Source: Desulfatiglandales bacterium
Lineage (GTDB): Bacteria > Desulfobacterota > DSM-4660 > Desulfatiglandales > Desulfatiglandaceae
DNA: 64,000 nucleotides
Direction of reading: 5' to 3'
Assembly: GCA_963666345.1 (NCBI GenBank)
Contig: OY762721.1
Span: forward strand, 320,001 to 384,000
A model generated the notes under the pieces. The model saw only the letters and a program-made list of their open reading frames with translations. It was not told where the DNA came from and did no database searches. The translations under genes were made by a program, and so were the position numbers. Every line of letters begins with the position of its first letter. The stretch's first letter is position 1. Below, in pieces: positions 1 through 64,000 of the stretch.

Positions 1-19
1 ATACCTGCGCTTTTGACAA
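1..19 (-). CDS. Possible 5' end of a gene running off the window (perhaps the partner response regulator of the kinase)
   Basis: GGGGGA then TTG TCA AAA GCG CAG GTA; only 6 codons visible, product inferred from context. Confidence 0.25.
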
Positions 20-70
20 TGCTTTCCCCCAACCGGACGTCCTTTCGCCGGTAAAAAAGATCACACCTCT

Positions 71-1540
71 TTATACCGGGATCTCCGCCCAAAGGTGCGT
101 GCCTTTCCCGAGGCTCGATTCCACGGAAAATCTGCCCGAAAGCTGCACCGCCCTTTCCTCCATTATCAAAAGCCCCAATGTTTTTTTACCATCGGCCCCG
201 GCACCCTTGTCCTCTTCAAGTTCAAAACCATTCCCGTTATCCTCTACACTGGTCAGGATATAATTGTCTTTTCTGATCAGATTTACAAAGACTTCATCTG
301 CTCCGGAATGCTTCATTACATTGTTAAGCGCCTCCTGGGTAATACGGTAAACGGCCAGTTCACTTTCAGGATCAATCATCTTGGGGATATTTTTGGTAAA
401 GAAACGTACATTCACCGACCCCCGGCGCCTCATTGCGTCGCACAATTCATTAACCGCCGGAACAAGGCCCAAATCGTCCAGCAGCCTGGGCCTGAGGCCC
501 GCGGCGATCTCCTTTATATCCCTTATGGTATGTAATGCCTTTTCCATCGCAGACTCGGTCCGTATTCGCAAGGGGGTCTTTTCAATACCGATGTCTTCAA
601 GGATCATCTCAAGGTCCATCTTCAGGGTGGTCACGGACTGACCTATCTGATCGTGGAGTTCCATGGCCACGAGCTGTCGGTCTTTCTCAAGCAGATTTAT
701 AAGGTCCCTGGACAATTGCTTCCTTTTCATATGTTCCTTAAACAATATCTCATTTGAGCAATGAAGGGCCTTTTCCGCCTGTTTCTGACCCGTTATGTCC
801 CGCGAAAAAAGCGCCACCCGTGCCACATCGCCCTCGGCGTCGAATATGGGATAGAGCTGGTTGTCAAATACCCTGCCGTCATTATTATTAACGAACCTGG
901 AAGACATCTTTGCGGTAAGCACGGCTTCAAACATTACTTTTGCTGAGGAACCTAAAACGGGAAAAAGGTTTTCATCGGCACAAAGACCTATAAGTTCTTC
1001 GGAAGGCCTTCCCAAGGATTGCGCCCATGTCCTGTTTATTGAAAGTATATTTTTCCGGCGATCCAACAGGGCCGCCTTTTCATTGGTCGCGTTTAACAGG
1101 GCCCTGGCCGTTTCCTCGCTCTGTCTCAGGGCCTCACCCGCGATCTTCTCCTCTGTGATATCAACTATGACGGCCTCTATGTACCCCTTATCCGGATATA
1201 TCCTCCCGGTATAACGGACCCAGATTATGGTATTGTCTCTTCGTGTAAGCCTTGCCTCTACATTTTTTATCTCGCCTGTCCTCAGCGCCTTTCCAACCAT
1301 CCGTTCTCTTGCGCCCGTTTCAAGATAGTGCTCTGAGAAGATATACTCCGTCAGGAGCTCTTTCCTGCTGTCATAGCCGAGCATCTCCGCCAGCCTGTAA
1401 TTGGCCTCGAGTATCCTTCCATGATCAATCGTGGTCCTCAGAAAACCTACCTGGGCATTATTGAAGAAATTCCTGAACATCTCTTCACGGCGCTCATCCG
1501 TCTTTCTTTTCCCCGCCCCCTTTTTACTTCTTGAGACCAT
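71..1540 (-). CDS. PAS-PAS sensor histidine kinase, NarX/UhpB (HisKA_3) type
   Basis: DRQLVAMELHDQIGQ H-box, YRITQEALNNVMKHS N-box, EDNGNGF, GLLIMEERA; two PAS/PAC segments; ORF extends to 1567. Confidence 0.9.
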   Translation of the reverse strand: MVSRSKKGAGKRKTDERREEMFRNFFNNAQVGFLRTTIDHGRILEANYRLAEMLGYDSRKELLTEYIFSEHYLETGARERMVGKALRTGEIKNVEARLTRRDNTIIWVRYTGRIYPDKGYIEAVIVDITEEKIAGEALRQSEETARALLNATNEKAALLDRRKNILSINRTWAQSLGRPSEELIGLCADENLFPVLGSSAKVMFEAVLTAKMSSRFVNNNDGRVFDNQLYPIFDAEGDVARVALFSRDITGQKQAEKALHCSNEILFKEHMKRKQLSRDLINLLEKDRQLVAMELHDQIGQSVTTLKMDLEMILEDIGIEKTPLRIRTESAMEKALHTIRDIKEIAAGLRPRLLDDLGLVPAVNELCDAMRRRGSVNVRFFTKNIPKMIDPESELAVYRITQEALNNVMKHSGADEVFVNLIRKDNYILTSVEDNGNGFELEEDKGAGADGKKTLGLLIMEERAVQLSGRFSVESSLGKGTHLWAEIPV

Positions 1541-1740
1541 ATATTTTCCCTCTGGCCCATATGGCAATATCTCGCTCGAAGATTATCCCGGCGTCCAACC
1601 CTGAATGGGTTTCAGGATCGGGTGCTCAGATGTCGGCATTCAGGTTTAAGCTAATTGATTTGTTTCTTAACCGCCTTTGCAGGCAGCCTGCCCCGGCTGA
1701 CGATAGTGCCGACCGCAACAATGGCCTTCCAGGATATACG

Positions 1741-2640
1741 CTATTTCAGTATCTCATTCATCGCAAAAAACAGATCCTGCTCCCTTATCAGACCGACCAG
1801 TCTGTCCGCCTTAAACACCGCCAGACGCCGCACATTTTTGCATACCATGAGATATGCCGCTTCCATAAGATTGGAGTCCCCGGCTATCCCAAGGGGCGGG
1901 GGAGACATAATCTCCGTTATCTTCTTTTTTCCAAGCTCCTTTACCTGGATAGAGAACATACCCTTCCAGAACATTGGAGAATATTGGATGGAATCCGCCA
2001 TGGAAGGTTTAGGCGCGCTCAGGTAGGCCGGCATGATTGCTTCAAGCAGGTCCCTTATCGCCAGGATACCCTTCAGGTTCCCGTCCTTGTTTAATACCAG
2101 TATCGATCTGTGGCCGGTCTCCATTATCTTACTTGTAGACATCTTGGAGGCAAAGGACTCCCTCAACCTGACAAGCGCGTCCAGGACCGTTTTATCCTCA
2201 TCCAGGCTGGTATATTCCTCCAAGGGTATCATGGCGTTTAGGATGTTCTGTTCCTTCATCGATCCCTTTTTAAAGCCAAGCCTGTAGGCCTCTGAAATCT
2301 TTGTTGCAAGAAGCTCCATGTCACAGGGCTTTGAAAGATAATCAAAGGCACCCTGGGCAAGGGCCTCCTTTGCCGAAGACTCTGCGCCATGACCCGTGAG
2401 CATGATAACCGGAACCTCCGGCGATCTCTTTTTGATCTTTTCAAGTGCCTCATGCCCATCCATCCCGGGCATCTTTATATCCATTATTATGACGTTGGCC
2501 CCTTCCTTCAATTTTTCAAGCGCCTGCTCCGCGCTACCGGCCAGGATCGTCTCGAATCCTCTTCTATTAAGGAGTTTTTTGGTGGTTTCTCGAAACTGTT
2601 CCTCATCATCCACCATGAGTACCCTTATTTTTTCGTTCAT
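1741..2640 (-). CDS. Response regulator receiver + CBS-pair protein
   Basis: VLMVDDE, MDIKMPGMDG, MLTGHG, YLSKP; C-terminal CBS-like segments (LKGILAIRDLL, LVGLIREQDL). Confidence 0.88.
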   Translation of the reverse strand: MNEKIRVLMVDDEEQFRETTKKLLNRRGFETILAGSAEQALEKLKEGANVIIMDIKMPGMDGHEALEKIKKRSPEVPVIMLTGHGAESSAKEALAQGAFDYLSKPCDMELLATKISEAYRLGFKKGSMKEQNILNAMIPLEEYTSLDEDKTVLDALVRLRESFASKMSTSKIMETGHRSILVLNKDGNLKGILAIRDLLEAIMPAYLSAPKPSMADSIQYSPMFWKGMFSIQVKELGKKKITEIMSPPPLGIAGDSNLMEAAYLMVCKNVRRLAVFKADRLVGLIREQDLFFAMNEILK

Positions 2641-2680
2641 CCTTACGGCCTCCTTTTTCTTTATGCGACTTAAAGACTTG

Positions 2681-3220
2681 CTATTGAATCATAAGCGGTT
2701 TGAACAACTGAATAAACAGAAGCATTATCGTCGCTGCGGCAAAGACATGCAGCGCCGCCTTCAGGCCTCCTATCCCCCCCTGCCTTGCCATACCGACACC
2801 AACCAGACAAAACTTCCAGACCCCGGTTATCATGGCAATCCCTGGAATCCAGGAAAAAAGCAACGTCACGCTGGCATAGGCGGTTATCGAAAAAATTCCG
2901 CTGAATGTATAAACCCCTCGATGGCTCAGCAGGGACAAAAGATAGAGGATAGAGGCCAGAATAAAAGGGGTGACAAAGGCATTTAAAAAGAAAACAAGAC
3001 CAAAGATCAACCTGCTTTCCGCCACAAAGAGACTCGCGGCCATGGCGTAGACAAGGCTCATTGAAAAGAGGAATACAAGGGAAGATCCGTATCCCCCTGT
3101 TGAATCCGGGCTTTCAAAGAAATCTCCCGGTGCCATCAGCAGCCTGGGTATGAACCGGACAAACCGAACGTATCCGTAAGTGCGCTTATCTCCATGATCC
3201 GCATACATAGCCGTTTCCAT
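2681..3220 (-). CDS. Yip1-like membrane protein
   Basis: LLMAPGDFF start motif and about five hydrophobic helices. Confidence 0.65.
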   Translation of the reverse strand: METAMYADHGDKRTYGYVRFVRFIPRLLMAPGDFFESPDSTGGYGSSLVFLFSMSLVYAMAASLFVAESRLIFGLVFFLNAFVTPFILASILYLLSLLSHRGVYTFSGIFSITAYASVTLLFSWIPGIAMITGVWKFCLVGVGMARQGGIGGLKAALHVFAAATIMLLFIQLFKPLMIQ

Positions 3221-3282
3221 TTCTTAAGGGCCTCCCTGTGTTATTTGCCTTCACACCATTTAATACGACCTGTCTAATCCGC

Positions 3283-5139
3283 CTAATATGCCGGAAGGCC
3301 GCTCCATCCCAGCCATCTCCAGTATGTTGAGGCAATCAGGGTCAATACCGCCATGTTGGTCAACCACAATATAACACCCACCCTCAGATAGTCTTTTGAT
3401 TCCAGATAACCGCTGGCATAGACAATGGCATTCGGTGGCGTTCCGATGACAAGGCAGTAGGCAAATGAAGACGCAATCGCAGTACCCATTGCCATGAACG
3501 GGATCATTGACGTGCCTGGGTGAACGATACCTGCCATTGCCAGAGTTACCGGACCTACTGCGGCGCAGGCAGGCCCGTCGGCCATGAGTTGGGTCAAAAG
3601 GCCCGTGATCACATTGCCTGTAAGCAAAAGCCCCAGGCCCTCTCCCAGGCCCAGGGGTACGGTCAATTCCACCAGAGAGCGTGCAATCCAGTAAGCCCCT
3701 CCGGTCTTTACAAGCACACGGCCGAAAATAATCGCGCCTGCATAGAGCCACACGACTCCCCAATCGACCTTTGTCTGGTAATCCCGCCAGTTGACAACAC
3801 CCGCAAGCACATAGGCAATGGCACCCATAACGGCGATTACGCCTATACCGAAGCGTATACCTGTCAGTTTCAGGATAAGATTCTTTTCGGTAACCCAGCA
3901 AAAGAGCATTACCACAAAGATGGCTACCGCAATCTTCTGCTCTCTGGTCCACTTGCCGCCTACCCGGTTGACCTCCTCCTTGACCACTGCCAGGGCATCG
4001 CCAAGGCTTCTGATACGCGGCTTGAAACGCCAGTTGATAACGAACCAGGTGATCGGGACTACGAACAGCAGGAGGGGCATACAATAGAGGCACCACTCCC
4101 CGAATCCCATTGAGATACCGAACATATCCTCGGCATAACTCATCATTATTATATTTCTGGCCGCCCCTGACGGTGACAGGGAGCCTCCTAGGTTACAGGC
4201 CATGGCAATGGTAATCATGAGCATCTTTGCCAGTTCCGGGTCATCACGGCCGTAAGCGGCAGTCGATGTCGTGTAAAGTAATATACCTATGGGCAGGAAC
4301 ATCGCGGCCAGCGCATGATCCGACATGAACATGGTCAGGGGGGATATGACAATTATTATGATAAGTGTGATGCGCTTGATATCGGGGTTCTTCATTTTTC
4401 CGAACATCATCATACTGATGCGTTTGTCCACACCTGTCTTGACAAAGGCGGTTGCAAACATGAGGCTGCCCATGATAAACCATGTGGCATCCGACCAGTA
4501 TAGCCCCGCAATGGTCTTTCTTGTAACTATCCCGCTCAGCATGGCTATGATACCGATACAGAAGGCAACCATCGGAAGGGGCATGGCCTCGGATACGAAA
4601 CATAACACCACGAATAATACTATGCCCACCGCCACCTTTACATGGAAGCCTGCCTTATAGGCCTTTTCCTTTTCTTTCTCCTTGAGGCCGTCGATGCCAA
4701 GATCGGTTGTCCTCAATTCATAGCCTTTTTTCATGAGCCCTTGAAATCTCTCCGGCCCTATCTCCTTTGCAAAGCTGTAAACCTTTTCAAGGTGCGCCCT
4801 TGTACAGGGTATTTCGTTGGTTTTGCACCATTTCGGATTTCTTTTTAAAAATGAGTTATATTCAAAGGCGGATTTCTGGACGCTTATCTCCATCATCCTG
4901 ACCATCTGGATCTGCCACTGAGAAATATCATCGGTTGATTTTTCAAAGAGTTCTTCGGCAAAGAACTCCTGAACATACTTGGGGCCCATTACATATTCCA
5001 CTCCCACATCCAGCATGCTCTTGGGGGTCGGAATCATGAGTAGAATAATCAACAATCCCAAAGGTATTGAGAAGAGCCTCCAGTTTATATACTTGTCATA
5101 ACCTGTAGCCTTCTCCTTTTTATTGACTCCTGTCATCAT
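3283..5139 (-). CDS. DASS/SLC13 family anion (sulfate/dicarboxylate) transporter
   Basis: SEAMPLP, FIMGSLMFATA, MFMSDHA, NLGGSLSPSGAARN, VDWGVVWLYAG, IGTPPNAIVY. Confidence 0.9.
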   Translation of the reverse strand: MMTGVNKKEKATGYDKYINWRLFSIPLGLLIILLMIPTPKSMLDVGVEYVMGPKYVQEFFAEELFEKSTDDISQWQIQMVRMMEISVQKSAFEYNSFLKRNPKWCKTNEIPCTRAHLEKVYSFAKEIGPERFQGLMKKGYELRTTDLGIDGLKEKEKEKAYKAGFHVKVAVGIVLFVVLCFVSEAMPLPMVAFCIGIIAMLSGIVTRKTIAGLYWSDATWFIMGSLMFATAFVKTGVDKRISMMMFGKMKNPDIKRITLIIIIVISPLTMFMSDHALAAMFLPIGILLYTTSTAAYGRDDPELAKMLMITIAMACNLGGSLSPSGAARNIIMMSYAEDMFGISMGFGEWCLYCMPLLLFVVPITWFVINWRFKPRIRSLGDALAVVKEEVNRVGGKWTREQKIAVAIFVVMLFCWVTEKNLILKLTGIRFGIGVIAVMGAIAYVLAGVVNWRDYQTKVDWGVVWLYAGAIIFGRVLVKTGGAYWIARSLVELTVPLGLGEGLGLLLTGNVITGLLTQLMADGPACAAVGPVTLAMAGIVHPGTSMIPFMAMGTAIASSFAYCLVIGTPPNAIVYASGYLESKDYLRVGVILWLTNMAVLTLIASTYWRWLGWSGLPAY

Positions 5140-5237
5140 TTCCTCCGCTTATTGAATCTCTGCCGTCACGAGTAACAAGAAAATACAGATATCGTGCAAA
5201 ATATTCCGAAAGACAGGCCGGTAAAGATACAAAGCCG

Positions 5238-5372
5238 TCATTCTCCCAACAGTTGCGTAATTCCGTAAAGCAGGAACATTGCTATGGTGGCATAGAAAAA
5301 AAACCTCCTTTCAAACTCTTTCGTATATCTGAAGACCCCTTTTCTGGCAGTCGAACCGCATTGTTTTTTCAT
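5238..5372 (-). CDS. 44-aa single-TM small protein, below ORF-track cutoff
   Basis: MKKQCGSTARKGVFRYTKEFERRFFFYATIAMFLLYGITQLLGE; starts 3 nt after the upstream stop; basic N-terminus plus hydrophobic helix. Confidence 0.65.
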   Translation of the reverse strand: MKKQCGSTARKGVFRYTKEFERRFFFYATIAMFLLYGITQLLGE

Positions 5373-5375
5373 ATC

Positions 5376-5840
5376 CTATTCTCCGTCCGGCTCCCCGGCC
5401 TTTTTGATAATTTCTCTCGGTGATTTCATAAAACTCCTTGTCTGTGCCATTCTTATCTTTCTTTCCAGCAACTGACGTTTTTCAAAGGCCTCTTCAGCCT
5501 TTGTTATAAGTTCATCTATGTCGGCAGGTTTTGTGAGATAATCGGTAGCCCCTGATTTCAGGCCGTCAACCGCAGATTCGACAGTACCGTGACCGGTAAG
5601 CATTATCACCTCAACCAGCGGAAACAACCGTTTGATCTCCTTCAAGGTGGTTATCCCGTCCATACCGGGCATCTTGACGTCCAGGATAACCACATGAATC
5701 GAACGCTTGTTAAGGTTCTCAAGCGCATCGGCACCGCTCACTGCCGTCAGGACGTCATAGCCCTTTTTCTTCAGCAATTTTTCCGTCGTAATCAGGAATC
5801 GTTCCTCATCATCAACCAGCATCATCTTCATATTTTCCAT
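5376..5840 (-). CDS. Single-domain response regulator
   Basis: MLVDDE, LDVKMPGMDG, MLTGHG, DYLTKP. Confidence 0.92.
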   Translation of the reverse strand: MENMKMMLVDDEERFLITTEKLLKKKGYDVLTAVSGADALENLNKRSIHVVILDVKMPGMDGITTLKEIKRLFPLVEVIMLTGHGTVESAVDGLKSGATDYLTKPADIDELITKAEEAFEKRQLLERKIRMAQTRSFMKSPREIIKKAGEPDGE

Positions 5841-5884
5841 CCCCTTTTCCCCCTGCTCGCCTTTATCTATTTGTGTAAGACAGG

Positions 5885-7579
5885 TTATTGCGCTTTACCC
5901 GGAAGCCTTATCAAGAATGTAGTGCCATGCCCTTTCCTGCTTGAGACCTCCATGACACCTCCCATATTATCTACAATGCCGTAACATACCGAAAGGCCCA
6001 GGCCTGTTCCCTTACCCACCGGCTTTGTCGTAAAAAAGGGCGTAAATATCCTTTTCCGGTTTTCATCACTTATGCCGGTGCCATTGTCGCTCAGAGATAT
6101 CTCGACCTCTTCATTATCCTTGATGGCGGCGCCGAGCCTGATCTGACCGCCTGATGAACCGTGCCTTTCCATGACTGCGTCAATGGCATTGTTGAAAAGA
6201 TTTACCATAACCTGCTGCAACTGAGCGGGGTCGCCCTTTATACATGGAAGTCGGCCAGCCAAGTCCTGACTGATTTCTATTCCGTGCACACTGGCCTTTT
6301 TTGAGATCATAGAGATTACTTCAGGCAGAAAGACACCGAGATCAAGATCTTCGTATGTCGGCTCGGCATGCCTGCCGAACTTCAATATACTCTGGGTGAT
6401 CTCTGCGCAGCGGTTCACCTGCAGATCGATCTGACTTAATGAATCATCCAGTTCCTTGAAAGAATCGGCCGGTTCCGAACAGCCGGACTCCTTAATCTCC
6501 GAAACAAGGATCTCAATCAAGGAATATTCACTTTTTATTATCTGAAGGGGATTATTGATTTCATGGGCAAAGCCCGCCGCCATCTCGCCCAGTTCTGCCA
6601 GCCTGCTCGCCCTGATTAACTGCTCCCCCAGCTGTTCTTTCTCCGAGTCGATCCGCTCCATGCGTCTTATGACTCTGCTGCTCAGATAAAAGGCAACGCC
6701 CAGGATGGCGCCTCCGAATATTAGGGTAATCAACACGGTCGGATAAACTGCCGCGTTGAGGGCACTGAAGGCATCCGCCTTTTCCTGCCTGACAACAAGG
6801 AGCCACCTTTTTTGTTTCATCCATGTAGTAGCATAAAGGTGATCGGTTCCTTCCTCATCCCTGCTCAAATAGGTATTTATGGCATTTTCGCTTGAGGGGT
6901 ACCTGATCTTATCCGAAATTTTCTCCATCAGCTCACCGGCCGAGCGTCGATCGGTCTGGAGTACGCCTTCTTTGTTTACGATATAGGCCTCTCCGGTCTT
7001 ACCCACACGAACCCTTTTGACCAGGTTATTGAATGTGAGCGTGTCTATGGTAGCCCTTATGATCCATGTCTCGGAATTGTAAGATCTCCTTATGGCGATT
7101 ATAAAGTGCGGCACACCCCGGTAACCCAGGAAGACATCACTTATGTAATAACCCCGCCTCATCACCTCCTTGAACCAGTCGGCCGATGCATATACCTTTC
7201 CCGTCAGCATGCTTTCGTAGGGGCCTTTGTAGGAAATATGAACGCCCGCCTCGTCAAATATGCCCAGGTCGACAAAGGCCCTGGAAGTCATCTCCAGATT
7301 ATAGAAGATTTGATTCAGTTCCTCCGGGTTCTTCAGGGTTTCATAATCGTATGAATCTCCGACAAACTCTAAATCGGCCCTTCTCTCATCGAGAAAGGAG
7401 GTGATCATCTGTCTGTGATCTTCGACGATTCGCTTGAGATTTGAAATGGTGCCGGTTTCCAGGGAAGAGGTGAAATAGTAGTATCCTATGCCCAATATCG
7501 TTATAAAAGGGACAAGAGGCACCAGGATCATACTGAGAAGGATGGTCCTCTTTAGTGCTCTGTAATATCTATTTTCCAT
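5885..7579 (-). CDS. Membrane sensor histidine kinase with Cache domain (NtrB/DctB-like)
   Basis: Two TMs around a periplasmic domain; GEMAAGFAHEINNPL, QVMVNLFNNAIDA, DNGTG, FFTTKPVGKGTGLGL. Confidence 0.92.
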   Translation of the reverse strand: MENRYYRALKRTILLSMILVPLVPFITILGIGYYYFTSSLETGTISNLKRIVEDHRQMITSFLDERRADLEFVGDSYDYETLKNPEELNQIFYNLEMTSRAFVDLGIFDEAGVHISYKGPYESMLTGKVYASADWFKEVMRRGYYISDVFLGYRGVPHFIIAIRRSYNSETWIIRATIDTLTFNNLVKRVRVGKTGEAYIVNKEGVLQTDRRSAGELMEKISDKIRYPSSENAINTYLSRDEEGTDHLYATTWMKQKRWLLVVRQEKADAFSALNAAVYPTVLITLIFGGAILGVAFYLSSRVIRRMERIDSEKEQLGEQLIRASRLAELGEMAAGFAHEINNPLQIIKSEYSLIEILVSEIKESGCSEPADSFKELDDSLSQIDLQVNRCAEITQSILKFGRHAEPTYEDLDLGVFLPEVISMISKKASVHGIEISQDLAGRLPCIKGDPAQLQQVMVNLFNNAIDAVMERHGSSGGQIRLGAAIKDNEEVEISLSDNGTGISDENRKRIFTPFFTTKPVGKGTGLGLSVCYGIVDNMGGVMEVSSRKGHGTTFLIRLPGKAQ

Positions 7580-7932
7580 TTTTCAATGACCGGAAAGGGA
7601 ACTTCCTGTTCTCAATATTGCATGCACATCTCTTTGCGCTTTTTTGAGATATCTATTGTCTGAACAGGCAGACGGCAGGGCAATTGTCTTTAGAGCTTTT
7701 TGATTCATTGCCGCCCTAAACCGATTTGTTCTGAAATTCTGGACAATTTTAGGAAAATGCATATTTTAACCAGGACCCCCGAAACAGATTGAATAGGAAG
7801 AAGAACTGTAGAAAGAAAAAGCAATTTGGAAAAAATGCAATCAGAATCAGAGACAACAATCGATTCAACATCAGCTCAGGAAAATTTTGGGGTCCTGGTT
7901 GTTAAGCAGCTGAGAGGCTTTATCAACTAAAA

Positions 7933-7948
7933 TGCAACCTCCATACCA
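7933..7948 (-). promoter_or_regulatory. Sigma54 (-24/-12) promoter
   Basis: TGGTATGGAGGTTGCA with exact GG-N10-GC spacing, facing the kinase/DASS operon; AT-rich tract upstream. Confidence 0.65.
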
Positions 7949-8325
7949 AAAAAGCATTCCTTTTCTTATTTGGCATATATGGTTGATTTTAATGCTTTAT
8001 TTATTTTTTTAAAAGACGTAATCAAAAAGGATAACCGCACATTTTGTGTCAATAATTTTTACAATATGTAAAGCAGGTTTCAAGGCCATTTTCCACCTAA
8101 ACCATTGCACGCGCAGAACTCCGATTTGCTCCTGTTCAGGAACCCAAACAAACGGCGCTCATTAATTTCAGACGCCGGGACATATTTTGACGTATTGGAA
8201 TTGAAGTTACCCCTTATCCGTGTTAAGCATATGCCCTGAACTTTGGATACTTGGCCCCTCTTCTCCGATCTGAACCGGAGAAGGACCATTTTTGTTAACT
8301 GAATGAATCAAATATTGACGATGAT

Positions 8326-9747
8326 ATGAAATCCTTTAACAAAACGATGTTTTATCCGCTCTGGAACCTTCTGCGGTCCGTCAAACTTACCATTCTGCTG
8401 CTGATCATCCTGGCCGCCTCATCCATTATTGGAACCGTTATCCCTCAAAGAGGTCAGGGTGCCATGGAGTTTGCAAGGGAACTGAGCCCCGAGGCATTCA
8501 GGTTGTTAAGCAACCTCGGCCTTTTTGATATGTATCACGCCCTCTGGTTCAGGCTGATCCTCATATCCCTTGTATTGAATCTCATTGTATGCTCCATAGA
8601 CCGGTTTCCATCCTCATGGAGGTTGTTCAAGACAAGCCCCGACCCTGACAGGAAGGCCCCGTTCAAGGATATTCCCCCTGAGCAGAGCTTTATTGTCAAC
8701 AGCAATGAGGTCAAAGACACCGACATTGTGAAATCATTGATAAAGGCCCGTTTCAGGAAATTTCAGGACATCAAAAGGGACGGTGATTATGTCATTTCCG
8801 CTGAAAAAGGCCGCTATTCCTACTTCGGGGTTTATCTGGTTCATTTGAGCGTCCTGGCCATCCTTTTGGGAGGTATGACAGGCTCCTTTTTGGGATTCGA
8901 GGCATATGTGAACATACTGGAAGGCACCCAGGTAGACACGGTAACGCTCAAAAAGGAGCGCAGCCCCCTGAAGCTTGGCTTCAAGGTGGGTTGCGAAAAA
9001 TTCCATGTTGATTTCTATGAAAACGGCGCACCAAAGGAATACAGAGCAGAGCTCAGATTCATAACCGGGAAAAATGAAATAGAAGACAGGATCGTCAAGG
9101 TCAACCATCCGGTAAAATTCGGTGGGGTTACATTTTATCAGGCCAGCTACGGCAAGGTACCTTCCGGGAATGTGATGCTGAGCATATTGAACTCCGAGAG
9201 CAGGGAAGAGATTCTTCAGATCAATACCGAGATGACAAAAACCAATTCACTGCCCCTGAAAGAAGGGACATTTCAGGTAGTGGATATAAGAACGGATTTC
9301 ATGCATACAGGGCCTGCAGCCTTGATATCTATTACCCCCGATAAAGGCGTAAAGACCAAATTCTGGATTTTTCATTCCCCTGAAAAGATGAAAGAGGCCT
9401 TACCCTCACCCATGCTTCTTTCAAAAAGATTCAATGCCTCGGCTTTCGCTCCCTATACCTTTGTCCTTAAATCGGTCGAGAGCAGATATTATACAGGCCT
9501 TCAGGCAAACAAAGACCCTGGAGTACCGGTTGTGTGGGCTGGCTGTGTCATCATGCTTGCCGGATTTTTCATAACCTATTTCACCTCTCACAGAAGGATC
9601 TGGGTAAGTGTCAAAAGGGACGATAACGGCACACTCATAAGGGTTGCGGGAAGATCCAATAAGAATCCGGTGGGACTGGGAAGAGAAATCACTCAATTCA
9701 CGACAAACCTGAAAGAAAATCTAGACGCCAAGGAACACAGACAATGA
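8326..9747 (+). CDS. resB: Cytochrome c biogenesis protein ResB/Ccs1
   Basis: SIIGTVIPQ, YHALWF, NLIVCSIDR, YLVHLS, VNHP, YQASYG, DPGVPVVWAG. Confidence 0.92.
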   Translation: MKSFNKTMFYPLWNLLRSVKLTILLLIILAASSIIGTVIPQRGQGAMEFARELSPEAFRLLSNLGLFDMYHALWFRLILISLVLNLIVCSIDRFPSSWRLFKTSPDPDRKAPFKDIPPEQSFIVNSNEVKDTDIVKSLIKARFRKFQDIKRDGDYVISAEKGRYSYFGVYLVHLSVLAILLGGMTGSFLGFEAYVNILEGTQVDTVTLKKERSPLKLGFKVGCEKFHVDFYENGAPKEYRAELRFITGKNEIEDRIVKVNHPVKFGGVTFYQASYGKVPSGNVMLSILNSESREEILQINTEMTKTNSLPLKEGTFQVVDIRTDFMHTGPAALISITPDKGVKTKFWIFHSPEKMKEALPSPMLLSKRFNASAFAPYTFVLKSVESRYYTGLQANKDPGVPVVWAGCVIMLAGFFITYFTSHRRIWVSVKRDDNGTLIRVAGRSNKNPVGLGREITQFTTNLKENLDAKEHRQ

Positions 9748-10583
9748 CAAGCTCCGCAGTACTTAGCTACATAACATTCATCTATTTCGGGGCCTTTGTG
9801 GCCTATCTTATAATGCTGGTAATGGGCAGGGAACTTCCCGGACGCATTGCCACGATGGTATCCTACTGCGGCCTTACGGCACATAGTCTTGCCATAGGCC
9901 TGAGGTGGATTGAATCGTACCGGATGGGGATTGGGCATGCCCCCTTTTCGAACCTGTATGAATCCCTGATTTTCTTTGCCTGGACCATCCTCTTCCTTTA
10001 CCTGCTCGTGGAATGGCGAACGAAAAACAAGACTTTGGGAGCGTTTGTCCTCCCTATGGCCTTCCTTTCCATAGCATACGCGTCTTTTTCTCCCAATATA
10101 AGCAGCCAGATTCAGCCCCTGATCCCGGCTCTTAAGAGCAACTGGCTGATAAGCCATGTTATAACCTGTTTTTTCGGCTACGCCGCGTTTGGGCTCTCTT
10201 TCGCCCTGAGTGTTATTTATTTTCTGAAAAAATCCTTCAGGCCGAAGGCTCAAAATATATTTCTCAGGCTGATACCGGATACCGACATTCTGGATGAACT
10301 CAATTATCAGATTGTGGTTATCGGTTTTCTGATGCTTACACTCGGAATAATCACCGGTTCGGTCTGGGCGCACACCGCATGGGGAAGTTACTGGAGCTGG
10401 GACCCCAAGGAGACATGGTCTCTCATAACCTGGCTGGTATATGCCTCTGTTCTTCACACACGGCTGGTAAGGGGCTGGACCGGTAAAAAAATCGCCATAC
10501 TCTGTATAATCGGTTTTTCCTGTGTGCTGTTTACCTATTTTGGGGTCAATTATCTGGCAGGCCTGCACAGTTACGCAACCTGA
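9744..10583 (+). CDS. ccsA: Cytochrome c biogenesis protein CcsA/ResC
   Basis: WWD domain WAHTAWGSYWSWDPKETW; PALKSNWLISHV; GLHSY. Confidence 0.95.
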   Translation: MTSSAVLSYITFIYFGAFVAYLIMLVMGRELPGRIATMVSYCGLTAHSLAIGLRWIESYRMGIGHAPFSNLYESLIFFAWTILFLYLLVEWRTKNKTLGAFVLPMAFLSIAYASFSPNISSQIQPLIPALKSNWLISHVITCFFGYAAFGLSFALSVIYFLKKSFRPKAQNIFLRLIPDTDILDELNYQIVVIGFLMLTLGIITGSVWAHTAWGSYWSWDPKETWSLITWLVYASVLHTRLVRGWTGKKIAILCIIGFSCVLFTYFGVNYLAGLHSYAT

Positions 10584-10640
10584 CAGCTTTTATAGACTCA
10601 ATTCCGCCCGCAGGCCTTTCAGGATGCGGGCCCGGCCGCG

Positions 10641-11966
10641 GTGGAAATGTTAGAGCAGTTGAAAAAAAACGGTTTTGTAATATCTCTTTTGACAAGGCTC
10701 CATGCTGCCGGGCATGAGGCCTTTATTGTGGGCGGCGCGGTCAGAAATGCGATTCTATCAATCCCGATAAAGGACTGGGATATTGCCACCTCCGCCTCGA
10801 CCCGGGAGATGGAGCTCCTTTTTCCTGATCTGAGAAGATTCACCATGAAACATGGCACTGTTACCCTTCTTGGCTCAAATAACAGATGTGAGACAACAAC
10901 CTTCAGAGGTTCAGCGAAAACCATAAGAAACGACCTCGAATTACGGGACTTTACCGTAAACGCAATGGCCTTTGATATCAGGGGTGATAGGGTCATCGAT
11001 CACCAGGGCGGACAAAGAGACCTCAAAAGAAGTATCATAAGGGCCGTGGGAATGCCGTCTGATCGTTTCGAAGAAGATCCGATCCGCCTTTTAAGGGCGA
11101 TCCGGCTCTGCTCTGAGCTTGATTTTCATCCTGAACCATACACACTTGCCTCTATTTCAGAAAACTCCCCGCTTTTAGACACGGTCTCAAGGGAACGGAT
11201 CAGGGATGAACTTACCAGGCTTCTTCTCACTGTAAGGCCGTCTCAGGGATTCCGCCTTGCCGCTGAAACAGGGCTGTTAAAGCACTTCCTTCCGGAACTT
11301 ATGGAATGCGTGGGTGTGGCTCAAAACGATTATCACAGTTACAGTGTATTCGGACACACACTTGATACCATAGACAGAACCGAGGCTGATCTTACTATAA
11401 GACTGACGGCCCTGTTTCACGATCTTGCAAAACCGGTCGTGATAAAACATAGGGGAGAAAGGCGTACCTTCCACGGGCATGAAAAGGCGGGTGCCGTGAT
11501 GGCCGTTAGTATAATGCGCCGCCTCAGGTTCAATGTATCCCTGACAGAAAAGGTCGGCATTCTGGTATCAAATCATATGATCGATTATAATCCCTCATGG
11601 AGTGACAGTGCCGTTAGAAGGCTTATAAAGCGGGTAGGCCGGGAAAACATACAACCTCTCCTCAAATTGAGGGAGGCCGATGTCCTTGCTCACGGCAAAC
11701 AATCGGATGGTCTTTCGATGCTCAACCATTTAAGAAGCAGGATATATGATCTTTTGAGAAAACCTCTGTCCTTACATATGAGAGACCTTGCGATTGATGG
11801 AAATGACGTCATGGATATCCTTGGAATAGGACCCGGCCCGGCAGTCGGTAAGATACTGGAACAGCTCATGGACAAGGCGATAGATGAGCCTGCGATTAAC
11901 AGTCGGGAGGACCTTCTCTCACTTATTGAATCGATAAGGCAAGAGACACCTTTGACATCCGATTAG
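10641..11966 (+). CDS. cca: CCA-adding tRNA nucleotidyltransferase/poly(A) polymerase family, with HD domain
   Basis: VGGAVRN, DWDIAT, RDFTVNAMA, EDPIRLLRAIR, LFHDLAKP. Confidence 0.88.
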   Translation: MEMLEQLKKNGFVISLLTRLHAAGHEAFIVGGAVRNAILSIPIKDWDIATSASTREMELLFPDLRRFTMKHGTVTLLGSNNRCETTTFRGSAKTIRNDLELRDFTVNAMAFDIRGDRVIDHQGGQRDLKRSIIRAVGMPSDRFEEDPIRLLRAIRLCSELDFHPEPYTLASISENSPLLDTVSRERIRDELTRLLLTVRPSQGFRLAAETGLLKHFLPELMECVGVAQNDYHSYSVFGHTLDTIDRTEADLTIRLTALFHDLAKPVVIKHRGERRTFHGHEKAGAVMAVSIMRRLRFNVSLTEKVGILVSNHMIDYNPSWSDSAVRRLIKRVGRENIQPLLKLREADVLAHGKQSDGLSMLNHLRSRIYDLLRKPLSLHMRDLAIDGNDVMDILGIGPGPAVGKILEQLMDKAIDEPAINSREDLLSLIESIRQETPLTSD

Positions 11967-12322
11967 GGCCCTGGCAAGCCCCTTTACTCAATCCCGCCCC
12001 TTCTGTAAGGCCCAAATTCACCGTCTGATTCAGATATGGGCCTTAAGATAAATGGATTTGGGCGAATCCCCGGACACCGGCAAGATAAAGAGATAAGGCA
12101 CCAAGGAGCGATCACCGAGGACGGGCACCTATACGTCGCTCATTACCTCTTGATAGTGGTTCAGGGTAACACATATCTGCTTGACCTCACAGGATGCATT
12201 CTCTATACTCCTTGCAATCCAAAAGAAGAAGAAAAAACAGAATTTATTTATTTTTCCTTCGCCCTGTTTTTACCGTTATTTTTCATCTTAAACAGTAATT
12301 AAATTAATTTAACCGGAGTAAA

Positions 12323-14233
12323 ATGAAATCCCCTTATACCTTCCCCTTTCTCACTTCATCCCTTTTTTTTGCAATTTTAGCCTTCACTTTCGGCTGTGTT
12401 TCCCAGGATGCTTATGTCAAGAAGTCCACAGGCAGCACTTACACGAAAGAAGCTCCGGAGAACATAAACGCGCCCCGGGAAACTGAAGATAAGGCATCAA
12501 AGGCCTGGCAATCGGTCCACAGTCCGCAGGACGAAAAGGCCGGTAAAACCCCTGTCCAATCCGCTGAAAAAAAGGCACCTCAACCTGGAAAACCAGCTTC
12601 AGAGAACCGGCTCTCCGGTAACGGCCATGACGAGGCCGAAACGGTAGATGAACCGACGGATATGTCCGAGCAGAGCAAATCCGACCAGGAGATGCTAGAT
12701 TCTGCGCTTGAATTCTGTCAGGCATCATATGATTACTGGGGGCAGGGTGATCTGGAAAACTCAATCGACTCACTCGATCAGGCCTACTCCCTCATATTGA
12801 AAGTGAAACCCGACCACAACCCTGAGCTGCTCCAGCAGAGGGAAGACCTTCGCGTCACCATTGCCAAGAGAATCATTGAGGTCTATGCATCCAGGTTCAC
12901 GGTTGCAAACGGCTGTCACAAGGCCATTCCACTGGTAATGAACAATCACGTGCAAAGTGCGCTCGATCTGCTTAAAGGCAGAGAGAAGAAATTCTTCATG
13001 TACGCCTACAAGAGATCAGGCAGATACCGGCCTGCTATTGTAAGGGCATTAAAGGAAGCAGGCCTTCCTGAAGAACTTTCCTGGTTGCCACTTATTGAAA
13101 GCGGGTTCAAGGTAAGAGCGCTTTCAAGGGCAAGGGCACTTGGACTATGGCAGTTTATCGCCTCCACAGGATATAAATTCGGTCTGAAAAGAGACACATG
13201 GGTAGATGAAAGGATGGATCCGGAAAAATCCACAAAGGCCGCAATAGATTACCTGAAAGAGCTTCACCAGATCTTCGGAGACTGGGCCACGGTACTTGCG
13301 GCCTATAACTGCGGTGAAGGCACCGTACTGAGGAAGATAAAAACACAAAAGGTAAATTATCTTGACAATTTCTGGGACCTCTACACCAAACTTCCTTCGG
13401 AAACGGCCTTTTATGTGCCCAAATTTCTTGCCGTACTGCACATTCTGAACGACCCGAAGGCCCATGGCTTTGAACTGCCTCCGGTTGATGATGAGATTGT
13501 TGCGGACAAGGTTACCATAGACAGGCAGGTACACCTAAAGACAGTGGCCAAACACGTGGACGTCTCATATGACACATTGAAGGAACTCAATGCCGAGCTC
13601 AGGCGATATTCGACCCCCGGAAGGCCTTACACCCTAAACATCCCGAAAGGAAAGGGTGACATCCTTCTTGCAAAGATGGATGAGATCCCCACCTGGACTC
13701 CACCGGTGCCCTCCCAAGTCAGACACCGGGTAAGGAAGGGCGAAACCCTGTCAACCATAGCATGCAGGTACGGCACCAGCGTCAGGGCAATCATGAATAT
13801 AAACGGCCTTAAGAGCAGAAATTACATAAAGGTCGGCTGGAGTCTGAAGGTTCCCACAAAAAAGGCCTATGCCTCAACCGTCACACGTCCATCACTTAAA
13901 AGGGGCAAGGACAACACCTCTTTGTATGTTGTTAGAAAGGGAGATTCCCTCTGGAAAATAGCCAGACGCTTCGGAACTACCACACAGACTATTCAGGCAT
14001 TCAACCATCTCGGTTCATCAAATCTCAGCATCGGGCAGGCACTTATAATCTCCCGGGAGTCGCAGGTTTCAAAAGAGATAGCATCCACTCAATACAGGGT
14101 AAAAAGGGGCGATTCACCTTATGTAATTGCCAGGAGACACCAGATGAACCTTTCCGAATTCCTGCGCCTCAACAGGCTGACCCCCAGAAGCAGGATTTAT
14201 CCGGGCCAGATGCTTCTCGTAAAGGCCGACTGA
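12323..14233 (+). CDS. mltD: Lytic transglycosylase MltD-like lipoprotein with three LysM domains
   Basis: Lipobox FGC, IESGF, GLWQF, AAYNCGEG, three LysM repeats. Confidence 0.92.
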   Translation: MKSPYTFPFLTSSLFFAILAFTFGCVSQDAYVKKSTGSTYTKEAPENINAPRETEDKASKAWQSVHSPQDEKAGKTPVQSAEKKAPQPGKPASENRLSGNGHDEAETVDEPTDMSEQSKSDQEMLDSALEFCQASYDYWGQGDLENSIDSLDQAYSLILKVKPDHNPELLQQREDLRVTIAKRIIEVYASRFTVANGCHKAIPLVMNNHVQSALDLLKGREKKFFMYAYKRSGRYRPAIVRALKEAGLPEELSWLPLIESGFKVRALSRARALGLWQFIASTGYKFGLKRDTWVDERMDPEKSTKAAIDYLKELHQIFGDWATVLAAYNCGEGTVLRKIKTQKVNYLDNFWDLYTKLPSETAFYVPKFLAVLHILNDPKAHGFELPPVDDEIVADKVTIDRQVHLKTVAKHVDVSYDTLKELNAELRRYSTPGRPYTLNIPKGKGDILLAKMDEIPTWTPPVPSQVRHRVRKGETLSTIACRYGTSVRAIMNINGLKSRNYIKVGWSLKVPTKKAYASTVTRPSLKRGKDNTSLYVVRKGDSLWKIARRFGTTTQTIQAFNHLGSSNLSIGQALIISRESQVSKEIASTQYRVKRGDSPYVIARRHQMNLSEFLRLNRLTPRSRIYPGQMLLVKAD

Positions 14234-14278
14234 TAAGTGAAGTGCCCCGGCATCGGAGAACCGCGATCTCGCTAAATG

Positions 14279-14317
14279 AATAAAAAACCCCGATCAATTT
14301 AAACGGGGTTTTTTATT
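14279..14317. terminator. Bidirectional intrinsic terminator
   Basis: AATAAAAAACCCCG...CGGGGTTTTTTATT between convergent genes. Confidence 0.8.
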
Positions 14318-14347
14318 TATTCAGAATGTTTTCAGATAACAAAACTA

Positions 14348-15772
14348 TTAGTCCAGCATCGGAACCCCATAAGGCCCTTCTTCTACAAATGCTACCGTGG
14401 GTTCTTTTCCTTCAAATTTAGGGTTATTTACCGCATAAATAACGGCATTCTGAAACATTGCCTCAGCCTTTTCCTTTTCAGAGGCAAATTCCTGATCTTC
14501 ATCCAGCATCTCATATCCGCTTACGCCCGGGATTATTTTGTAGTCCTCTTCAGCAAGCTGGGGAGCACAATATATGAGGCCTTCTTCCCCCACCTTTCTT
14601 ATAGGCTTACCCCACATTTCAGGCTCCCACTGATCCTTGGTGAATATCCAGTCAGGATGCTGCAGGATCGAGATGTATCTGTCAGGTCCCAGGATCTTGA
14701 ACAAATGAAGGAGAGTGAGGTATTCCTGGGAACCGATCGGTCTTACATCGACATTGTTGGCGGCCATGATAATGAAACCCTTTTCCTTGACAGCTGGAAT
14801 TGCACCAACCGCTGCCTTTACACTCTGGTAATGGTCCCTGCCGACATACCCGGCATGAGTCAGGACGATATCGTAAGACTCTCTTATAGGAATTTTCACA
14901 AATTCGTTCATCGCCTTAAATGCCTCCATATGGGCATCGAACAGATCACCCCCGTATACGCCTGTGATCTTGAGTTTATGATCCAGGGTGCTGCTGATCA
15001 TAAAATCAACCCCCACAGTCTTGGCCACCTCTACGGCCTCCTCGTGGCATGGATTTCCCTCCAGAATCAGGTTTGTAGCGTTGGGGTGTTCAAGAAACTC
15101 CACACCGTGAAATTTTTCAATAGTCTTCGTATTAACCAGGGCCGGGCATACCGCCTTTCTGCCCCCTGATATCCCGGTCATGAAATGACTTTCGACTAGT
15201 CCGGTGACGATCTTTACATCCGAAGCATGGAATATCCTGTTGAGATATACCTCGGTGTCCCTTGTTGTGTGAGCGGCAAGCACCATGGTGGACATATCTT
15301 CACAGTCATGATCAACGATGCGGTAATTATCCACAACCTCAGGCCCGTACATGAACAGCCTCTCTTCCAGGGTGCTGGGACGGTGCATCCCGTTTCCTAT
15401 AACTATAACGATGTTATCCCTCTTTACCCCGGCCCCCTCTATGATTTCAAAAAGGGGAAGAAGCACGCCGTTTTCTCCTTTGTATGGAACCGGCCTTGTT
15501 ATATCAGACACAGTCACGCATACGGTTAACTCATCCAACGGTTTTCCCTTTGATCGGATGATTTCCGGTAGTGTAGGCGAACCTATCGGATTATTAAGCG
15601 CCTCCGATATCTGCTCCTTCGAACCGGCCTTGCTTGGCATAGGTTTCATCTTGAGACTCTCACACTGAGGGGGGACTGATATATCCAGGCAATCATCCCC
15701 GAACTCAACTTGGATCCTTTTCCAGCCTTTCATGTCCGCCTTAGAAATAATCTCCGATATCTCCTGTCTCAT
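14348..15772 (-). CDS. larA: LarA-family nickel-pincer racemase/epimerase
   Basis: SDITRP, GNGMHR, DHDC, HFMTGISGGRKAVCP, DQWE; GGAGGGGAG RBS before ATG 15772. Confidence 0.85.
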   Translation of the reverse strand: MRQEISEIISKADMKGWKRIQVEFGDDCLDISVPPQCESLKMKPMPSKAGSKEQISEALNNPIGSPTLPEIIRSKGKPLDELTVCVTVSDITRPVPYKGENGVLLPLFEIIEGAGVKRDNIVIVIGNGMHRPSTLEERLFMYGPEVVDNYRIVDHDCEDMSTMVLAAHTTRDTEVYLNRIFHASDVKIVTGLVESHFMTGISGGRKAVCPALVNTKTIEKFHGVEFLEHPNATNLILEGNPCHEEAVEVAKTVGVDFMISSTLDHKLKITGVYGGDLFDAHMEAFKAMNEFVKIPIRESYDIVLTHAGYVGRDHYQSVKAAVGAIPAVKEKGFIIMAANNVDVRPIGSQEYLTLLHLFKILGPDRYISILQHPDWIFTKDQWEPEMWGKPIRKVGEEGLIYCAPQLAEEDYKIIPGVSGYEMLDEDQEFASEKEKAEAMFQNAVIYAVNNPKFEGKEPTVAFVEEGPYGVPMLD

Positions 15773-16020
15773 ACTCCCCTCCAGTAACCTTATCCGATGC
15801 AGGTGCATCTGAATGGCATTTAATATATTAATAATATGAAGATGTTACTTCTAATTCCCTGTGCTATTGGTAAATTGTTCTCACGGCGAAAGAATCTTAG
15901 GGAATATATTATTTAGTGTCAATCGTAAATATTAAGTCATGTTTCATCCTGCTCTGAAACCGAAAAGTAAAAGAGCATCATGGCACTTACAAACCGGGGG
16001 AGGGCCCATGCCTCAGCCCG

Positions 16021-16626
16021 TTATCTCCAATCAGCCGGCAGATCTTTTATCTCAGCCAGCCTCTTGATTACGAAATCCGGCTCCGGATCCCCTTTCTGCA
16101 TAACCGGGGGACCACCGTTTGTTACAAGAACCGTCTTGGCTCCCGCCTCCTTTCCTGCCATAACATCAAACCTGAAGTCACCCACTACCATCAGATGTTC
16201 AGTCATAAGCCCCATCTGACCCGCTGCCTCTACAACGCCCTCAGGATGAGGTTTGGGCAATGAAGAATCACGCGTTATGACGGCCTTGAAAAAAGAGATA
16301 TCTATTCCTTCAAACCTTCTTAGCGTCGTCATAACCGCCTTTTCGCTGTTTCTGGTTATAATGCCCAAGACATAACCTTTTTCCCTGAAAAAATAAAGGC
16401 ACTCCTTGGCCCCGACGTTCGGAACTGATAATTCGGCCGCCTTTTCTTCAATCTCATCCAACACCCCCATCAGTTTAACTCTATTGCTCGGAGGCTGTTC
16501 ATCCAGAAATTCAAGGATAGGCCTATCAATCGGGCAGCCCAGTGTTTTCTTTATAGCGGGAAAGTCAAGGGCGCCTGGCTTGGTAAGGGTCCCGTCCAGA
16601 TCAAAGAGTAATCCTCTTATAGTCAT
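16021..16626 (-). CDS. HAD-family hydrolase
   Basis: LLFDLDGTLT, ITRN, KPHPEG, VGDFRFDV. Confidence 0.9.
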   Translation of the reverse strand: MTIRGLLFDLDGTLTKPGALDFPAIKKTLGCPIDRPILEFLDEQPPSNRVKLMGVLDEIEEKAAELSVPNVGAKECLYFFREKGYVLGIITRNSEKAVMTTLRRFEGIDISFFKAVITRDSSLPKPHPEGVVEAAGQMGLMTEHLMVVGDFRFDVMAGKEAGAKTVLVTNGGPPVMQKGDPEPDFVIKRLAEIKDLPADWR

Positions 16627-17399
16627 TTTTCACTCCATACAGGATCCCTTTTTTCAAAAAAGGCGCTCATTCCTTCGACTGCATCATCCATGAGGGCATT
16701 TGCCGATATAAGTTCACTTGCATACATGTATGCATTATGCTCCTGCATTTCTATCTGTCTGTAAAATCCCCGCTTCCCGAGCCCAAGGGTTTCAAGGCTG
16801 TAACCGGATATCTCTTCCGCCAGAGCAGCGGCCTCTTTATCCAGATTATTCAGGGGCACCACTCTGTTAACCAGTCCGAACTCAAGCGCCTCGTCTGCAT
16901 CGATAAATCTGCCGGTCAAAAGCATTTCCATTGCCCGTTTTCTACCAACCGCTCGGCTGAGAGGCACGGAGGGCGTTGTACAGAAAAGTCCTATTTTTAC
17001 CCCTGGAGTCGCGAACCTTGCACCCTCCTCAGCGATCGCCAGATCGGAGGCGGCCACAAGCTGACATCCGGCTGCGGTAGCGATACCGTGGACCTGACAG
17101 ATAACGGGTTGCGGTATATCATGCATAAGGCTCATCAGCAATATGCACCTTCCAAACAGCTCCCTTATATTATCAATCCCCTTGTTCAAGATCTCCTTCA
17201 TGTCATGACCGGCGCAGAAACTCGGACCACTGCCCTTTATGATTATAACCTTAACCCTTTTTTCATTTCCCCCGTCCCGCAGGCACCTGTGAATTTCATC
17301 AAGCATTTCAAGGGACAAGGCATTTCTTGTTTCAGGCCTGTTAAGGGTCAAGAACCCTATCCTGCCCTCTTCTCTGTAAATTATGTTCTTATAGGTCAT
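16623..17399 (-). CDS. Enoyl-CoA hydratase/isomerase family
   Basis: LNRPETRNALS, FCAGHD, ATAAGCQLVA, FATPGVKIGLFC. Confidence 0.9.
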   Translation of the reverse strand: MTYKNIIYREEGRIGFLTLNRPETRNALSLEMLDEIHRCLRDGGNEKRVKVIIIKGSGPSFCAGHDMKEILNKGIDNIRELFGRCILLMSLMHDIPQPVICQVHGIATAAGCQLVAASDLAIAEEGARFATPGVKIGLFCTTPSVPLSRAVGRKRAMEMLLTGRFIDADEALEFGLVNRVVPLNNLDKEAAALAEEISGYSLETLGLGKRGFYRQIEMQEHNAYMYASELISANALMDDAVEGMSAFFEKRDPVWSEK

Positions 17400-17668
17400 A
17401 AGCCCTCCTTGGATGAGAATCGCTTTTGAACACACCTGTTCACCTCTTTCCGTTACTTCTATCATCTATGAATGACTCAGTCACCACTATTGTATAAACA
17501 TTTCACCTTAAAAGATGAAACCTTTTACAACCTCCAATTTTTAGCTTGACCTGGAGGTCCCGGTAGGGTTATTTGGATACCTTTTGTCTCAAATGTTAAA
17601 AATATGCATTGACTATACTGCTAAACGGGATTTTGATAAAGAGCCACTTCTGGATGGAAACCAAATAA

Positions 17669-18799
<1,131 letters not shown>

Positions 18800-18816
18800 T
18801 TAAAGGGGACAGGGAG

Positions 18817-19596
18817 CTAGAAATATCTGCTACTTTTTTCTCCCTCACCCAGCATGGCCCTGGCCACAAGCAGGCTCTGGTTCCTGTCTTCAAGATTAAG
18901 TGCCTGCTCCAGGCCACCCGAGTCCAGGTTCATGTTTATTGCCTCCTTGGTAAGCCTTACCCCCATTGAATTCTTGCTGTTTATCTGTTTTGCCATCTCA
19001 ACCGAATTGTCTATAAGATCGTCCCGCTCAACCATCCGGCTGACGAGACCCAGTTCAAAGGCCTGTTGAGCCGTCATGGAGTCTCCGGTAAGCATGAATT
19101 CATATGCCCTGCCCGCTCCGATAAGCCTGGGCAGAAAATAGCTGCAGGCCATATCAGCCCCTCCAAGTCCGATATTTATGTAGGCCGCTGAAAACCGGGC
19201 ATCACCTGTAACAATCCTGATATCCGAAGCAAGGGCGAAGCTGAAACCAAGTCCCGCCGCAGCCCCGTGAACAGAGCATATAATCGGCTGAGGAGCCCTT
19301 CTCATTGCAAGGGTAAGCCTCGCAAGTCTCGACTGAAACCGGTAGAATTCATCAGTAGTCATACGGTCAAAGGTTTTTACCGACTCCTTCATGTCAAGCC
19401 CCGCGCAAAACCCCCTTTTTCCGTTTCCCTTCAAGATTATCACATTGGTCTTGAGATCGTTCTTTTTTTCCGCCCAGAAGACCTCAAGTTCTTCCATCAT
19501 CAGGTGATTTACTGAGTTGTACCTCCTGGGCCTATTGAGGCACAGCATCTCTATCCCCTCTTCCACCTTTTGCGATTCTATCGTCTTATAACCCAT
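18817..19596 (-). CDS. Enoyl-CoA hydratase/isomerase family
   Basis: LNRPRRYN, FCAGLD, GAAAGLGFSFALASD, YFLPRLIG. Confidence 0.9.
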   Translation of the reverse strand: MGYKTIESQKVEEGIEMLCLNRPRRYNSVNHLMMEELEVFWAEKKNDLKTNVIILKGNGKRGFCAGLDMKESVKTFDRMTTDEFYRFQSRLARLTLAMRRAPQPIICSVHGAAAGLGFSFALASDIRIVTGDARFSAAYINIGLGGADMACSYFLPRLIGAGRAYEFMLTGDSMTAQQAFELGLVSRMVERDDLIDNSVEMAKQINSKNSMGVRLTKEAINMNLDSGGLEQALNLEDRNQSLLVARAMLGEGEKSSRYF

Positions 19597-19897
19597 TTAA
19601 CCCCCATTAAAATCTCCAGGATATCTGTCCGCCAAAAGGCCCTGCATCTAATTCCGCCAAGGCCGCACAAAAGTCAAATACACCCCTTGAATAGAATATG
19701 ACGCCCCTGATTGATACCCCATTGATATGACATGGGGTAATTCATTGTCGCAGGACTCATATTTTCGCCTTTTCCCCTTGATGGTGCAACCACTTTCCGT
19801 TATATCTTTTTTTAGAGCCTTCTTTCACGGGGTTTCATCTCATCGGAGCAGCCCTATCTGAAATTTCATCCAATGCCCTTCTGAAAAAGGGGCTTTC

Positions 19898-21424
19898 ATG
19901 GGAAAAATGCTCAAAAATCTGAAAGAATATCATTATCAGAGCAGTTATGACCGTGATAAAATGCATGGACATCGGCTTGACTGGAAAAATCGCCCCCGCC
20001 CGTTCAAGCAATATCCGGGGCAAAAGCGGATAGAAATGCCAAGGCCTGTCGGTCTTCCTGACACAGATTTTTCAGATCTTCTCAAATACCCCGGGAAAAC
20101 AGTGCCTCTGGAAAAAGCAAACATCCTTGATCTATCAGACATTCTCCATCTTTCATATGGCATAACCGCCAGGGCCCAGCATGGCGATGACTATCTTTAC
20201 TTTCGAACGGTTGCCTCAGCAGGTGGTCTTTACCCCTCTGAGATCTATATTTCATCACACCGAGTAAAAGGATTGGCAGACGGGCTCTACTATTTCTCCG
20301 CCGCCGATCACAGTCTGATCCCTCTCAGGACGGGAAACATCTCCGCTACGATAAACGCCCTTTCCGGCATCGGTGAGGACACATCCCCTTTTTTTATATT
20401 CTTTTTTTCCGCTATATTTTTCAGGAGCGCTTGGAAATACAGGGAAAGGGCGTACCGCTATAACCTTCTGGATACAGGACATCTTATTGAACAAACCGTC
20501 ATGGCTTTAAAGGCATTGGGAGCACCCTTTTTCCTTACTTATGACTTTGACGACCCATTCATTAACAACCTGCTGGGAGTTAACCAGGACCTAGAGGCCT
20601 GTCTTGCCGTATGCCTTGTTCCGGGTCCCAAGGGATCAACTGCTCATAGAAAAATGGAAGTCCTTCCCGATCTGCCCGAATCCATAAAAAATTCAAGCAA
20701 ATCTGCTTCATTTGAAAACGACTACCCCATCATAAGGGAGGCCCATAAGAAGGGTTTTTCAGCATACAGACATGCCGTAACAGACAGGGGACCAAATGAA
20801 TTGATTATCCGGGCAACCTCCTGGCAGACCATCAGAAGAGACAAACAATGGACTGACAGGCCCGGTTTTACGGAAAGCACTTTAAGACGCCGCTCCAGAA
20901 GAAATTTCATTAGAGCCGCTCTGAAATCCGAGCAGCTGGATTCGGTTCTAGCCTCTCTTTGCGAGCCCTCCCCTGGTGAGCCCGACTCACTGAACCGGAA
21001 GACGACACCCTTAATTACCGGTGCCCTTATTGAAAAGGCGGAGGGTTTTGATCCAGGCTTTTATATCATTGATGGTGCATCCGGCAGGATCGGATTGGTA
21101 AAGGCTGGAAGATTCATTGAGGGCATGGCAAATGTCTGTCTTGGGCAATTATGGGTTAACAGGGCTTCTGTCCACATACTCTTTCTGGCTGACCTTGAAC
21201 TCATGGATAAGACATGGGGCGGCAGGGCTTACCGATATGCCATGCTGGAGGCCGGAAGAAAGGGTCAAAAGCTGTATCTGGCTGCAGAAAGCGCCGGGCT
21301 GGGCTGCTGTGGAATAGGCGCATTTTATGACAAGGAGGCATCCGCGATCCTTGACATCAAAGATCCCCTGCGGCTACTGTATCTGGTTGTAATTGGTACT
21401 CCCGCGCATACCGTTGGGCCCTGA
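19898..21424 (+). CDS. Two-domain SagB/nitroreductase-family FMN protein
   Basis: RTVASAGGLYPSE, WKYRERAYRY, RRRSRRNF, CCGIGAFYD. Confidence 0.85.
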   Translation: MGKMLKNLKEYHYQSSYDRDKMHGHRLDWKNRPRPFKQYPGQKRIEMPRPVGLPDTDFSDLLKYPGKTVPLEKANILDLSDILHLSYGITARAQHGDDYLYFRTVASAGGLYPSEIYISSHRVKGLADGLYYFSAADHSLIPLRTGNISATINALSGIGEDTSPFFIFFFSAIFFRSAWKYRERAYRYNLLDTGHLIEQTVMALKALGAPFFLTYDFDDPFINNLLGVNQDLEACLAVCLVPGPKGSTAHRKMEVLPDLPESIKNSSKSASFENDYPIIREAHKKGFSAYRHAVTDRGPNELIIRATSWQTIRRDKQWTDRPGFTESTLRRRSRRNFIRAALKSEQLDSVLASLCEPSPGEPDSLNRKTTPLITGALIEKAEGFDPGFYIIDGASGRIGLVKAGRFIEGMANVCLGQLWVNRASVHILFLADLELMDKTWGGRAYRYAMLEAGRKGQKLYLAAESAGLGCCGIGAFYDKEASAILDIKDPLRLLYLVVIGTPAHTVGP

Positions 21425-21634
21425 AGGCACAGCACACAATCCCGTCTGAAAGGGCCGTGCCTACCGGGGTCAGACTTGCTATGCGGGGACCGGTGAGCCC
21501 GGGGCGAGCTGAAAGGGATACTGACACCTTTAAAGACATCGAAGTGAAGGATGATCACGGTTTCGCACTGAAATCCGGACCGGCACTCACATCAAGGGAC
21601 TATTTTTGGAGCTTACATCGAAAGGAACTCCATT

Positions 21635-22969
21635 ATGAAAACAGAAGAATTTTCTTCTCGGATCATCGATGAACCGAAGGTGATCTCGGAGGAGGATTTC
21701 CGTCAAATTATCAAACCCTTTGCAGATCCCCTCCTTTCTCTTTCCGATCTGTTGACGGAGAAACGGGACGAGTCTTCCAAGCTGCTCCGTAACATGGGCT
21801 TTTTGGCTGCGGCAATAAAGCAGTCTTCAGATACGGAACACCTGCTTGACCTATACAGCGCCAAAAACAACCGCGACTGGATCTATTTCAGAGAACTGAC
21901 CGCAACCATAAAAAATTTCAGCAAGGCCTCCTTTCAACTTGAGGAATTGATGAAAAACAACTGCCCGGGAAAGATCTTTCCAGATAATAGAGACCCCTTC
22001 TGGAGTCAATCCAATGATATATCGGAACTTTTTAAAAAAATCATTGAAGGCAGTTTCAAAAAACTTAAGGATGAAAACAGGCGCCTTAAACTGAAGGTAT
22101 CAAAAAAGGCCCCTGCCCTGTCGCAAGGCGTTAAAATGCCCAGCGAGATTATATTGCCTCACAATATCGAAGAATTCGACGCCTCAGACACCACCGATAT
22201 GGCAAAGAAATTCGCCCACAGGTTCGTTGAAATGGTGGAAGGGATTGCACTCTACCGGGATTTTGCATCGGTTGAATCGGGGAATCTTGAAACATATCTT
22301 CCTGAGAAAATTGATGAACAGGACCTGAGACAATTAGGGGCCCAGCTCCACAATCTCCAGTCTCAGTACGATACATATATATTCAATCACCTCATTGAAA
22401 AGGAATTTCCCCTGCTCAAAAGCCTGCGCAACATAATCTCCTGTCAGATGAATCTGGCAAAGATCGGCACGATCCTGAGCCACTATTATGAACGTCATCT
22501 GTTCATTTCCTCACCGGTCATGAAAAAGCTTGAAAAGATAGTGCCGCCAGCCGAGATACTTAAGTTTCTTTTTAATTTTGTGCTCTTTTACCTGGTCAGG
22601 CTTTCAACTGAGGGAAAAGTTTTCGCCGAGACCTTTGTTCACGCTCTGGTTGAGATAGTAACATATGAACTTCCGGTACCGATGGATCTCGGTTTCCATG
22701 CGAGACCTTCGACAAAGGTGGCCAAGGTGGTACAGCATTACGGAGCAAACGTAAAAATGATAGTTGAAGACCAGGTCTTTGATGCGGGCAGTGTCCTGTG
22801 GCTCCTCAGTGCCGGAGGATACGTGATGACCAAGGGGCTCAGGACGGTTCGTTTCCAGGGAGACAAGAGGGCACTTGACGACCTGAAACTGCTAGCGAAG
22901 GGCAACTATGGTGAGACCAAAGACGGTAAGGACCTGCCGCTCCCAGACGCCTTGTCTTATCTGAGCTGA
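21635..22969 (+). CDS. Large protein with C-terminal HPr phosphocarrier domain
   Basis: GFHARPSTKVAKVV (His15 motif) and DAGSVL (Ser46 motif); about 340-aa unknown N-terminal region. Confidence 0.8.
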   Translation: MKTEEFSSRIIDEPKVISEEDFRQIIKPFADPLLSLSDLLTEKRDESSKLLRNMGFLAAAIKQSSDTEHLLDLYSAKNNRDWIYFRELTATIKNFSKASFQLEELMKNNCPGKIFPDNRDPFWSQSNDISELFKKIIEGSFKKLKDENRRLKLKVSKKAPALSQGVKMPSEIILPHNIEEFDASDTTDMAKKFAHRFVEMVEGIALYRDFASVESGNLETYLPEKIDEQDLRQLGAQLHNLQSQYDTYIFNHLIEKEFPLLKSLRNIISCQMNLAKIGTILSHYYERHLFISSPVMKKLEKIVPPAEILKFLFNFVLFYLVRLSTEGKVFAETFVHALVEIVTYELPVPMDLGFHARPSTKVAKVVQHYGANVKMIVEDQVFDAGSVLWLLSAGGYVMTKGLRTVRFQGDKRALDDLKLLAKGNYGETKDGKDLPLPDALSYLS

Positions 22970-22994
22970 GACCCTCCGGCGGAGAGTTATTGAA

Positions 22995-23203
22995 ATGAAG
23001 GCCATTATACTCAGGGGATCTGCAACCTGGCGGACAATCAAGCCCCGCTCAAAATGGAACAAATCCCGGTTCCCCTTCCAAAAAAAAGAGAAGGCAGCCT
23101 GTGTAAAGGATTCAAGGCCACCGGAAAAGATGAAAACGGAGGATACGCCGAATATGGTGTTATCCCTGGGAGATTCGCATTTCCCATACCTGATGTCTTC
23201 TCT
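22995..23203 (+). pseudogene. Remnant of zinc-dependent alcohol dehydrogenase
   Basis: MKAIILRG, frameshift, ICNLADNQAPLKMEQIPVPLP joined directly to LCKGFKATGKDENGGYAEY..FAFPIP; catalytic Zn region and Rossmann domain missing. Confidence 0.75.
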
Positions 23204-23225
23204 GTTTATTTTTTTCTTGATTTAT

Positions 23226-23248
23226 TATTCCAATTTGGAATATTCCAA
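23226..23248. promoter_or_regulatory. Overlapping palindromes, probable PadR operator
   Basis: TATTCCAA-T-TTGGAATA overlapping perfect TTGGAATATTCCAA, 22 nt before the PadR ATG. Confidence 0.55.
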
Positions 23249-23270
23249 TAAATATAAATAAGGTCGAGAT

Positions 23271-23798
23271 ATGAAGACAAAGCCATCAACGGAATATGCT
23301 GTTTTGGGTTCCATGTTTTCAGGCCCCAAACATGGATATGAGATACTGAAATTTATCAAGGACAATCTCAATTCGATCTGGCATATAGCACCCAGCCAGC
23401 TCTATACGATCCTTAAGCGTCTTGAAACCGAAGGCCTTCTTGATTCCATAAGGCAGGAGCAGCCAAGCAGGCCTTCAAAGAGGGTATTCTCCCTTAAGAC
23501 GGAAGGGAGAAGGCGTTTTATGGACTGGCTCCATTCACCCAACAGGCATGTAAGGGATCTGAGGATTGAATTTCTAGCGAAACTGTTCTTTTTCAAAAAT
23601 CTCGGCATCCCGGGTGCGAAGCCCCTTGTCGACTCTCAGATCAGTCTCCTTGGGGTTTCAAAAAAAAGGCTTGAGCATGATCTTCAAGGCCACATGGATC
23701 CTTTTGTAAGGCTTTCCATTCGATTCAAGATCGAAACGATTGATGCCCGCCTCTCATGGCTCCACGAGGATGCCGAACCCTTTGTAAATAATAAATAG
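23271..23798 (+). CDS. PadR-family transcriptional regulator
   Basis: GPKHGYEI, SQLYTILKRLE, EGRRRFMDWL, EFLAKLFF. Confidence 0.9.
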   Translation: MKTKPSTEYAVLGSMFSGPKHGYEILKFIKDNLNSIWHIAPSQLYTILKRLETEGLLDSIRQEQPSRPSKRVFSLKTEGRRRFMDWLHSPNRHVRDLRIEFLAKLFFFKNLGIPGAKPLVDSQISLLGVSKKRLEHDLQGHMDPFVRLSIRFKIETIDARLSWLHEDAEPFVNNK

Positions 23799-23897
23799 TG
23801 TCTTTTTAAACTGATATTTTCGATGCACCTGGGGCGCAAGAAGCGGCAAACGGACTACGGCTGATTCAACTAATCAACTAAGGAAGGAACCCGATAA

Positions 23898-24944
23898 ATG
23901 ACCAACAAATACAAATCCTCCGCTCAGATCATACCCGTTGACAGCGCCTGCGGAACCGTGCTTGCTCACGACATAACCGAAATAAGGGCCGGGCAGTTCA
24001 AAGGCCCCTCATTCAGGAAAGGACATGTCGTCGGTCAAGAGGATATCGCTCACCTCAAAAGATTGGGAAAGGAGCACCTTTTTGTCCTAAAGATAGATGA
24101 AGGGGAGGTCCATGAAGACGATGCGGCCCTTATGCTTGCCAAGGCACTATCCGGCACAGGAGTTATATTCAACGGCCGACCCGCAGAAGGAAAGATAGGT
24201 CTCAAGGCGGAGCACCGTGGACTTCTCAAGGTTGATATCAAGGCCCTTACCAGGCTTTGCCTGATCCCCGAAATCTGCTGTGCAGCTAGGCACAACAATG
24301 TGGTCGTTGAAAAGGGAGACACGGTCGCAGCCACCAGGGCCATCCCCCTAATTATTGATAAGGATACGCTCAACAGTGCGGTCCATATTGCAGATTCTTG
24401 CGGTGGGATATTTTCCGTAAAACCCTTTGATGCCCTTAAAGCGGGACTCATTATAACAGGAAACGAGGTATTCAGCGGACTTATCGATGACAAATTCGCT
24501 CCCATACTGAAAAAGAAGCTTTCCTTTTTCGGCTGTGAGATTGAACGCCCGCTTTTCTCACCTGACGACAGATCGCGCATATCCAGCCATATAAAGACCC
24601 TTCTCACGGCAGGTGCACAGATCATACTGGTTGCAGGGGGAATGAGTGTTGATCCGGATGATGTAAGCCGTCTTGCGATTGCCGATGCAGGAGCCGAAGA
24701 TATCGTTTACGGCACCTCCGTGCTTCCTGGTGCAATGTTCCTTTACGGCCGTATAGGTAAAGTTCCTGTGCTTGGCGTCCCGGCCTGCGCGCTTTACTAC
24801 AAGGCCACGGTGCTTGATCTCATACTGCCGAGGGTCCTTGCCGGAGAGATGATCACGAGGCAGGATCTCGCTGAATTGGCGCATGGAGGACTCTGCCTTA
24901 ACTGCAAGACATGCCGTTACCCCAGGTGCCCATTCGGCAAATAA
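23898..24944 (+). CDS. Molybdopterin-binding (MoeA/MogA-domain) protein
   Basis: LAHDITEI, ITGNEV, GGMSVDPDD, VLPGAMF, C-terminal GGLCLNCKTCRYPRCPFGK. Confidence 0.85.
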   Translation: MTNKYKSSAQIIPVDSACGTVLAHDITEIRAGQFKGPSFRKGHVVGQEDIAHLKRLGKEHLFVLKIDEGEVHEDDAALMLAKALSGTGVIFNGRPAEGKIGLKAEHRGLLKVDIKALTRLCLIPEICCAARHNNVVVEKGDTVAATRAIPLIIDKDTLNSAVHIADSCGGIFSVKPFDALKAGLIITGNEVFSGLIDDKFAPILKKKLSFFGCEIERPLFSPDDRSRISSHIKTLLTAGAQIILVAGGMSVDPDDVSRLAIADAGAEDIVYGTSVLPGAMFLYGRIGKVPVLGVPACALYYKATVLDLILPRVLAGEMITRQDLAELAHGGLCLNCKTCRYPRCPFGK

Positions 24945-25039
24945 GCTCGGTTAAACAGCCCCGCGCACAAATGATATGAAGGGCATGAAGGCGACCGACA
25001 GGTAACTGCCATGGTTTGAGGTTTCGGCATTTACACGGC

Positions 25040-26077
25040 CTATAGCAGGTGTATCGCAGAATTCCTCACGGCCATATAGACATCTCTGCTCTCGGAAAGA
25101 TCCAGGTATAACAGATCCCCCTTGCTCAGGATCGCCGTAAAAATCGTGCTTCCGCACTTGATAGACACTTCCTGCAGGACCCCCAGATCAGCCACGTTCA
25201 TGATGCGGCATGCGAACACATTTGTATCCCCTTCAGCTATCCTCTCCTTTCTTATGAGGATATCCTCGGCCCTTATTGCGATGAAAGACCTGCCTTCATT
25301 TTTCATGTTGCCTATATCGAAAACCAGATCACCTACCCTTGCACTGGTTCCTTCGAAAACAGCGGGAAGGACGTTTTTCATGCCCACGAACTCAGCCACA
25401 AATGGTGTCTTTGGCCTGGAAAACACATCTTTCACAGACCCCATCTGTTCGATCTTTCCATGATTCAGTATTGCGGTTCTCTCCCCCAGGAAAAGGGCCT
25501 CGGAAAAATCGTGTGTCACCATGAGAAATGTTATACCCATCTCTTTGTGGAGTTTCTTTAGGACCTCTCGAATTTCTGCCCTGAAATTGGGATCAAGAGC
25601 TGAAAGGGGTTCATCAAGCAGCAGGACCGAGGGATGTACCGACAGGGCCCTTGCAAGGGCTATTCGCTGTTTTTCTCCCCCGCTCAAATGGGTTATTGAA
25701 CGATCAGCAATGTGCCTTATGCCAAGCTTCATCATTAGTTCTTCAACCCATCTCCTTGAATCGGTGCTGCTATTACTATGATATCTCAGGCCGTATGTAA
25801 TGTTTTCCATTACAGAGAGGTGTGGAAACAAGGCATAATCCTGATAGACGATTCCGATTCCCCTTTTTTCAGGCGGCAGGCTGGTAATATCTCTTCCACC
25901 GACCCTTATTGTACCTCCATGAACAGGGCCGGTCCCGGTGATGGCCTCAAGTATCAGGGTCTTTCCCGCACCTGTGGGCCCAAGAAGGATAAAAAACTCA
26001 CTCTCCTTTACATCGAGGCATATATCATCGAGACAGAATGAGGAAAAATCCAGACGCAGGTTCTCTATTTCAATCAC
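25040..26077 (-). CDS. wtpC: Tungstate/molybdate ABC transporter ATPase
   Basis: GPTGAGKT, LSGGEKQR, LLLDEP, C-terminal TOBE-like region; operon context. Confidence 0.85.
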   Translation of the reverse strand: MIEIENLRLDFSSFCLDDICLDVKESEFFILLGPTGAGKTLILEAITGTGPVHGGTIRVGGRDITSLPPEKRGIGIVYQDYALFPHLSVMENITYGLRYHSNSSTDSRRWVEELMMKLGIRHIADRSITHLSGGEKQRIALARALSVHPSVLLLDEPLSALDPNFRAEIREVLKKLHKEMGITFLMVTHDFSEALFLGERTAILNHGKIEQMGSVKDVFSRPKTPFVAEFVGMKNVLPAVFEGTSARVGDLVFDIGNMKNEGRSFIAIRAEDILIRKERIAEGDTNVFACRIMNVADLGVLQEVSIKCGSTIFTAILSKGDLLYLDLSESRDVYMAVRNSAIHLL

Positions 26078-26867
26078 CGCTTTTCTCCTTGACCGGGGAA
26101 ACGATCCTCAACAATATAAACAGGGCTAGACAGACAAATATAAGCCAGACAGCAACCGGCTGTGAATATCTCAACCCATAGGCGGTGAACCTCTCATAGA
26201 TCATTACAGGGGCGATCATTGGATGGTAGGCCACGATAACGACCGCGCCGAATTCACTGATCGCGCGGGCACAACACATGATCATTCCGACCAGCATGGA
26301 ACGCCAGGCCAGAGGGAAGGTGACCCTCAGAAAGGTCCCGGACATTGACGCGCCCAGGCTTCTGGAGACATTTTCAAGGCGCACGGGGATCGCCTCAAAC
26401 CCAGTCTTAACGGTGTTTACATAAAAGGGCAGACCCACGAATGTCAGCACCGTAACAATTCCTGTGACAGTACCCATTATATGGATACCTATACTCTGCA
26501 TGAATTGACCAAGCCAGTGGTTCTTTCCGGCAAGGCCGAGGATTGCTATTCCTACAACCGGATGGGGAATCATTATGGGAAGGTCTATTATGCTTTCGAC
26601 GACCTTTTTGCCGAAAAAATTCTTTCGCGCGAGCAGATAAGCGAAGGGGGTTCCTATTATAAAAGAGATGACTGCCGCAAGTCCGGAGGTGTAGATACTA
26701 AGCCATATTGACCTCAAGACATCCGTGTCGCCGGCTGTGTCCTTTAAATCCTGCAGCGACGGCTGGGTAACCATCTCTATAAGAGGAAAAAGGATAAAGG
26801 TTACAACAGTGACGCTGCAAAAAAGTGTGATAAAAAACCAGGGATCTTTCCCTATCTTTTTTTTCAT
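26070..26867 (-). CDS. wtpB: Tungstate/molybdate ABC permease
   Basis: IDLPIMIPHPVVG, ARAISEFGAV, IYERFTAYGL. Confidence 0.85.
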   Translation of the reverse strand: MKKKIGKDPWFFITLFCSVTVVTFILFPLIEMVTQPSLQDLKDTAGDTDVLRSIWLSIYTSGLAAVISFIIGTPFAYLLARKNFFGKKVVESIIDLPIMIPHPVVGIAILGLAGKNHWLGQFMQSIGIHIMGTVTGIVTVLTFVGLPFYVNTVKTGFEAIPVRLENVSRSLGASMSGTFLRVTFPLAWRSMLVGMIMCCARAISEFGAVVIVAYHPMIAPVMIYERFTAYGLRYSQPVAVWLIFVCLALFILLRIVSPVKEKSGD

Positions 26868-26960
26868 TCCATATACGTTGAGTTTGTTTTCTTTATAATA
26901 CCCCCGGGCGGAAAAAAAGGGGTTCAACTGCCCGGGGGATTATGCATTCTTTATAAAGGA

Positions 26961-27950
26961 CTAGTTTTTGACTTCAACAAGCCCTTTGATGGATCCGGGC
27001 AGATCCGTCTTTATCTTCTCACTTGACACCCTGCAAGGTATAAAGGGAGGTTGTCCCATATCCTTGAGAACCTTTAATCCTCCTTCAGGATCAAGCAGGT
27101 ATGCAAGGAATGCCTCAGCGGCCTCAGGGTTTTTGGAATTTTTTATCATGGTTATACCATAGGTACACGATTTTCCTTTTCTTGTGATCCAGGTCCCCGG
27201 CTTTTTGCCTGTCACCTTCACCTCCGCTTTTTTATAGAAGGCATCCATCTTGTAATTGCCCAGATTTATTTCGTCCGGAAGCAGCAGATACTTGAGTCCG
27301 TGCTGCACCGCCACTGACAGATATTCCCAGGCGTAATCCATGTTGCCGGTCTTGAGAAGAGAAACCAGTTCCACAGACTTGGGTCTTATATTTTTTTTCG
27401 GCCTGTTTGCGATAAGCCTGTCATAAAGGCCCGCCTTTGCGTAATGTTTCTCGGCAAGCTGAAGGACCATCAGGCTTCTATATCCGCACGGGTCAAGGTT
27501 TGGATCGGAATGCCCCCAGATAACGCCCTTTCTTTCAAGGATATCGTACCAGTTGTCCGCATTCACCTCGGATGCGAATTTACTCTTATCCGTGTAGCAG
27601 AGCACGAGCTGATTTGTTGCGAACCTTATGTTCCATGCCGCTTTTGCAGGAATAAGAGCCTTATCTATGACCTTGTAATCCGCAGATGCCATGATATCCG
27701 CCGGCTTGTTGAGTTCAGATATCATTCTGGCCATTTTGGTGCTCCCGCCAGCCTCACGCAGTATGTCAACCTTGGGATATTTCGCCTCAAAAACTTTTTC
27801 CATCTTGGCAAAGGGCACGGTCAAACTGCCGGCATGAAAGATTACGACATCTCCTTGCGGTTCAGCACCTGCGACCATTGGAGACAGCGGCAACACGACA
27901 AACAGGCTCAAACAAAAAATCCATTTGGCTAACAGTCCAATCCTTTTCAT
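26961..27950 (-). CDS. wtpA: Tungstate/molybdate-binding periplasmic protein
   Basis: Signal peptide; [44 protein letters not shown]. Confidence 0.88.
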
Positions 27951-28111
27951 TTTCTTATCCTCCTTATTATTTTTCAACTCTCAATTGGTGATTATCCTGA
28001 AATACGATGCCCTGATAAGAGACATCAACAACCTCGCTTGTCAATAAAAGTGATGAAAAACGAACCATCAGGTTGAGTCCTGAATGCCGTCATCGTTACT
28101 CACCATATGAC

Positions 28112-28133
28112 CGTTATATCACTGATGATATAA
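28112..28133. promoter_or_regulatory. ModE-like palindromic operator upstream of wtpA
   Basis: CGTTATATCA-CTGA-TGATATAA, with perfect 8-bp arms. Confidence 0.5.
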
Positions 28134-28506
28134 ATATACGCCTAAAAAAAGACCAAAAACAAAGAGGTCTTCCAAGTCCGCCATACTGCAGGGCCATAAT
28201 GCTATCAAGCACAGCGTACTGTTTTTGTCAAGCCGTTTTTCCTGCTGAACCGCTATCAGGATCTGATCCGCCATTCGGGATGCCCATGGACTTCCATCCC
28301 TTAAGGTTTCGCGGACTCCTCCCGCGCCTCCGGTCTCCTGCATGCAGCAGCAAGAGAGCCGAGGGCCAGTATCATGAATTATTGCGGCCCGTTTTGAGAG
28401 TCTGCTCCGGTTCCCAAGCTCCCTTCCTCGATCCTGGACCTGCCTTTGACCGCAAAGGTCACGCACGGATCAAGGAGGCAGGAGCATGGGTTTTACTATT
28501 CAGACC

Positions 28507-30180
28507 CTAACGAGGAAACACCGCACCTTTGTCAGCGCTTGAAACTACCATTGCATATCTTGCCAGATACCCGGTCTTCACCTTCGGCTCAAAGGGTGGA
28601 AGGCTGTCCAGCCGCTCCTTTATTTCCTCTTCAGAAAGCCTCAGATTAAGGCTCTTTTCAGGGATGTTGATGTCTATCACATCCCCTTCTCTTATTGCAC
28701 CTATCGGCCCCTTTGCAGCCGCTTCAGGAGAAATATGACCTATTGCGGCACCCCGGGAGGCACCCGAAAATCTGCCGTCCGTTATGAGGGCTACATATTT
28801 GTCCATACCCATTCCCGCCAGCGCCGAGGTGGGAGAAAGCATCTCCTGCATACCCGGCCCCCCCTTCGGCCCCTCGTACAGAATTACCACGACGTCTCCC
28901 TTTCGAATGTCTCCACTCAGTATGGCCCCGCATGCCGCCTCCTCAGAGCAAAAGACCCTGGCAGGGCCTGAGTGTTTCAGCATCTCCTCGGAAACAGCGG
29001 CCTGCTTGACTATTGCACCGCCCGGCGCGATATTCCCGGTCAAAACCGCAAGCCCACCGGTCTTGTGCACCGGTCTGTCAACAGGCCTGATGATTGATTC
29101 ATCCTTTATTCCCGCCTTTATCTCGTCCAGCATCTCTCCCACGTTTTTACCGTAGACCGTCAGCTGCCGGTCATCAATGAGACCGCTTTTCCTTAACTCG
29201 GAAAGGATCGCAGGAATACCGCCCGCATGATAAAGGTCCACTACATGATGAGGGCCTGCCGGCGCCAGGGACGTAAGGTGAGGCACCTTTTCTGTTATTT
29301 CGCCGAAATCCTTGAGAGTCAGGTCTATCCCGGCATAATAGGCAAGCGCGGGTATATGAAGAGCTGTGTTTGTTGATCCTCCCAGCGCCATATCGGTTGC
29401 AATCGCGTTGTTGAAGGTTTCCCTGGTGAGGATATCCCTCGGCCTTAGGCCCTCCTTAACCAGTTCGACCGCCCTGTAGCCCGTCTGTTTTGCAAGCCAT
29501 ATCCTTTCCGAATAAACCGCAGGAGCGCTCCCGTTAAACGGCAGGGCCATGCCGAGCGCCTCTGAAAGGTTGCTCATCGTGTTGGCTGTAAACATCCCTG
29601 AACAGGAACCTGCCCCCGGACACCCACGCAGCTCTATTTCGTAAAGCTCATCAGCGTCTATTTTTCCGCTCTTGAAACTTCCTACCGCCTCGAATATCTT
29701 GTCCACGCCGATCTCTCTGCCTGAGACTTTTCCAGGAAGCATCGGCCCTCCGGAGACAAAAATCGAGGGTATATTCATGCTGGCAGCAGCGTTCAACATC
29801 CCCGGGATTATCTTATCGCAGGAGGAAAGGAGGACCAGCCCGTCAAATGGATGGGCCTCCGCCATTATCTCAATGGAATCGGCAATCAATTCCCTGCTGG
29901 GGAGAGAAAATTTCATTCCTTTGTGATTCATGGCGATCCCGTCACATACGCCGATGGTGTTGAAGACCATGGGCGTACCCCCTGCCGCGTACACACCTGC
30001 TTTTACCGCCTCCACAAGTTTGTCCAGGTTCATATGACCCGGTATAATCTCTGTAAAGGAATTTGCTATGCCTATTATCGGCCTTTCCATTTCCCAATCA
30101 GTAAAACCATCAGCCCTCAAAAGTGAACGGTGCGGAGCCCTTTCAGGTCCGCTAGTCATCAAGTTGCTTCTCTTTTCCAT
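28507..30180 (-). CDS. ilvD: Dihydroxy-acid dehydratase
   Basis: [45 protein letters not shown]. Confidence 0.97.
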
Positions 30181-30463
30181 GAATCTTCTCCTTTTTCTCT
30201 TGCTCTGTAAAATCAGGCTACTGCCCCTGTATCGCCACTTATTAATTCAGTCCCGAATCCCTTGGCCCTCATGCCGATACCTGAATTAAATAGTGGAGTT
30301 GGGTATCTCTATAACACTTGACATGTCTCGGATCAAGCGATTAAGAGAAGCAACACCCTGCTAGGCCATACAGCCCAGAACAATGTTTTTATTGCCGATC
30401 AGGCACAAACCACGACCTTGCCTTCCGGGCCTGGATACTTTAATATCTCGAAGGACAAATAAA

Positions 30464-31228
30464 ATGGACAATAGAGATAAAAACAGATCCCAGCTTCGCT
30501 GGTACGACCATATTCTGCTCCACCTGATTTCTCCTTTGGCAGCCTTACTGATCAAGGCACTTATGCTTACCTGCCGGGTAATAAAGGTGGAAGGAGAGGA
30601 AAAGGCCGCGGATATTATTCGAAAAACAGGCGGAGGTGCGGTTTACGCAACCTGGCACCAGAGGATGTCCTACCACTTCCATTATTTCGGCTCAAGGCGT
30701 GTTACCATAATGATCAGCCAGAGCAGGGACGGCGAATACGCAGCCACGATAGCCAAATGGGTCGGGTTCAAAAATGTCAGAGGCTCATCCACAAGGGGTG
30801 GATCACAGGCACTCAAGGAAATGATAAAGAGGATAAGAAACGGTGAGATAGGTGGAATGCTTGCAGACGGACCTCAGGGCCCGCCCCGGGTTGCCAAAAC
30901 AGGTTCAGTGGTACTTGCAAGGGATGCATCCGTTCCTCTTATCCCTGTCGTCTGGGGAGCGGATCGCTGTTGGACCTTCAATTCATGGGACAGGTATATA
31001 GTGCCCAAGCCGTTCAGCCGGGTTGTCATTTTCTATGCCGAACCTGTGATAATACCCCCTGATACAAAAGATAAGGATCTAAAGGAATTTCGTCGCATCT
31101 TTGAAAGCAGACTTAACCTCGCAACCAGCTGGTGCGATGGGCAGTTCGGTTTTGAAAGACCGTGGAGAAAGGCTGGCGGGGAAGGTATCCGTGAGACTGG
31201 CCCCCTGGATTTTCATGATGATAAATAG
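30464..31228 (+). CDS. Lysophospholipid acyltransferase superfamily protein (DUF374-like)
   Basis: ATWHQR, SQSRDGE, VRGSSTRGG, DGPQGP, SWDR..PKPFS. Confidence 0.85.
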   Translation: MDNRDKNRSQLRWYDHILLHLISPLAALLIKALMLTCRVIKVEGEEKAADIIRKTGGGAVYATWHQRMSYHFHYFGSRRVTIMISQSRDGEYAATIAKWVGFKNVRGSSTRGGSQALKEMIKRIRNGEIGGMLADGPQGPPRVAKTGSVVLARDASVPLIPVVWGADRCWTFNSWDRYIVPKPFSRVVIFYAEPVIIPPDTKDKDLKEFRRIFESRLNLATSWCDGQFGFERPWRKAGGEGIRETGPLDFHDDK

Positions 31229-31382
31229 GCATTCTTCCCAGCCGATAGATACCGGCTCGCAGAGCCCTTGGTGCCGGTAAAGGGGAGGAGAGAAAATCGG
31301 GATGCGCGTCCGGATATTATCATATTGGAAAAAATTCAAGAGGTCTGATAACCGGGAGGCTCAGTGGCATTTCTACAAGACC

Positions 31383-32027
31383 ATGAATGAACCGGTCAGG
31401 ATAAATACCTTTACCCTTTTAACGGCAACAGCCACGGTCGCAACGGTTGAAATCATCGCCGGCCTTTTAATCCCTGTTGCACCCTGGCCCGCCATTGTCA
31501 TAACATGCATTGCCAGATTCAGTCAGTCTCTTATGCTCCTGTTTCTGGTCCGTCTAACAGGAAAAGGGCTCGAATCCGTCCGCCTTTATCCCAAAAAATG
31601 GAAAAAAGGGATCAAGAGGGGCCTTGTCTGGTCTTTTTTTTTCGGACTTGCAACCCTGCTGGTCTTTCTGGCCCTCCGGCTTCTGGAAATAGATCCATTG
31701 CTCCTTGTCAGGACAAATATCCCTGATTACCCGCACCGGACCGTAATGTTTTTCATAGCGGCAGGATTTATAGGACCGATCGCGGAAGAGATCCTTTTCA
31801 GGGGGATAATCTACGGCTTTTTTAGGCGCTGGGGTATCATTTACGCCCTTTTGGGTTCAACCCTTGCTTTTGTGAGCGCACATGCATACTTATCGGGGGT
31901 TCCCCTGCCTCAGATTGCGGGAGGTCTGCTGTTTGCTCTTGCCTATGAACTGGAGCAGGACATCATGGTTCCGATAACCATACATGTCCTGGGCAATCTT
32001 GCCCTACTCTCACTTTCCCTTTTCTGA
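31383..32027 (+). CDS. CPBP/CAAX (Abi) intramembrane protease
   Basis: PIAEEILFRG, FVSAH, HVLGN. Confidence 0.88.
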   Translation: MNEPVRINTFTLLTATATVATVEIIAGLLIPVAPWPAIVITCIARFSQSLMLLFLVRLTGKGLESVRLYPKKWKKGIKRGLVWSFFFGLATLLVFLALRLLEIDPLLLVRTNIPDYPHRTVMFFIAAGFIGPIAEEILFRGIIYGFFRRWGIIYALLGSTLAFVSAHAYLSGVPLPQIAGGLLFALAYELEQDIMVPITIHVLGNLALLSLSLF

Positions 32028-32210
32028 ATAAAATAGCTGAACCTGCTGTCATTGATCGGATTTCATCCGCAAATGCCCTTTGCCGGATTAGCATAAACCA
32101 GGAACCGATCAACACTGCCGGGGGGGTTAGCCCATCCACTCCGGGCACCGAAGCAAGTATTAGACAGTTTCTACATGCTGCTTCCTGGAGGTAACCAGGG
32201 GCCATCGTGG

Positions 32211-33227
32211 TCATTCGCCTCTCATACTTTCACCCTTCAGCAGTATTCTCAGGAATAGAGGGCCTCCTACTATGGCGGTTATTATCCCCACAGGCATTTC
32301 AGTCGGCGCGACAATCGTCCTGGCAACCAGGTCGCAGACAGTCAGGAAGGCTCCTCCCAGCAAAAAGGATGATGGAAGCACAACTCGATTGTCCACACCC
32401 GAGATTCGTCTAACGGCATGCGGTATTATTAGCCCCACAAAACCTATCGGTCCTGCTATACTAACGGCCCCGGCAGTAGCAAGCCCGGAGCCAAGAAACA
32501 CATGCCTCTGCACCGAGGCGACATTTACTCCATGGCCTGTTGCCATTTCTTCCCCAAAGGCAAGCTGATTTAAGGTGTTACATTTTAAAAAAAGCAATAT
32601 CAAACCTGGCAATACAAGCGGCAGCAGGGTAAAAACCTCCCCATACCCCACCACATCAAGGCCGCCCATCATCCATCTATCCATCGCAACAAGATGACCC
32701 GGGTCCGCCATGTAACGCACCAGCAGTATCATCGCTCCACAGAATATATTGATCGTGACCCCTGACAGGAGGATGTTTGTCATTGAAAAGTCGGGTTTAT
32801 TCACCGCCAGCCAGTAAATGATCAAAACACAGAGCATGGATCCGGTAAGACTCAGAAACTGGACAGAAGAAAAGGCCCCGAGATGTATAAGTAGCCCGGG
32901 GATCGATATCGCTATCACGGCCCCAACTGCTCCGCTTCCCGCTATCCCCAGAATAAAGGGCTCTGCCAGAGGGTTTCTGAGGACTACCTGGAGGGCACTT
33001 CCTGCGACAGACAGTATGCCCCCTACTATAAATGATGTGATAACCCTGGGAAGCCGAAGAGAAAAAAAGATGTCGCTGTCTACATTGGTTTGTCCTGACA
33101 GGATAGACCCGGAGACATTGTTCCAAGACAGGTTTTCACTGCCGAAGAAAGGCGCGGCAATCAAAACGCCGATCGAAATGGCTGAGTACCATGAAAGGAT
33201 AAAAATAAATTTTTTTTGCGTCAGCAT
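32211..33227 (-). CDS. btuC: BtuC/FecCD-family ABC permease (corrinoid uptake)
   Basis: LRLPR, RNPLAEP, GPIGFVGLIIPH, EMPVG; downstream of B12 riboswitch. Confidence 0.82.
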   Translation of the reverse strand: MLTQKKFIFILSWYSAISIGVLIAAPFFGSENLSWNNVSGSILSGQTNVDSDIFFSLRLPRVITSFIVGGILSVAGSALQVVLRNPLAEPFILGIAGSGAVGAVIAISIPGLLIHLGAFSSVQFLSLTGSMLCVLIIYWLAVNKPDFSMTNILLSGVTINIFCGAMILLVRYMADPGHLVAMDRWMMGGLDVVGYGEVFTLLPLVLPGLILLFLKCNTLNQLAFGEEMATGHGVNVASVQRHVFLGSGLATAGAVSIAGPIGFVGLIIPHAVRRISGVDNRVVLPSSFLLGGAFLTVCDLVARTIVAPTEMPVGIITAIVGGPLFLRILLKGESMRGE

Positions 33228-33248
33228 AGTCCGGCTAATCCATCCGTA

Positions 33249-34040
33249 TTATCTGCATTCAATACCGGGAAATACTACAGGACGGCCGTTAGCCGGGTGC
33301 CTGGCTATTTCTATTTCCTCACCATAGGTCTTTTTCAGCGCATACTCTGTAAGTACTTCATCAGGTGTGCCCTGGCATGCTATTTCGCCATGTCTGAGCA
33401 TAATTATGCGATCACTGAACAGGGAAGCCAGATTCAGATCATGGGTCACTACGGCCGCTCCTATTCCGCTTGATGCGAGCCTTGACAATAACCTGAAAAA
33501 CTTTACCTGGTGATTCAGGTCAAGGGCGCTTGTAGGCTCATCAAGAAGCAGGAGTTCAGGTTCCTGTGCAAGCACCGAGGCCAGGAGTACCCGTTGAACC
33601 TCGCCCCCTGAAAGCCTCTTGAGAGGACGCCTTCCATAATCCGCTATCCCCGTCTTTTCCATGCATCTGCTGATGATTTCAAGATCGGAGTGTCTGAGAA
33701 AACCGGCCCCTGTCAGATAGGGAAACCGACCGAAGGCAACAACTTCTTCTACGGTGTAATCGTTATGGCTCTCCGCGTTCTGGGGCAGATAACCCATCAG
33801 TCTTGCCAGATCCCGCCTCTTGAGTGAAGATATTTCCCTTCCCTTGATAATGACCTTGCCATTGAGCGGTTCAAGCACCCCGGCCGCTATCTTAAGGAGA
33901 GTGCTTTTTCCTGAACCGTTGGGACCGATTATACCTACTACCTCTCCCCGCCGGAGTGAAAAAGAACAGGGAAGAAGCCCCCAGCCGTTAAAATCATAAT
34001 TGAAGGTTACATCGCATATTGAAATAAGTTCACCTGCCAT
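33249..34040 (-). CDS. btuD: BtuD/FepC-family ABC ATPase
   Basis: GPNGSGKST, LSGGEVQR, LDEPTSALD, THDLNLA. Confidence 0.82.
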   Translation of the reverse strand: MAGELISICDVTFNYDFNGWGLLPCSFSLRRGEVVGIIGPNGSGKSTLLKIAAGVLEPLNGKVIIKGREISSLKRRDLARLMGYLPQNAESHNDYTVEEVVAFGRFPYLTGAGFLRHSDLEIISRCMEKTGIADYGRRPLKRLSGGEVQRVLLASVLAQEPELLLLDEPTSALDLNHQVKFFRLLSRLASSGIGAAVVTHDLNLASLFSDRIIMLRHGEIACQGTPDEVLTEYALKKTYGEEIEIARHPANGRPVVFPGIECR

Positions 34041-34929
34041 CCTGAGCCCCCTGATGAATCGCCTCTGCCAGCAAGCGAGCGGCCTTGACGACCCTCGGAC
34101 CCGGCATAAGTAAAAAATTTTCGGTAAAAACGTAAACCCTGCCCTGCGAGGCCGCCTTTAATGATGTGAGTCTCTTCCACTCTTTACTGATTTCCTCTTT
34201 CTCGCAATTTGACAAATCTTCTCCCACACGTGTCTCGATTATTATTTCAGGAGCCTTTTTGATTATGCTCTCCTTGGATATTTCAGGGTACCGTTGGTTA
34301 ATACTGGAAAAGATATTTCTTCCCCCTGCGATATGTAATATCTCTGAAATAAAGCTGCTACCGCCTACGGTAAATATATTGGTAAAATCCTCAGACATAC
34401 GGCCGAGACATAAAAAGACCTCTTTTCTCGGCAGACCCGCCACCGATTCTCTTACCTCCTCAAGACCTTTTCGTATTGACCCACAGAGGGTATTTGCGTT
34501 TTGAGAACAGTTGAGCGCCTTTCCCAGCCTACCTATTCCATCGTATATGCTCTCGATGTCTTCCATTTCAAGATTAAGCACCGGCACCCGCCGTTTATTG
34601 CAGAATCTGATGAGTCTTTCATTTTTCCCCTGAACAACCACCAGATCAGGCCTGAGAGATGCAAGCCTCTCCAGATTAGGATTTATCGCACCGCCCAGTT
34701 TCGGCAGACCCATAGCCTCTTTGGGGTATACACAGAAATCGGTTACTCCTACGATCCTGCCACCGCAGCCAAGGGCGAATATCGTCTCTGTAATGTGGGG
34801 TGCCATTGACACCACCCTGCAGGGCGTTTTTGAGCCCTCAGAGGCGTTACAGTCCATGCGGCAGATACACACCGAGCATATGAAGACAGAGATGAAAATT
34901 ATGACAAACAGCCTTTCGGATCCGTTCAT
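34030..34929 (-). CDS. btuF: BtuF-like periplasmic cobalamin-binding protein
   Basis: RVVSMAPHITE, VGVTDFC.YP, PNLE, PGPR. Confidence 0.82.
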   Translation of the reverse strand: MNGSERLFVIIFISVFICSVCICRMDCNASEGSKTPCRVVSMAPHITETIFALGCGGRIVGVTDFCVYPKEAMGLPKLGGAINPNLERLASLRPDLVVVQGKNERLIRFCNKRRVPVLNLEMEDIESIYDGIGRLGKALNCSQNANTLCGSIRKGLEEVRESVAGLPRKEVFLCLGRMSEDFTNIFTVGGSSFISEILHIAGGRNIFSSINQRYPEISKESIIKKAPEIIIETRVGEDLSNCEKEEISKEWKRLTSLKAASQGRVYVFTENFLLMPGPRVVKAARLLAEAIHQGAQDGR

Positions 34930-35164
34930 ATTGAAGTCTCTTCCTGGATACGGTCAATATGCAAGCCCCCTGCCGGAAAGGAGCCGGGGCATCGGTCTGC
35001 CCCTGAAAGGAAAAAGGCTGCGATGCAGGGCTTCAGAACATCTAACACCATGAAATAATTTCCCTTTTCGTAAGCAAGCAATTTCACGGTTTCAGGCACT
35101 TATCCCGATCCATTAAGGCAACGCCTCCCCTGCATGTCCTTCAAAACCGGGTCTTAATAATGGA

Positions 35165-35199
35165 ATAAAAAAACCCGGATCAAAATTAATCGATCCGGG
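35165..35199 (-). terminator. Intrinsic terminator of the riboswitch expression platform
   Basis: CCCGGATC..GATCCGGG followed by a T-run on the minus strand. Confidence 0.75.
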
Positions 35200-35260
35200 A
35201 TATCCCTTTTTCACCAAGACCATGGGCAAGACCTATTTCCTCGCAGGCCTAAATCCAACA

Positions 35261-35443
35261 TTCAGGCAGGTCTTCTGACTTCCCCCCCTCAGAGGCTGCC
35301 TTCCCGTCTCGCAACAAGACAGTGACTCTCAATTGCCTTCGAGGTTCCCCTTTAAACATCTAAAAGAGAGAGGTAACAGAGGCGGGCCCGTCCCCGATTC
35401 TCACGGGGTTCCCTATTAAGCTCAGATCGAGCGCCTGATGTTT
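35261..35443 (-). ncRNA. Cobalamin (AdoCbl) riboswitch
   Basis: Minus strand: TTAATAGGGAACCCCGTGAGAATCGGGG..GCCCGCCTCTGT..GTCACTG..GGGAAGGC..AAGTCAGAAGACCTGCC (B12 box). Confidence 0.92.
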
Positions 35444-35498
35444 ATCCTAAAATTTTATGACTAATAAAAACCCAAGTCAAGGATATGTTATGGCAGAG

Positions 35499-36866
35499 CT
35501 ACTTCTCAAGCATCGCAAGTTTTCTGGTGATATTATCCTTGATCCAGTGGCTGTCCCAGAATTCTATCGGATTGACAAATACTCCGCCCACCATAATCCC
35601 GAAGTGGAGGTGGTCACCCCCTGCCAGACCCGTGTCACCTGTCAGGCCCAGCATATCACCTCTTGAGATTGTGTCTCCCTCAGACACGTTAACAGCGCTC
35701 AAGTGACCGTAAACAGATGCGATTCCCTGGCCGTGATCGATTACCACAGTGTTCCCGTATATACCGAGTTTGCCTGCAAAAAGCACCTTTCCGCTGTTAG
35801 CGGCCTGGACCTCTGAATTTGCAAGTGATGCCAGATCTACACCCAGATGGATCTGCTCATCGATCTTTTTCCCTTTGTAGTAATAGTTTCTTATATCCCC
35901 GAAACCTGCCATGGTGGCGGCATTCTTGAGCCTTACCCACGTGCCTTCCCAGAGTCTGCGAGTATCCGTCTTATTTCTGAGACCGTAATAGGTCGTATTG
36001 TTTTCTTTTCTTATATTTCTATTGATCTCAAGAAATTTTTCGACATTGCTGGCATCTTTTTTAAATTTATGAGAGGAAAAACAGGGCAGGACCTTTTCTA
36101 TAAAACTGTCGCTGATTTTCATCCTCTTTTCGGGGAAACGCTTATCCTTTATCTTATAATAGAAACCTGATTGGGAGATATTCCCGGCCCTGTCCTTTGC
36201 CCATAGGTACAATTTGGGGTCTCTTTCCAGATTCTGAGGTATGCCGAAATAGCAGACATGCAACCCGCCTTCTGATCCTTTATCAGAGGGAAACCCTTTG
36301 AAAAACATGTCGTTTAGATACACCCCACTTTCAACGGCATCGGAAGAGCTCTGATATACTACAAGACCTGTTCCTCCTCTGTTGAGGTAGTGCATCTTAC
36401 TGACAGCCCTTATTGAGGGGGATATAGTATCGACTATCAACTTGTGTTGAAGCAGAGCAAGATTCCCGTCCCCACCGTTTCTTCTCGAAAAATCCCTCAC
36501 TTCAATCTCGATATCGACCCTGCCCTGGGCCAGTTTCACCTTTGAGGTATCTAACAGAAATTCTTTTTGAAAACTCTGAACACCGTCGCGATTAAGTAAC
36601 CCCTTATATGTAAATTCCTTTTTTAATAATGTGATTTCTCTTCCAGCCTGCTTGGCCACTACCTTCACCTTGCGCAGCCCCCTCTGCCTATCAACGGCTG
36701 AAACCATGAATTTCTGGTTCTTTGAAAAGAATTCGGGCATCGGTTTAATGGAAACATCCGGTTCCTTCCCTTCAAAGACTCCCGTAAAAAACCAGGCAAG
36801 GGCTCCTAAAACCACAACCAGCCCTATAAAAGTAATAGAAAGACTTATCTTCTTTCTCTTTTTCAT
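35499..36866 (-). CDS. Membrane-anchored M23 family metallopeptidase
   Basis: N-terminal TM, HLGVD, YGHLS, HLHF. Confidence 0.92.
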   Translation of the reverse strand: MKKRKKISLSITFIGLVVVLGALAWFFTGVFEGKEPDVSIKPMPEFFSKNQKFMVSAVDRQRGLRKVKVVAKQAGREITLLKKEFTYKGLLNRDGVQSFQKEFLLDTSKVKLAQGRVDIEIEVRDFSRRNGGDGNLALLQHKLIVDTISPSIRAVSKMHYLNRGGTGLVVYQSSSDAVESGVYLNDMFFKGFPSDKGSEGGLHVCYFGIPQNLERDPKLYLWAKDRAGNISQSGFYYKIKDKRFPEKRMKISDSFIEKVLPCFSSHKFKKDASNVEKFLEINRNIRKENNTTYYGLRNKTDTRRLWEGTWVRLKNAATMAGFGDIRNYYYKGKKIDEQIHLGVDLASLANSEVQAANSGKVLFAGKLGIYGNTVVIDHGQGIASVYGHLSAVNVSEGDTISRGDMLGLTGDTGLAGGDHLHFGIMVGGVFVNPIEFWDSHWIKDNITRKLAMLEK

Positions 36867-36919
36867 TTCCTCAAGACACCTCCGACATAACAAAGGGGCG
36901 GCTAAGCCCCTTGCTGTTT

Positions 36920-36969
36920 AAAAAATACCACACCGGACACATGCCATTAGGGCGTTTCCGGCGTGGCAT
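36920..36969 (-). terminator. Terminator-like hairpin just upstream of the M23 gene
   Basis: ATGCCACGCCGGA..TCCGGTGTGGTAT (13 bp with G-U) followed by a T-run. Confidence 0.6.
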
Positions 36970-37159
36970 AAGATTCAAAAGATTGTATTGTGATACTTAA
37001 TGGCTCTATACATAAGCGTCGGTGTTCATGAATTATCTCAATACCCTATCAAAATCCCGCTGATCTTTTTCTGTGGGGACGCGCACTGCGGGACCGATTC
37101 CCCGGTATTCGTCTCAAAAAAAATAGATCAGGCAGGGGCACCCGGGAGATTCAACAACA

Positions 37160-37277
37160 CCATAAGACACTGAACCCTTCACAACCTCACCCTTACAGGT
37201 CTCCTTTTCCGTGGAAGACATGCCTCCTGATATGACATTTGAGGGAGGTACGCCGATGAGGTCGCAATATTTTATGG
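37160..37277 (-). ncRNA. Candidate structured RNA of unknown class
   Basis: Nested G-U-rich stems directly after TTGCCA-17-TATCTA (37283-37311). Confidence 0.4.
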
Positions 37278-37324
37278 GAAAGTAGATAGCAGTTTATATT
37301 CACAATGGCAAATACTTTTGCCTA

Positions 37325-38662
37325 TCAAAAGGAATTCGATTCAATTTCACGTGCTATTTCAATCACTTGGTTTATTACCTCACACTTTTCAATATAACTG
37401 AATTTTCTGTTCCGCATCACTGTCTTTCCGTCTATTATTACATTACTAACATTGCTGCCGCACGCTGAATAGACAATCGCGGAATAAGGGTCATAAAAAG
37501 GGCACAGATTCGGAGAATCCAGATCAATAGTGATAATATCGGCCTTCTTCCCTGCCTCAAGAGTGCCTATCTCATTATCCAGACCCAGAACCGAGGCACC
37601 CTCTACCGTTGCCATCCTTAAAACGCTTCTCGCATCCATCCTGGTCGGGTCACCTGAAAACACCTTGCCAAGTTTCGCTGCGGTATCCATTTCAACTAGG
37701 AGGTCAAGATCATTATTAGAGGCGGGTCCATCCGTGCCCAAGCCTACCTTTATTCCGGCCTCAATCATGTCATGGACCCTGGCTATACCTGAACATAATT
37801 TCATATTGCTCTCCGGGACATGCACAACAGCCACGCCGTTTTCTCTTATCCGCAAAATCTCCCCTTCATCAAGATGCACGGCATGGACAGCTATCAGGTT
37901 TTGGTCCAGTACCCCCAGCTCAGCCAGATAATGAACCGGTCGTAACCCTGTTGACTTAAGTATCTCATCTACCTCCTGGGCTGTCTCTGAAAGATGCATC
38001 ATGAGAGGCACACCGTAATCGGCAGCTATCTCGGCACTGCCTGTAAGCGTCTTTTTAGAGCATGTCACAGGGCTGTGGCAGAAAAGTGAAGGAAGAATCA
38101 TGTCTGAAAAACCTGACCACCTTGATATGAATTCTTCCGCCTTTAGAAGATTTTCCCTTGGATCTTCAACACCCGGCGCAGGAAGATCTATCACCCCCTG
38201 TGAAATTATACCTCTCATACCTGAGTCACAGATCGCTTTGACAGTCGCATCCTGATAAAAATATCCGTCAGCGATACAGGTCGTTCCTGAGGCCATCATC
38301 TCCAGACAGGAAAGCATACCCCCCCAGTAAACGCTGTTTTCGTTTACATAACGGGCCTCAGCCGGAAAGATCTTTTCAAAAAGCCAGGTCTTCAGTGGGA
38401 AATCATCGGCCAAACCCCTGAAAATAGACATGGCGGCATGGGTGTGACCGTTTATAAGCCCCGGCATTACAAGTGTGCGGCTACCGCCTATTGCCTCCGG
38501 TTCACGCGTAAAGGATTCATTGCCATCCTTTTGCCTATCAGCCACCTCTGTTATTATTCCGTCACAGACACACACCCTTCCGTTACTTATCGGTTCCTGA
38601 CCATCCACCATGGTCAGCACGATATCACCTTCCACTATAAGGTCAGGCACTTTGTCTTTCAT
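37325..38662 (-). CDS. Amidohydrolase, MTA/SAH deaminase (MtaD-like)
   Basis: PGLINGHTH, HLSET, HAVH, PESNMKL, GTDGPASNN. Confidence 0.85.
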   Translation of the reverse strand: MKDKVPDLIVEGDIVLTMVDGQEPISNGRVCVCDGIITEVADRQKDGNESFTREPEAIGGSRTLVMPGLINGHTHAAMSIFRGLADDFPLKTWLFEKIFPAEARYVNENSVYWGGMLSCLEMMASGTTCIADGYFYQDATVKAICDSGMRGIISQGVIDLPAPGVEDPRENLLKAEEFISRWSGFSDMILPSLFCHSPVTCSKKTLTGSAEIAADYGVPLMMHLSETAQEVDEILKSTGLRPVHYLAELGVLDQNLIAVHAVHLDEGEILRIRENGVAVVHVPESNMKLCSGIARVHDMIEAGIKVGLGTDGPASNNDLDLLVEMDTAAKLGKVFSGDPTRMDARSVLRMATVEGASVLGLDNEIGTLEAGKKADIITIDLDSPNLCPFYDPYSAIVYSACGSNVSNVIIDGKTVMRNRKFSYIEKCEVINQVIEIAREIESNSF

Positions 38663-38880
38663 CTCTTTCCCCTTTATTCTTTTTCTTCACCAACAGGCCC
38701 CGTTTCGATATATCTTCGGCACCGTTGAACCGCAGCCCCTTTTTGTCACAAATCGATCTGACGGACATAAAACCCAAAAGGTTATTAAACTTAAAGGGGT
38801 GAAATTTCTTGACAGAACAATTAAATTTAAAAGAATATATAAAATTTTATATTAAACCATGGAGGTCGAAGCAGAGAAAT

Positions 38881-40236
38881 ATGGCGATAATAGCCCCGTT
38901 TAAGGGATTAACATACAATTACTATATCAGAAACGATTTCTCAAAAATGGTTGCCCCGCCTTATGATGTGATATCTTCGGAAGAACAGGAATCATTTTAT
39001 CAACTGGATCCTTATAATGTAATAAGGCTTATACTTGCAAAGAAAAAAACAGGCGATTCGGACTGGGATAACCGCTACACCCGGTCAGCCGATTTTTTCA
39101 GGCGCTGGGAATCAGCCGGCATTCTTATCAGATCAAATGAGCCCTGCCTATATATCACCTCTCTCAGTTATGATCCCGGAGACGGATTACCAAAGCGTAC
39201 CAGATGGGGTATCATAGCACTGGCTCGGATAGAAGATCCCGATTCCGGCGTCATACTCCCCCATGAGAAGACCTTTTCAGCGCACAAGGACGATCGGCTA
39301 AAGTTGATGAGGGCATGTGAAGCGCAGGTCAGCCAGATATTCGGACTGTATGAAGACAGTCAGGATATCGTTATGAGCGAATGCAAAAAGGCACTTGATT
39401 TTCAGCCTCAAATTGATTTCGACACTCAAGACGGCACCAGCCACAGGATGTGGATATTGAGAAGGCCTGATATCTTCAAGCTTGTCACAGAGGCCATGGC
39501 AGAAAAGTCAATCTTTATTGCTGATGGTCACCACAGATATGAAACCGCCAGAAATTACAGAAATATAATGCGGTCAAGACATGGAAGGCTTGACCCTCAA
39601 AGGTCCTATGAATTCGTGATGACGTATCTGTCCAATATGAACGATAAGGGGCTCACCATACTGCCCTCGCACAGACTCATAAAAAGGGCTCAAAATTTTG
39701 ACCTCACAGCCTTTTTGAAGAAAGCTGAAGGCTGGTTCAACATAGAAAAGCTTGAGCTTCCCGATTCAGAACTTCCGGTCAAAAGCCGTTTCCTAAAGGT
39801 CAGGTTAGAGCAGGCCGGTAAAAGCGATACTGTCATTGCCTTTGTTCATGCCGATTATAAGGACTGTTACCTCATGACCCTTAAAAAAGGGGGCAGCGAT
39901 GACATGGGGGAGGATCTTCATCCATCGCAAAAAAAGCTTGATGTCCTTGTCCTGTCCAGACTTATTTTACAGAAAAGCCTCGGTTTTCAGAAAGACGACC
40001 TTGATAATGAGGAGATATTTCATTATCTGAGCAGTACCGAAAAGACCCTTGATCAGGTCTTTTCAGGGGATTATGAGATGTCCTTTCTTTTGAATCCCAC
40101 AAAAATCGATCATGTTAAAGAAATCGCCGATAATTCTCTGGTAATGCCGAGGAAATCCACCTTCTTTTATCCCAAAATATTATCAGGCCTTGTGTTCAAC
40201 AAAATTGATCCAAATGAAACCATTCAGATCCCATGA
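38881..40236 (+). CDS. DUF1015 family protein
   Basis: APPYDVI, PHEKT, IADGHHRYET, MPRKSTFFYPK. Confidence 0.9.
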   Translation: MAIIAPFKGLTYNYYIRNDFSKMVAPPYDVISSEEQESFYQLDPYNVIRLILAKKKTGDSDWDNRYTRSADFFRRWESAGILIRSNEPCLYITSLSYDPGDGLPKRTRWGIIALARIEDPDSGVILPHEKTFSAHKDDRLKLMRACEAQVSQIFGLYEDSQDIVMSECKKALDFQPQIDFDTQDGTSHRMWILRRPDIFKLVTEAMAEKSIFIADGHHRYETARNYRNIMRSRHGRLDPQRSYEFVMTYLSNMNDKGLTILPSHRLIKRAQNFDLTAFLKKAEGWFNIEKLELPDSELPVKSRFLKVRLEQAGKSDTVIAFVHADYKDCYLMTLKKGGSDDMGEDLHPSQKKLDVLVLSRLILQKSLGFQKDDLDNEEIFHYLSSTEKTLDQVFSGDYEMSFLLNPTKIDHVKEIADNSLVMPRKSTFFYPKILSGLVFNKIDPNETIQIP

Positions 40237-40930
40237 AAATTTACTGATGCCTGAAGAATCACTTGATCTGTTCAAGGACGGCCGACTCAAGCTGATTCAA
40301 TCCAGGTATGGATACAGGTTTTCAATTGATGCCATATTGCTTTCCGAATTTGTAACCCTGAAAAAGGGGGACATGGTGGTTGACCTTGGCACGGGCTGCG
40401 GCATAATCCTATTGCTCATTCTTCATAAAGGAATCGCCGAAAAGTGCTACGGGCTTGAAATACAGAAAAATCTCTGCGGTCAGGCCCTCAGAAATGCCGC
40501 CATAAACGGATTTGAAGAAAAAATGAAAATAATTATGGGGGATATAAAACAATCCCCCCTCAAGGATGGTATGGCAGACCTTGTAATCTGCAATCCGCCC
40601 TATAGAAGGTTCAACAGCGGGCGAATCAATCCTGATGCAGAAAGGGCCATTGCCAGGCATGAGATACTAGCTTCCCTGGAAGACATCTTGAAAAACGCAA
40701 GAAATCTTCTCAGAAAAAGGGGAAGGTTTGCCATGATATACCCGGCAGAGAGGATTGTTGATCTCTTCTCCAGGATGAGAAGTCTCAATCTTGAACCAAA
40801 AAGGATCCAGCTGGTCTATCCGAGCCTGGAAACAGGGGCAAAACTTTTACTGGTTGAAGCCCTGGCAGGCGGCAACCCCGGCCTTTCCGTCAGTCCGCCT
40901 TTGATTGGTCAGGGTGATTATTCAATCTGA
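40214..40930 (+). CDS. tRNA1(Val) A37 N6-methyltransferase-like SAM methyltransferase
   Basis: YRFSIDAILL, DLGTGCG, CNPPY, IARHE; start codon uncertain. Confidence 0.85.
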   Translation: MKPFRSHENLLMPEESLDLFKDGRLKLIQSRYGYRFSIDAILLSEFVTLKKGDMVVDLGTGCGIILLLILHKGIAEKCYGLEIQKNLCGQALRNAAINGFEEKMKIIMGDIKQSPLKDGMADLVICNPPYRRFNSGRINPDAERAIARHEILASLEDILKNARNLLRKRGRFAMIYPAERIVDLFSRMRSLNLEPKRIQLVYPSLETGAKLLLVEALAGGNPGLSVSPPLIGQGDYSI

Positions 40931-40933
40931 TTT

Positions 40934-41257
40934 TCAATCAGTTGCTCCATACCTGAGGCCTAATCTGAATTCTATGCTCACTACCGCATTCCTGCCCAGT
41001 TGCCGGTTGAGTCTCTGCCTTATCTCGTTTTCCGAATATTGAAGTTCCTGACACCATATCGGGTCTGAGACGTTGACCCTGAGTATCCCATCCTTTATCC
41101 ATGACGGCCTGGCATGTTTTGAGATTCCGACTCCGACTACCTCTTCCCAGATCTTCCAGATCTTCGCATCCTCAGGATTAAAAGGCAGTTCACCGCTGGA
41201 AAAGAGGCTGGATAGCACATCCTTGAGAGCAGTTAGAGATTTTTCGTCCTTTGACAT
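40934..41257 (-). CDS. DUF721/DciA family protein
   Basis: WEEVVGVGISKHARP..GILRVNVSDPIWCQEL. Confidence 0.8.
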   Translation of the reverse strand: MSKDEKSLTALKDVLSSLFSSGELPFNPEDAKIWKIWEEVVGVGISKHARPSWIKDGILRVNVSDPIWCQELQYSENEIRQRLNRQLGRNAVVSIEFRLGLRYGATD

Positions 41258-41507
41258 AATTTTGTCCGGTTCTTCCCCTTTTTGGTTTAACGGCCGGGTG
41301 CAAGGATTTATGCAACATGATTTCATAACCGGCTTTTTCGTATATTACCCCGATATCCTAACTTTCAGCCAAGGCAAAGTCAACGAGGCAGAAACGAACC
41401 TGATCCACCATCAGGATGCCTGATGCAAGGCGCAGCGGAGCGGCAGGCGATATTGCCTGTACGCGCCGAATCTCTTCCAGACTGTGGGTCAGCGGCAAGC
41501 AATATGC

Positions 41508-41536
41508 TTGACGTTGAGCGTTTTTATATATATCTT
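41508..41536 (+). promoter_or_regulatory. Putative sigma70 promoter of hflKC
   Basis: TTGACG-17-TATCTT. Confidence 0.45.
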
Positions 41537-41692
41537 TAAAGGGTAACGTGTTAAAGCCTTTATGAAAATTAGAGAGCTTCGACGTGCTTTCGGTATATGT
41601 GGGATATCATATCAAACTGAGTGATTCGCATAAGGCGAATTTTTTTTCATTTCCTTAAGAGGACAACTATAAATTAAAACGGAGTAAAGATT

Positions 41693-42754
41693 ATGGCGTG
41701 GGACTGGGATAAACTGCAGCAGCAAAGGAAAGGCCCCAAAGGCCCATCAGGGGGAGAATCGGGTGGTCCCCCCCGGATGGATGATGTCTTTGAAAAAATA
41801 AAGGGATCAAAGCTCAAGATACCGGGTGGTGCGCCCATCATAGTCATAATCCTGCTACTGTTTTTTATCGGTTCAAGCTGTTTTTATACTGTAGCGGTGG
41901 ATGAAGTGGGTGTGGTTCAACGATTCGGCAAATACGCAAGGACATCGCAGCCAGGCCTAAATTTCAAATTCCCTAGGGGCGTTGAAAGGGTAAGCAAGGT
42001 AAAGGTCAGGTATGTATTCAAAGAAGAGTTCGGTTTCAGGACCCTGCAGGCGGGCGTAACTTCCAGATATGCCGCCGGCACAACCTACCAGAGCGAAGCC
42101 CTGATGCTTACAGGAGATCTGAACGTGGCGGTAGTGCCCTGGATAGTACAGTACAGGATAAACGACCCGTACAAATACCTTTTTAAGGTAAAAAACGTTC
42201 GCTCGACCCTGAGAGATCTGGCCGAATCCAGCATGCGTCTTGTTGTGGGTGACCGGAGCATAAATGAAGTCATAAGCAAAAGAGAAGAGATAGCCGACGC
42301 TGCAAAGGAATTCCTTCAAAAGGAGCTTGATGAAGCGGAAACAGGCATAAGAATAAGCACTATCGAGATGAAAAAGACAAACGTGCCTGAACCTGTACAG
42401 CCCTCCTTCAATGAAGTCAACCAGGCCACACAGGAAAAGGAAAAGGTGATATACCAGGCAAAAGAGCAGTACAATAAGATAATACCGGCTGCAAAAGGTG
42501 ATGCGGAAAAGACCATCCGATCCGCAGAGGGTTATGCCCTTGACCGTGTGAACCGGGCCAAGGGAGATGCTGCCAGGTTTGTCGCCCTTTACGAGGAATA
42601 CGTCAAGGCAAAGGATGTGACAAGAAGGCGTCTCTATCTTGAGGCCTTGATGGAAATATTTCCCAAGCTCGGAAGCAAATATATTGTTGATGCCGATCAG
42701 AAGAACTTTCTCCCCCTTTTAAACATGGGGGATAAGGCTGGAGGCCAAAAATGA
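41693..42754 (+). CDS. hflK: FtsH protease modulator HflK
   Basis: MAWDW start, GVVQRFGK, MLTGDLN, VTRRRLYLE. Confidence 0.95.
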   Translation: MAWDWDKLQQQRKGPKGPSGGESGGPPRMDDVFEKIKGSKLKIPGGAPIIVIILLLFFIGSSCFYTVAVDEVGVVQRFGKYARTSQPGLNFKFPRGVERVSKVKVRYVFKEEFGFRTLQAGVTSRYAAGTTYQSEALMLTGDLNVAVVPWIVQYRINDPYKYLFKVKNVRSTLRDLAESSMRLVVGDRSINEVISKREEIADAAKEFLQKELDEAETGIRISTIEMKKTNVPEPVQPSFNEVNQATQEKEKVIYQAKEQYNKIIPAAKGDAEKTIRSAEGYALDRVNRAKGDAARFVALYEEYVKAKDVTRRRLYLEALMEIFPKLGSKYIVDADQKNFLPLLNMGDKAGGQK

Positions 42755-43710
42755 AACTTAAGGTGCTAATTATTCCCATAGCAATCGTACTCATTGCCGT
42801 CTTTTCAGCCGCCTATATCGTGGATGAAACGGAACAGGTAGTCATAACCCAATTTGGAAAGGCCATAGGAGATGCCAAGACCGAACCGGGCCTTTATTTT
42901 AAGGTCCCTATGATCCAGCAGGCAAACTACTTTCCCAAAAATCTGCTCGAATGGGACGGTGACCCGGGTCAGGTTCCCACTCTGGACAAGACGTTCATAT
43001 ATGTGGACACCTTTGCCCGCTGGAAGGTAGTCGATCCCCTGGCCTTTTTTCAGACTGTTAACAACGTCGTCGGAGCCCTTGCCAGGCTGGATGACATAAT
43101 AGATCCGGCGGTCAGGAATTTTATCACTTCCTACCCACTTATCGAGACCGTTCGCATGTCCAACCGAAAACTTGACACATATGAAATAGGCATGGACAAC
43201 AAGCAGCAGGATGTAAGAGTCATCCGTGACATAACAGCCGGACGAAGAGAAATAATAAAGGGGATACTCAAACAGGCCCGGCCCAAATTGAAGGATTTCG
43301 GTATCGAACTGGTTGATGTCAAAATTAAACGTCTTAATTATGTGGAACAGGTAAGAAAGTCGGTTTATGCCAGGATGATCGCAGAGAGGAAACAGATCGC
43401 GGAAAAATTCCGGTCCGAGGGTCAGGGGGAGGCACGAAAGATAGAGGGTAACCTGGAAAGGGAGCTCAAGAAGATCACCTCCGAGGCATACAGGATCGCG
43501 CAGGAAACAAAGGGAAAGGCGGATGGACAGGCCACGCTTATTTATTCCAAGGCCTACAGCAAGGATCCTGAGTTCTATTCCTTTTTGAAGACCCTTGACA
43601 CCTACAAGGAAACAATGGGTGGAGACAGCTCCCTCATACTCTCGACAAACTCGGAATTCCTTAGATATCTGAAAGGGTACAAGGGAGAAACCTCAGATTG
43701 GCTTGACTAG
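42751..43710 (+). CDS. hflC: FtsH protease modulator HflC
   Basis: EPGLYFKVP, RMIAER, DPEFYSFLKTL. Confidence 0.95.
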   Translation: MKLKVLIIPIAIVLIAVFSAAYIVDETEQVVITQFGKAIGDAKTEPGLYFKVPMIQQANYFPKNLLEWDGDPGQVPTLDKTFIYVDTFARWKVVDPLAFFQTVNNVVGALARLDDIIDPAVRNFITSYPLIETVRMSNRKLDTYEIGMDNKQQDVRVIRDITAGRREIIKGILKQARPKLKDFGIELVDVKIKRLNYVEQVRKSVYARMIAERKQIAEKFRSEGQGEARKIEGNLERELKKITSEAYRIAQETKGKADGQATLIYSKAYSKDPEFYSFLKTLDTYKETMGGDSSLILSTNSEFLRYLKGYKGETSDWLD

Positions 43711-43749
43711 AATGATCTAAAGAGAACCCCGGGGATAGGAAGAATTATT

Positions 43750-44232
43750 ATGGTCAGGACCGAGATATCGCTTTTCTTAAAAAATGCACCGGGCGAACTG
43801 GGCAAACTGTCCTCTCTCCTCGCAAGCGAAGGCATAAATATCGACGCCCTGACCATTCAGGATGTCTCAGAATATGTAAAGGGTCTTTTCAAGGCCAGGG
43901 GAAAATCGCTCAAAAGGGTCGCATCCGCCGCAAGTTACGGCTCAATGCAGAAGGACTCGGCAGATTATGCGCTTATTCGCCTTCTTGTGGAAAATACCGA
44001 CAAGGCGATAAACCTGCTTTACAGGGAAGAATATTTATTCGATATAATGCCTGTCATAGCCCTTGAGATAGACAACAAACCGGGGACCCTTGCAAAAATG
44101 GCGCGGAAATTCGGAGAAGAGGATATAAATATAAATTATGTATACGGCTCGGCCCTCGCAGGCAGTAAAAAATCACTATTCGTATTCTGCCCTGAAGATA
44201 TAGAACTTGCAGCAGACATATTCAAGGACTAG
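43750..44232 (+). CDS. Tandem ACT domain protein
   Basis: SLFLKNAPGEL..GINI and DNKPGTL..ININYVY. Confidence 0.85.
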   Translation: MVRTEISLFLKNAPGELGKLSSLLASEGINIDALTIQDVSEYVKGLFKARGKSLKRVASAASYGSMQKDSADYALIRLLVENTDKAINLLYREEYLFDIMPVIALEIDNKPGTLAKMARKFGEEDININYVYGSALAGSKKSLFVFCPEDIELAADIFKD

Positions 44233-45959
44233 GGCTCGGATCTCCTGAAATCCGCCATCTTTAGCTGAATATTTTTACATCCATTCCAGGTGTTGATCTC
44301 AGGGATGTGAAGGATATCGACCCTTGATCCCTCTTTTAACTCTCTGTGACCCATTCCGAATCCGATTACATCAAAACAAAAAGACCCGGCCCTGGCCTTA
44401 AATTTCAGATGCTCCTCGCAAATCACTCTGGGCTTTTCAACCTCCAGTGATTTTGTAAGAAACAACGGACGAGGATTTCCAGCGCCATACGGTTCAAGAG
44501 GCTTCATGACACTTATGCACTCACTGGTTATATCTTTTGGCCCGACTTCCGCATCTATTATAAAACTCCTTAAAAGCTTGTCCCTGGTAAGCAGTTCTTC
44601 TGCAAGCTCATGCATGCCTTTTTCAAAGGCGGGGTAGATCTCCCTTTTCATCGAAAAACCTGCCGCGGCTTCGTGGCCTCCGAAAGAGCTGAAGACCGCT
44701 CTCATTCTATTCATCATTGCAAAGATATCAAAGCCTTCTATGCTGCGTGCGGATCCATAGTTATCACCGTTAATCTCACTTGAAACAAATGAGGGCCTGT
44801 TGTATTTTGATACAAGCCTTGATGCGACAATGCCTAAAACGCCCCTGTGCCATTCCTTTCCTTTCATCAGGATTATCTTGCCGGAAATCAACGTCCCATC
44901 AAGCAGAATACGCTCCTCTATACTCTCCAGCATATCCTTTTCTATGGCCTTTCTATGGTTGTTGGCCTTTTCCATTTCAAGGGCATATCGCCTGGCATCG
45001 TCATAAGTCCGTGCGGTCAGTAGGCTCATTACAAGTCGGGGATTGTCTATTCGACCAGGGGCATTTATTCTGGGGGCAATCTTGAATGCCACGTCTTCGC
45101 TGCTTACCTCATTTCCCGCCAACCCGGAGAGGGATTTCATGGCTTCCAGTCCGGGGCTGGTCGAACCGGACATTACCATCAATCCGTTCGATACAAGTAT
45201 CCTGTTTTGATCGCTCAAAGAAACAGAATCGGCAATCGTACCGAGAGCTACCAGGTCCAGGAACATCCTTAAGTCCGGCTCTTGTTTGATCTTGAACCAC
45301 CCTCTCTTCCTCAATCTGGCCCTCAGGGCCACAGCAAGGAAAAAAGCCACTCCGACCCCGGCCAGATCCTTGAAAGGAAAAGGACATCCCTCCTGTTTTG
45401 GATTGATGCAGGGACAATCGGGTATGGATACATTTTCACATTCATGATGATCCGTGACTACCACCCTCAGTCCCAGGGACCTGGCAAAAGAGACCTCGCT
45501 TTTACCTGATATGCCGCAGTCAACAGTAATTATGAGCCCGCCACCCCTTTTTGCTATTTTTTTTATTGCCTCTTTGTTTAAACCATAACCCTCTTTCAGC
45601 CTGTGAGGGATATAATAGGAGATATCTACTCCAAGCCTGGAAAAAAAATGTACCATCAGGGCTGTGGAACTGATTCCATCTGCATCATAATCTCCGTATA
45701 TGGTAATAGGGATGCCTTCATCCATTGACCCTGATATCATGTTGAGGGCCTCTTCCATTCCTTTTAAGAGCATTGGATCGAGTAGGCGGGACAGTCTTGG
45801 ATTCATAAAATCGCTTGCCTGAGAAGGGTTCAATATACCCCTGTTCGTCATCAACAAGGCCTGGAGAGGGCTTATATTCATCTCCCCGGCAAGTCTTGAT
45901 GCAAGAGGGAAGGTGTGTTTGAACTTCCATATGCTATCTTCGTGATAAGGGATCTTCAA
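44229..45959 (-). CDS. recJ: ssDNA exonuclease RecJ
   Basis: GDYDADG, TVDCG, TDHH, GTIAD, PRINAPGR, FGGHEAAAG. Confidence 0.95.
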   Translation of the reverse strand: MKIPYHEDSIWKFKHTFPLASRLAGEMNISPLQALLMTNRGILNPSQASDFMNPRLSRLLDPMLLKGMEEALNMISGSMDEGIPITIYGDYDADGISSTALMVHFFSRLGVDISYYIPHRLKEGYGLNKEAIKKIAKRGGGLIITVDCGISGKSEVSFARSLGLRVVVTDHHECENVSIPDCPCINPKQEGCPFPFKDLAGVGVAFFLAVALRARLRKRGWFKIKQEPDLRMFLDLVALGTIADSVSLSDQNRILVSNGLMVMSGSTSPGLEAMKSLSGLAGNEVSSEDVAFKIAPRINAPGRIDNPRLVMSLLTARTYDDARRYALEMEKANNHRKAIEKDMLESIEERILLDGTLISGKIILMKGKEWHRGVLGIVASRLVSKYNRPSFVSSEINGDNYGSARSIEGFDIFAMMNRMRAVFSSFGGHEAAAGFSMKREIYPAFEKGMHELAEELLTRDKLLRSFIIDAEVGPKDITSECISVMKPLEPYGAGNPRPLFLTKSLEVEKPRVICEEHLKFKARAGSFCFDVIGFGMGHRELKEGSRVDILHIPEINTWNGCKNIQLKMADFRRSEP

Positions 45960-46536
45960 TTGATAAATACCGGTTTTATTTCTTATGAGTAACCGCGATT
46001 TCCTTTATATTTTGTATTTCAGATCAGATCAGATCAGGATTCCGCTTTCATTTCACAGCCGACTACCCCTGATCCCTGATTTTCCAGGCTTCACTAGGCT
46101 CGAACCTTTCAGAACCGGGCTCTCCTATTTTTTGATCCCGCAAAAAATTGTTCATTCTTCAGGCCGAAAAGGTATATTACCCTTAATAGAATTGGGATGG
46201 AAACAGAAAAATCGCATAAACCATCAGGTGGGCTTTGTGCCAAGCGAAAAGGATCTGAATCACATGCGGCAATGCCTTTTGCCCGGCCTTTTTGAAACGA
46301 TTCAAGCCGATAGTCGGCAATTTGCAGGAGGTAGAGTCGACCCAGTATTAACTTGTTGAAACCAGACATAATTACCACCAACCTCGCGCCTGCACTCAGA
46401 ATTTTTCAAATTTTACCAATTGACTTTTACAGAAAAAGAGGCTAATAGAATCGAAACGCAATCACAAAAAGCCATTTCTTTAAAATTCCAAATAAATTCT
46501 TCATGTTAGAGATAATGAATTAAAGGAGGAGTGCCT

Positions 46537-47829
46537 ATGGACGATAAAGCTCTTGAAATCAGCGAGCTTAAAGGTGAATTCAGAAAAAAAGTCAATGAAA
46601 TCTTGCCTGAAGGAAATCTGAACCTCTGCCTCACTTGTGGTGCATGTGCCAGCGGTTGCCCGGCTACCGGACTTGAGAACATGGATCCAAGAAAATTTGT
46701 CAGGATGATAGTTCTCGGACTCGATGATGAGGTTACTACCACACCATGGGTGTGGATGTGCAGCCAGTGCCAGCGTTGCGTCTATGCCTGTCCTATGAAG
46801 GTCGATATTCCCCGGATGGTTTATCTTGCCCGGCAGGCATGGCCGCGTGAAAAACGACCCAAAGGGATACTCGGTTCATGCGATATGGCCCTCAGGAACG
46901 ACAGTTGCAGTGCAATGGGAGCTGCCCCTGAGGACTTTGTGTTTGTTATAGAAGATGTTGCAGAGGAAGTAAGAGACACCCAACCGGGCTTTGAGACACT
47001 CCAAGCACCGATAGATAAAGAGGGGGCCTATTTTTTCCTCAATCAGAATTCCAGGGAACCGGTGACTGAACCGGATGAATTGGTCCCGCTTTGGAAGATC
47101 CTCCACATTGCTGAGGCGGACTGGACCTATGGCAGCAAGGGGTGGGCAGGAGAAAATTATTGCATGTTTCTTGCCGATGATGATTCATGGGAACATGTTG
47201 TCCGTACGAGCATCAACCAGGCCGAACATCTTGGGTGCAAGGTTTATCTCAATACCGAATGAGGCCACGTAACTTTCTCAGTCCTGGAAGGACTGAAAAA
47301 ATTTGGAATCAAGACCGATCTGGAAATTGCCAGCATTTACCAATATTATGCAAAATGGATTAGAGAGGGGAAGCTGAAGGTCAATTCAGACTGGAACAAG
47401 GATCTGAAAATCAAGTTTACGGTTCAGGATCCATGTCAGATAGTCCGAAAAAGCTTTGGCGACCCGGTAGCGGATGATTTACGGTATGTCGTTAAATCCG
47501 TTGTCGGTGAAGAAAATTTTATTGACATGACCCCTAACAAATCAAACAACTATTGTTGCGGAGGAGGCGGCGGATATCTCCAATCCGGTTTCGTTGAAGC
47601 ACGTCACCAGTATGGAAAGGTAAAATTTGACCAGATAGTGGCTACAGGCGCAGATTATTGTATTGCTGCCTGCCATAACTGTCATGCCCAGATTCATGAT
47701 CTTGCCGATCATTTTAAAGGCAAATACCATACCGTCCACCTGTGGACTCTTATTTGCCTGGCCATGGGAATTCTGGGTGAAAACGAGCGTGAATATCTGG
47801 GACCCGACCTTAAAGAGGTTGGACTCTAA
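46537..47829 (+). CDS. 430-aa Fe-S/CCG-domain oxidoreductase (HdrD/GlpC/HmcF-like) with probable selenocysteine at codon 242 (TGA 47260-47262)
   Basis: Two 4Fe-4S motifs (CLTCGACASGCP, CSQCQRCVYACP); frame stays open after TGA through DPC..CCGGGGG..CHNC; NTE-U-GH matches ECGH; AAGGAGGA RBS. Confidence 0.88.
47263..47305 (+). promoter_or_regulatory. Bacterial SECIS-like hairpin
   Basis: TCAGTCCT-GGA-AGGACTGA (47278-47296); G-led loop 23 nt after the TGA. Confidence 0.75.
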
Positions 47830-47857
47830 TACCGACTAAAAAAGTTCCTCTAAAATG

Positions 47858-47887
47858 AAATCCCGCCTTTATGTGGCGGGATTTTTG
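47858..47887 (+). terminator. Intrinsic terminator
   Basis: AAATCCCGCC-TTTATGT-GGCGGGATTTTT. Confidence 0.8.
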
Positions 47888-48034
47888 TTAAATCCCCAGG
47901 CAATGGGGCCTATGTGACATTGCTTGGGCTACTCGTTTTCCCCTGAGGCAGCACCGCCCCACCCCGACCTGACTTTCAAAACAAAACCAGGTCTTATATA
48001 ATAAACTGTGGCAGCAGGGAGGCTATCAGATCCA

Positions 48035-48526
48035 ATGAGTGTCTATGATATAAAATCCAGAACATACTGGCAGAAGATATTGGATGATATCTGTGAAAAA
48101 TCAGGAATGCCGGCAGCCCTTGTCGACGAAAAGAATGTCGTGCTCCAAGCCAGCGGTGAGCGGAATCCTCTCTGCTCCAAAATCCGCAGCAATAATGAAT
48201 CGCTGTCATTTATTTGCAGCCAGACACAGCAGTATATGACACACCAAGCCAAAACCACCGGGGAACCCATCATTGATGCCTGTGAAGCGGGCATGTTGAA
48301 AGTTTTGATCCCTCTTTTTCTGGATGCTGTTTTTGTGGGATCGATCACTGCCTGCGGATCATCCATACCAGGGGAAGAGGTCGAAACCTTCGCCATTGCA
48401 AAAAGCACAAAAATGGATGAAAACAAAATCATACCACTTGCAAAGATGATCCCTGAAGCCGATCAAAACCTGGTAAAAGACATAGCGCAGCTGCTGTTTC
48501 AGAAAATTAAAGGGATGAGTAGTTAG
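48035..48526 (+). CDS. Stand-alone PocR sensory domain protein
   Basis: WQKILD, NPLCSKIR, FICSQ, CEAGM..IPL, ITACG. Confidence 0.75.
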   Translation: MSVYDIKSRTYWQKILDDICEKSGMPAALVDEKNVVLQASGERNPLCSKIRSNNESLSFICSQTQQYMTHQAKTTGEPIIDACEAGMLKVLIPLFLDAVFVGSITACGSSIPGEEVETFAIAKSTKMDENKIIPLAKMIPEADQNLVKDIAQLLFQKIKGMSS

Positions 48527-48557
48527 GGGTCGATAAAATCAAGATTTACGCACTCAT

Positions 48558-48680
48558 GCTATCAACAATCAGCTCTCAGCAGTCAGTAAAACACTTGAGA
48601 TATCAACTTGCTGGCTACTTACTGATAGCTGACGGCTGAAGGCAACATCCAGAAATGATCCATTTCTGGATGGAAACTAG
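48558..48680. repeat. Inverted heptamer arrays plus perfect 12-bp hairpin
   Basis: GCTATCA ACAATCA GCTCTCA GCAGTCA / CTGATAG CTGACGG CTGAAGG; CATCCAGAAATG-ATC-CATTTCTGGATG. Confidence 0.6.
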
Positions 48681-48793
48681 TTAAAGCCCTTTATTAAGCC
48701 TAATGAAGAGGACTGATTTATTCAAAAAAAGAAACTTCATCGATCATTCCCGTCATAAATCCTGAATATGACATATCGCTCCCCTTTTCAAAA

Positions 48794-49576
48794 CTAACAG
48801 GTCGATAAATCGCCATCAGTATTTGCGTATCGATAAGGGCTTCTCAGGTGAAGGTCCCCCTCCACCAGATCGATGTCCTTGGGGACATCCACCTCTATTG
48901 AGTCAAAAAAGGACTCCACGACCTTTATCCTGAAACCATTTTCCAAGGCCCTCAGCTGTTCCAGCCTTTCAATGGACTCAAGCAGGCCTTCCGGCATCCC
49001 GGTAAATTCAACCAGAAACGACATCCTGAACCCATAAAAACCCAGATGCTTAAAGTATCGCCCTTCCGAACCCTCGTCACGGCAAAACGGGATCGGAAAA
49101 CGGGAAAAATAAAGAGCAAAGCCATCCTTATCGGTAACCACCTTTACATGGTTTGGATTCCGGATATTTTCTTTATCCCTTATTCGGTACATCAGGGTAC
49201 TCATCGGTATGGAAGGATCCGCAATTAAAGGCCCTACCAGCTGGGACAGTATATCGGGAGGAAATGTCGGTTGATCTCCCTGTATGTTTACGACTATATC
49301 GTCGGCATCAAGGCCCATACTTTTTGCCGCTTCACTTATGCGATCGGTTCCTGAACGGTGGGCATCGGAGGTCATAACGGCCTTCCCGCCAAAACCCTCC
49401 ACGCACTCGAGGATTCGCTCATCATCGGTGGCCACATAGACATCCGACAATTCACGGCATGCCGCAGAGTGTTCGTACACATGCTGGATCATAGGCTTTC
49501 CAGCTATAAGAGCGAGAGGTTTACCGGGGAAACGGGTTGAGCCATACCTTGCCGGGATAAAGGCGGCAATTTTCAT
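48794..49576 (-). CDS. kdsB: CMP-KDO synthetase
   Basis: IPARYGSTRFPGKPL, SGTDR, NIQGD, ERLEQLRALE. Confidence 0.95.
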   Translation of the reverse strand: MKIAAFIPARYGSTRFPGKPLALIAGKPMIQHVYEHSAACRELSDVYVATDDERILECVEGFGGKAVMTSDAHRSGTDRISEAAKSMGLDADDIVVNIQGDQPTFPPDILSQLVGPLIADPSIPMSTLMYRIRDKENIRNPNHVKVVTDKDGFALYFSRFPIPFCRDEGSEGRYFKHLGFYGFRMSFLVEFTGMPEGLLESIERLEQLRALENGFRIKVVESFFDSIEVDVPKDIDLVEGDLHLRSPYRYANTDGDLSTC

Positions 49577-49649
49577 AATTGATCCCTCGTTATCTGTTCT
49601 GGGGAAGGGTTGGAGGTTTGAAAAACCCCAAGGACAGTTGCATTTTCCG

Positions 49650-50021
49650 TCACGATTCGAAATATGTGGCACAAGAGGTATCTGATTCCCATGCAGACAC
49701 CCTGCTGATGCTGATACCTTTTTCGTTCAAATCCTTTGAAAGTTTTTCAAAGATTAGTCGGGCTATGTTTTCAGAGGAAGGGTTTATTTTTTCAAAATAA
49801 TCCAGATCATTCAGGAATTCATGGTCAAGCTCATCCAGGATGTTTTTGGTCTTATCCTTTAATTTCCTGAAATCGATAAGCAATCCGTCATCATCAAGCA
49901 TTTTTCCTGTAACCCGGACCTCCACCTTCCAGTTATGGCCATGAAGCTTTTCGCACCCTCCGCAATAATTTCTCAGCTGATGTGCAGCAGCAAACTGGGA
50001 AACTATCTTAATTTCATACAT
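49650..50021 (-). CDS. queD: 6-carboxytetrahydropterin synthase
   Basis: FAAAHQL, CEKLHGHN, LDHEFLN, PSSENIA, WES. Confidence 0.95.
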   Translation of the reverse strand: MYEIKIVSQFAAAHQLRNYCGGCEKLHGHNWKVEVRVTGKMLDDDGLLIDFRKLKDKTKNILDELDHEFLNDLDYFEKINPSSENIARLIFEKLSKDLNEKGISISRVSAWESDTSCATYFES

Positions 50022-50059
50022 AATCCGACCTCAACCAGCTACTATTGCATGGAATCATT

Positions 50060-50326
50060 TCAGCCCTTATAAGGCTTACCACATTCCGTACATTTTCCAT
50101 TGACTATAATGCCTGTGCAGGTACCATCCGGGCACAGGACCCTGTTTTCAAAATCAAAGGAATCCTCATCCGTACCCGAAGAGGCATCTTCAAAATCGGA
50201 TTCATCCTTATCGCCCCGCATAAGCCGGCCGCAATCGATACAATAGTTTGCCTCCTCAGGACCGACAGCACCGCAATACGGGCATTTGGCTCCAGGCAGT
50301 TCTTTCTCACAAAATGGACATTTCAA
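50060..50326 (-). CDS. Small multi zinc-ribbon protein
   Basis: CPFC, CPYC, CIDC, CPDGTC, CTEC; GGAGG RBS before TTG. Confidence 0.75.
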   Translation of the reverse strand: MKCPFCEKELPGAKCPYCGAVGPEEANYCIDCGRLMRGDKDESDFEDASSGTDEDSFDFENRVLCPDGTCTGIIVNGKCTECGKPYKG

Positions 50327-50581
50327 GGCGGCTACCTCCTTATATGATAAAAAAAGACTTTCAATCCCTGACAGCACAAAAACCGCGGGATAAAAAAGGC
50401 CCTCTGAAACCCTGCTCTTTTCACACCGGATGGCTATGGCCTTCGGAGAAAAATGCCAATTATGTCAGAGCCGGGTATTTTGATCCGGCAGAACAGATCT
50501 TTTCAAAAGGCTTGCTGCATTTAAGGCACAAAAATCCATAAGCACACTTCATTTTTTGCGCCAAATACCAAAAACAGCCTG

Positions 50582-50610
50582 ATATTACCTCCAAGATATA
50601 TCGATGTCAA
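50582..50610 (-). promoter_or_regulatory. Putative sigma70 promoter of the zinc-ribbon/queD/kdsB unit
   Basis: TTGACA-17-TAATAT. Confidence 0.5.
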
Positions 50611-50654
50611 AGCCTTCCTTTTTCCCCTGGACACCATCAAGACGTCATCCGACA

Positions 50655-51341
50655 TCATACATGCTCATGACACCCGGTTTTCCATGGCTTCTTCCAGTCG
50701 ATCATGTCAGACAGCTCTTCCCAGCCATTTACCGACGCAAAGGGGTGGACACTGCGATTCCACGGCTGATCGAATACTATGGGTGTCACAGGTGAACTCT
50801 CCATGAGATAGCAGGTTTCAAGTCGGTCTTCCACGAAATATTTCATGCCTCGTTTTAGAAGGATCGGTAGTTTGTCCTCATGTCTTCCGGCGGCTACCAG
50901 GATGATTGAATCCCGCCTGGCCAAAGGCATATAATGCCAGATCCAGTTCAATATTGAATCCCGGTCCGATCTTGCAGTCACAAAAAGCAGATTCCCGTTA
51001 TCGGCCAACCTGGTTAATACATCGACAGAACCGGTTACCGGCCTTATATCCGCTTCAAGAGGCTGATCCAGAATCCTGCTTATGATATCATTGGTTGAGT
51101 TTTCATCAAGACCCGTATCCTTCCAGAATTCGTATTCATTGATATCGTCATAATGTATTCTCAAACCATAATCCTTAAAGGCAATTTCTATGAATGCGCG
51201 AAACGTATCCGCAACTACACCATCGACATCAAATGCAATCTCTGAAGGGTCAATTCTAAATGACCCGGAGCAATTTTTGATTTCAGTACCTTCCCTTGCA
51301 CCTGATTCCACCTTACCGACCGGTTTTTTAATGGAGTTCAT
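50655..51341 (-). CDS. HAD-like 5'(3')-nucleotidase family protein
   Basis: AFDVDGVVAD, FVTAR, FVEDR, FDQPWN. Confidence 0.8.
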   Translation of the reverse strand: MNSIKKPVGKVESGAREGTEIKNCSGSFRIDPSEIAFDVDGVVADTFRAFIEIAFKDYGLRIHYDDINEYEFWKDTGLDENSTNDIISRILDQPLEADIRPVTGSVDVLTRLADNGNLLFVTARSDRDSILNWIWHYMPLARRDSIILVAAGRHEDKLPILLKRGMKYFVEDRLETCYLMESSPVTPIVFDQPWNRSVHPFASVNGWEELSDMIDWKKPWKTGCHEHV

Positions 51342-51602
51342 ATTAAATCCTTTCCGAATCTTTATAATTAACGAACCCCCCCGGCTCTCTGAAAATAGGG
51401 CCGTCAATGCAGCTCTGGCTCATAGGCCCTCATGGCTCATAAAGGAGGTATTAATCTAAATCCCTATGGCGGTCTTTTCAATGTATATGTCTTAGAAAAG
51501 ATTTCAACGGATATGCATGGAGACAACGTATGGGAAAAATGCGGAAGGGGGGATTGTCTCTTCATAACAAACTGCTAATATTAAGGCACGCTCTCATAAC
51601 TG

Positions 51603-53426
51603 CTATTCAGTGTCGTCAACACCAGGAAGTCTTACGACAAATGTCGTTGTTTTTTTATCACTTTTAATGTCTATCCGCCCCTTTAAAAGTTTCATTATAC
51701 GGTGAGTTATATAAAGGCCCCTGCCATCGCCTTCACCTTCCATTATTCGCAATCGATCATCTTCACTTATGTGTCCTGTATTGGTTATCTCTGCACAGGT
51801 CCATCGGCCGTCCCTATACGTTCGCACAGACAGACGCCCCCCCCTGATCGGGATCGCCTTGGTGGCATTGTTCAATAGATTATCGAAAACCCTTTCCAGG
51901 TGCATTACATAGCCTTTGACCTTGAGGTTGTGGTCAAAAGGACCCTCTTTCAGGCTCACATTTTGTTTCAGCTGTTCCTTTATTGCCTCCCTGTTTATTT
52001 CAAAACGCCTCCTAAGCACCTCCGTAAGCTCCAGAATCTGCTCGTCACCCACCTGGTAAATACTCAATGCCAGTTCCTGAAGACGGCTCGTCTCTTGAAG
52101 CAGGATATCCGCGTATCGCCGTATTTGTTCCCTGGAGGACTCGTAATCCTCCTGCTCCAGCAGCTTCTTGAGCCTTCTGGCAAATCCCGCCGTGGCAATA
52201 GCCGGATTTTTAAAATCATGCAGCGCATCGTCCAGCCGCTCCATGCGTTTTGCCTTTAGGAGTTCCCTGCCCAGGAACAGGAATGTATCTATCTCATCGT
52301 CACTGTATCTCTTTCTCTGATCAAGGGCATCGAACGTCATTACATGGCTTGTTTCCCCTTCCAGTGAAAGCGGAATATAGAGGATGGAATTGATATTTTT
52401 ATTAGCGGCGAATCCTTTGATTTTATTAGATATAAGATCGCTTTTCTGAGGATCGAGCACCAGTATATGAAAGGGAGTTACTATCTCGTAGGTTGAATCC
52501 CCGCTGTATTCCGACAGATTTAGCAGAACCCCGAACGCCGGCTCGTCACTTATGGGAAAACTGTTTCCTGTTGCGTGGTGGCCGGTGGTTTCAGGGTATG
52601 AGGCCTCCAGAATGAGCTTTTCCTGGTCCTTTGATACGGAAAACAGTGCACAGCTCTGAAGATCGACGATATCCGCCAACTCAGGTATGATACTGTCAAA
52701 TACCTCCTTCATCTTTATTCCGCCCCTGGTTCCCATGGTTCGGAATATCCGCTGGACGATAACCTTCCTCTTCTCCCTTGCTTTCTGCATGGAGAGAATT
52801 TTTTTCCGGGCAATTACAAAGCTTAGCCTCTTGGCCATAAGCTTTGCCGCATCTACCTCCAGTGATGAAAATTTTCTTCCTCTTTCCGAAAAATATATCT
52901 GAATAACCCCTACCAGATCTCTATCACTGGAAAAGAATCTGGGGATCTCAAAGGGTACTGCGATAAGAGACCGTACGCCCTTTCTGTATATGACCTCCTT
53001 GTTATGGTACCGCTCCTCATCCAGGATATCAGGAACCAGATAAGGGCTGCGGGTCTTAACGACCTCACCGGCTATGCTGTTCTCAAGAGGGATAAGCTTC
53101 TCACGCGTCTCTTCTTCATGAGGAAAAGACCCGAAGCTGAGCATCTGAGAGGTATGTGGATCATATATACGCACAGAGGCATGATGGGCGTTGAGGAATT
53201 CCACCATATATTGAGTTGCATTTCTGAGGATTTGTCTTTCGGAAAGGTCCGGATCAATCTCAACGATTTCATCGACCTGTCTGGTCATATGCCTCAAGAA
53301 ACCGGCGACCATATGCTCTTCTATCCATTCGGCAAGGCGTTCCCAGAACTGCTCATCCGTGCAGCCGGCTTTTGTCCAGGGTTCCCTCTGAACCAGTTCG
53401 ATGAAATGTTCAAGATTTATAATCAT
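51603..53426 (-). CDS. Cytoplasmic GAF-GAF sensor histidine kinase
   Basis: Two GAF segments, LHDFKNP, DNLLNNA, GDGRGL. Confidence 0.85.
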   Translation of the reverse strand: MIINLEHFIELVQREPWTKAGCTDEQFWERLAEWIEEHMVAGFLRHMTRQVDEIVEIDPDLSERQILRNATQYMVEFLNAHHASVRIYDPHTSQMLSFGSFPHEEETREKLIPLENSIAGEVVKTRSPYLVPDILDEERYHNKEVIYRKGVRSLIAVPFEIPRFFSSDRDLVGVIQIYFSERGRKFSSLEVDAAKLMAKRLSFVIARKKILSMQKAREKRKVIVQRIFRTMGTRGGIKMKEVFDSIIPELADIVDLQSCALFSVSKDQEKLILEASYPETTGHHATGNSFPISDEPAFGVLLNLSEYSGDSTYEIVTPFHILVLDPQKSDLISNKIKGFAANKNINSILYIPLSLEGETSHVMTFDALDQRKRYSDDEIDTFLFLGRELLKAKRMERLDDALHDFKNPAIATAGFARRLKKLLEQEDYESSREQIRRYADILLQETSRLQELALSIYQVGDEQILELTEVLRRRFEINREAIKEQLKQNVSLKEGPFDHNLKVKGYVMHLERVFDNLLNNATKAIPIRGGRLSVRTYRDGRWTCAEITNTGHISEDDRLRIMEGEGDGRGLYITHRIMKLLKGRIDIKSDKKTTTFVVRLPGVDDTE

Positions 53427-53741
53427 CCGTGGCCTGTTTTTAGGTGAATTAAGAGAAGGCAAAATTTGGATAACAGATAGCATGCATAAAGTCAAGAAAC
53501 GGAGCGACCATGAGGACCGGTCCGGCATTCATGAATCTCATTTTAAGGCTGCAATGACGACCCAAATCCGCCAGCTAAATCAGTCATAATCAGTTATTAC
53601 TCGGGATCTTGAATTAGCCCCGAACGCCGGTAAGATGCTGGAGACAAGGTGCCGGAAAGCGACGAGTGAGGCGTATGACTCATACGGCCCGCGCATTACC
53701 TCCTGATAGCAGGTCAGGAGAGGACAAGTCTTGTTGACGAG

Positions 53742-54575
53742 ATGGCCCTTTCTGTGTTACAGCCATTTCCCATGCTCCAATTTCCCGACATAGGTCCCAG
53801 TATCATCGAAATAGGCCCGCTAAAACTGCGCTGGTACGGTCTAATGTATGTTATCGGCTTTGCTACCGCTTATCTCCTGATCCCGAGACAATCAAAGGCA
53901 AGGGAACTCGAATTAAAGGGAACAAGGCTTCAAAACCTGATCTTCTATGTTGCCGTGGGCCTTATAATAGGTGCAAGGCTCGGATACGTATTGTTCTACC
54001 AGCTTCCCAACCTTGAGGAATACCTGCTCAACCCCCTGGAAATAATAGCAATATGGCATGGCGGCATGTCATTTCATGGAGGCCTTATAGGCGCGGTCCT
54101 GGGCGGCTACATCTTCTGCAGAATAAACCGCCTGCCGTTCTGGAAAACTGCTGACGCGGTTATAGTTACAGCCCCTGTCGGCCTTGGATTCGGAAGGATC
54201 GGAAACTTCATCAACGGTGAACTGTTCGGGCGTCCGAGCTCGGTTCCATGGGCTATGATATTTCCATTTGGAGGAGCAGCTCCGCGACATCCTTCCCAGT
54301 TATATGAAGCAGCTCTTGAAGGGGTCCTTCTTTTTATAATACTCTGGAAGCTAAGAGACCGCCTCCCTAAACCGGGGAGCATGGTCTGTGTGTTTTTCGC
54401 AGGATATGGATCACTCCGTTTTATCGTGGAATTTTTCAGACAGCCGGATCCCCAAATCGGTTTGTTTCTGGGAGTATTTTCCATGGGTCAGATACTCTGT
54501 TTCGGCATGTTAACCGTAGCGGTTATACTCTGGTTGCTCCTTCCGGATAAACAGGCAAAAGGCGACTATTCCTGA
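53742..54575 (+). CDS. lgt: Prolipoprotein diacylglyceryl transferase
   Basis: RWYGLMY, GGMSFHGG, GRIGNFINGELFGR, HPSQLYE; start may be 53772. Confidence 0.96.
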   Translation: MALSVLQPFPMLQFPDIGPSIIEIGPLKLRWYGLMYVIGFATAYLLIPRQSKARELELKGTRLQNLIFYVAVGLIIGARLGYVLFYQLPNLEEYLLNPLEIIAIWHGGMSFHGGLIGAVLGGYIFCRINRLPFWKTADAVIVTAPVGLGFGRIGNFINGELFGRPSSVPWAMIFPFGGAAPRHPSQLYEAALEGVLLFIILWKLRDRLPKPGSMVCVFFAGYGSLRFIVEFFRQPDPQIGLFLGVFSMGQILCFGMLTVAVILWLLLPDKQAKGDYS

Positions 54576-54723
54576 AAACGTTCTCTATCCCGGTTGCGTT
54601 GAAAACGCCTTTCTGATTTAGTGCCATTTTGATATCCCTGATGTATCAATCCTTCTCCGGTTTTTAATAACCCTTTTTGGCTCTACGAATCAAAGGCTGA
54701 TCTATTCACCTTGGGGAGCATGA

Positions 54724-55881
54724 ATGGATATCACGATAAGACTCATCCTTTTTCTTTCTGTTTTCCTTTTGATATACGGTGCGCTTCATTACTATTTCTA
54801 CAAAAAGCTAACCGCCGTTGTCACACTGGGTCCCTGCACGCGGATTGCAATAGGAATAACGCTTCTGGTGCTGCTTCTCTGCCCTATATTGATCAATTAC
54901 TGCGCAACCAGGATAAATCACACCCTGATAACCATAATGGCATTTTCAGGTTATGAGTGGATGGGTTTTCTTTTCCTTTTTTTTTCACTTCATCTTCTCT
55001 TTGATCTATATGGAATACTTAACGACAAACTCCGTCATAAAAAAAGCTTCCGTAACCGAGTGGCCAAACCGGCCGGATCGACTTCATTTATTGCAACCCT
55101 GATAACGGTTTTCCTGATTCTTGTCTTCGGCACTTTTGAGGCTCAAGATATACGGACCGAAAGGCTGGTATTGAATTCTGAAAAGCTGCCTTCATGCAAA
55201 AATTATCTGAGGATTGTTCAGATCTCGGATACACATTTCAATGCCATCCGGGGACAAGGGCTTGCTCGCAAGATCATCGCTATCATAAGAAAACTTGAGC
55301 CTGATCTACTTGTTTTCACAGGAGATTTCTGTGACAAAAGCATCGATCATATTGAAAGGATTTCGGCCATGTTTCGAGGTCTTAAGGTCCCTATGGGTAA
55401 ATATTCCGTCACGGGAAACCATGAATTTTATCACGGAATAGACGAATCGATCAAAATAATGGAGTCGGCGGGGTTCAAGGTCTTAAGAAATGAAATTACA
55501 ACCGCAGGAGCCGCTGCAGACATCGTCGGAGTTGATGATGAAGCGGCATCACGATTCGGCCTTGAACACGATAATAACGTATGCGACCTGCTCAGGCGTG
55601 CATCAAAAAAGCGCTTTACGATTTTACTCAAACACCGGCCCAGGGTTGACAATCGATGTACGGATCTTCTTGACCTGCAACTGTCCGGTCATACCCATGG
55701 CGGCCAGATATTTCCTTTTGATATCATATCTTCGATTTTTTTCCCTTATCACAACGGGCTGTATTCAATCGGGGAAGAATCCCTAATCTATGTCAGTCGC
55801 GGTACAGGCACATGGGGCCCTCCCGTGAGATTTCTTTCTCCTCCCGAAATCACGGTAATCGACGTTCAAACAAGGAAATAA
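54724..55881 (+). CDS. Membrane-anchored metallophosphoesterase
   Basis: N-terminal TMs; SDTH, TGD, GNHE, SGHTHGGQ. Confidence 0.9.
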   Translation: MDITIRLILFLSVFLLIYGALHYYFYKKLTAVVTLGPCTRIAIGITLLVLLLCPILINYCATRINHTLITIMAFSGYEWMGFLFLFFSLHLLFDLYGILNDKLRHKKSFRNRVAKPAGSTSFIATLITVFLILVFGTFEAQDIRTERLVLNSEKLPSCKNYLRIVQISDTHFNAIRGQGLARKIIAIIRKLEPDLLVFTGDFCDKSIDHIERISAMFRGLKVPMGKYSVTGNHEFYHGIDESIKIMESAGFKVLRNEITTAGAAADIVGVDDEAASRFGLEHDNNVCDLLRRASKKRFTILLKHRPRVDNRCTDLLDLQLSGHTHGGQIFPFDIISSIFFPYHNGLYSIGEESLIYVSRGTGTWGPPVRFLSPPEITVIDVQTRK

Positions 55882-56025
55882 CGGGATGGACCATCTTCCG
55901 ATTAGCATTTGAAGTTCATCAGGCAGAATAAGTAGCCTGTCTCCAGCTGAATAAATGTGATTCCAGAGGTTCTGAAGGGTTTTGGGAACCTCTTCCACAA
56001 CTAACTCGGGGGAAAATCAATAATA

Positions 56026-56460
56026 TCAACCGGCGCCTTTGCTGCGGCACAAATATGCCTCGTCAATTCTTTGCGCAATATACGAAAGTTTATCTTTTTC
56101 GTATCCGTATATGTCAAAGCAATAACCGTCTTCTCCAAGAAGCCCACCTGGAATAAGATCACCCTCTTCATCGGGATCACTGATCGTGTCTCCGTAAAAA
56201 CACACTGACAGCCATCTGTTATCGGGATCATCATCTATAACATCTACCATTACGAAAAGTGCTCTTTCTTCGTCATCAACTGCACCGGCCCGAAGAGAAT
56301 GAGTTATTCCCGGCCTTGAATTGAAACCTAACTTTACTCCTTTTGCTTTCATTAGATGATCTTTGAGAAAACCGAACACCTTCCTTACACCTTCGGGATC
56401 ATTTTCCCAGGAATCAAGAAATTTAATCATATCTTTCGATTCTTCTTCCGAACTGAACAT
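56026..56460 (-). CDS. Acidic hypothetical protein
   Basis: AGGAGG RBS; LFVMVDVIDDDPDNRWLSVCFY..GGLLGEDGYCFD looks like a conserved motif. Confidence 0.75.
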   Translation of the reverse strand: MFSSEEESKDMIKFLDSWENDPEGVRKVFGFLKDHLMKAKGVKLGFNSRPGITHSLRAGAVDDEERALFVMVDVIDDDPDNRWLSVCFYGDTISDPDEEGDLIPGGLLGEDGYCFDIYGYEKDKLSYIAQRIDEAYLCRSKGAG

Positions 56461-57642
56461 GAGTACCTCCTGATACATTTACCGGATCAACAAACAGATA
56501 ATAAAGCTCTTTTGCAATTCTGACTAACAAAAGAGAGAAAATCAACGGTTCAACCCCCGCCGCAAAAATCCTCTGCCAGGATCTCCGACATCCTATATTT
56601 AAGCTTCAGATTCCCTCAATGCCTTTTTCATGGTGCCAATATGACCTGCCCGAAATTTCTTTTCAGCTCATCTGAGAGAACCTCGACTGCCCTGTCATCG
56701 GCCAGTTCCACCATTAATTCACCTTCCTCACCCGCTACAACCCTTCCATGTTTTCCTCAATCCCGCCTGTTTTGGAAGCCCCTGAGGTCAACCGACCCGC
56801 CGTTCTCATCAGAAGTTATCTTCCTTTCAGTTTAACCAGATCTATGTCCCTGAAACACGCTACACACGCGATAACGGCAGGTTCCATCAATACCGGGATT
56901 ACGGCATGATAAATCCGGCAACAACCGAACAGGCTCAATCTCCTCAAGATGCCCCTCAGATAATACAGTCGAACCTTGAATCATCAGAAAGAACATCAAG
57001 GGGTACTTCTATTCCGATTCTGCTTAGAGAAAAAATGAATACCCATTTGTTTAATTCCGAAATTTCATTCCCGTCCATCCAAATACCCTTCCCTCAGCAT
57101 CAGACCAGGCACTCTTAAACATAAACCTTGTATGTTCTCTGGCGGGCCTGAGTCTTGAATCAAAACGGGAAAAACCGAGTCTAATTAGAGTCTCTTTCTG
57201 TGCCGACTCCATATGTGAAAATATGGATATCATTTTCCAGACAGGCGGATCAAGCCTCATTTGTCATAATCATCAGTCATTGATAAAAACCGATCTTATT
57301 CACAAAATAAATTATTCAATCTGATCTCGAAATATCACGGATAACCCTAATAGAATAAAGTTGAAAAATACAGGCTGAATATTCATGAATCGCAAGGAAG
57401 ATATTTTGGCGGGGACGTCTTTTTAAATTATAATAAAGGCGGAAAGCCGGACGATTCTCTTTCCAATTAAGGCATATATGCTGCCCGCGCAGAAGGAGGC
57501 TACAACTGAAGGGCCAAAAAGACCAATTTCCGGTCCCTTCGCGCTCTTTTACGATCTATCGACTGGGCCCTCTTTTATTCAGTTCAGAAGGCCCGGTCGA
57601 TAAGAATTGAAGGGAAAGAGTCCTATAACTCAACGATAATTA

Positions 57643-58053
57643 TCAGGTCTTTTTTATGTATGCGCCCCTGCCGACTTTTTCTATTTTTCCCTCTTTGTAT
57701 GCCCTGTGAACGATATCCCAGATTTTTCTTGTGTTGTAACCGGTCTTTTTATGAAGCTGGGCCGTATCAACACCTTTCTTGCTTCTATTAATTATCTTAA
57801 GGACGTTCTCAGTGGCTGAAGGGGTCTTTGCCTTCTTTACTGCAGCTTTTTTTGCGGGTTTCTTCTTTGCCGGAGCCTTTTTTGCCACAGTTTTTTTCGC
57901 CACAGTCTTCTTTGCAGCGGCTTTCGCAGGTTTGGCTTTCTTTGCCTGTGCCTTCTCCATCTTTCCCAGAGATGCGATCATCTGCTCGGTTTTCTTGGTA
58001 AGAGTCTTAAGATTCTTTGAAAGACTTTCCAAGCTTCTTTTCATCTGCTTCAT
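57643..58053 (-). CDS. Lys/Ala-rich histone H1-like protein with C-terminal winged-helix-like domain
   Basis: AKKTV/AKKAP repeats; KTGYNTRKIWDIVHRAYKEGKIEKVGRGAY. Confidence 0.75.
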   Translation of the reverse strand: MKQMKRSLESLSKNLKTLTKKTEQMIASLGKMEKAQAKKAKPAKAAAKKTVAKKTVAKKAPAKKKPAKKAAVKKAKTPSATENVLKIINRSKKGVDTAQLHKKTGYNTRKIWDIVHRAYKEGKIEKVGRGAYIKKT

Positions 58054-58101
58054 ATCTTATCTCCTTTTACCCGTTGTTTTTGCTCAAAGAGATACCCTTG
58101 C

Positions 58102-58371
58102 CTAGTTAACAGCGTCCTTTAACGCCTTACCAGCAACGAATTTGGGAACATTCTTGGCAGCGATATTTATCACTTCACCAGTCTGAGGGTTTCTCCCCTT
58201 TCTGGCATCCCTCTTATCCACCTTGAATGTGCCGAAGCCGATCAGGGTAACGGCATCTTTCTTTTTCATCGCGTCTGTGATAGATGAAAATACGCAATCA
58301 ACAGCAGCCTGTGCTTCCTTTTTGCTGCCAACCACTTTTGCCACTTCATTAATCAAATCGCCTTTGTTCAT
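58102..58371 (-). CDS. hup: DNA-binding protein HU
   Basis: MNKGDLI, GFGTF, GRNPQTG, PKFVAGKALKDAV. Confidence 0.97.
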   Translation of the reverse strand: MNKGDLINEVAKVVGSKKEAQAAVDCVFSSITDAMKKKDAVTLIGFGTFKVDKRDARKGRNPQTGEVINIAAKNVPKFVAGKALKDAVN

Positions 58372-58572
58372 CTCTTCCCTCCCTTTTTATATGTAACACA
58401 AATTAGATTTAAAATTAGTCTATAATAACAGCTTTTTTTTGAAAATTCAACATATTTATTAAGTAACAAAGCTTTGTTATCTCATATTTCCACATTTATT
58501 CAATCACTAATCGCTTTAAAATCAATTCTCAACCATCATAATTTCGAACTTCAAAAGCTAAACTCCTAATTC

Positions 58573-58857
58573 GTGCCCATCCGGAAATCAAAATGAAGGT
58601 CATGGAGAAATTTTCGGGTCAGAAATAAGGTATTTTTGTTCAAAATCAAGAAACCGGGAACTCGCTGCAAAACAGTGGGACTGAGTGAAACGAAGAAATT
58701 GGGAATCCGGTCAGAGCCTGTCGAAGAACGGACTGAGAGAAACGAAGAAAAGCAAGTAATTGCGCAGACACTGGCATATGGAAAATCTTATTCCTGTAGG
58801 GCGGGATGCGAGTTGACACAAAATTTTGGCAAAAAGCCATTTCCGGTCGAAAACTAG
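58573..58857. repeat. Degenerate MITE/REP-like element
   Basis: GTGCCCATCCGGAAAT..ATTTCCGGTCGAAAAC ends; internal unit 31/35 identical to 60439-60473. Confidence 0.55.
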
Positions 58858-59333
58858 CTTACCAATATAACGGACACTTCATGCAAAGAAGACAGGACTT
58901 TATTCGTTACACTGCCGAGCAGGAATTCCTTTGCAGCCGACAAACCTCTTCTTCCCATAACTACCGTGTCATAACCCGACTTAGCTTCTGTTACGATGGC
59001 CCTTGCAGGTCCTTTTTTTTCCACAACCATCTTCTTTTTGATATTTTTTTTATCAAAGCCCGCATCAATCAAAGCCGATTCGGCGTTATTAATGGCCTCT
59101 TTCACCAAAGCCTTTTTCCTGTCTTCAAGCGCACAGAATACCCCCTGTTGTTTCAGAAAATAGGGAGTCAGGGTGGGAGTATTAAATCCTGTCATTTCAC
59201 ACAAAGCAGCGGTATCGGGTATTACGCTGAACAACGTGATTTCGTGTTCGAAGGTGAAAGACTGCGCAACATATTCTAATGCACGCATGGCATTGACCGA
59301 TGCATCTAAGGCAACCAAAATTTTTTTCCCCAT
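58854..59333 (-). CDS. Universal stress protein
   Basis: KILVALDAS, VVMGRRGLS..LLGSVTNKV. Confidence 0.92.
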   Translation of the reverse strand: MGKKILVALDASVNAMRALEYVAQSFTFEHEITLFSVIPDTAALCEMTGFNTPTLTPYFLKQQGVFCALEDRKKALVKEAINNAESALIDAGFDKKNIKKKMVVEKKGPARAIVTEAKSGYDTVVMGRRGLSAAKEFLLGSVTNKVLSSLHEVSVILVS

Positions 59334-59928
59334 TGGTATTGTCCTCCTTTTTAGATCCACTGCTCAAGCCTTTCTTGAGCAGGCAGATGGCAAAATATTT
59401 TAATCAGATACAAAACATGGCACATCGCACAAACAATCGCACGGATTGCCGCAGATATTGGGCAAAAGGTCCATTTCCAGATGGTAACCAATTAGCCAAC
59501 CGTATCAATAGGCAGGGAATCTTTGCGCTTTCAATGTGTAAAGGCCTATATCTTCACCGGCCCGGTTTGATACCCTTTCCAATAATGGAAGTCCCTTCGG
59601 CTTGAGCATACGGATCTCAATGTCATCCGCCGGCTAAACGATATGAATCACAGACCGCATGTCCTCCTGACCCCTCGACCGCTTTTTCCGGCATTTCGCA
59701 GTAATGCGCAAAGGGACCTGTATGTTGTTCGGATACGAACCAAAAGAGATATCAACGCAAGAAGCAGTTTTATAACTTTGCCAAGCAAGGTAGCGCCGGC
59801 TGGAGAATTTCACAGGTGAGGCCATCTTTCCGATTTCGTAGCCTCCATTACCTTTTAGTCAGGCAAAGGGTCAGATATCTGAGTACGACAGGAGCGTCAC
59901 GTTAATGAAATAACTTCATTTAATCATG

Positions 59929-60532
59929 TGGCTCTTCTCCAATATAGTTGTCGAAGAGGGTCCAAGGATTCAAGGATTCTTTGCTTCGCTTACGCTTCGC
60001 GCAGTCCCACCCTTCGGCCAGCTCAGGGCGGGTTCCCGGTTTCAAGGGTTTTCTTTCCAGGGATTTGATCATTTATTTGGACATTGCCCCGACATCCCTT
60101 ATTTCCCTTCTTAATCTCTGAAGCCGCTCTTCTTTCAAATAACCCAGGCCAGCTGATGTCATGTCCCGGGTTTCCGATTCACAGTCTGAACCATATGCAA
60201 TAAAGAAAAATTGCATATACTCTATAGCCGTTTTTCTCCCATACCCTCAGGCGGTATCCCTTGACATGAAAACAGCGGATCTTCTGATTCGGGAGGTAAA
60301 ACAGTATTGCCCATCTTTAAAAAAAACGTTTAGCTCCTTTTTACACATGCAAACAAGGTGTATACAATTTTTGCCGAACGTTTAACTTCCAATGATCTTT
60401 AAACTTTCCACTCGAACCCGCGGCCCCTTGACCCCTCCAAACCGGGAACCCGCTGCGAAGAAGTGGGACTGAGCTGAGCTAAGCGAGGGCGAAGAATCCT
60501 TCATTTAGGCCAACTCTTTTGGAGATGATCCA
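59929..60532. mobile_element. Non-autonomous TIR cassette with 6-bp target site duplication
   Basis: 24-bp imperfect TIRs (19/24 match); ATCATG at 59923-59928 and 60533-60538. Confidence 0.7.
60043..60406 (-). pseudogene. Decayed four-helix-bundle (23S rRNA IVP/Avd-like) gene
   Basis: LNVRQKLY..QYCFTSRIRRSAV..A*GYGRKT..AYGSDCESET..LGYL..IKSL; three stops plus a frameshift in a T8 run. Confidence 0.8.
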
Positions 60533-60663
60533 ATCATGTTAACTACTTGATAAATGAAAAATATTCAAGACAAAAGGGCTGAAGAGATATCACGTTGAGG
60601 CACGATAAAAAAATGGGAAAGGAGATATCCTTTCCCGAATGAACGAACGTACCATCTATTTTG

Positions 60664-60751
60664 TGGTGCCGGAGGGGGGAATCGAACCCCCACTTCCGCA
60701 AGGGAAACTGGATTTTGAGTCCAGCGCGTCTACCAGTTTCACCACTCCGGC
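60664..60751 (-). tRNA. tRNA-Leu(CAA)
   Basis: GCCGGAG acceptor, CTGGA-CTCAAAA-TCCAG anticodon arm, long variable arm, GGTTCGATT, CCA end. Confidence 0.97.
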
Positions 60752-60768
60752 ATGAATACAAAAATGGA

Positions 60769-60835
60769 AGTATATAAAAAAATCCTGGAATCTGTCAATA
60801 TCATATTGACATAAACACGTCTCCTTTGCTATGAG
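60769..60835. promoter_or_regulatory. Back-to-back sigma70 promoters for the divergent tRNAs
   Basis: TGTCAATA-TCA-TATTGACA supplies TTGACA on both strands; TATACT (-) and TATGAG (+) at 18-nt spacing. Confidence 0.6.
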
Positions 60836-60844
60836 TACTCGCAT

Positions 60845-60920
60845 GGGGCTGTAGCTCAGCTGGGAGAGCGCATGACTGGCAGTCATGAGGTCGTCGGTTC
60901 GATCCCGATCAGCTCCACCA
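60845..60920 (+). tRNA. tRNA-Ala(GGC)
   Basis: GGGGCTG acceptor with G3-U70, CATGA-CTGGCAG-TCATG anticodon arm, CCA end. Confidence 0.97.
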
Positions 60921-60997
60921 TTGAAATCAAGGTGTTACAAAATTATCGAAAACATAGATCCATCAGATACTGTCCTTTTGTGACACTTCGACTGAAT

Positions 60998-61036
60998 TAA
61001 AGCGGTCAATTCTGAGATGTAATTGACCGCTTTTTT
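60998..61036 (+). terminator. Intrinsic terminator after tRNA-Ala
   Basis: AAAGCGGTCAATT..AATTGACCGCTTTTTT. Confidence 0.85.
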
Positions 61037-61246
61037 GTCTCCTGCCTCAAGTCAGCCATTTTTTATATCAAGGAAAAGCAGCCCTTCGGTTTAACTAAGG
61101 ACCATCAGCATGTCGAATGGCAGATTAAATCTTTATGTTGGACCAGGGGTGACAGAAACCGTTTGTTATAATCCCCTCTTTCTGATATATGCTTGGCTGC
61201 ATTCAAATAGACTTTCCATCAAAACTCTTAACATACCTTCCGGCTT

Positions 61247-62473
61247 ATGCAAAAGCTGATATACATGGATAATGCTGCGACTTCATTTCCAAAGCCTCCA
61301 GAGGTAACCGAGGCAATGGTGCATTACATGAATGAAGTCGGAGCGAATCCCGGCAGATCAGGACATAAACTTTCTGTTGAGGCATCCCACATCGTGGAGG
61401 GAGCAAGGAATAATCTGGCAAGGCTCTTTAATCTGCCCGATCCTTTGAGAATAGTATTCACGACAAATGTCACAGAGTCCTTAAACATGGTAATCTACGG
61501 ATTTCTTAAACCCGGGAATCATGTGATAACCACCTCCATGGAGCACAATTCGGTCATGAGGCCGCTTAAGCACCTGGAAGAAACCTCCCACATTTCCCTT
61601 TCCATCGCAAGGTGTGACCACAAAGGTCTTCTCGATCCGGCTGAAGTAAAAAGGCTTATAAGGAAAGAGACAGCTCTGGTGGTTTTAAACCACGCATCCA
61701 ACGTATGCGGCACTATCCAGGATGTTAAGGCGGTAAAAGGCTTGATCGGAGACATCCCAATCCTTGTCGATGCCGCACAGACAGGAGGCTGTTACCCGAT
61801 CGACTTTCAGGCGGACGGGATGGATTTTCTTGCCTTCACCGGCCACAAAGGTCTTCTGGGGCCTCAGGGAACCGGAGGCCTCTACATTAGAGACGGGCTG
61901 AAACTGAACCCCATTAAGAGAGGTGGCACGGGAAGTGTATCTGAAGAACTGAGACAACCTGAATTTCTTCCTGATGCCCTTGAAAGCGGGACGCAGAACA
62001 ATGTGGGCATTGCCGGGCTGGGTGCGGGAGTGAAATTCCTCCTGGATAAGGGAATAGAAGAGATAAAAGAGCATGAAAAGGCCCTTACAGCCGCTTTCCT
62101 TTCAGGCCTCAGGGACCTTCCGGGAGTGACGGTATACGGGCCTCTCAAGGCCGACCTGCAGACATCCACCATCTCCATAACATTTGAAACCGTTCTTCCT
62201 ATTGACACCGATGATAATTTAAGAGGGTGCGGCTCAATTAACCTTGCATGGATGGATGAAGGAATCCCGCAATCAGAGGCGGGGAAAATCCTGGACAGTG
62301 AATATGAAATCCTGGTGAGAGTGGGACTGCACTGTGCACCGATGGCCCATGAGACTCTCGGCACTTTTCCGGACGGGACCGTTAGATTCAGCATGGGCTA
62401 TTTCAACACCCTGGAACAGGTGAAATACGTGGTAGAGGCGATAAGCCGCATAGCTGAAAATGATATGTCTTGA
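61247..62473 (+). CDS. Cysteine desulfurase/selenocysteine lyase family PLP enzyme
   Basis: YMDNAATSFPKP, EHNSV, DAAQTGG, FTGHKGLLGP, RVGLHCAP. Confidence 0.9.
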   Translation: MQKLIYMDNAATSFPKPPEVTEAMVHYMNEVGANPGRSGHKLSVEASHIVEGARNNLARLFNLPDPLRIVFTTNVTESLNMVIYGFLKPGNHVITTSMEHNSVMRPLKHLEETSHISLSIARCDHKGLLDPAEVKRLIRKETALVVLNHASNVCGTIQDVKAVKGLIGDIPILVDAAQTGGCYPIDFQADGMDFLAFTGHKGLLGPQGTGGLYIRDGLKLNPIKRGGTGSVSEELRQPEFLPDALESGTQNNVGIAGLGAGVKFLLDKGIEEIKEHEKALTAAFLSGLRDLPGVTVYGPLKADLQTSTISITFETVLPIDTDDNLRGCGSINLAWMDEGIPQSEAGKILDSEYEILVRVGLHCAPMAHETLGTFPDGTVRFSMGYFNTLEQVKYVVEAISRIAENDMS

Positions 62474-62488
62474 CCTTGTTACAGACTG

Positions 62489-62929
62489 TTAACCCATACG
62501 GGCCGTGTCGCCGTCAAACAGCCTCGAAAAGATTGATGCGTTGCCTGAAAAGACACTGCACCGTGTCAAGATGAATTCCGCCATCTCCCGACGCTTTGCC
62601 TCATCAAGGCGGTTAAAACTCTCCTTAAAGACACCCTCTTTTTTTATCTCTTTAAGCACCGACCAGATCTGCTCACACGTCATATCGGATGTTACATTTA
62701 TCGCTTCACTTGAAGTGCTTCCGGCAAAACAGGCCTCTGCCTTTTCCAGCAATCGACGGAGACCTTTTTTAATCCTCTCTATTTCAACCTCGAAGTCATC
62801 AAGAGAACCGCAATTCTTTGTAAACGGAACCTTAAAGGCCTTACCTGCGATCTTGATATCCAGCCCCGCTGACAGAGTCTTTTTCTGATCCGCACTTTCA
62901 TCTTCTATGATAATAAAAATTTCTTCCAT
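62489..62929 (-). CDS. Hypothetical protein
   Basis: Protein-like open frame filling the gap between two genes; no recognised motif. Confidence 0.65.
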   Translation of the reverse strand: MEEIFIIIEDESADQKKTLSAGLDIKIAGKAFKVPFTKNCGSLDDFEVEIERIKKGLRRLLEKAEACFAGSTSSEAINVTSDMTCEQIWSVLKEIKKEGVFKESFNRLDEAKRREMAEFILTRCSVFSGNASIFSRLFDGDTARMG

Positions 62930-63091
62930 TATAAGATCCACCCCGAGACATAAAGGCTTTTGCTGCAATCGGGATTATTCTATCCTCGGCCGACCGGCGT
63001 ACACTTCAGTCGAGCTCCATGACTGCTGTCCTCGCTTTACTCAGAGTGCTTAACCCTTGAATCACTCCCAGGGGCCGTAAGGCCTTTTTAC

Positions 63092-63937
63092 TCAGACCTT
63101 CAACTCCGTTTCCTCAATTGCGGCATCCACAGGCAGGTCGGAACCCTTGTCATTTACGAGTCTATCGCACTCTACCTTGAAAGACTCTACCTGTTCATCA
63201 TTTCTTGAGGGATCGTGGTGAAAGAGCAGCAATTTCCCCGCGTTTGATTCCAGGGCAAGATCCACTGCCGAGGAATAATCCGAATGCCCCCAGCCTTTGC
63301 GCGCCCCGATCTCTTGAGGCGAATACTGCGCGTCATGGATCAATAGATCGACATCCCTGCAGAACCGGACAAAATTTCCGGGACGGCTGCCTTTCCATGC
63401 GTCTTCAGTCAATTCGTTGTCGGTAATGAATGCGAGGCTCTTTGAACCCTCTCTGAATCTGTATCCGAAACCTCCCTGGGGATGCTGAAGCGGGATAGTG
63501 TCTATAACTGCCCCATCAATGGCAACAGGACCATGCCTAAGCTTGTCGAGGTGGGAAATTTCAGCCTTGAGATCATTGAATTTTATCGGGAAAAAACCAT
63601 CCCCCAGCCTGTAGTCAAAGATATGCTTGATACCTTTCATGCAGGTGTGTATTCCGTCGACCTCGATTTTTGTGGATGGATTGAATATGGGGGTAAAAAA
63701 AGGAAACCCTATGATATGATCCCAGTGGATATGTGTGATCAGAATAACGATATTCAGTTCTTCCCCGATATTTGCAAGGTGCTCCCCCAATGACCTTATA
63801 CCTGTACCGGCATCAATGATTATTCTTCTGCCGCTTTCAAGGGTAATTTCTATACATGTTGTGTTTCCGCCATAGATAATCGTGTCTTTTCCCGGAACAG
63901 GTATGGAGCCTCTGGTTCCCCAAAATTTTACCTTCAT
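63092..63937 (-). CDS. MBL-fold metallo-hydrolase
   Basis: WGTRGS, GGNTTC, DAGTG, THIHWDH, GWGHS, FHHDP. Confidence 0.92.
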   Translation of the reverse strand: MKVKFWGTRGSIPVPGKDTIIYGGNTTCIEITLESGRRIIIDAGTGIRSLGEHLANIGEELNIVILITHIHWDHIIGFPFFTPIFNPSTKIEVDGIHTCMKGIKHIFDYRLGDGFFPIKFNDLKAEISHLDKLRHGPVAIDGAVIDTIPLQHPQGGFGYRFREGSKSLAFITDNELTEDAWKGSRPGNFVRFCRDVDLLIHDAQYSPQEIGARKGWGHSDYSSAVDLALESNAGKLLLFHHDPSRNDEQVESFKVECDRLVNDKGSDLPVDAAIEETELKV

Positions 63938-64000
63938 ATCTAACCTTCTCTTGAGGCGGGTGAAAATCTATAATAGAAATATCGTTTTTAAGCGCCACAG

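Follow-up and report, generated by a model that had tools for sequence, protein, structure and literature searches.

In the window, the whole 64,000-nucleotide stretch of DNA that was analysed, two open reading frames called with genetic code table 11, one of 243 aa with a GTG start (46531-47262) and one of 100 aa (47527-47829), lie in a common frame and are separated by 88 codons (47263-47526) without a stop. The locus raises the question of whether the TGA at 47260-47262 ends one gene or is read as selenocysteine (Sec) inside a longer one. A sequence-only reading of this DNA had described the two fragments in one frame, the open codons between them and the single TGA, and translation confirmed this description. 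With TGA read as U, 46537-47829 on the plus strand is a single frame of 430 codons, giving 430 residues and a terminal TAA, and U242 is the sole codon in it that differs from the table 11 reading. The same reading credited the gene with its own ribosome-binding site and terminator, and both were located, the latter as a hairpin that is absent from the output of the consensus scanner; for the 71 nt beyond the stop codon the folding energy is -18.9 kcal/mol. The features of the gene are as follows.

46524-46529, plus strand: ribosome-binding site AGGAGG, read from the sequence, 7 nt before the ATG at 46537
46537-47829, plus strand: predicted selenoprotein coding sequence, complete, 430 residues with Sec at 242, from translation with TGA as U; stop codon TAA at 47827-47829
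47260-47262, plus strand: in-frame TGA, predicted Sec codon 242 in the motif NTE-U-GH, from translation, the ortholog column and independent reads
47857-47885, plus strand: intrinsic-terminator-like hairpin AAATCCCGCC...GGCGGGATTT followed by TTTTGTT, from its G+C-rich composition, its position after the stop codon and folding

The TGA lies in the context LNTE-U-GHV, and its column was followed through an alignment of 60 rows made up of 20 genomic loci and 40 database homologues. The pairing of TGA with Cys that had been proposed as a check at residue 242 was observed: the column holds 19 TGA and 41 Cys, since 19 of the 20 genomic loci have TGA and the last of them, like all 40 database homologues, has Cys. 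Cys occupies this position in all intact full-length homologues examined. When 201 genomes of the order were searched, exactly one TGA was found in 50 of the 65 ortholog matches, and it was located inside NTE-U-GH in all 29 ortholog loci that were extracted. The TGA form is therefore the commoner one in the order, and protein databases built from standard gene calls under-represent the family. Full-length database homologues of the 430-residue protein are 57-77% identical to it, the best of them (77%) having Cys wherever examined; orthologs in genome DNA are 64-93% identical over the whole length, and those with TGA reach 93%. This contrast indirectly supports the earlier remark that annotation pipelines would probably take the gene for a pseudogene. 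The bacterium's own genome gave one match with this query (E ≤ 1e-120), that is, no second copy or Cys isoform. A more distant Sec subfamily, about 38% identical, has TGA at the same column in all 11 extracted loci.

A sequencing error had been raised beforehand as a way in which the selenoprotein reading might fail. The TGA is not a sequencing error, because the whole stretch is present with 0 differences, the TGA included, in a run from another study, and because contigs of two RNA libraries span 47260-47262 with the codon unchanged; these contigs may stem from library DNA, and they represent strains that differ slightly (24 differences over 718 nt). The search for selA, selB, selC and selD, likewise suggested earlier, returned all four genes above the curated cut-offs: selA with 608.9 bits (cut-off 268), selB with 393.8 bits (cut-off 242), tRNA-Sec with 74.6 bits (cut-off 47) and selD with 372 bits (cut-off 125), the last carrying one in-frame TGA of its own. 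The code is not reassigned, since 11 of the window's 30 long frames end with TGA.

The hairpin downstream of the UGA codon

An 8-bp stem with a GGA loop, 23 nt from the TGA, had been described from the sequence alone, and the letters bear this out.

47278-47296, plus strand: SECIS-like hairpin with an 8-bp stem and a GGA apical loop, from stem pairing and energies across orthologs

The 5' arm TCAGTCCT (47278-47285) and the 3' arm AGGACTGA (47289-47296) enclose the loop at 47286-47288, and the stem begins 16 nt after the UGA. The pattern that the program bSECISearch reportedly looks for is a stem-loop that closely follows the UGA and has a G in a small apical loop; the 8-bp stem and the GGA loop 23 nt after the UGA agree with it.

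The hairpin was kept in 29 of 29 Sec orthologs, and compensatory changes were seen. Across these orthologs 90.5% of the cells of the stem were paired, as against 12-45% for slid registers, and two stem pairs showed changes on both sides, namely pair 26-30 (GC in 17 orthologs, UA in 11 and GU in 1) and pair 19-37 (GC in 8, UA in 8 and unpaired in 13). The first G of the apical loop was invariant and the second nearly so. Folding energies lay between -8.2 and -17.0 kcal/mol in all 29 Sec forms (median -10.8 kcal/mol), and the median for the Cys forms was -3.2 kcal/mol, nine of 13 loci being scored and the other four having been missed by the motif pattern. The hairpin was mostly absent in Cys forms even where the peptide is identical: those with the same AFRSGL peptide use other codons, and the stem is lost. 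One Cys-form ortholog has a strong local hairpin too (-13.9 kcal/mol).

The 81 nt around the hairpin were not significantly more stable than shuffled sequences (z -1.27; 22 of 200 shuffles were equally stable or more so), and the folding energy of this segment was therefore not used as evidence. Judged from the sequences compared, support for the hairpin beyond chance is comparative and not thermodynamic, and its conservation partly reflects the protein because it lies in coding sequence. A search of the whole window against Rfam at gathering thresholds gave no SECIS-type family, and a permissive search of 47230-47340 gave chance matches to miRNA and snoRNA models only, of which four out of five lay on the minus strand; Rfam appears to have no model for bacterial SECIS elements of this type.

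Were the TGA a true stop, one would be dealing with a pseudogene, with an assembly error, or with a pair of genes encoding a ferredoxin-like protein of 241 aa and a CCG fragment of 100 aa, as might be suspected from the splitting of the locus by table 11 ORF calling and from a hairpin that matches nothing in Rfam. However, 50 of 65 ortholog matches and all 11 extracted loci of the ~38% subfamily have the TGA at this column, the 88 codons that follow are conserved and free of stops, the intact homologues examined all have Cys at this position, the independent run is identical in sequence, and the Sec machinery is present in the genome; we find a true stop barely credible. Reading of UGA-242 as Trp or Cys, by near-cognate decoding or under a reassigned code and with no selenium involved, is just as hard to accept. 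Near-cognate read-through of UGA occurs at a low level in bacteria, which is nothing specific to this locus, and against it stand the termination of window frames by TGA, a complete sel system whose selD has its own TGA, and a hairpin that is maintained at the level of synonymous codons in the TGA forms only. Taken together, these comparisons predict that 46537-47829 is a real, intact selenoprotein gene, to be recorded in annotation as one 430-residue selenoprotein and not as a truncated ferredoxin plus a fragment.

Domain architecture around position 242

The protein is predicted to be a soluble fusion of HdrC and HdrB with an HdrD/DsrK-like architecture, composed as follows.

46618-46803, plus strand: HdrC-like ferredoxin domain, residues 28-89, from Pfam Fer4_8 (E 8.4e-10)
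47026-47322, plus strand: degenerate first CCG-type domain, residues ~164-262, from structural alignment to HdrB and Cys conservation
47419-47694, plus strand: intact second CCG domain, residues 295-386, from Pfam CCG PF02754 (E 4.5e-11) and matches to HdrB chains

The ferredoxin domain contains two CxxCxxCxxxCP motifs (C31/34/37/41 and C75/78/81/85), which are predicted cubane [4Fe-4S] motifs and whose eight Cys are all invariant in 60 of 60 aligned rows; HdrC chains match residues 3-117 (E 3.6e-14). In the second CCG domain, C300, C340-C341, C379 and C382 form the five-Cys motif for a noncubane [4Fe-4S] cluster, and they are conserved in 59 of 60 rows, the exception being a truncated contig. 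The highest 19-residue hydropathy of the protein is 1.16, and no membrane or haem domain was found in it.

The earlier proposal that the Sec lies in a degenerate first CCG domain and that the second one is intact stands, with support from Pfam, from the HdrB alignment and from the columns shared with EtfD and DsrK. Pfam recognised one CCG domain only in the protein, at residues 295-386, and residues 100-270 searched alone gave no family at E ≤ 10. When the profiles of domains 1 and 2 were compared by hhalign, the match was not significant (probability 2.4%) and suggested a different register; the domain boundaries given here come from structural alignment to whole HdrB chains and not from hhalign. 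On the AF2 model (pLDDT 78, pTM 0.82), whole HdrB chains (1-288) aligned to residues 164-426 with Z 19-20. The best structural match was EtfD (Foldseek E 1.6e-9), which aligned with the model over 362 residues (Z 23.1). The DsrK encoded in the same genome has the Cys of its GECGH motif aligned with U242, and U242-G-H244 aligns with C581-P-H583 of EtfD.

Out of five canonical Cys positions, the first CCG domain keeps C209 and U242, and a position-by-position assignment would place R173, M210 and V245 at the C1, C3 and C5 positions of the first motif. In the ortholog group C209 occupies an NYC position that mirrors the NYCC of domain 2, and C115, C124 and C234 are conserved too, C115 and C124 being N-terminal to the HdrB-like module, whose first residue is 164. 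In the ~38%-identical subfamily, C115 is replaced by V and C209 by G in 11 of 11 rows, and the Sec is kept.

Proposed function of Sec242 and its alternatives

DsrK, HmcF and TmcB have one CCG motif and a strictly conserved Cys in T/GECGH, which is proposed to be catalytic and possibly binds the noncubane cluster in the as-isolated state, according to a passage of PMC10861901; the sequence-only statement that these proteins have Cys in ECGH agrees with that passage. How one noncubane cluster does the work of two is a question that was raised in 2024. In the explanation that we prefer, UGA-242 would be decoded as Sec by the SelA, SelB, SelC and SelD of this genome, directed by a bacterial-type SECIS hairpin inside the coding sequence. 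As in DsrK, the five-Cys noncubane [4Fe-4S] site would be kept only in the C-terminal CCG domain, and the N-terminal one would have lost its cluster ligands save the residue of the T/GECGH motif, here Sec. Electrons from a cytoplasmic donor would pass by way of the two cubane clusters to the noncubane cluster, and a disulfide, persulfide or trisulfide substrate would be placed between this cluster and Sec242. The Sec would then attack one sulfur to give a selenenylsulfide while the cluster handles the other, and two one-electron steps would release the thiols. The catalytic role of Sec242 is suggested by the alignment and by the proposal in the literature. As a whole, the explanation that this is an intact, soluble, 430-residue HdrD/DsrK-like selenoprotein of the GlpC family, with SECIS-directed decoding of UGA-242 and the mechanism inferred above, is in our view very probably correct.

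The statement made from the sequence alone that no membrane partner is encoded alongside was borne out, the neighbours of the gene being recJ, a PocR-domain protein and kdsB.

48008-48526, plus strand: stand-alone PocR-domain protein with a probable start at ATG 48035, from Pfam PocR (E 6.3e-19)

The PocR-domain gene probably forms a transcription unit separate from that of the selenoprotein gene. Nine of 31 ortholog loci have it downstream of the selenoprotein gene and in the same orientation, and C56, C70, C92 and C116 of its product are invariant in 8 of 8 rows. In the boldest form of a wider claim on Sec at T/GECGH that is given below and regarded as doubtful, this four-Cys neighbour would be a candidate protein substrate with a role like that of DsrC for DsrK. 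The 31 ortholog loci, each taken with a flank of ~1.5 kb and some ended by contig ends, had no universal operon partner from which a donor or a substrate could be read; an acyl-CoA dehydrogenase was divergently adjacent in 9 of them and also at locus L029, and a CCG protein together with a class III cytochrome c was found near the gene in five to six. In the ~38%-identical subfamily the neighbours were variable, with an acyl-CoA dehydrogenase adjacent in 2 of 11 loci and, within the flanks examined, no tie to the published hdrA/frhD operon.

[NiFeSe] hydrogenases and formate dehydrogenases use Sec to bind a metal, and Sec242 could likewise stay permanently bound to a metal or Fe-S site left over in the first CCG domain, either with C209 as a possible co-ligand or through a direct bond to the noncubane cluster, which would make the protein a pure electron-transfer module and the Sec no redox nucleophile. 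The EtfD Cys581 aligned with it ligates the linear [3Fe-4S] cluster of the first domain, H583 ligating the noncubane cluster of the second (a passage of PMC13083937); the orthologs keep C209 along with C115, C124 and C234, and the conserved Cys of DsrK-type proteins may bind the noncubane cluster as isolated, as a passage of PMC10861901 suggests. However, the ~38% subfamily retains Sec despite the loss of both C115 and C209, C1, C3 and C5 of the first motif seem to be replaced, and C115 and C124 fall outside the HdrB-like module, so that we consider a permanent ligand unlikely. The structural match to EtfD and the acyl-CoA dehydrogenases beside some orthologs and members of the ~38% subfamily would also fit an acyl-CoA/ETF-linked electron transfer like that of EtfD, FadF or DgcB, in which the protein would serve an acyl-CoA dehydrogenase system and no disulfide would be reduced. 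This role is quite improbable: the gene in the window has recJ and no acyl-CoA dehydrogenase beside it, the protein has neither a membrane nor a haem domain and is missing the ligands of the first EtfD cluster, and retention of the costly Sec would argue for chemistry over a simple relay.

The position of Sec at T/GECGH lends independent evolutionary support to the proposal that, in DsrK-type enzymes, the single noncubane [4Fe-4S] cluster has this residue as its redox-active partner. These enzymes catalyse the last step of sulfate respiration. A wider claim would be that Sec has repeatedly been placed at the lone surviving T/GE-C/U-GH residue, in two ~38%-identical subfamilies and with at least three to four Sec/Cys switches, marking the catalytic nucleophile of all single-cluster DsrK/HmcF/TmcB-type reductases; we put this forward tentatively and regard it as doubtful. 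Searches of the literature on selenocysteine with DsrK, or with HdrD and the CCG domain, gave no paper making the link between Sec and T/GECGH. The T/GECGH proposal could conveniently be studied in such a soluble Sec protein, which consists of a single subunit and has natural Cys isoforms that in some cases share its genome. Beyond annotation and support for the mechanism, the locus involves no new kind of biology.

Relation to known systems

With the same high probability as the explanation as a whole, the gene is a member of the 'Fe-S oxidoreductase (GlpC)-like' selenoprotein family, an assignment made by motif and description. The family has been known since 2005-2006, and the gene adds a further member. 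That Sec-containing GlpC-type proteins had already been reported, as the sequence-only reading stated, is seen in passages of two papers: a 2026 review (PMC13188914) gives an 'Fe-S oxidoreductase-like' selenoprotein family with the motif UGH, one Sec and the identifier PTHR43551, and Zhang et al. (2006; PMC1794560) list the same family as GlpC, in Deltaproteobacteria. The gene in the window shares with these selenoproteins one Sec in UGH, the Fe-S/CCG architecture, the existence of Cys homologues and a setting in sulfate-reducer-type genomes rich in selenoproteins. The first members typically lie in a glpC-hdrA-frhD-frhG-frhA operon, which is not a strict requirement, whereas the gene in the window is not in one and is monocistronic between recJ and the PocR-domain gene. 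The name GlpC is a COG-derived label only for the Sec family: GlpC proper, subunit C of the anaerobic glycerol-3-phosphate dehydrogenase, gives 32 bits with TIGR03379 and 41.3 bits with NF008369, below the cut-offs of 279.9 and 278. The models for DsrK (NF045796, 113.6 bits, cut-off 400), HmcF (NF045711, 180 bits, cut-off 750) and TmcB (NF045724, 157.9 bits, cut-off 735) were not reached either, and the true DsrK of the same genome, at another locus, scores 732 bits. Since the scores are far under the cut-offs for HmcF, TmcB, DsrK and GlpC, a substrate cannot be transferred from any of them.

The protein shares its fold with HdrD and with the HdrB and HdrC subunits of the heterodisulfide reductase of methanogens (PDB 5ODC and others). 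Two complete CCG motifs, CX(n)CCX(n)CXXC, and two noncubane clusters are present in HdrB and HdrD, whereas in the protein described here only the C-terminal motif is complete. EtfD of Mycobacterium smegmatis (PDB 9OJN), whose C-P-H is aligned with U-G-H, is membrane-bound, contains haem b and binds a linear [3Fe-4S] cluster through four Cys (a passage of PMC13083937); the window protein, in contrast, is predicted to be soluble and is without three of the four ligand positions of that cluster. DsrK, HmcF and TmcB resemble it in having two cubane motifs, one intact CCG motif and the residue at the T/GECGH position, which is Cys in these proteins and Sec here. They are catalytic subunits of the membrane complexes of sulfate respiration, whereas the window gene has no adjacent partner of the DsrM, HmcE or TmcC type. 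As described in a passage of PMC2702500 (2009), the HdrD4 of Desulfobacterium autotrophicum HRM2 is a soluble selenoprotein with HdrC and HdrB domains and no transmembrane part, and by this description it is like the protein encoded in the window.

Reading frame and decoding of the in-frame UGA

Standard ORF calling splits the selenoprotein gene in two, listing fragments 46531-47262 (243 aa) and 47527-47829 (100 aa) that share one frame. Translation from the ATG at 46537 with TGA read as U yields 430 residues followed by TAA, and U242 (TGA 47260-47262; context ...KVYLNTE-U-GHVTF...) is the sole departure from table 11. The elements of the locus and the selenocysteine machinery of the genome, a single contig of 4.16 Mb, are as follows.

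Features of the locus (window coordinates) and of the decoding machinery
7 nt 5' of ATG 46537, +, ribosome-binding site AGGAGG (sequence)
47278-47285, +, hairpin 5' arm TCAGTCCT (sequence)
47286-47288, +, hairpin loop GGA, TGA-to-loop spacing 23 nt (sequence)
47289-47296, +, hairpin 3' arm AGGACTGA (sequence)
47857-47885, +, G+C-rich hairpin followed by a T-run, 3' of the selenoprotein stop, terminator-like
48008-48526, +, PocR-domain protein, true start probably ATG 48035 according to the ortholog alignment
window's genome, tRNA-Sec, 74.6 bits (cut-off 47)
window's genome, selB, 393.8 bits (cut-off 242)
window's genome, selA, 608.9 bits (cut-off 268)
window's genome outside the window, G000:C1:620342-621268 (L018), selD, 372 bits (cut-off 125)

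The selD hit has a single in-frame TGA of its own, and selD is therefore a selenoprotein gene too. Elsewhere TGA serves as an ordinary stop, terminating 11 of the window's 30 long open frames.

A sequencing error as the origin of the TGA was ruled out. Run X3, from a different study, covers all 1551 nt from 46400 to 47950 with 0 differences, and the TGA is bridged by contigs from two RNA libraries (X8 record 24, 46650-47367; X7 record 18, 47119-47303), which list no alternative letter at 47260-47262 and indicate presence in an RNA library rather than proof of transcription.

Comparison with relatives points the same way. A protein-database search returned 2748 homologues, the best 120 of which are full-length (419-532 aa) and 57-77% identical. 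Where a source name is given, it reads "(Fe-S)-binding protein" or "Fe-S oxidoreductase", and a large share of these come from Desulfobacterales. A DNA search of 40 relatives recovered orthologs of 64-85% identity, mostly with exactly one TGA each, and a second group of ~38% identity, also with one TGA. When 20 genomic loci and 40 of the best 120 database proteins were aligned, the U242 column held TGA in 19 and Cys in 41 of the 60 rows, and nothing else. Across the order, the ortholog is present in 53 of 201 genomes (E<=1e-120); the 65 match rows comprise 50 with one TGA and 15 with none, one of the latter being a fragment short of the Sec column. The TGA stood in an NTE-U-GH context in all 29 TGA loci extracted.

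The 81 nt round the hairpin, folded alone, gave a z of -1.27, with 22 of 200 shuffles equally or more stable; because this isolated fold is unremarkable, support for the hairpin must be comparative. Aligning 29 Sec orthologs shows the eight postulated base pairs intact in 90.5% of cells; shifting the 3' arm by 1-3 columns lowers this to 12-45%. At the closing position, 17 sequences have G-C, 11 have U-A and one has G-U; at the outermost, 8 have G-C, 8 have U-A and 13 have no pair. The loop's first G never varies, and its second hardly does. The local fold from nt +13 to +44 ranges from -8.2 to -17.0 kcal/mol in all 29 Sec forms (median -10.8), compared with a median of -3.2 kcal/mol in the nine Cys forms scored, one of which is as low as -13.9; the motif pattern overlooked another four Cys loci, which carry no score. 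The Mann-Whitney p of 4e-4 for this difference overstates the case, since the compared sequences are related to one another. The most informative case is that of Cys forms with the peptide AFRSGL, which also occurs in some Sec forms: they use other synonymous codons and lack the stem.

The sequence-only reading had described one continuous frame with a single in-frame TGA, a hairpin behind it, a ribosome-binding site and a terminator-like element, all of which were recovered here. Its interpretation of the TGA as Sec also holds, given the Cys/TGA pairing at column 242 and the sel genes in the genome. We have very little doubt that this is a genuine selenoprotein gene of the Fe-S oxidoreductase (GlpC)-like family.

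Protein architecture and the position of Sec

Pfam assigns a two-cluster ferredoxin (Fer4_8, residues 28-89) and a single CCG domain (residues 295-386). The top-ranking NCBIfam models were HmcF (180 bits), TmcB (158) and DsrK (114), with cut-offs of 750, 735 and 400, and GlpC proper scored 32-41 bits (cut-off about 279). All of these scores lie far under the curated cut-offs, and the protein is therefore none of the four; the true DsrK is encoded at another locus of the genome (732 bits). Among solved structures, the sequence matched HdrC over residues 3-117 (E 3.6e-14) and HdrB over the C-terminal part. An AlphaFold2 model from a 20-sequence alignment (pLDDT 78, pTM 0.82) had M. smegmatis EtfD as its best structural match (Foldseek E 1.6e-9; Z 23.1, 362 residues aligned), and entire HdrB chains (residues 1-288) were placed on model residues 164-426 with Z of 19-20 and rmsd of about 3 Å. 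By these sequence and structure matches, the selenoprotein is an HdrC-HdrB fusion with HdrD/DsrK architecture. A hydropathy scan revealed no membrane segment (highest 19-residue value 1.16).

None of the eight ferredoxin Cys varies in any of the 60 rows, and those of the second CCG motif (C300, C340, C341, C379, C382) are kept in all rows reaching them. Of the canonical positions in the first HdrB-like domain (residues ~164-262), C209, in an N-Y-C that mirrors the N-Y-C-C of domain 2, and U242 are the only two that the ortholog group retains. By register with domain 2, the remaining three positions would be R173, M210 and V245; comparing the profiles of the two domains directly gave no significant match. 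The ~38% subfamily has G in place of C209 in 11 of 11 rows and retains Sec. C115 and C124, both N-terminal to the HdrB-like module, are conserved in the ortholog group. A further cysteine, C234 (window 47236-47238), lies eight residues before Sec and is shared by 48 of the 49 rows of the ortholog group and by all 11 from the ~38% subfamily; the aligned position in the genome's DsrK is Val.

BLASTP against this DsrK aligned LNTE-U-GH with LGGE-C-GH, and a profile of both Sec subfamilies aligned U-G-H with EtfD C581-P-H583. In EtfD, C581 is described as a ligand of the linear [3Fe-4S] cluster of the first domain, while the ligand set of the second domain's noncubane [4Fe-4S] cluster is completed by H583 (PMC13083937). 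DsrK, HmcF and TmcB are reported to have one CCG motif only and to keep, from the cluster that is missing, a strictly conserved Cys within T/GECGH that disulfide or trisulfide reduction probably requires (PMC10861901). Judged from these alignments, Sec242 is the T/GECGH residue of DsrK, HmcF and TmcB, and its invariant neighbour H244 is the counterpart of a noncubane-cluster ligand.

These two assignments suggest a mechanism for S-S cleavage. The two cubane clusters would hand electrons on to the noncubane cluster, which together with the selenolate would cleave the substrate S-S bond via a selenenylsulfide intermediate. The position of Sec inclines us slightly towards such a catalysis with Sec as the nucleophile. 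That Sec stands here in nature supports a catalytic function for the one first-domain residue left in DsrK-type reductases with a single cluster.

Sec/Cys changes and gene neighbourhood

A quick maximum-likelihood tree combined 29 Sec orthologs, 13 Cys loci and 40 of the best 120 database proteins with 11 rows of the ~38% subfamily as outgroup, 93 rows in all. It requires at least four Sec/Cys changes inside the ortholog group, three of them forced by well-supported branches, as well as a Cys-only clade of 41 rows (support 99) and some Cys forms nested within Sec clades. The outgroup is all Sec and thus compatible with a Sec-containing ancestor; the tree gives no direction of change. Sec and Cys copies occur together in six genomes (G003, G042, G086, G109, G128, G162), and the window's genome has the Sec copy alone, without a Cys copy at E<=1e-120.

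The ~38% subfamily (L030-L040, from G027, G036, G013, G025, G030, G022, G005, G039, G006, G009 and G020) carries the Sec motif LLLPE-U-GHAYYATRLGLQ and a SECIS-like hairpin in another register, GCGACCA GGCU UGGUCUGC, with a bulged U. A DNA search with the window protein as query found no member in the window's own genome.

The selenoprotein gene stands alone in the window. Upstream, on the opposite strand and 570 nt distant, lies recJ; downstream follow the terminator, a promoter-like site, the 172-aa stand-alone PocR-domain protein, in which four Cys (C56, C70, C92, C116) never vary, and kdsB. Among 31 ortholog loci with about 1.5 kb of flank each, a PocR-domain gene lies 3' on the same strand in 9, an acyl-CoA dehydrogenase divergently upstream in 9 (one is present too at L029 and at 2 of the 11 ~38%-subfamily loci), and a second CCG protein with a class III cytochrome c ahead of the gene in 5-6. 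Neighbours in the window and in these 31 loci point to no donor or substrate.

G003 has both the ortholog and a ~38% Sec paralog, ~3 kb from each other on one strand; the two loci are C3:745350-746483 and C3:749349-750641 (L027), with a flavoprotein-like (Pyr_redox_2) gene directly 3' of the ortholog. At L024 (G033), an unusual fusion of Pyr_redox, 4Fe-4S ferredoxin and response-regulator receiver lies 3' of the ortholog (2837-4252, +), and an FrhB/FdhB-like Fe-S protein 5' of it. Elsewhere in the window we found a cobalamin riboswitch aptamer (35248-35453, -; 81.9 bits, gathering score 31.5), a divergent pair of tRNA-Leu(CAA) (60664-60751, -) and tRNA-Ala(GGC) (60845-60920, +), and two tandem SPFH/Band-7 genes (41693-43710, +) followed by an ACT-domain protein (43750-44232).

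Relation to the published GlpC-like selenoproteins

A 2006 table of 25 bacterial selenoprotein families includes "Fe-S oxidoreductase (GlpC)" (PMC1794560), and the family was met again in marine deltaproteobacterial symbionts and sediment genomes (PMC1976440, PMC8318568). The table of a 2026 review gives an Fe-S oxidoreductase-like family with motif UGH and 1 Sec (PMC13188914), and the Desulfobacterium autotrophicum genome paper counts a soluble HdrD4 among the selenoproteins (PMC2702500). The equation of the UGH Sec with the catalytic T/GECGH Cys of DsrK, HmcF and TmcB was not found in the literature searched; many subscription papers being outside its scope, this negative carries little weight, and the supplementary alignments in Figs S3 and S4 of PMC10861901 may already contain Sec forms. 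What remains of interest is the support that natural Sec gives to a catalytic first-domain residue, together with the substrate of this soluble selenoprotein subfamily. The window gene belongs to an already published selenoprotein family, without hidden novelty: every defining feature of the GlpC-like family that could be tested matched; the operon context differs.
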